A stretch of DNA of 63,752 bases, the filler included, from Reclinomonas americana ATCC 50394 (Eukaryota): NCBI GenBank assembly GCA_048213135.1. It is 18 parts of 18 records of this genome, joined end to end, with 100 filler letters (N's around TTAATTAATTAA, not from the genome) between each part and the next. Parts side by side here need not be neighbours in the genome. Positions count along the whole stretch, not along the records: positions 43,066 to 44,816 come from AFZH01017305.1; positions 44,917 to 46,570 come from AFZH01017306.1; positions 46,671 to 48,480 come from AFZH01017307.1; positions 48,581 to 50,514 come from AFZH01017308.1; 14 more parts are not named here. The stretch is one strand, 5' to 3'. Made by a program: the position numbers and the translations under genes. Shown one piece after another: positions 1 to 63,752 of this stretch. The stretch's first letter is position 1; each line of letters begins with the position of its first letter. The notes beneath the pieces were generated by a model. That model was not told the DNA's origin and made no database searches. It saw nothing but the letters and a program-made list of their open reading frames with translations.

Positions 1-35400: not shown

Positions 35401-35859
35401 ATGAGTGAGGGTTGGACACAGGAAAGCAGTCACGCGGGCAAGAGACAAGAGGCAAGATGATTGTGTGTGTGTGTGTGTGCGAAGTGCTTCGTTCGCCTTG
35501 CAACTCAGGCATGCGTGTGTGTGTGTCTGTGTGTGTGTGTGCGAGAGAGAGGCGTGTTTCTATGCGGCGAGTGGGTCGTTCTGAAATGCGTGCGAGCAGG
35601 GAGGGAAACTGAAGAGGGCGACTCGAGAATGGAGTCACGTCGTTTTCTTCGCCATTACTGACTTCTTCTCCTAATGTCCCGCAGCACCATTCTCGCTCCC
35701 GCCGAACCCTCCCCGATCACCATTGACGAGCTGACGCCCATCAACAAGATCCACTACATGTTCAACATGCTGGGCATGACGCACGCCTTTGTGACGGGTC
35801 CCGGTGGCCACTTGCTTGGCGTCGTAACCAAGCAGGATCTTATCAACTTCAAGCTGTAA
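29418..35859 (+). CDS. CLC-family chloride channel with two CBS domains (multi-exon)
   Basis: Spliced motifs: GSGVPELKAIM, GRVGPLVH (GKEGP position), AAAVGVCSALGAPFGGILFSIEA, PVPTGTFIPLF, IIVFELTGE, ISVYD, CBS1 VAADVM...YPIV, CBS2 IHYMFNMLG...LLGVVTKQDL*. Confidence 0.92.
31048..31291. repeat. ~123-bp tandem duplication inside a CLC intron
   Basis: catgttgtctgctgcgtcctccttg...gcagacgttcg starts at 31048 and again, diverged, at 31171. Confidence 0.85.
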
Positions 35860-36091
35860 CCATTTTCTCTCCTTTTTGTGTATTTTTTCTGTCTGTCTGT
35901 CTGGCTGTTCGTGATGTGAGAATGCACGCACAGTTATTTCCCCGCCCTAAACACTGTCATACATTCTTGATGCAGAAAAGGAAACCCAAGATATTCATTC
36001 ATTCACACACGCACACAAATATCGCACACCATGTACACGACGCAGTTACAACATTGATCAACAACAGGTATGTACACACACCCATAAAGCC

Positions 36092-39000
36092 TTATCGCCC
36101 CTCTGCCGTCGACAGTGGTGCATCTGAGTGGGCGGAGGAGAACACAATCAGAACAGAGAGGAGACTTGAACGAAGGGAAACACATCACTCACACTCACCA
36201 CGCTGGGGACGGAAAGTGCAGTGCAGCAGCTCGGCTTCCTCTTGCGCCCGGCGCAGCTCCGATCGCTTCTCCTGCCACATGCGTGACTCCTCGATGAGCG
36301 CCTCATGCAGTGGCTTGTTGCCGCGCTCCTTTTCGAGCTTCTTGCGCGCCAGCTCCTCCGAGCGTGCCGAGATGTGCGGTCTAAACGTGGTGTCGCTGTT
36401 GAGGGGAGAAGGGTCAGCAAGCGCGACAACTATGAGCGACTGGGAGAGCAAGGGTGTGTGGCACGAAACGATTGCGGCTGCGGCTTGGTGTCCAGGAGAG
36501 GAGTGCGTAGCAGGTGCGTTCGCGGACCGGCCTTCATTGTCGTCTGCGGCGAATACACACGGTCAGCTCGTTGCCACACACCCTCGTGTTCAACGCCAGA
36601 CACACTCACCCATCGCTTGCTCAGCAGTTCGACAAACTGCGCGTAATTCAACGTGTTTTGTCGCACACGTGCGTCATCCATCACCGGGGCCACCTCCCGT
36701 GCAATGTTCTCGTTCAGCTTGTTCACCTCCACGTCGCTGAGGTCAATTACGCCCACCTGCACGAAAGAGGGGGAAAGGGAGTGAGGATGGGAGAAGGGAA
36801 AGGGGGAAAGTAGAAGTGGGGAAAAGGGTGACGTGGAAGGGGAAGGGAAAGGGAGAGGAAGAAGAGAAGAGCGTCGGATATGGACGGGGTCGGAGACAGA
36901 TGAGAGACAGCGACAGCGAAAGAGAGGTGGGAGAGAGAAGAGAGGAGGGAGAAGGAAGGAGTGGGGAGAGTGGGGAGTGACAGCAAGATGATGGGCAAAA
37001 GGACCTTTGAATGCGACAGGTGGAGAAAGTGGAAGACGAAGGAGAGCGTGTAAAGTGACAACTAGACGAGTGGAACGGAGGCAATTACAGGGTAAGAGCA
37101 TGGTGCAATGAGGGAGGAGAGATGGGCGGAAAAGAATAGTGAATGGCATTGAGAAGATGGAAGAATGAGAAGGAAGGAGAACTGTGAGGTAAGTGCAATG
37201 AGAGGTGCGCTGGAGGAAAGGCACAGCGAGAAAGAAAGAATGCGATGTGCGCAAGACGGCATCGGCTGTTCTCTTGAATGCCTCTCCCTCGACATTCTGC
37301 ATTCGCCATGTCTCTTCCCCTCTTACCTCTCCCTCCCCCTCTCCCTCTCCCTCCCCCTCTCCCTCTCCACCTCTCCCGCTGAACACTCAACTTGATGCGT
37401 ATCCAAAATGTCAAAGATCTCGCGGAAACGTCGATCACGCAGCGTGCCAATCAGCTTCTCGCTTGTGGCCGACGTGTGCGACATGCGCGCCAACTCCTCC
37501 GTGCGCTGCCGCTCCTTCTCTTGCAGCCGCTCGCGCATGTCGTCCTTGTCGAAGCGACTGGCAAAGAGCACCTCGCCAATTGGTACCGACGACTGGCCAC
37601 CGGTGCGCGACTGCTGCATCGACTGCGAGCGGCTGATATTCGGCCTAAACAATTTCTCGCCAGTCACTGTGTTCCGTGCAGCGAAGGAGCGGGTGAGATA
37701 CGAGAACAGGGTGGAGTGAGGAGGGACAAGACGCAACAAGGGTCAACGCCATTCTCCACTGCAGCCTGACGCATGCGCTCCATGTGCGCCACGTGTTCTT
37801 GCTTCTCGTACGTGAGGCGGTTCAGGAACTGCAGGTAGGGGAGGAAAGAGCATGAGCGACGTCGGAAAAAGCAACACAGGACTCCATGCGTGCCATCGCT
37901 CACCTCCTCTGGGTCCTCCGATCCAATTCGTGAGGCCGCGCGGTCGCCGATTTGTGGTCGGAAAGTCACCTCCTCCGGCACCCATCTGCTCAGCTCATCC
38001 AAGCGCATGCGTCGGCGTTCGGCGTCGAGGAAGAGCTGTGTGCGCGGTGAGAATCTCCACACGCCACAAACCATTGCGTGTATGCGCACATGGTCTCACC
38101 TGCTCGTAGTGATCCACACCCTGGTCACGCGCCACCTTGTCCTTCTCGCTCACAATGCGATCCGAGTTGGCATTCACTTTCGGGTGGAACGTGCACTCCA
38201 TAAACCTCTTCTTCTCCTCCTGTTGGTGTGTGAGCAAAGCAACGAAGAAGAAAGAAACATGGAGTGGCAGAAGACGGCGCACCTCGGCCGCCAGCAGCAT
38301 CTTGTGATCGCGCGTCTGCTCGCCCAGTCCGTCCACCACACGGGCCCACATTGGTCCGCGACGCTGAATGGATTGCGCCATTCGGCTGATTTGTGGCTTG
38401 AATGTGGCCTCGGGGTCTTCCTCGTCCTGTGAGATGCAGAGAGGTGAGCGGCACAGAATCGACGCACGACATCCACGTGTGATTTGCTCACAAACCTTGG
38501 TGATGCGCTGCTCCTCTGCCTCCTTTTCGCGGATCATGCGACGCTTCTGGCCCTCACGGTAGAGGCGCTCGCCTGGGTTGCGGTAGGAGCCTTGGCCGCG
38601 CTCGCGCATCAGTTCTTCCGAGACCTGCGGGAGGAGAAGGGGTGTGAGGAGAAGGGATGTCAGGGAAATCAGAATGGGAAGGAACTGCGAGAGACCCCTA
38701 TTCCTTCTTCCTCCCAGCAACTCACCATGTTGATCTTCACCCTCTGCGCCTCGATCTCCGCCTGCTTGCGCTTCTCTTGCGCCGCTCGAGCATCCTCCAG
38801 CGACTTTTGGCGCGCCATGGCCAACTCGTGCAGGCGCACGTGTGCAGGCTTGTCGTTGGACGACGGATCGGCGCCACCGTCACTCGACTTGGTGGCCGAT
38901 GGTGAGCGAGTGCCGCTGCGTTGCCACCAGTATGTGAGCTAGAGTGCATACAAAACTAGACAGTGCGCGTCGGCCAAACCTCAGACGACGGCCATTGGAA

Positions 39001-39946
39001 TTCGATCGCGTCTTGCCATTGGCCGCGTGGGGACCGCTGTCGCTGCTGTCGCGTCGTGCGGACGCTGGCGGCGCAGCGTGGCGGCCATTGTCAGCCGTGG
39101 CTTGCAACCGCTGACGCGGCGGAGCGCTAACCGGGCGACCGGGAGCGAGGCGACTGCGCACAAACACACGCAAAAGAGTCAGGAGAGGGATAGGAGAAGG
39201 AAACCACTCGTGCACAACACAAAACTTGCGCTTCGGCGACTGTGACACGTCGGCCGATCCGTTGCTGGCCGCTCCGTCGACATTGTTGCCTGCTCCCGCC
39301 GCCGCCGCCGCTGCTGCTCCACCTGCCAACGCCGAGCTGCCGACTAGCGTCTCAATGTGCGAGCGAATGTGGTCGGTAAGCGGTCCCAACACCGCCGTGT
39401 CGAGATCGTGCTTGTGCACGAAATCGGCGGCGAGATCGGCGGGCGAGTCGCCGTCGTGCACCTGAATGGTGTCGACGCGGCCGTCGCCAATCTCCACCGT
39501 CATCAACAGAATCACCTTGCGGTGGCGCGAGGGCGATGTGTCGGCCGACACGCTGCCGTGGGTGCCGGAGGAGGCGGCGGCGGCCGGTGAGCCGTTGGCT
39601 TTCGGCGAGTTGGCGGCCTTCATCAGGCTGCGCTCGGACAGCTACGGAAAGGAGAAGAAGTGAGGGCAATGGAGGGCATAAGAGAAGGGGCACCACGACG
39701 CAACAATCTTTTGCCTCTCGGCAATCTGCGCCTTCTTCCTCTGCAACTGCTGGCGGAACTCCTCGCGATCTTGCAACTCGCGCATGTGCGCATCCGAGCT
39801 GCGCTCCTCCTCCACGCGGTGCAGGCGACGCACTTGGTCAAGTCGCTGCTCTTCCAGTTCGTGCAGTCGCTCCGTCTCCTCTTGCACCTTGCGGCTGGAC
39901 TCTTCCTCGGCGACACGGCGCTCGCGGTCCAGCTGTGTTTGTGCGT
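36092..39946 (-). CDS. Coiled-coil protein with a PFU-like domain, six TFxPxI-type repeats and an EF-hand-like motif; probably cytoskeletal/flagellar; 5' end not resolved
   Basis: Exons encode LMTVEIGDGRVDTIQVHDGDSPADLAADFVHKHDL; ATFKPQIS, CTFHPKVN, VTFRPQIG, LFRPNIS, TTFRPHIS, CTFRPQ; FREIFDILDTHQ|VGVIDLSDV; and E/R/K-rich coils. Confidence 0.7.
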
Positions 39947-40193
39947 CTGAAGGGTAAAAGGAGAAGGTTAGTGGAAAGAAGGGGAGGGAGAAGGGAAGGG
40001 CAAGGAAAAGGGGAAGGGTTAGAGGGACACAGAAGAGAACGTGCGATACGAATCCAGGAGAGAGAAGGAGATACAAAGAAAGACATCGTAAGCCGGCGTG
40101 AGAGAGAAATGGACGGATAGGAACAACTCTCCGACGCGAAACGAAACATCTACAGAGAGAGTTTCGCGTTGCTCGCCCAGTTGCCAGTGAGTG

Positions 40194-40374
40194 AAGAGGG
40201 CGGAGACGGTGGAGAGGGTGGAGAGGATGGGGAGGATGGGGAGGATGGGGAGGATGGGGAGGATGGGGAGGATGGGGAGGATGGGGAGGATGGGGAGGAT
40301 GGGGAGGATGGGGAGGATGGAGAGGATGGAGATGACGGGGAGGATGGGGAGGATGGAGAGGATGGGGAGGATGG
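40194..40374. repeat. 9-bp minisatellite (GGGGAGGAT)n running into a gap
   Basis: About 19 tandem, slightly degenerate copies. Confidence 0.95.
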
Positions 40375-40502
40375 NNNNNNNNNNNNNNNNNNNNNNNNNN
40401 NNNNNNNNNNNNNNNNNNTTAATTAATTAANNNNNNNNNNNNNNNNNNNNNNNNNNNNNNNNNNNNNNNNNNNNTAGTAGTAGTAGTTTGTTTGTTTGTT
40501 AG

Positions 40503-40504
<2 letters not shown>

Positions 40505-40564
<60 letters not shown>
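40505..40564. repeat. (GT)n microsatellite
   Basis: Pure GT run. An (AC)n run also lies at ~50621-50678. Confidence 0.95.
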
Positions 40565-40567
<3 letters not shown>

Positions 40568-40838
40568 AATACTGTAGGATCCGGATCGCAGCGATATATC
40601 CGGACTGAGCTCGAGCGTTGAATTCGAAGGCGAGATTGCAATTGACCACAGACGTCGACTGTTGTAGTTGTTGTTAACGTTGTTGGCATTATCGCGAACA
40701 ATTTGTTGTTGTTGTTGACTCCCAATAAATATGCATGCGGGGACGCTCTGAGGGACGTGATGGGGGACGCTTTTGTTCGAAGTGACAGACGTTACGTAAT
40801 GACGGCGGGTGAAGTGTATTTGAACTTTTCTGTTCTCA

Positions 40839-42636
40839 ATGAGCGCGAACACTCTCAAAGAGGTCCTCCGAGGCTCAGCATTGGAGGTCGATAGATCGCA
40901 CGAGATGTGTTGCAGAGCCCTCATGGCCTCGAGCTCCGATGATCAGCGTTCAATCGCCGAGGAAGTTGGCATGGAGTGCAACGACCGTGATTACAACAAG
41001 AACGGAATCGTCATAGGCCTCCAGCGCGATCACGTGGTAGAAGTTCAAGCTGTTGTGCATGTACTTCGTTGCGTTTTAATTGTAATCCTCTGGGGCAGTG
41101 ATCATGAGACACCTGCACTATATGTGCGCCTGCATGTGAACACTCGTCCTGAATTCGACGACGAACGTACACACGCTTGCACTGACGCGGTTCTTGTTGT
41201 TCTAGGCTGCCTCGGTTTTGAGGACTACGGTCGGAGTGATAAGCAGGAGAAGGAGCTCCACTCTGTCGCAGAGTGGATCAATCGACAGTGGAATTTTCAG
41301 TACTTGTGTGCACATCACAATGTCGAAAAGTCTCTGATATTCAAGAAGGAAATGATCAAGCGCGCGATGAATCGGTGCGTTTATTCTCCAAACCGACTGC
41401 GTGTGACTGTACATGTACCAATGCATTGATCCGGAATGCCAATTTTTGTATGTGCATGTGCATGCGCAGCGGCAACTGCAGCCCTGAGTACCATCCAGAA
41501 AACCTGACGCTCAAGAATGGTCGTGAAGTGAGCCCAAAATTCGCACAAATGATGCTCGAGAGAGGAAAAAGGCGTTTAATTGGCGAAGGAACCCGACTGC
41601 GGCAAAAATACGGGAGTGCAGCACGGAACGACATCCGCTTTCAAGTGTGCGAATCGCTGGTTCACTTTATGGGGAATCTTGGAAGTTACTATTCATGCTG
41701 CGTTGTCGATCTGGCGATCGTGGAGCCATACTCACTTAATCATGCGCAGGTTTCTACTTAGAATCCGGTCAGACACGACATGTTTCGCGAACGGCGTCTC
41801 GCGAACGATACTCTACCTCTGGATCTGACAGACCTCTCTCGAAGCCTGCAGCACCACGGCAGTCACCCGCTGTGTGGCGTGATGCACCAACCACAGCTGC
41901 AGCAGTAAGTACTTGTCCAGCATTTTGATGTTTACGTCGTATACGTGTAGTAGGAGTTCTTTTTGTGTGTTGTGCACTGTGCGTTTTCTGTATCATGAGC
42001 AGCAGTTGACGGCACTTAGCATCTTACACTGGCGTTTATATATCTTGTTGTGATTGCTAATTGTAATCGCTCTGTTATCGCCCGCAGTACACCGGCGCCT
42101 ATCCGACGTACGATCGCGACGTCGCGTTCGATCGCGATCGCGAATATGATGATGACGTCGACGGTGCTGGCCCCAGCACCCGCGAATCCGGTTGCAACGC
42201 CGAGTTCAACTTTTGTTCACTGATGCACTCGGCCGCGGCACCAAGTCGTCCACTGCCGAAGCCAGTCCGAGTAATTCGACGGGATTCTGCTTCGTTAGTG
42301 CGCGAATTGCCGCGTGATCGTGAAATTCATGTTGCAGACCAGCAGCCATCGTGGCAGCAAGCACCACCAGTCAACATCGACGGTGACGCATATGGCATCG
42401 CTGGTCTTATGCTGGGAATGCAACGGATTTCCGTGTCGCAAGCGAGCCGTGCGCACGCACATGCGATGCCTGATCATGAGCACACTGTTCCTCAATGGCC
42501 ACAGGGCACGTTTGAGAGCTCAAGCGGCCATGTATACTATCCACGTCCGTCACCCGCAAGCGCACGTGCGCCCCCGCCACCTCGTCGCGAGCGACCGAAT
42601 TCGCGATCGAACTTTACTTACACTTCCGGGATTTGA
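40839..42636 (+). CDS. Multi-exon protein with an HNH/His-Me-finger-like nuclease motif and a low-complexity C-terminus
   Basis: RDHVVEVQ (DH at 41028-41033), then WINRQWNFQYLCAHHNVEK (41274-41330), giving DH..E.Q...N...N...L....N..K. Short GT-AG introns link it to ORF 42223-42636. Start codon uncertain (40839 or 40923). Confidence 0.55.
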
Positions 42637-43161
42637 CAGCTGCTGATATGATGCATTCATCATTGAAGTGATTTTCTATTCTGCAATACATGTACATCCA
42701 CTTGTCGAGTGTGGGTTTGTGAAACATGAACGGTCTAAAAGCGTCGCGACGTCGATCGACATTTTGCTGTCCAGATATCGATGTGACCAGTACGTTAACT
42801 GTAGCGCCTGATCACGCTGCGGCGAATGAAGGGGGTTGTTGCTCGTTCTAACTCTTTGCTCGCCCGCTACTCTCTCCTCTCCTTCTCTCTCCCCTTTCCA
42901 TTCTTCTCTCCCCACATCTTGTCTCCTCTCACTCTCAGTCTCTCTGCTCTCCTCTCTCTCTCTCTNNNNNNNNNNNNNNNNNNNNNNNNNNNNNNNNNNN
43001 NNNNNNNNNTTAATTAATTAANNNNNNNNNNNNNNNNNNNNNNNNNNNNNNNNNNNNNNNNNNNNTCACACACACACACACTCTCTCTCTTCGCTCTCTC
43101 TCTCCTTTCCCCTCGTCTCCTCTCTCTCCTTCCCCCCATCTCTCTCTCTCTTCCCACACTC

Positions 43162-44235
43162 ATGGCCTCCGCCCTCCAACACAAATCCTTTGTGGGACAC
43201 AAATACGCAGTGCTTTGTGTCGCTGTTGCTCCCGATGGCCAGCACCTGGCGAGCGGCGGCCATGACTGCGATGTTCGTGTATGGTCCTCCATGGCCAGTG
43301 GCGCAGAGGTGCGACGGCTGGAGAGTCACGCTAGGTGCGTAACATGCGTCGCATTCACGCCCAATGGGACGTACGTGGTGAGTGGGAGCCGGGACCAGAC
43401 TGTGCGCGTGTGGTCACTGGCGAGTGGAGGGCAAGTGCGACGGTATATGGTGGGGCATGCAGACGTGCACTCGGTTGCTGGTGCTCCCAATGGCAAGTAC
43501 GTGGCGAGCGGCAGCTGTGACGGCACTGTTCGTGTGTTGGCCTTGGCACGTGAGTATTGTGCCGAGGTGCGACGATTGAAGGGACCGGCTGACGTAACAT
43601 GCATCGCTTTCACTCCCGACGGCAGGCACTTGGTAAGTGGGGACTTGGACAAGACAGTGCGTGTGTGGTCGCTCGCGAGTGGAGCGCAAGTCCAACGGTT
43701 CAAGGGGCATACTCGCACCGTGTACTCTGTTGCTGTCACTCCCGACGCACAGCATGTGGTGAGTGGGAGTAGCGACAACACAGTGCGAGTGTGGTCACTG
43801 GTGACCGGGGAGGAGGTGCGACGGATGGAGGGACACACTTACGGGGTGAATGCCGTCGCCGTCACTCCCGCCGGTCAACACGTCGTGAGCGGGGGCGACG
43901 ACAGGACGGTGCGTGTGTGGTCACTGGCGAGTGGCGAGGAGGTGCGACGGATGGAGGGACACACTGGCACTGTGACATCTGTCGCCGTCACTCCTGATGG
44001 TCAGCACATTGTGAGTGGGTGTTGGGACAAGACAGTAAGAATGTGGTCCTCTCCGTGTGCCCACGCTCGGTGGGAGCTCGACAGTGCACGACGGGCCGCG
44101 CAGGCCGTGCGGGAGATGCAACGAGAGGATGCGGATTCACGGTGCCTGCCGGAGATGGTACTGCGGTGTTTCATGGTGGAGGAGGCCGAAGTGGTGGTAT
44201 TCCGCGGCAGCACGAATCCAGATTTGCATTGGTGA
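43162..44235 (+). CDS. Intronless 7-blade WD40 protein with conserved C-terminal tail, array gene 1
   Basis: Seven ~42-aa GH...VAVTPDG.H.VSG..D.TVRVW repeats. Tail ELDSARRA.QAVREMQ...RCLPEMVLRCFMVEEAEVVVFR...PDLHW*. Confidence 0.93.
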   Translation: MASALQHKSFVGHKYAVLCVAVAPDGQHLASGGHDCDVRVWSSMASGAEVRRLESHARCVTCVAFTPNGTYVVSGSRDQTVRVWSLASGGQVRRYMVGHADVHSVAGAPNGKYVASGSCDGTVRVLALAREYCAEVRRLKGPADVTCIAFTPDGRHLVSGDLDKTVRVWSLASGAQVQRFKGHTRTVYSVAVTPDAQHVVSGSSDNTVRVWSLVTGEEVRRMEGHTYGVNAVAVTPAGQHVVSGGDDRTVRVWSLASGEEVRRMEGHTGTVTSVAVTPDGQHIVSGCWDKTVRMWSSPCAHARWELDSARRAAQAVREMQREDADSRCLPEMVLRCFMVEEAEVVVFRGSTNPDLHW

Positions 44236-44241
44236 GGCGGT

Positions 44242-44388
44242 ATGAAAGTGAAAGGCCGCTTTGTTGAGTTGCAGCTGGAAGGTGCAGATTCGCGGTGCCT
44301 GCCGGAGATGGTACTGCGGTGCTTCATGGTGGAGGAGGCCGAAGTGGTGGTGTTCCACAGCCATGCGAATCCTGATCTGCGCTGGTGA
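44242..44388 (+). other. Tail-only duplicate of gene 1's 3' end; 48-codon mini-ORF in frame with gene 1
   Basis: MKVKGRFVELQLEGADSRCLPEMVLRCFMVEEAEVVVFHSHANPDLRW*, offset 153 nt from the gene 1 tail. Confidence 0.7.
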
Positions 44389-44543
44389 GGCGGTACAAAA
44401 GTGAAAGGCGCCTTCTTGACAGCCTTGTTCTTTCCTTCCGTGTCAACAATCCACAGAATGCGCGTGGCGACTTAATCATTAAGTGTCCCACCAATCGCTT
44501 TTCATATCATCTCTCACGCATTGCGCTCTCCTTTCCACCCCCC

Positions 44544-44990
44544 ATGACCTCCACCACTCCCCCCACTCACCTTCAAAAGACCTTTGTGGGGCACACGGGC
44601 ACAGTGTGCTCTCTCTCCATCACTCCCGACGGCCAGCTGCTGGCGAGCGGCAGTCACGACCACACTGTTCGTGTATGGTCCATGGCCAGTGGCGCAGAGG
44701 TGCAGCGATTGGAGGGACACACTGGGTGGGTGAGGTGCGTTGCATTCACTCCTGATGGCCGGCACGTGGTGAGCGGCGGCAGCGACAAGACAGTGCGAGT
44801 GTGGTGCGACAGTTCGNNNNNNNNNNNNNNNNNNNNNNNNNNNNNNNNNNNNNNNNNNNNTTAATTAATTAANNNNNNNNNNNNNNNNNNNNNNNNNNNN
44901 NNNNNNNNNNNNNNNNTGCGTTGCTTCATGGTGGAGGAGGCCGAGGTCGTCTGCTTCCGCTGTAGCACGGATCCCGATCTGCGCTGGTGA
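44544..44990 (+). CDS. WD40 + tail array gene 2 (interior lost in gap)
   Basis: MTSTTPPTHLQKTFVGHTG... runs to the gap at 44817. RCFMVEEAEVVCFRCSTDPDLRW* follows the gap. The two halves may belong to different copies. Confidence 0.75.
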
Positions 44991-45131
44991 GGCTGTATGA
45001 AAGTGAAAGCCACCTGCTTGATTCTTCCGCTTCTGCACACGCTCTCCAGCAACAACAGAACTGCGTCACGCATGACTTGTCCCGTCACTCACTTGTCTCT
45101 TTTCTCAAAGCGCTCCTCTCTTCCCGTTCTC

Positions 45132-46199
45132 ATGGCCTCCACTACCCATCACAAGTCCCTCGCGGGGCACACTGCCGCAGTGCTCTGCGTCGCCGTCGCT
45201 CCCAACGGTGAATGCATTGTCAGCGGCAGTAGTGACACGACTGTGCGAGTGTGGTCCATGGCCAGTGGCGCCGAGGTGCAGCGATTGGAGGGACACACTG
45301 CGTGGGTGCGTTCAGTCACCGTCACTCCCGACGGCCAGCATGTGGTGAGTGGGAGTGATGACAAGACTGTGCGAGTGTGGTCGCTGGCCAGTGGCGAGGA
45401 GGTGCGACAGTTCGAGGGGCATGCTGGCTTTGTGTACTCTGTTGCTGTCACTCGCGATGCGCAGCACGTGGTAAGCGGGAGTGAGGATTTGACGGTGCGA
45501 GTGTGGTTACTGTCGACGGGGGAGGAGGTGCGACGATTCGAAGGGCACACTGGTGATGTGTGGTCTGTCGCCGTGACTCCCGACGGCGAACACCTGGTGA
45601 GTGGAAGTGCTGACAAGACAGTGCGTGTGTGGTCACTGGTGAGTGGCGAGGAGGTGCGACGACTGGAGGGACACGGCGGGTGGGTGTTGTCGGTCACCGT
45701 CACTCCTGATGGTCAACACATTGTGAGCGGCAGTGCTGACAGCACTGTGCGAGTGTGGTCCATGGAGACTGGAGAGCAAGTGCGACAGATGGAGGGGCAT
45801 CGTGGGTGGGTGCACTGTCTTGCCGTGACTCCCAACAGCCAGCTCATTGTGAGTGGGAGTCCCGATATGACCGTGCGAGTGTGGTCGCTGGCGAGTGGAG
45901 AAGAGGTGCGGCGGTTGGAGGGACCCATCGGAGGAGTGGACTCTGTCGCCACTGCACTCAATGGCCAGCATGTAATCGGTGGCGGCGTTGATGGAAATGT
46001 ACATGTGTGGTCCTCGACACACGCCAGTGCCTGTGACGAACTCGACAGTGGACGACGGGCCATGCAGGCTGTGCGGGAAATGCAGCCGGAGGATGCGGAT
46101 TCACGGTGCCTGCCGGAGATGGTGCTGCGGTGTTTCATGGTGGAGGAGGCTGAAGTCGTGGTATTCCGCTGTAGCTCGAATCCTGATCTGCACTGGTGA
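45132..46199 (+). CDS. Intronless 7-blade WD40 + tail, array gene 3
   Basis: MASTTHHKSLAGH..., seven repeats, tail ...LPEMVLRCF...PDLHW*. Confidence 0.93.
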   Translation: MASTTHHKSLAGHTAAVLCVAVAPNGECIVSGSSDTTVRVWSMASGAEVQRLEGHTAWVRSVTVTPDGQHVVSGSDDKTVRVWSLASGEEVRQFEGHAGFVYSVAVTRDAQHVVSGSEDLTVRVWLLSTGEEVRRFEGHTGDVWSVAVTPDGEHLVSGSADKTVRVWSLVSGEEVRRLEGHGGWVLSVTVTPDGQHIVSGSADSTVRVWSMETGEQVRQMEGHRGWVHCLAVTPNSQLIVSGSPDMTVRVWSLASGEEVRRLEGPIGGVDSVATALNGQHVIGGGVDGNVHVWSSTHASACDELDSGRRAMQAVREMQPEDADSRCLPEMVLRCFMVEEAEVVVFRCSSNPDLHW

Positions 46200-46364
46200 G
46201 GCAGCATGAAAGTAAAAGCCACCTGCTTGAGTTGCAGCCTTGTTCTCCCTGTCTGTGCCATCAACCGACACACAGAAGTGTGGGTGACTTCATCAGCCGT
46301 GGAAGAACAGAACGACGAAAGTCGGTATTGTCAGGGTGTCCTTCTCCTCACTTGCTCCCGTTAC

Positions 46365-46918
46365 ATGTCATTCGCCAACCTCGCACTCCTCCACAGGTCT
46401 CTGGATGGACACAGTGGCCCAGTGACGAGTGTCGCTGTCGCACCCAATGGTCACCTCTGTGTGAGCGGAAGCGAGGACAAGGCGGTGCGAGTGTGGTCCA
46501 TGGCCAGTGGCGCCGAGGTGCGGCGGTTCGAGGGACATGCTGACTGGGTCAGCTCTGTCGCCGTCACTTTNNNNNNNNNNNNNNNNNNNNNNNNNNNNNN
46601 NNNNNNNNNNNNNNTTAATTAATTAANNNNNNNNNNNNNNNNNNNNNNNNNNNNNNNNNNNNNNNNNNNNCTGCACTCAATGGCCAGCATGTAATCGGTG
46701 GCGGCGTTGATGGAAATGTACATGTGTGGTCCTCGACACACGCCAGTGCCTGTGACGAACTCGACAGTGGACGACGAGCCTTGCAGGCCGTGCACGAGAT
46801 GCAGCCGGAGGATGCGGATTCACGGTGCCTGCCGGAGATGGTGCTGCGGTGCTTCGTAGTGGAGGAGGCCGAGGTCGTGGTATTCCGCTGCAGCACGAAT
46901 CCTGATCTGCATTGGTAA
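46365..46918 (+). CDS. WD40 + tail array gene 4 (interior lost in gap)
   Basis: MSFANLALLHRSLDGH... runs to the gap. The post-gap last blade is nearly identical to that of gene 3. Tail ends PDLHW*. Confidence 0.75.
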
Positions 46919-47085
46919 GGCGGCATGCAAGTAAAAGCCACCTACTTGACAGCCTTGTTCTTTCCTTCCGTGCTCTCTATCAACCAATACACAGAAGCGT
47001 GGGTGACTTCTGCAGCCGTGCGAGAGCGACGTCGACGACAGATGGTGTCAGGGTGTCCTTCTCTTCTCCCTTCGTTCGTTGCCCC

Positions 47086-48159
47086 ATGTCATTCGCCGCC
47101 CTCGCACTCCCACACAAGTGTCTGGTTGGACACACTGCCGCAGTGTACTGTGTCGCTGTCACACCAGACGGTCACTACATCGTGAGCGGAAGCGACGACA
47201 AGGCGGTGCGAGTGTGGTCACTGGCGAGTGGCGAGGAGGTGCGACGGTTGGAGGGACACGCCGATGCGGTGATGTCTGTCGTCGTCACCCCAGACGGAGA
47301 GTTCATCGTGACTGGGAGCTATGACACGACAGTGCGAGTGTGGTCACTGGCGAGTGGCGAGGAGGTGAGACTTTTGCGGGGGCACAGCGGCCCGGTGATG
47401 TCTGTCACCGTCACCCCAGATGGAGAGTTCATCGTGAGCGGGGGCCATGACCACACTGTGCGAGTGTGGTCGCTGGCTAGTGGTGATGAGGTGCGACGGT
47501 TGGAGGGGCACACTGGGTGGGTGATGTCTGTCGCCGTTACTCCAGATGGTCAGCATATCGTGAGTGCTAGCGACACTGTGCGGGTGTGGTCAATCGCCAC
47601 TGGTCAGGAAGTGCGACAGCTGGGGGAAGGACACCCTCAGTCGCTAATGTCGGTCACCGTCACTCCCGATGGTCGTCACATTGTGAGTGGAGATGTGGAC
47701 GGGATACTTCGAATGTGGTCTATGGAGAGTGGTGAAGTGGTGCGACAGATGGAGGGGCACTTGAGCTGGGTGCACTGTGTTGCCGTGACTCCCGACGAGC
47801 GACACGTCGTGAGTGGGAGTTTTGACAAAACTGTGCATGTGTGGTCGCTGGCGAGTGGTGAGGAGGTGCGGCGGTTGGAGGGACACGCGCAAGCGGTCTC
47901 TGCCGTTGCTATCACCACCGATGGTCGACACATTGTGAGTGGCTGCAATGACGGCGTTGTGCATGTGTGGTCGTCGACCTACGCCTGTGCCTGTGACGAA
48001 CTCGACAGTGCACGACGGGCCGTGCTGGCCGTGCACGACATGCAACAAGAGGATGCGGATTCGCGGTGCCTGCCGGAGATGGTGCTGCGGTGCTTCATGG
48101 TGGAGGAGGCCGAGGTCGTGTGCTTCCGCTGCCTTGCTGACCACGATCTGCATTGGTAA
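47086..48159 (+). CDS. Intronless 7-blade WD40 + tail, array gene 5
   Basis: MSFAALALPHKCLVGH..., seven repeats, tail ...ADHDLHW*. Confidence 0.93.
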   Translation: MSFAALALPHKCLVGHTAAVYCVAVTPDGHYIVSGSDDKAVRVWSLASGEEVRRLEGHADAVMSVVVTPDGEFIVTGSYDTTVRVWSLASGEEVRLLRGHSGPVMSVTVTPDGEFIVSGGHDHTVRVWSLASGDEVRRLEGHTGWVMSVAVTPDGQHIVSASDTVRVWSIATGQEVRQLGEGHPQSLMSVTVTPDGRHIVSGDVDGILRMWSMESGEVVRQMEGHLSWVHCVAVTPDERHVVSGSFDKTVHVWSLASGEEVRRLEGHAQAVSAVAITTDGRHIVSGCNDGVVHVWSSTYACACDELDSARRAVLAVHDMQQEDADSRCLPEMVLRCFMVEEAEVVCFRCLADHDLHW

Positions 48160-48331
48160 GGCGGCATGCAAGTAAAAGCCGCCTTCTTGACAGCCTTATT
48201 CTTCCCTTCTGTGCTCTCTATCAACCAATACACAGAAGCGTGGGTGACTTCTGTAGCCGTGCGAGAGCGACGTCGACGACAGATGGTGTCAGGGTGTCCT
48301 TCTCGGCCCTTCTCTCTTCGTTCGTTGCCCC

Positions 48332-49280
48332 ATGTCATTCGCCGACCTCGCATTCCCCCACAGGTCTCTGGTTGGACACACTGCCGCAGTGTACTGTGTC
48401 GCTGTCACACCCGACGGTCACTACGTCTTGAGCGGAAGCGACGACAAGGTGGCGCGAGTGTGGTCACTGACGAGTGGCGANNNNNNNNNNNNNNNNNNNN
48501 NNNNNNNNNNNNNNNNNNNNNNNNTTAATTAATTAANNNNNNNNNNNNNNNNNNNNNNNNNNNNNNNNNNNNNNNNNNNNGTGGTCGCTGGCTAGTGGTG
48601 ATGAGGTGCGACGGTTGGAGGGGCACACTGGGTGGGTGATGTCTGTCGCCGTTACTCCGAACGGTCAGCATATTGTGAGTGCTGACGACACTGTGCGGGT
48701 GTGGTCAGTCGCCACTGGTCAGGAAGTGCGACTGCTGGGGGAAGGACGCACTCAGTCGCTAATGTCGGTCACCGTCACTCCCGATAGTCGTCACATTGTG
48801 AGTGGAGATCTTGATGGGAACGGGATACTTCGAGTGTGGTCACTGGCGACCGGGGAGGAGATGCGACGGATGGAGGGGCACGTGAGCTGGGTGCACCGTG
48901 TTGCCGTGACTCCCGACGGGCGACACGTCGTGAGCGGCAGTAATGACAAGACGGTGCGTCTGTGGTCACTGGCGAGTGGAGAAGAGGTGCGGCGGTTGGA
49001 GGGACACGCGCAAGCGGTCTCTGCCGTTGCCATCACCCCCGATGGTCGACACATTGTGAGTGGTTGCAATGACGGCGTTGTGTACGTGTGGTTGTCGACC
49101 TACGCCTGTGCCTGTGACGAACTCGACAGTGCACGACGGGCCGCGCAGGCCGTGCACGAGATGCAACGAGAGGATGCGCATTCACGGTGCCTGCCGGAGA
49201 TGGTGCTGCGGTGCTTCATTGTGGAGGAGGCCGAGGTCGTGTGCTTCCGCTGCCGCACGGATCCCGATCTGCATTGGTGA
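48332..49280 (+). CDS. WD40 + tail array gene 6 (gap inside)
   Basis: MSFADLAFPHRSLVGH..., gap 48481-48580, four more blades, then tail ...TDPDLHW*. Close paralog of gene 5. Confidence 0.8.
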
Positions 49281-49911
49281 CGACGGCGCCAGAGAAGAGC
49301 AGAGCACGTGCGCGCTGACAGAGAGTCTGTTGAGCTGACGATCTTTATAGTCACTTTTTGTATCATGTAGAGTGAGTGAATCGACGAGGTTGCGCACTTG
49401 CCGACCGTGTTCCAGTGCCCACTCGCACAGCGAGTACTGATGTGCAGAAGCAACAAAACAGCCACAAGGCGTTCTGGTGTCGACGTCAAATTCGGGCTTC
49501 GCAGATCGCGCATTCCAGAGCCGCGAACGCTGATGTCTTCACCTCCGTTGCATACCTCTCTTGCAACTGCGGACGTCAACCAATATCAATCGCCGAAAAC
49601 GGACTGCAAAGACGAATTCGATCGCGATTTTACAAGTAGCGGCTGCGGCAGGCGTCTCTGTGAACAATGCTCTTCGATGTCGTGCATGCAAAACAAGGAT
49701 AATTGTAAGTGGACAAGAAGAGACAATGCTCGCCGGCGCCGATTGTCCATTATAAACGGCGCTCATTGCACGCAAGGTGATCGCCTCTCTCTCTCCCCCG
49801 CCTCTCACACACACCTCCGCCACCACTCACACACTGTGCCCTCTTGCTCTTGCTCCCTCTCACGCATTGCAGCAGCACTGTTCCTCCCAAGGGCAAAACA
49901 AAGAAGGCGAC

Positions 49912-50618
49912 ATGGCAGCAGAGGCAAATGGCAGCAATCGCTCTCGTTGCGCGCACAGACACACACACACACACTGCGAGAAAGAAAGAGAGAGAAAGAG
50001 ACACACACACAAACGCACACTCTTTATGCACACGCGTACGGGCATCTTTCATGCGTGTCTCACTTGCTCTCTCTCTCTCTTTGTGTCTTTTGTTTGTTAG
50101 CTGGAGGCGAGGACGCCTATGGACCTTACGACTATGCGGCAATGATGGCGGCTGGAGGTGACTCAGCATCGGAGAGACCTCCGGAGGAGGAGCTGGAGGA
50201 GCTGCGACTTCGGTTTGAGCAGGAACAGGACTTTTTGGAGGCGCAAAAGGCTGTGTTGGCGCTCAAGAAGCTGCAGATTCGGTGGGTGGCGTGAGGGAGA
50301 GAGAGGGGAGGGGGGGGGGGGGGAGGGGAGGAAAAGCGGGGGAAAAGGGGATGGGAGAGAGGGTGCGGAGAAATCCGGTGATTGCGAGGGTGTATTCTGA
50401 GATATTGGCGGAGAGGGAGTGAGGGAGGGAGGGAGGGAGGGAGAGGTGGAGAGAGAGAGAGAGAGAGGAGGAGAGAGAGGAGGGAGGAGAGAGAGGAGGC
50501 GTAGTGGTCGGTTGNNNNNNNNNNNNNNNNNNNNNNNNNNNNNNNNNNNNNNNNNNNNTTAATTAATTAANNNNNNNNNNNNNNNNNNNNNNNNNNNNNN
50601 NNNNNNNNNNNNNNTACA

Positions 50619-50694
<76 letters not shown>

Positions 50695-51674
50695 TGTGTG
50701 TGTAAGTATTGCGGTTGTGTTCCTTGAACAGACTGACTGCTTCGTGATTTTGGGTTCCAACGCATCTTTGCGTGAGACACGCACGCGACACATGCACACA
50801 GGGAGAGTGAGAGAGCTTGTGTGGCATTTGGTTCTTGAACGGACTGACATGATTGGGATTCGAAAGTGCTTGTGTCTGCCCGCGAGTGTCAGGCGTGTGA
50901 GACGAGGAGGAGAGACAGATTGCAGGCATTGCTTATGCAGAGGAGTGTGGCTATCTATTTTAAAGAGAAAGAGATTGATCCTTCTCCCTCTCCTGCCTTG
51001 TCCTCCTCCTTGCCCACTCCTGCAATTCAACTGCCACTTTGACACTCACCCGTTCCCCCTCCTTTCCCCTTCCCCCTTCCCCCTTCCCCAGTGAGGGCAA
51101 CCGTCGACGACTGAACATGCAACAAATCTACGAGGAACACCGAGAAGCGGTGGCCGACCATCAAAAGCAAGAACTGGAGAGCGTGAAGAAGGAGTGGGAG
51201 GAGAGACGGCGCGAGTTCCGGCAGGCACTGCAGCAGGAGTTGTTGGGGATGAAGGAGCGACACAAGCTGGCCATGCGCGAGGAGGAGATTGCGTTTTTCC
51301 AAAAACCCGGCAACACTCGCGTGCGCTTCTCACGAGAGGTCATCAACATGCGGTCGATTTTGGATCGGTTGATCAAGCAGAAGCAGTATGCGCAGGCTGA
51401 GGATATTGCGCGGAATGTGGAGCGATTGGTGAGTGGAAGACGGGAGAAGGGGAAGGAAGGGAGCTGGTAGAGGGAGGGTTTAATGCTGAGGCCTCGCATG
51501 CTTCTTACGCTCTTTATCTGAGAGTCTTGCAGCCTGGCGATTCGTGTTTCTCTCTCTCTCTCTCTTTGTGTGTGTGTGTGTGTGTGTGTCTCTCTCTCTC
51601 TGTCTGTCTGTGTGTCTGTGTGTCTGTGTATCTGTCTTTCTGGCTGTCTTCCTGTCTGTGTGTCTGTCCGGCTG

Positions 51675-51726
<52 letters not shown>

Positions 51727-52118
51727 GTAATCGCACCTTCCATCGTCTTGCGGTTTCACGCCTGTGCCGTCTCTCTGCCGAGCATGGTTGTCTTGTTGTC
51801 GTCTCCATGCTGACTTTACCTGGAACGTTGCTTGTTTCTCTCCCTCTCCTTCCCTTGCTTATCACTATTCGAGTTCCTTTGGTTTGGTATTTCTCTCTGC
51901 ACGCGTGTCTCTCGTCATTGCCACTTTCTTTCTTTCTCTCCCTCCCTCCCTGTCACCTCTCTCATTCTCGTTCGCTCTCCCTCGTACTCTCTCTCTCTCT
52001 CNNNNNNNNNNNNNNNNNNNNNNNNNNNNNNNNNNNNNNNNNNNNTTAATTAATTAANNNNNNNNNNNNNNNNNNNNNNNNNNNNNNNNNNNNNNNNNNN
52101 NGACGGACGACGACGTAC

Positions 52119-52183
<65 letters not shown>

Positions 52184-55100
52184 CAAGGATGGTCGTCAAG
52201 GATCAAGGAGCCCATTCTCTTTCCCCTTCTCTCCTTGTCTTTCCTTTTCACGTATCTCAACACGCTTTCTCTCCTTCTGTCTGCCTCTGTTGCTCTCTCT
52301 TTCTCTCCGCATCTCAATCTGTCTCTCTGTATCGGACTGTCAACCACACTTGCGCTGCTGCAAATGACCTCTTTACTTATCTGTGATTATGTAATTCTCC
52401 TCTGCCTCTCTCATTAAACCTTTTCCTCCCTTTCCTCGTGCATCTCACTCACGCGCTTTCACCTGTGCCTCAGAAGAACTGCGGAGCATTCGCCAGCTTC
52501 GCGAGGTCGAAGTGATCAAGCGATGCGGCATTATGCAAAAGGGCGACGCGTCGACGGGCGGCAAGGAGCAGATGAAGGTTTGACTCGCCTCCACCTTGTC
52601 CTTGTCAAAAAGCCGTGTGAACTCACTGGAGAGTCTGGCAGACATTCAAGCTCGGCGACATGCTCCGTCTGCGCAAACTGCTGCCGCATGCGCGCAATCC
52701 CGCCGACGATGTGATTATGGTGGAGCGTGATGGGATTCTGTTCCGCATGGGAGCCAAGTACGTGTGCATTCCGGGAGATCCCTCAAAGACGGTGAGTGGG
52801 TGTGGAAGATCCTATCCTTTCTTGTTCTCTCCTTATATCTCTCTCTCTTGTTCTCTCTCTTGTTCTCTCTCTTGCATCTCTCGCTCTTTTTCTCTCCCTC
52901 TCTTTCTCTCTCTGTTTCTTTCTCTCTCTCTCTCTCTTCCACTTCTCCTTGCTGCTCACCGAGTAACTTGCAGCCTCTCAACAAGCATCCGCTGTGGGAA
53001 GCCTTGCTGGTTTGTATGCGGTGATCCTCCATTGAACGAAACCGCGACGTTACTAATTGTAGAAATGAATCGCAGAGTGGACCGCGCCTCACGGACACAG
53101 CGTCGGAGGTGACCTCTCAAGTTGCGAAGAGATTCATGTGGTCTGGCGTTGTCAAGAGACTCACTGTGCATCGTTCAAACAGCTGAGTGAGAGTCGATCG
53201 CCACGATACCCGACACCGGAGCATCCGATGTACGGCGACTCACCGATGGCGCCAGGGTGAGTGATGAATGGGTTAGAAAGCAAAAAAAGAGAATACTTGG
53301 TGCTGTGAACTTGCGCTATAATCATGCACCTCTTGCAAATAGGAGAGAGAGAGAGAAAGCGAGAGAGAGAGAGAACAAGAGCCATTTTTCGTTCTCTTGT
53401 CGTTCTTCTAATGCTTCCTTCAACTCTTCATCGGCAATGCTTTCTTTTGTGGGAGAATTGAGTCTCGCAAGCAATTGCTCGCTCCATCTCTCGCCACGCA
53501 GTCTCCGCCTCCCTTGCTCTTCACTCGTTTATCTCGCTCTGTTGTCTCATCTTTGCTCTCTTGTACTTCATTCCACTTCAACAAATTTTCCACTCTTGCT
53601 ATACGATTCTCTCTCTCTCCGTGCCCGTCTTCTCCAAACTCGCGCCCTCTCCCTCTTCATCTCGCTCTCCCCCTTCTCTTCCCCTTCTCTTCCGCTACAC
53701 TTCCCACTTCTCTTCCCCCTTCTCTTCCCCCTTCTCTCCCCTCTTTTGCTTTCACTTTCCCATCTCTCCCCATCTCTCCCCCTTCACTTTCCTCTTCTTT
53801 TTTCCCCTTCTCTTCTCCCTTTGCTCTCCTCCTTCGCCTCTTCTCCTTCTCTTCCCCCTTCTCTTCCTCACTTCCCCCTTTCCCCTTCTCTTCCTCCTTC
53901 CCCTTCTCACACCCCTTTCCCCTTCATCCCACAGCGCCCCACTCTCCCCCAAGCGCTCTCCGCGCCACTCCTTCTCCTCCTCCTCCATTGGCCCGTCGCA
54001 CCTGGACGAGCACTTTGGCCGCCAGACGCACTCGGCCATGCACCGGCCACCGCCGCTGGAGCGCCTGGACAGTCTGCGTGTACTGAGCCCGCTGGTGAGA
54101 CTCTATTCAATGATGCCCTGCATTCACCGTTTCCCCCCCATCTCACTCTCGTGCTGCAGGGCTCACCACCCATGGGCTCCCCGCGCTCTCGTGCTGCAGC
54201 CGCGGCGGCAGCTGCAGCAGCGGCTGCTGGCGGCAACCAGTCCATGACCGGGGCTCCGTCTGTGGCCTCGGCCGCCGCCGCCGCCCCCACTGCGGCGCCT
54301 GGCATGCCACCGTCAGTGTACGTGCCACCACCGTTGCGTACATCGGCCAGCCAGCCGGGCGGCATTGGTCTGCACTCCTCCACATCGCCGAGAAGATATC
54401 CGCTCTCGCCGGGTCGCGCACCATCGGAGCACGGTGGTGCAGGCACACCGTCGTCGACTGTGCGCTTTGCCGATCAGCCCAACCTGGTGCGCACGCCGCG
54501 CAGAGCAGGCACACCGCAGGGGCCGTCGCTGCAGGTCGAGATGAAACGTAAGTGCTGCACACACACGTGTCTCTGCTTTGCTCGTGCTCACCATGTGAGC
54601 GTTTTGTGCAGCGCACCCCAATCTGCGGTACTTCACCAAGTCGGACGAGCCGGTGATGGTGCCAGACGTGCAGTTCTCGGTGAGCTACTCTGGAGGAGAG
54701 AGAGAGCTTTTGTTCACCGCAATCACCTCACTTGCTGTGTGCAGACAAAGCCGCTGGCCACCACCGATGCCACGGTCAAGATCCTTATGATTGGCAACTC
54801 GTCAGGTACACTCGCAGCGTCTCTGTTGGTGAATCAACTCGCCCCCCTCACACACATTCGCAGTCGGCAAGAGTGTCTTTTGCCAAAAGGTGTCGCAAAA
54901 CGACGACTCGTACGATCCTTCCAGTCTCCGCGCCACCGTTGGCGGTTCGTGCCACTTGATCGTAATGCGTTGCAGTGAGAGAGTTCACCATTGTGTGCCT
55001 TGCAGTGGAGATGTACAGCCTCTACGCCAAGTTCCCCAATCGCAACGTGAAGATTTTGGTTTGTCATCTCGTCGGTGTCACATTCTGCGAGCTTTGGAAC

Positions 55101-55727
55101 TCACCTATCTTCGCATGCAGCTAATGGACACGCAAGGCTCCGACAACACCATGACGGTCATCTCCAGCTACTTCCGGAGGGCGCACGCGTACATACTGAT
55201 GTGCGACGTCACGGATCGACAGTCGTTTGAGGTGAGACACCAGAAAGCCAGTTTTGTACCCTCCTTCTTCCATCATCTCATAGTCTCGCAGAACCTGGAG
55301 CGCTGGCACGATCAGGCCCAGTCCGCCGGTCGGTCGCGCAATTCCTACACGCTGTTGTGCGACACGGCAATTGCCAACAAGGTCGACAAGGACATTCGAC
55401 AGTATCGCGTGCGACAACGCGATGCCTTCCAGCTGGAGAGCAAGTATGATTTGCAAGTGTTGCGTTGGATGGTGGTGTTGTTGTTGAATGCGTGATGATG
55501 TGACGACTGACTGCGTGTGTGGGATCCCCAGCATTCCGTGCTCAGCGCTGTCAATGAGCAGCGAGACGCTGCGCCAGATTCTGGCGCGCACCGTCGTGTC
55601 GGTGCTGCGCCGCATGGACGACTTGTACTATGATGCCGACAAGGCACAGTCGATTGCCGAGTGGGACGTGATTGGCATTCAGCAGCAGCGCGCGCAGATT
55701 GAGAAGAAGGCCTGCTGCAATTTGTAG
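49912..55727 (+). CDS. Coiled-coil (UVR-like) protein, apparently fused through a Pro/Ser-rich linker to a C-terminal Rab-like GTPase with a CCNL prenylation motif (multi-exon, two gaps)
   Basis: N-part: FEQEQDFLEAQKA...FSREVINMRSILDRLIKQKQYAQAE. Exons from 52473 to 55727 splice in frame to G1 GNSSVGKS, G2 ATVGVEM, G3 LMDTQGS, SYFRRAHAYILMCDVTDRQSFENLERW, G4 ANKVD, G5 CSAL, and KKACCNL*. The link across the 52002 gap is inferred. Confidence 0.65.
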
Positions 55728-55753
55728 TCCTATTTGAGGGATAGAGTGTTTGA

Positions 55754-56241
55754 GGGGAAGAATGGGAGAGTATTGTGAGAGTGAAGTGCATGTGCGATGA
55801 TGACGCGTTACTGTGGGCATGAAGACTGCATTTTCTCCCGCCGTCAACCTCACATGCCCCCCTCACCGTCGTCAGCATCCTATTCCATTCGTCGCACCTT
55901 GTCGGAGCCGGGAGAGTATTGTGAGAGTGAAGTGCATTATTGTGCGATAATGACGCGTTACTGTGGGCATGAAGACTGCATTTTCTCCCGTCGTCAACCT
56001 CACATGCCTCCCTCACCGTCGTCAGCATCCTGTTCCATTCGTCGCACCTTGTCGGAGCCGTCGCCGTGTTGGGGAGAAGAATGGGAGAGCATTGTGAGAG
56101 TGAAGTGCATTATTGTGCGATAATGACGCGATACTGTGGGCATGAAGACTGCATTTTCTCCCGTCATCAACCTCACATGCCTCCCTCACCGTCGTCAGCA
56201 TCCTGATCCATTCGTCGCACCTTGTCGGAGCCGTCGCCGTG
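55754..56241. repeat. Three tandem ~150-170-bp copies of the NCBP2 3' end (last codons, stop and downstream flank)
   Basis: ggagag.attgtgagagtgaagtgca...catgaagactgcattttctccc...gtcgcaccttgtcggagccg recurs at ~55765, ~55911 and ~56084. Confidence 0.9.
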
Positions 56242-57456
56242 GTCTTCTTCCTCTTCATCCTCGTTATCGTCGTCGTTGTCATCCCGGCCTCCACGCTTCC
56301 GCCGCTTTCGCGAGTGTCCGTTCTCGGCATCGGAGCCGTCGTCGCTCGTGGCAGATTCGGGGCTGCGGCTGCGCTTCCGTCCGCCTGTTGATGACGAGTG
56401 AGTCAGCAAGAAGACGAATGGAAGGAGGTAGGCAGGAAGATGATGTAGACCTCCACCACGCTCCGCCGTGTCCGACGCGCCGTCATCGTCACCGCCGGCG
56501 GCGGCGGCGGCGGCGCTCTCGTCACCACCCATGTCGCCGGTGGACTCGGCGTTGGCTTGCAGGATGCGGGCCACGGCTGTGATAAAGAAGGCGTTTTTTT
56601 CAGGGAAAGAGATTCCAAGTCTGCTTCGCTGTGCTCTCTGTTGTCGGCGTGGCTGTCTGTTTGTCTCTCTCAACCTTCTGCGTGTGTGTGCGTGTGTGTG
56701 TCACTCTGCTCTTCTCTCTCTCTTTCTCTCCCTTCCATCCCTCTCTCTGTTGTCGGTGTGGCTGTCTGTTTGTCGCTCTCAACCTTGTGTGTGTGTGCGT
56801 GTGCGTGTGTGTGTCGTTCGCGTGACTGTCTGCATGTCGCTCATTAGCTTCTTCTTGCTGCGCCCAGAATTGTCTGCCGATGCGCCTCTATCACACTGAG
56901 ATGTGGAGCACATGTTTCTGCACTCGACTTAAGGCAGTATTTCGAGCATGGTCACGTGATAACTTTCTTTATGTGTCTCTTCCATTGCTCTCTCACGCTC
57001 CTCCTCCGAGCAATCTTCTTGCCCCTCCTTATCTCGCTCTTCTCCTCTCCTCTCCTCTCCTCTCCTCTCCTTTCCTTTCCTCACTTCTCTTCTCTCTCCG
57101 CACACACCTTCCTGCCCCTGCGCCGCAAAGTGGTACTCCTGCGGCACAACGATATTCTTGCCAAAGCCGCCTCGGCCAGGGTCGTGATCTGTGCGGTACT
57201 CGTCGCGGATCTGCCCACCAGTGGAAAAATGAGTCGAGGGTGACACGAGAAGGTACGAAGCGTACAACATGCTTTCTCTCTCACTCTCTTGCCCTTCTAT
57301 ATGGGTGTGCGGGGGTGTGGCTCTCTTCCCGCGCACGCATGAATGAGCAGAAAAGGTGAATCAGATTCAACACTCACTCTGCAAGATCTCGCTTCCTTTT
57401 TGAAGTGCCCATCGTCTCGCGCGCGTGCGTGATTCACTCGCATCGCCCTTTCTCTT

Positions 57457-57488
<32 letters not shown>

Positions 57489-58699
57489 NNNNNNNNNNNN
57501 NNNNNNNNNNNNNNNNNNNNNNNNNNNNNNNNTTAATTAATTAANNNNNNNNNNNNNNNNNNNNNNNNNNNNNNNNNNNNNNNNNNNNTCTCTCTCTCTC
57601 TCCTCCCTCCTCCTCCTCCCCTCAACCGCCTCACCTGACCACCATGCTTTCCACGACCATACTGCCGACCCTCCACGAATCCTGGATCCCAGTCGATACG
57701 CACCAGCCGTTCATCGACACACAGTCCGTTCAGGTACTTGACGGCATCCTCGGCCGCATGCCTGTCATAATACCTGGCACATCGCTCTCATTCTTCAGCA
57801 CACACGCAGAATGAGAGTGCACGAGGAAAAGCCGCGCCACGCAACTCGACAAAGCAGAAGCCGCACGGGGTGCGCTCGATCTGGTTGAGACCCATGATGA
57901 TGCGACGAATGTCGCCACATCTGCGCGTGAATGAGGAGGGTGTGAGGCGAGGCAAAGGGCGAGTGAGTGAAAGAGAGAACAAGGGAGGGAGGGAGAGGCG
58001 AGGGATGAGAGACAAGTGAGAGAAGAGAGAGAGAGGGAGAGAAAATGAAGCGAGGGATGAGAGAGAAGACGAGAGAGAGAGAGATAAGAGGCAAGTGCAT
58101 CGTGAGATGAGGCATTTCTCGCACGAAAGAGAGTCACCGACGCAGGCACAGGTGAGATTAGGCAGATGCATACCAGACAAGAGACACACTCATCGTATGA
58201 GCACAGCAGAGAACGAGAAGAGAGACAGCGTGATGCACAATGCATTCCAAAGTCATCAATCACATGTTGCCTCTCTCTCTCACACTCACCACACCACACT
58301 TTCCCTCTCGTTTCCCTCTCGTTCTCTCATCCTCTCTTCTTCTGAGACTCCCATAGAGAGTGTGTGAAGAGTGAGAGAGACAAGAGAGACGCACAATGCA
58401 CGCAACAGTGATTGATCAGATGCTGCTCTCTCTCTCTTAGACTCCCATACGTGTGTGTGCATATATAGAGAGAGAGAGAGACAGAGTGAGAGAGCCTGTG
58501 TGTGTGAGAGAGACAAGAGAGACACAAAATGCAGCACAGTGATTGATCAGATGCTGCTCTCTCTCTCTCTCTCTCTCTCTCTCTTAGACTCCCAAACGTG
58601 TGTGCATAGATAGAGAGTGAGAGACAGAGTGAGAAAGCCTCTGTGTGTGAGAGAGACAAGATAGACACACATTGCAGCACAGTGATTGATCAGATGCTG

Positions 58700-58736
<37 letters not shown>

Positions 58737-59067
58737 ACAGTGACACACACACACTCTCTCTCTCTTAGACTCCCAAACGCGTGTGCACAGACAGAGAAAG
58801 AGAGATGCTGTGTGTGTAAGAGAGACAAGAGAGACACACAATGCACTTTCCCCTTCTCTCCCTCCCTCCTCTCTCTCTCTCCCGCCTCCATTCACTCAAC
58901 TTCTTGAACACCTCATAGATCTGCTCCTCGCGCGTGAAGAACGACAGGTTTCCGACATACAACGTGCGAGAGGCGGCCAATGCGCGATGGTACTCGTCGG
59001 GCGACATGCCACTGTGCCTATCAAAGTAGGGCGTGGCGCGACGCACAGGTCGATAGAGAGAGCTCAT
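56173..59067 (-). CDS. NCBP2: Nuclear cap-binding protein subunit 2 (CBP20) with an acidic/basic C-terminal extension
   Basis: Spliced: [52 protein letters not shown]...[40 protein letters not shown], the hallmark CBP20 sequence. Confidence 0.95.
58344..58846. repeat. Degenerate ~130-bp minisatellite (3-4 units) in NCBP2 intron 1
   Basis: acagtgattgatcagatgctgctctctc...ttagactccca recurs at ~58406, ~58537 and ~58679, with microsatellite-variable interiors. Confidence 0.85.
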
Positions 59068-59941
59068 TGGCGTTCGTTGGAGAGACTGAGGAGAGGACTT
59101 GTATTGTCCTCTCGATCTCCAACTTGCATGCAAGCTCGACGTTTTGTTCTCACTTGTGCGCATTACGTGGCGAGCACCATCTGTGCGCAGAGCAAGCTCC
59201 AACATAATTACGAGGCGTATTCTGCTGTACAACAAACAAAACTTCATTCACCACATTTCAATATATATGGTGCGATATCGATAAACGCCCACAAATCCCT
59301 AGGCCTTGCCGACAATGACCTTGGCACACCAACAATATGCAAACACATAATTACTTCTCCAACAGTCATCTTCCCTTCCAGGAGGCAAAGCCAATCAAAC
59401 GCGTGCACGTGTTGGCCTCGAGGGGATTTCAAGTGTACATGTATACATGTGCGCTTGTACATGCATATGTAACTGCATGTTACCTTGCTCACTGATCATG
59501 AGAAAGCAAACTGCTGCGCGTAGATCGGGAGCAGAGCATGCTCTTTGGAGTCGAATTCACTGCTGTGCGCGCTTGCAGCTGTTGACTTCGAGGTCCGGCA
59601 CCCGCGCATGCGCAAGTTGTCTCGCACGCTTGTCTGCCTTCTGCTCTGTGAAGCTGTCTCTTTCCCTGTCTCTCTCCCTCTCCCTCGCCCCCAGCGGCCT
59701 CGAGCTTCGCAGCGCATCCACGCTGCTCACTGCGAAGACAAGCAATAGCAACTGTGCAACATTGCTGCATAATAATTATCTTCGTGAGAATGAGAAAAGG
59801 TCGAAACGCCTGATGGCGGCTCTGCGTAGCAAGTATTTGACGAAGAAGTGGGTTATCCACTCGCAGTAACCATGCATCTTGTGCGCGTTCATTGAACCTG
59901 CGATGAAGAAAACAGCAGGGCCGCGAAGAACCGCGCTGCGC

Positions 59942-61003
59942 TTACCAACGCGTCTCGGGATCAATGCCGAATCGAAAGAGCACGGCTTCGGCCTCCTCCA
60001 CCAAGAAGCACCGCAGCACCATCTCCGGCAGGCACCGCGCTTCGAATCCATCTTCCGCTCCTCCTCCATTCTGCATCTCCCGCACGGCTTGCAGAGCCCG
60101 TCGCGCACTGTCGAGCTCACGGCCGACTAGCGCGTACAGCGAGGACCACACTCGCACAATGCCGTCGGCCCCACCGCTCACAATGTGCTGGCCGTCGGGA
60201 GAGACGGCGACAGAGGTCGCACGACCTTCTTGTCCCTCCAGCCGTCGCACCTCCACTCCGCTCGCCAGCGACCACACTCGCACTGTCATGTCTTCACTCC
60301 CACTCACAACAAAGTGGCCATTGGGAGTGAGTGCCACCGAACGCACCCTGCCAGTGTGTCCTTCCAGTCGTCGCACCTCGTCTCCACTCGCCAGTGACCA
60401 CACACGCACTGTCGTGTCATCACCTCCACTCACAACGTGTTGACCGTCGGGAGTGACGGCCACAGAAAGAGCCCTGCCCAAGTGACCGTACACGAGTCGC
60501 ACCTCCTCTCCGCTCGCCAGCGACCAAACGATCACTGTCCCATCACGGTTACCAGTCACGACGTGCAGACCATCGGGTGTGACGGCGATAGCCAGCACCA
60601 CTCCAGAATAGACCCCCAGCTGACGCATTTTTTCACCGCCACACACTTGCACAGAGCTGCCACCTGTGACAAACCGACCGTCGCGTGTGGCGGCGACGCA
60701 CCACACCAATCCGAAGTGCTCCCCGAACCGTTGAATTTCCTCTCCACCCGCCAGTGACCACACTCGCACCGTCTTGTCAATGCCACCACTCGCAATGTGC
60801 TGTCCATCGGGAGTGACAGCGACGCACATCACGCAGCCAGCGTGTCCTTCCAGCCCTTGCACTTCTTCTCCACTCGCCAGGGACCACACGCGCACTGTTC
60901 TATCACCACTTCCGCTCACCACATGCTCACCGTCGGGAGTGAAGGCCACAGACATCACCGCACCCGCGTGTCCTTTCATGCACTTGGGTTGGAGAGACGA
61001 CAT
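59942..61003 (-). CDS. Intronless 7-blade WD40 + tail, second (inverted) cluster
   Basis: MSSLQPKCMKGH..., seven repeats, tail ELDSARRALQAVREMQ...RCLPEMVLRCFLVEEAEAVLFRFGIDPETRW*. Confidence 0.92.
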   Translation of the reverse strand: MSSLQPKCMKGHAGAVMSVAFTPDGEHVVSGSGDRTVRVWSLASGEEVQGLEGHAGCVMCVAVTPDGQHIASGGIDKTVRVWSLAGGEEIQRFGEHFGLVWCVAATRDGRFVTGGSSVQVCGGEKMRQLGVYSGVVLAIAVTPDGLHVVTGNRDGTVIVWSLASGEEVRLVYGHLGRALSVAVTPDGQHVVSGGDDTTVRVWSLASGDEVRRLEGHTGRVRSVALTPNGHFVVSGSEDMTVRVWSLASGVEVRRLEGQEGRATSVAVSPDGQHIVSGGADGIVRVWSSLYALVGRELDSARRALQAVREMQNGGGAEDGFEARCLPEMVLRCFLVEEAEAVLFRFGIDPETRW

Positions 61004-61177
61004 TGTCAACACAGAGGGATGGTGGAAGGTGAGCAGAATGACGGCTGAAGATGGAACGACCGGAAAGAAGTGTGCGGGACGGACACGGCATCCATTGACG
61101 TTGTCTCAAGGTGCCGGCCGTGTTTCTCGACGCGAGCGACAAGAACAAGAACAAGACTCTCGTACCAGTTGCCTTTA

Positions 61178-61207
61178 TTACCAACGCGTCTCGGGGTAAC
61201 AGCCGAA
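61178..61207 (-). CDS. 3' end of a further WD40 + tail gene truncated by a gap
   Basis: Encodes FGCYPETRW*, matching the FGIDPETRW* end of the downstream gene. Spacer is 174 nt. Confidence 0.75.
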   Translation of the reverse strand, partial: FGCYPETRW

Positions 61208-61307
61208 NNNNNNNNNNNNNNNNNNNNNNNNNNNNNNNNNNNNNNNNNNNNTTAATTAATTAANNNNNNNNNNNNNNNNNNNNNNNNNNNNNNNNNNNNN
61301 NNNNNNN

Positions 61308-63752
61308 GCACCATCTGAGACACCCGTTTGTTCTCGGCCTCAGACATTGAAGAAGTGGCGAACAGAGCGGTGGTAAACAGGGTCTCGACCACCACATTGC
61401 CAGCATCCATCGTGTCCTTGTCGAGCACACCGCGTGCAGCGACAACAACTCGTTGCAACGCGTTGGCGCCGAACAGCAGTCCGTACACGCCCAAGTCGGA
61501 AGCCAGTGCACGCAGTTCGTCCTCGTTGCGTGCTGGCAAGTCGGCGGCGACGGCGGCTTGTAAATTGAAAAGGTGGGCAATGGCAGAGCTGATGTTGGTG
61601 GGCGGCGGCGTCGTAGTCTGTACCAAGGCACGAAGCCGTTGGCCAGCAACTTGGAACTCGGCCTGCAAGCCCACCGAGTCTTGTACGGCGAAAGTAGTCG
61701 CAGTGGCATTGGTGATATTGTCTCCAGTTACCTGGGCACCAGCTGTTGCAGTTGCTCTTGCCGCTGCCATCGCCGTTTTTGCGCGAGTCGTCGCACAAGA
61801 ACACAGAGACTCGAACTCGGCGAGCATGGCCGCCAGCGAGCCAGTGCCGGCGCCATCACCGCCGGAGCCGGCTGCCACGGACTGCATGACCGAGTCAGTC
61901 TCGGCGGCACCTGCGGCTGGCACTTGCGCATACGACGCCTTGACAACTTCTGTCATCACACATGCTTCCACGCGTCGCAAATTAAAATCGTCTTCGGCGC
62001 CTGCACGAACGAGTGATATGAGCATATCATTGATCACACGCAATTCTCCCCAAGTCCGCGCGCAACAAACCGACTGCTGAGAGGAATGGCCGACAGAGCC
62101 GCACTGCAAGTGCCGTCATTCCAGCCGCCTCCTCCACATTGATATCGTTGAGTCGGCGAAGCAGCAAGGCAGTGGGGGGCACTGGAGAGAACGAAATGCG
62201 CGACAAAGGCAGATTCCACGGCTGGTCGGGATTGAGACCAGCAACTTGGCGGTCATCGGCAGCGGTCGCGGGAATGCACGTGGATCCGGATTGTTTGATG
62301 TAAACTGACAGTCGTCGAACGCCGTCGAAAATCTGGCGGCACAACGACGCTTCGATGTCCTCCAGCGTCCGTGCGTCGTCCACGGCAGAATGTCGCAAAT
62401 CACCCTCTCTCGCGTCGGCAATCTTCGCCAGCCGCGATTGCAAGTCAACGGCTTCTGGCATGCTGCGACAAAACGATCGAGTAAGTGCGCGAGCATCTCT
62501 CTCTCANNNNNNNNNNNNNNNNNNNNNNNNNNNNNNNNNNNNNNNNNNNNTTAATTAATTAANNNNNNNNNNNNNNNNNNNNNNNNNNNNNNNNNNNNNN
62601 NNNNNNGCCCACATCGAAATAATGCGTCGCGCTTGAATGCTCACCTCGCGAGGCGACAAACGAGAGCGACTGCAGTACGCGCGAGGCACCGCCCTGCTCT
62701 CGGAATTGGATCGAAATGCAACGCACGAGTGGTTCCTGTGCAGCAGACGAATGAGTCTGGCGTGAACACTGAGCACGCGTCACACCAGTACGCAACAGTT
62801 TGGAACTCGGCGAGCAGCGGATACAAGGCCGCCAAACAACGCTCGACAACAAGTGCATTCTGCATGGACAGGGCACGCGACACGATGCCCATGTTGTCGT
62901 TGAGGAACAGCTGTTGCGCGGTGTCGAGGAAGTTGCCCGCGCCACTGCAGTGCACAGCTGCAGTGTCAGATGATGATGGAATAGTGACGTGAGGCACACG
63001 AAAACACACCCAATGATTTTCAGTGCATCCACTTGCTCCTCCACACGGGGAGACATGCAGCGACAGCAGGCAGTGTGCAGCTCCATCATGCTGTTCTCCT
63101 TGAACCACCTGCACGGACGGGAAAGAACAGTCGGACGCTGACTCTGGATTCCACAACGAGGAAAAAAAAAGATGCGCAACGAGCTCAGCACGCGCTCGGC
63201 GGCATTCACGAGCACACCGTCCAGATCGCCCAGTTGCGTGCACATGTCGATGATTCGGAAACGGTACTCGATGGAAACGTGCAGCAGATCACTGCGGCGA
63301 AACGCGTCAACTCGCAGTGTCGAATGCCGACGATGAGAACAACCAAACGCCGCAACTTGCGCTCCAGCAACGAGTTGACGCACGGGTTGCCATTGAATCG
63401 AAGCACTCGAATGTGTTCCCGCACATTGCTGTGCGGGAAGAAATGGAGGGTCACATCTCCACTCTCACTCAATCAGCTATCATTCATCTCTCGCTCACCG
63501 TGCCAACTTGAACAGGTCGTCGAGGCTGCGCACAGCGGCGCATCATCTCCAAGTGCCGCAGCGAGGGGCACACGGCGACGCCTTGTCCAATGTCGTCCAG
63601 CTCCACCGTGTGGATCTTGTTGTTGTTCAGATACAAGTGGCTGAGCGAGCGGAAGCCAGAAAACCAGCGCCATCTGCAATCGGCACGATTAAGAACAACG
63701 ACCAAGGAGGATTGGGAGGAGAAAGAGTGCACGCAACGGCAGGACGTTGATC
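61308..63752 (-). CDS. Partial multi-exon leucine-rich-repeat protein followed by helical (ARM-like) regions
   Basis: FSGFRSLSHLYLNNNKIHTV, CPSLRHLEM, and the LRR cap IRVLRFNGNPC. Further exons lie at ~63300-62780 and 62461-61308. Both ends are outside the readable sequence, and joining across the 62507 gap is inferred. Confidence 0.6.

Follow-up and report, generated by a model that had tools for sequence, protein, structure and literature searches.

The stretch of Reclinomonas americana DNA analysed here (63,752 nucleotides, filler included; hereafter the window) carries on its plus strand a tandem array of six head-to-tail intronless genes, three complete and three broken by gaps, in which the scaffold of a WD40 propeller and a C-terminal tail are under purifying selection, whereas the variable positions on the top face of the propeller are not (Table 1). 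Each complete gene encodes a seven-bladed WD40 propeller, with a period of 126 nt, followed by a tail of about 62 (62–67) residues. We put at roughly even the chance that the array encodes two-part cytosolic adaptors, each joining a diversifying propeller face to a constant tail, an estimate that excludes the ligase step discussed below.

Table 1. Members of the propeller-tail family and associated features, with positions counted along the window.
Feature	Coordinates	Strand	Description
G1	43162..44235	+	Complete single ORF, intronless, 357 aa, 7 WD40 blades and tail; P0003
Tail-only duplicate	44242..44388	+	In-frame 48-aa mini-ORF after G1 stop; second half of tail
G2 5' part	44544..44816	+	Two blades; contig edge is a jump between repeats
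G2 3' part	44917..44990	+	Tail end and stop, beyond gap
G3	45132..46199	+	Complete single ORF, 355 aa; P0002; propeller residues 6–294; tail 46011–46196
Spacer example	46200..46364	+	Between G3 stop and G4 ATG
G4 5' part	46365..46570	+	Blade 1 nearest to G5/G6 (80–81%)
G4 3' part	46671..46918	+	Initial 106 nt identical to G3, then G5-type spacer
G5	47086..48159	+	Complete single ORF, 357 aa; P0001
G6 5' part	48332..48480	+	Blade 1; 94% identity to G5
G6 3' part	48581..49280	+	Blades 4–7 and tail; 92% identity to G5; G1-like tract opening blade 6
G8	59942..61003	-	Complete, 353 aa, more diverged family member at second locus; P0004
G7	61178..61207	-	Final codons and stop of further copy upstream of G8, gap-cut

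Variability and selection on the propeller face

Across 36 blades (a set without the partial blades G4_b2 and G4_b7, which entered the gene-level set, and without columns that are insertions in the 42-residue repeat), entropy was highest at positions 25, 7, 9, and 27 of the 42, and distinct residue combinations at these four occurred in 33 of the 36 blades. PMC1805685 describes the same four codons as positively selected in HET-E-type repeats, where they lie on the top face; the probability of such a coincidence by chance is 9e-6. In an AlphaFold model, positions 7, 9, 25, and 27 fall in the d-a loop, at the first residue of strand a, and in the b-c turn. The modeled propeller has 28 strands and finds its best fold match in 5yzv (PkwA) with a TM score of 0.97, and propeller residues 6–294 of the G3 model have pLDDT values mostly >90. 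The initial annotation had located the variation after GH and at SG-x-x-D; the blades contain all 11 of the triplets listed as following GH and all seven of the pairs listed for SG-x-x-D, and the variation is clustered on one face of the propeller.

A fixed-class codon model fitted to seven genes gave a dN/dS of 2.1 at the hot sites (p 3e-6), compared to 0.26 for the scaffold and 0.21 for the tail. Across the single-hit models, the joint hot-site value was 1.8–2.1 and significant, with scaffold and tail at 0.2–0.26. At the level of blades, the comparison of M2a with M1a yielded a 2dL of 31. In simulations where the hot sites evolved neutrally and conversion between blades ranged up to heavy, the highest value was 7.4, none of the 82 reaching the observed statistic of 13.7. 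A top-face dN/dS above 1, as implied by the diversifying role initially proposed, is thus obtained with standard codon models, but it shrinks to 1.3–1.7 across the multi-hit fits, which allow double substitutions. With empirical codon frequencies and double substitutions, the joint hot-site value was 1.3–1.6 and not significant in any of three gene sets (p 0.13–0.15), while per-position rates under the multi-hit model gave p values of 0.058 for genes and 0.003 for blades. Position 25 alone clearly survives the multi-hit model (dN/dS ~3, LRT 12.6–14.5); at position 27, dN/dS is near 1. Adjacent differences showed no excess in two close gene pairs (8 versus 5.4 expected, and 1 versus 0.75), and these pairs therefore do not confirm the high rate of double hits in the multi-hit fits.

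These results also bear on a birth-and-death expansion without diversifying selection, in which easily recombining repeats would multiply an adaptor gene whose core and tail are conserved and whose loops drift. Consistent with such an expansion are the loss of joint significance at the gene level under the multi-hit model; the hot sites of the youngest pair, G5–G6, which show no excess (3/47 nonsynonymous versus 22.5/179 synonymous differences); and the mini-ORF that follows G1, which may be a deleted-gene remnant or a tail-only product. Hotspot variability is, moreover, described as general in repetitive WD40 proteins (PMC5587647), and repetitive propellers turn over fast according to bioRxiv 2022.03.13.484165. 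We nevertheless consider drift of this kind improbable, given that position 25 is significant in all four per-position fits, that the neutral simulations did not match the data, that all four complete genes are intact, and that at the hot sites pN is greater than pS for 17 of 21 gene pairs, equal for one, and lower for three (the pairs are not independent).

Repeat exchange and comparison with known WD40 systems

The repeats had been described at the outset as highly similar; their 126-nt period holds, but their similarity is moderate, with mean identities within genes of 66% in DNA (range 53–83%) and 57% in protein (95 pairs). The same blade compared across different genes was 69% identical in DNA and 61% in protein (77 pairs), and the remaining blade pairs 65% and 56% (458 pairs). 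The highest identities are found between same-position blades of sister genes, joined only by isolated within-gene pairs, and blades group mostly by position, tracking gene duplication. Calculated by the six-blade rule, internal identity is 0.44–0.52 in all four complete genes, which places them within the moderately repetitive class of WD40 proteins (0.4–0.7, with ≥0.7 counted as highly repetitive) as that class is defined in PMC5587647. Members of this class from bacteria, fungi, and protists are portrayed there, like the array, as having variable hotspots on a conserved frame; in contrast to repetitive WD40 proteins of bacteria, the array is a eukaryotic tandem family, and its lineage-restricted tail is absent from the bacterial proteins. 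The blades most similar to those of the array come from a bacterial family with near relatives in Gemmatales, a likeness that may reflect convergence on the WD40 consensus.

Both mosaic segments noted initially were recovered: 46671–46800 matches 45951–46080 at 123 of 129 nt, and 46912–47230 matches 48153–48480 at 301 of 319 nt. The repeat shuffling that they had been taken to indicate proved modest. Only a few tracts of crossover or conversion can be seen, PHI tests for recombination were negative in all four runs (p 0.84–1.0), and in a triplet test 7 of 104 triplets fell below the Bonferroni level; five of the seven include G4, which a gap divides into two halves. Growth of the family proceeds through tandem duplication, accompanied from time to time by unequal crossover, conversion, and deletion.

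The NWD/HNWD proteins of Podospora anserina (HET-E, HET-D) resemble the array in their 42-residue repeats, in having positions 7, 9, 25, and 27 as the most variable, with a dN/dS that is elevated there (in the array, significantly so under the single-hit models), and in their many residue combinations and some inter-repeat exchange, as set out in PMC1805685. The array differs in having one seven-bladed propeller per gene, in its tandem small genes, in the absence of NACHT and HET domains, and in a conserved tail unrelated to HNWD; its repeats are 57% alike versus up to 100% in HNWD, short of the near-identity of concerted evolution. All four complete ORFs consist solely of propeller and tail, in agreement with the lack of NACHT noted from the start. 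The shared variable positions and the mosaic tracts would suit detached NLR-type sensors, in which the propellers sense non-self ligands and signal in trans via the tail to a separate NACHT or effector protein, or else serve as a repeat donor pool. Such a role appears unlikely, however: no NACHT or effector domain was found in any copy or in 11 neighbouring ORFs, which represent part of the window, the repeats lack the homogenisation seen in HNWD, and a donor pool would not be expected to retain the tail behind unrelated propellers.

Gene structure and array integrity

The claim of at least six head-to-tail intronless genes is upheld, and Pfam PF00400 detects seven WD40 stretches in each of the four complete genes (G1, G3, G5, and G8). 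The intergenic spacers are homologous and 141–172 nt long, with a common motif right after the stop and a pyrimidine-rich leader ahead of the next ATG. Genes around the array are spliced, in keeping with the intron-dense genome described at the outset: an exon of the cap-binding-protein gene CBP20 at 58903–59067 continues ~980 nt away, and the neighbouring gene at 61300–63752 changes frame repeatedly. Poly(A) stretches after the stops, sought as signs of a retrocopy origin, were not seen. The initial annotation included neither the second family locus, which lies on the minus strand at 59942–61207, 11 kb from the array, nor the tail-only duplicate.

In view of the intron-rich genome, the gap immediately upstream of G1, and the pyrimidine tracts in front of every unit, the units might be read as alternative terminal cassettes of a single, larger spliced gene with its first exons upstream or in a gap. 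We regard this as very improbable, since each of the units has a separate stop and an ATG of its own in a constant position, no splice-acceptor AG was found directly before the array-gene ATGs, and two relatives outside the window, P0006 and P0056, are stand-alone ORFs similar in size to the array genes. It is extremely improbable that one or two genes are represented repeatedly through an assembly or haplotype artefact, despite the three gaps within the array, the repeat-to-repeat jump at the G2 contig edge, and segments that are 92–95% identical: on each of three contigs, two or three distinct copies stand in tandem, the complete genes are just 60–67% identical to G3 in protein, and the six distinct 5' ends, together with the tandem placement of the most alike copies (G5 and G6, 94%) on one contig, indicate that haplotype duplication of one or two genes does not account for the copies. 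The further proposal that the gaps reflect collapsed copies was overstated; every one of the window's 17 gaps is an identical 100-nt placeholder, and three fall within the array compared to 1.6 expected. Additional hidden copies are possible.

The constant tail and its candidate partners

The tail outlasts the propeller, being present behind a non-repetitive and very diverged propeller in P0006 and behind a 36%-repetitive one in P0056, and seven of its residues are invariant across nine sequences. Three tail relatives lie outside the window (P0005, P0006, and P0056); they share the architecture of the array genes and a homologous tail, whereas the propellers of P0006 and P0056 are far more diverged than those of the array. 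The homology of P0005 and P0006 is supported by E values of 5.6e-17 and 4e-8 (among 1.84 billion proteins), and the tail match of P0056 scored 15.8 bits versus a maximum of 7.6 in 5000 shuffles. P0006 and P0056 are unnamed assembly proteins. P0005 is a fragment, an EST-derived ORF of Reclinomonas americana identical to no gene here; a family member is therefore transcribed, although not one of the exact array genes.

Wider searches with the tail returned nothing new from a word-indexed search or from the ESM Atlas, P0005 alone among 8000 candidates when the tail was aligned against longer proteins, and no relative among PDB sequences (best E 1.0); none of the 93 pattern matches in metagenome contigs and 335 in viral contigs was confirmed. 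A comparison of P0006 with metagenome contigs gave one weak match, in the propeller only (L001). The tail is predicted to form a helical hairpin, in a weak model (pLDDT 71, pTM 0.41) that gave no Foldseek match at E up to 0.001 and a best VIA-align Z of 7.8, to generic hairpins, with none ≥8 among 48161; generic matches of such a low-confidence model are uninformative about an F-box fold. A two-copy complex prediction of the tail, in which the alignment was not used, was likewise uninformative (score 0.01). No description of the family was found in the main texts of the open-access literature, and this multigene family is probably restricted to the jakobid lineage. As the most conserved and lineage-restricted part of the proteins, the tail suggests that they act as adaptors for a constant partner and not as signalling receptors.

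In the adaptor reading, the helical-hairpin tail probably docks every copy onto one common host partner, and the top face probably binds a target protein that differs between copies, with selection favouring new faces. Our best guess for the partner, a tentative one, is a Skp1/Elongin-C-like subunit of a cullin-RING ubiquitin ligase, in which case the array might form a panel of substrate receptors that mark varied, perhaps foreign, proteins for degradation. The cullin-RING receptors of the WSB1/2, VHL-box, and F-box-WD40 types join a substrate-binding propeller to a short C-terminal helical module and pair a constant adaptor end with a variable binding end, a layout that the array proteins would share. 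The WDxR motif, which is characteristic of the DDB1-CUL4 WD40 receptors (DCAF/DWD), occurs in none of the four complete proteins. Nematode F-box and BTB families are expanded and fast-evolving.

Motif searches used the BC-box and cullin-box consensus given in PMC3355856. A Cul2-box-type pattern occurs in eight of the nine tails, a weak pattern also present in 5.5–6.6% of shuffled tails and in 2 of 127 other proteins. No BC-box lies 8–23 residues upstream of it in any of these eight tails; in P0056, the corresponding helix reads as an exact BC-box, and the proline is missing from P0056. A strict BC-box is found in none of the six window tails and in one of the three outside relatives, a Cul5 box (LP-hydrophobic-P) in none of the nine tails, and neither an F-box nor a SOCS box was detected by Pfam in the isolated tails (the F-box at E up to 10). 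Compared to the WSB, VHL-box, and F-box proteins, the array tails have no canonical pair of BC-box and cullin-box, no Cul5 motif, and no Pfam match, and their long first helix is no part of the SOCS, VHL, or F boxes. With P0006 as the ESM Atlas query, both eukaryotic look-alikes among the matches listed were WD40-SOCS-box clusters, at 0.86 (SOCS on 48% of members) and 0.84, which serve as leads. Elongin-Cul2/Cul5 complexes have been judged animal-specific in PMC2785787, which also reports strong divergence of the cullins in excavates.

A broader and more doubtful proposal is that the array may belong to a large protist (jakobid-type) variable-recognition repertoire, in which a bacterium-derived WD40 blade was set on an older and previously undescribed BC-box-like tail that plugs into a divergent excavate cullin ligase. 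Such a repertoire would provide innate defence, against viruses or bacteria living inside the cell, that works through ubiquitin and without NLRs in a lineage among the most deeply branching of eukaryotes. Outside animals, fungi, and plants, the recognition of foreign proteins by free-living protists is little understood, and the array is a small, expressible handle, with NLR-like face positions, no NLR engine, and a constant tail of its own. If selection is absent, the array would amount to a WD40 expansion of the usual lineage-specific sort, albeit one carrying an orphan tail; a cullin adaptor as the partner would make it a novel type of cullin-RING receptor among excavates.

Layout of the array and the second locus

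The array is a real feature of this intron-rich eukaryotic genome. G1, G3 and G5 are each complete in one ORF (355–357 aa), gaps break up G2, G4 and G6, and the intergenic spacers (141–172 nt) are mutually homologous; it is very improbable that the units are cassette exons. The initial annotation recognized these six plus-strand genes and overlooked both a mini-ORF and a second locus, which lies between the CBP20 gene and a spliced leucine-rich-repeat-like gene (the latter by eye). Conserved-core differences between the mini-ORF and G1 are synonymous by eye; the mini-ORF suggests deletion of a propeller, and would be a deleted-gene remnant or a tail-only product.

The variable motifs named earlier are all present (11/11 triplets after GH, 7/7 SG-x-x-D pairs), as are the near-identical segment pairs (123/129 nt and 301/319 nt). 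The copies are not haplotype or assembly duplicates of one or two genes, because three contigs each carry different tandem copies and the complete proteins are 60–67% identical to G3; that the array is an artefact is scarcely credible. The gaps had been taken as a sign of collapsed copies, for which three in the array versus 1.6 expected are insufficient alone; all 17 gap placeholders in the window are identical, at 100 nt each.

Features of the WD40 family and of other genes in the window
Feature	Position	Strand	Remarks
Array of six head-to-tail genes, G1–G6	43162–49280	+	
Tail-only duplicate (mini-ORF)	44242–44388	+	48 aa, in frame after G1 stop; copies second half of tail, period 153 nt
End of G2 5′ part	44806–44816		Jump between repeat positions at contig edge, probably an assembly artefact
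Spacer	44991–45131	+	141 nt; see below
Spacer	46200–46364	+	165 nt; these two of five spacers are in frame and stop-free, probably by chance; reading past the upstream stop would join adjacent genes
Second locus	59942–61207	-	
G8, complete gene	59942–61003	-	
End of another family copy	61178–61207	-	At gap edge
Open exon	6969–10559	-	3.6 kb, many fibronectin-III-like repeats; in a very long spliced gene (~1.5–20.7 kb) of surface-protein-like look
Gene in two copies, first	23071–23766	+	Exon text near-identical to second; no Pfam match; cysteine-rich EGF-like exons after it
Gene in two copies, second	27002–28124	+	As for first
Ras/Rab-family GTPase domain exons	54833–55495	+	Pfam Ras, E 9e-6; just downstream of exons coding a low-complexity stretch

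Propeller fold and likely diversifying selection on its top face

Each complete protein carries seven WD40 repeats (blades). AlphaFold models residues 6–294 as a confident propeller and the tail without confidence, and among solved structures the WD40 domain of bacterial PkwA fits best (TM 0.97 on target, 41% identity). With the propeller beginning near residue 6, there is no room for a signal peptide, so a cytosolic or nuclear location is probable. A NACHT domain is absent, as first stated, and we regard detached NLR-type sensors as an unlikely identity for these proteins. The repeats had been called highly similar, yet mean blade identity within genes is only 57% for protein and 66% for DNA; for DNA it is 69% when blades at the same position in different genes are compared and 65% for all other pairs. 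This corresponds to the moderately repetitive class as defined in PMC5587647.

Variation clusters on one face, as proposed: in the repeat numbering of PMC1805685, the most variable of the 42 positions are 25, 7, 9 and 27, exactly the four positively selected top-face codons reported there. With custom implementations of codon models, the blade-level comparison of M2a with M1a gave 2dL 31 and a selected class of positions 5, 7, 9 and 25, and gene-level fixed-class dN/dS at the four sites was 2.1 (p 3e-6), with 0.26 for the scaffold and 0.21 for the tail. Empirical codon frequencies lowered the four-site value to 1.8 (p 2e-4), and none of 82 neutral simulations with inter-blade conversion attained the observed statistic.

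Whether dN/dS exceeds 1 at the variable sites depends on the model: single-hit models and position 25 favour it, whereas the joint gene-level multi-hit test and the youngest pair do not. Allowing double substitutions with empirical frequencies gave 1.3–1.6 (p 0.13–0.15), and per-position rates with double substitutions gave a joint p of 0.058 at gene level and 0.003 at blade level. In the per-position fits position 25 stays at dN/dS ∼3 (LRT 12.6–14.5), position 9 is nominal (LRT 5.3–6.4), and positions 7 and 27 are indistinguishable from 1. G5 and G6, the youngest pair, have no nonsynonymous excess at the four sites (3/47 nonsynonymous versus 22.5/179 synonymous). The top face is clearly released from constraint, and diversifying selection on it is likely, with few genes behind the estimate; drift in an expanding gene family is an improbable alternative.

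The initial annotation also proposed repeat shuffling, for which the direct evidence is local. The PHI test detected no recombination, but the G4 3′ end equals G3 over 106 nt within one contig, the spacer after G4 is 96% identical to that after G5 and just 80% to that after G3, and the start of G6 blade 6 is nearer to G1 blade 6 than to G5 (triplet p 3e-4). Two within-gene blade pairs cluster together (support 99–100). The family evolves by birth-and-death with occasional exchange, unlike the wholesale homogenization of HNWD repeats in Podospora anserina.

Origins of repeat and tail, and a putative adaptor role

Among 126 fetched proteins, the closest blades belong to bacterial-type metagenome proteins (75.6 and 73.0 bits), inside the 73.0–82.6 bits of the window's own blades. 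Gemmatales genomes hold near relatives of one such protein (64–70% identity). In one Gemmatales genome a repetitive WD40 family occupies eight or more loci (L002–L007, L013, L029, L031), and its blade is very like those of the array. The intronless genes would be in keeping with a bacterial source of the repeat.

No Pfam family matches the tail. Two proteins came out of a profile search against 1.84 billion representatives: P0005, an EST-derived fragment from Reclinomonas americana, by which the family is transcribed in a jakobid, and P0006 (381 aa, unnamed), whose propeller is very diverged. To judge from P0005, the one named relative, the source of the window is probably related to Reclinomonas americana. 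A full-length search added P0056, whose tail is diverged. On this evidence the tail predates the present repetitive propeller.

A two-helix hairpin is predicted for the tail (pLDDT 71), with most invariant residues in the second helix, which matches the Cul2-box pattern of PMC3355856 in eight of nine tails and the BC-box pattern from that source instead in P0056. Among the ESM look-alikes of P0006 are WD40-SOCS-box clusters, at scores under the 0.9 mark. The tail is by definition neither a SOCS box nor a VHL box, because no BC-box lies ahead of the Cul2-box-like pattern, the Cul5 and WDxR motifs are both missing, and PMC2785787 places Elongin-cullin complexes in animals alone and describes excavate cullins as divergent. 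It could nevertheless act like one.

Variable hotspots in repetitive WD40 proteins are already on record (PMC1805685, PMC5587647, bioRxiv 2022.03.13.484165); searches of the open-access literature turned up no account of a free-standing tandem WD40 repertoire with this tail. An immune role of the array is putative at most, and a cullin ligase as the machine docked by the tail is possible but doubtful. The favoured reading, to which we give an even chance, is that each protein is an adaptor, in which the variable face would bind a target and the constant tail would engage one host machine.
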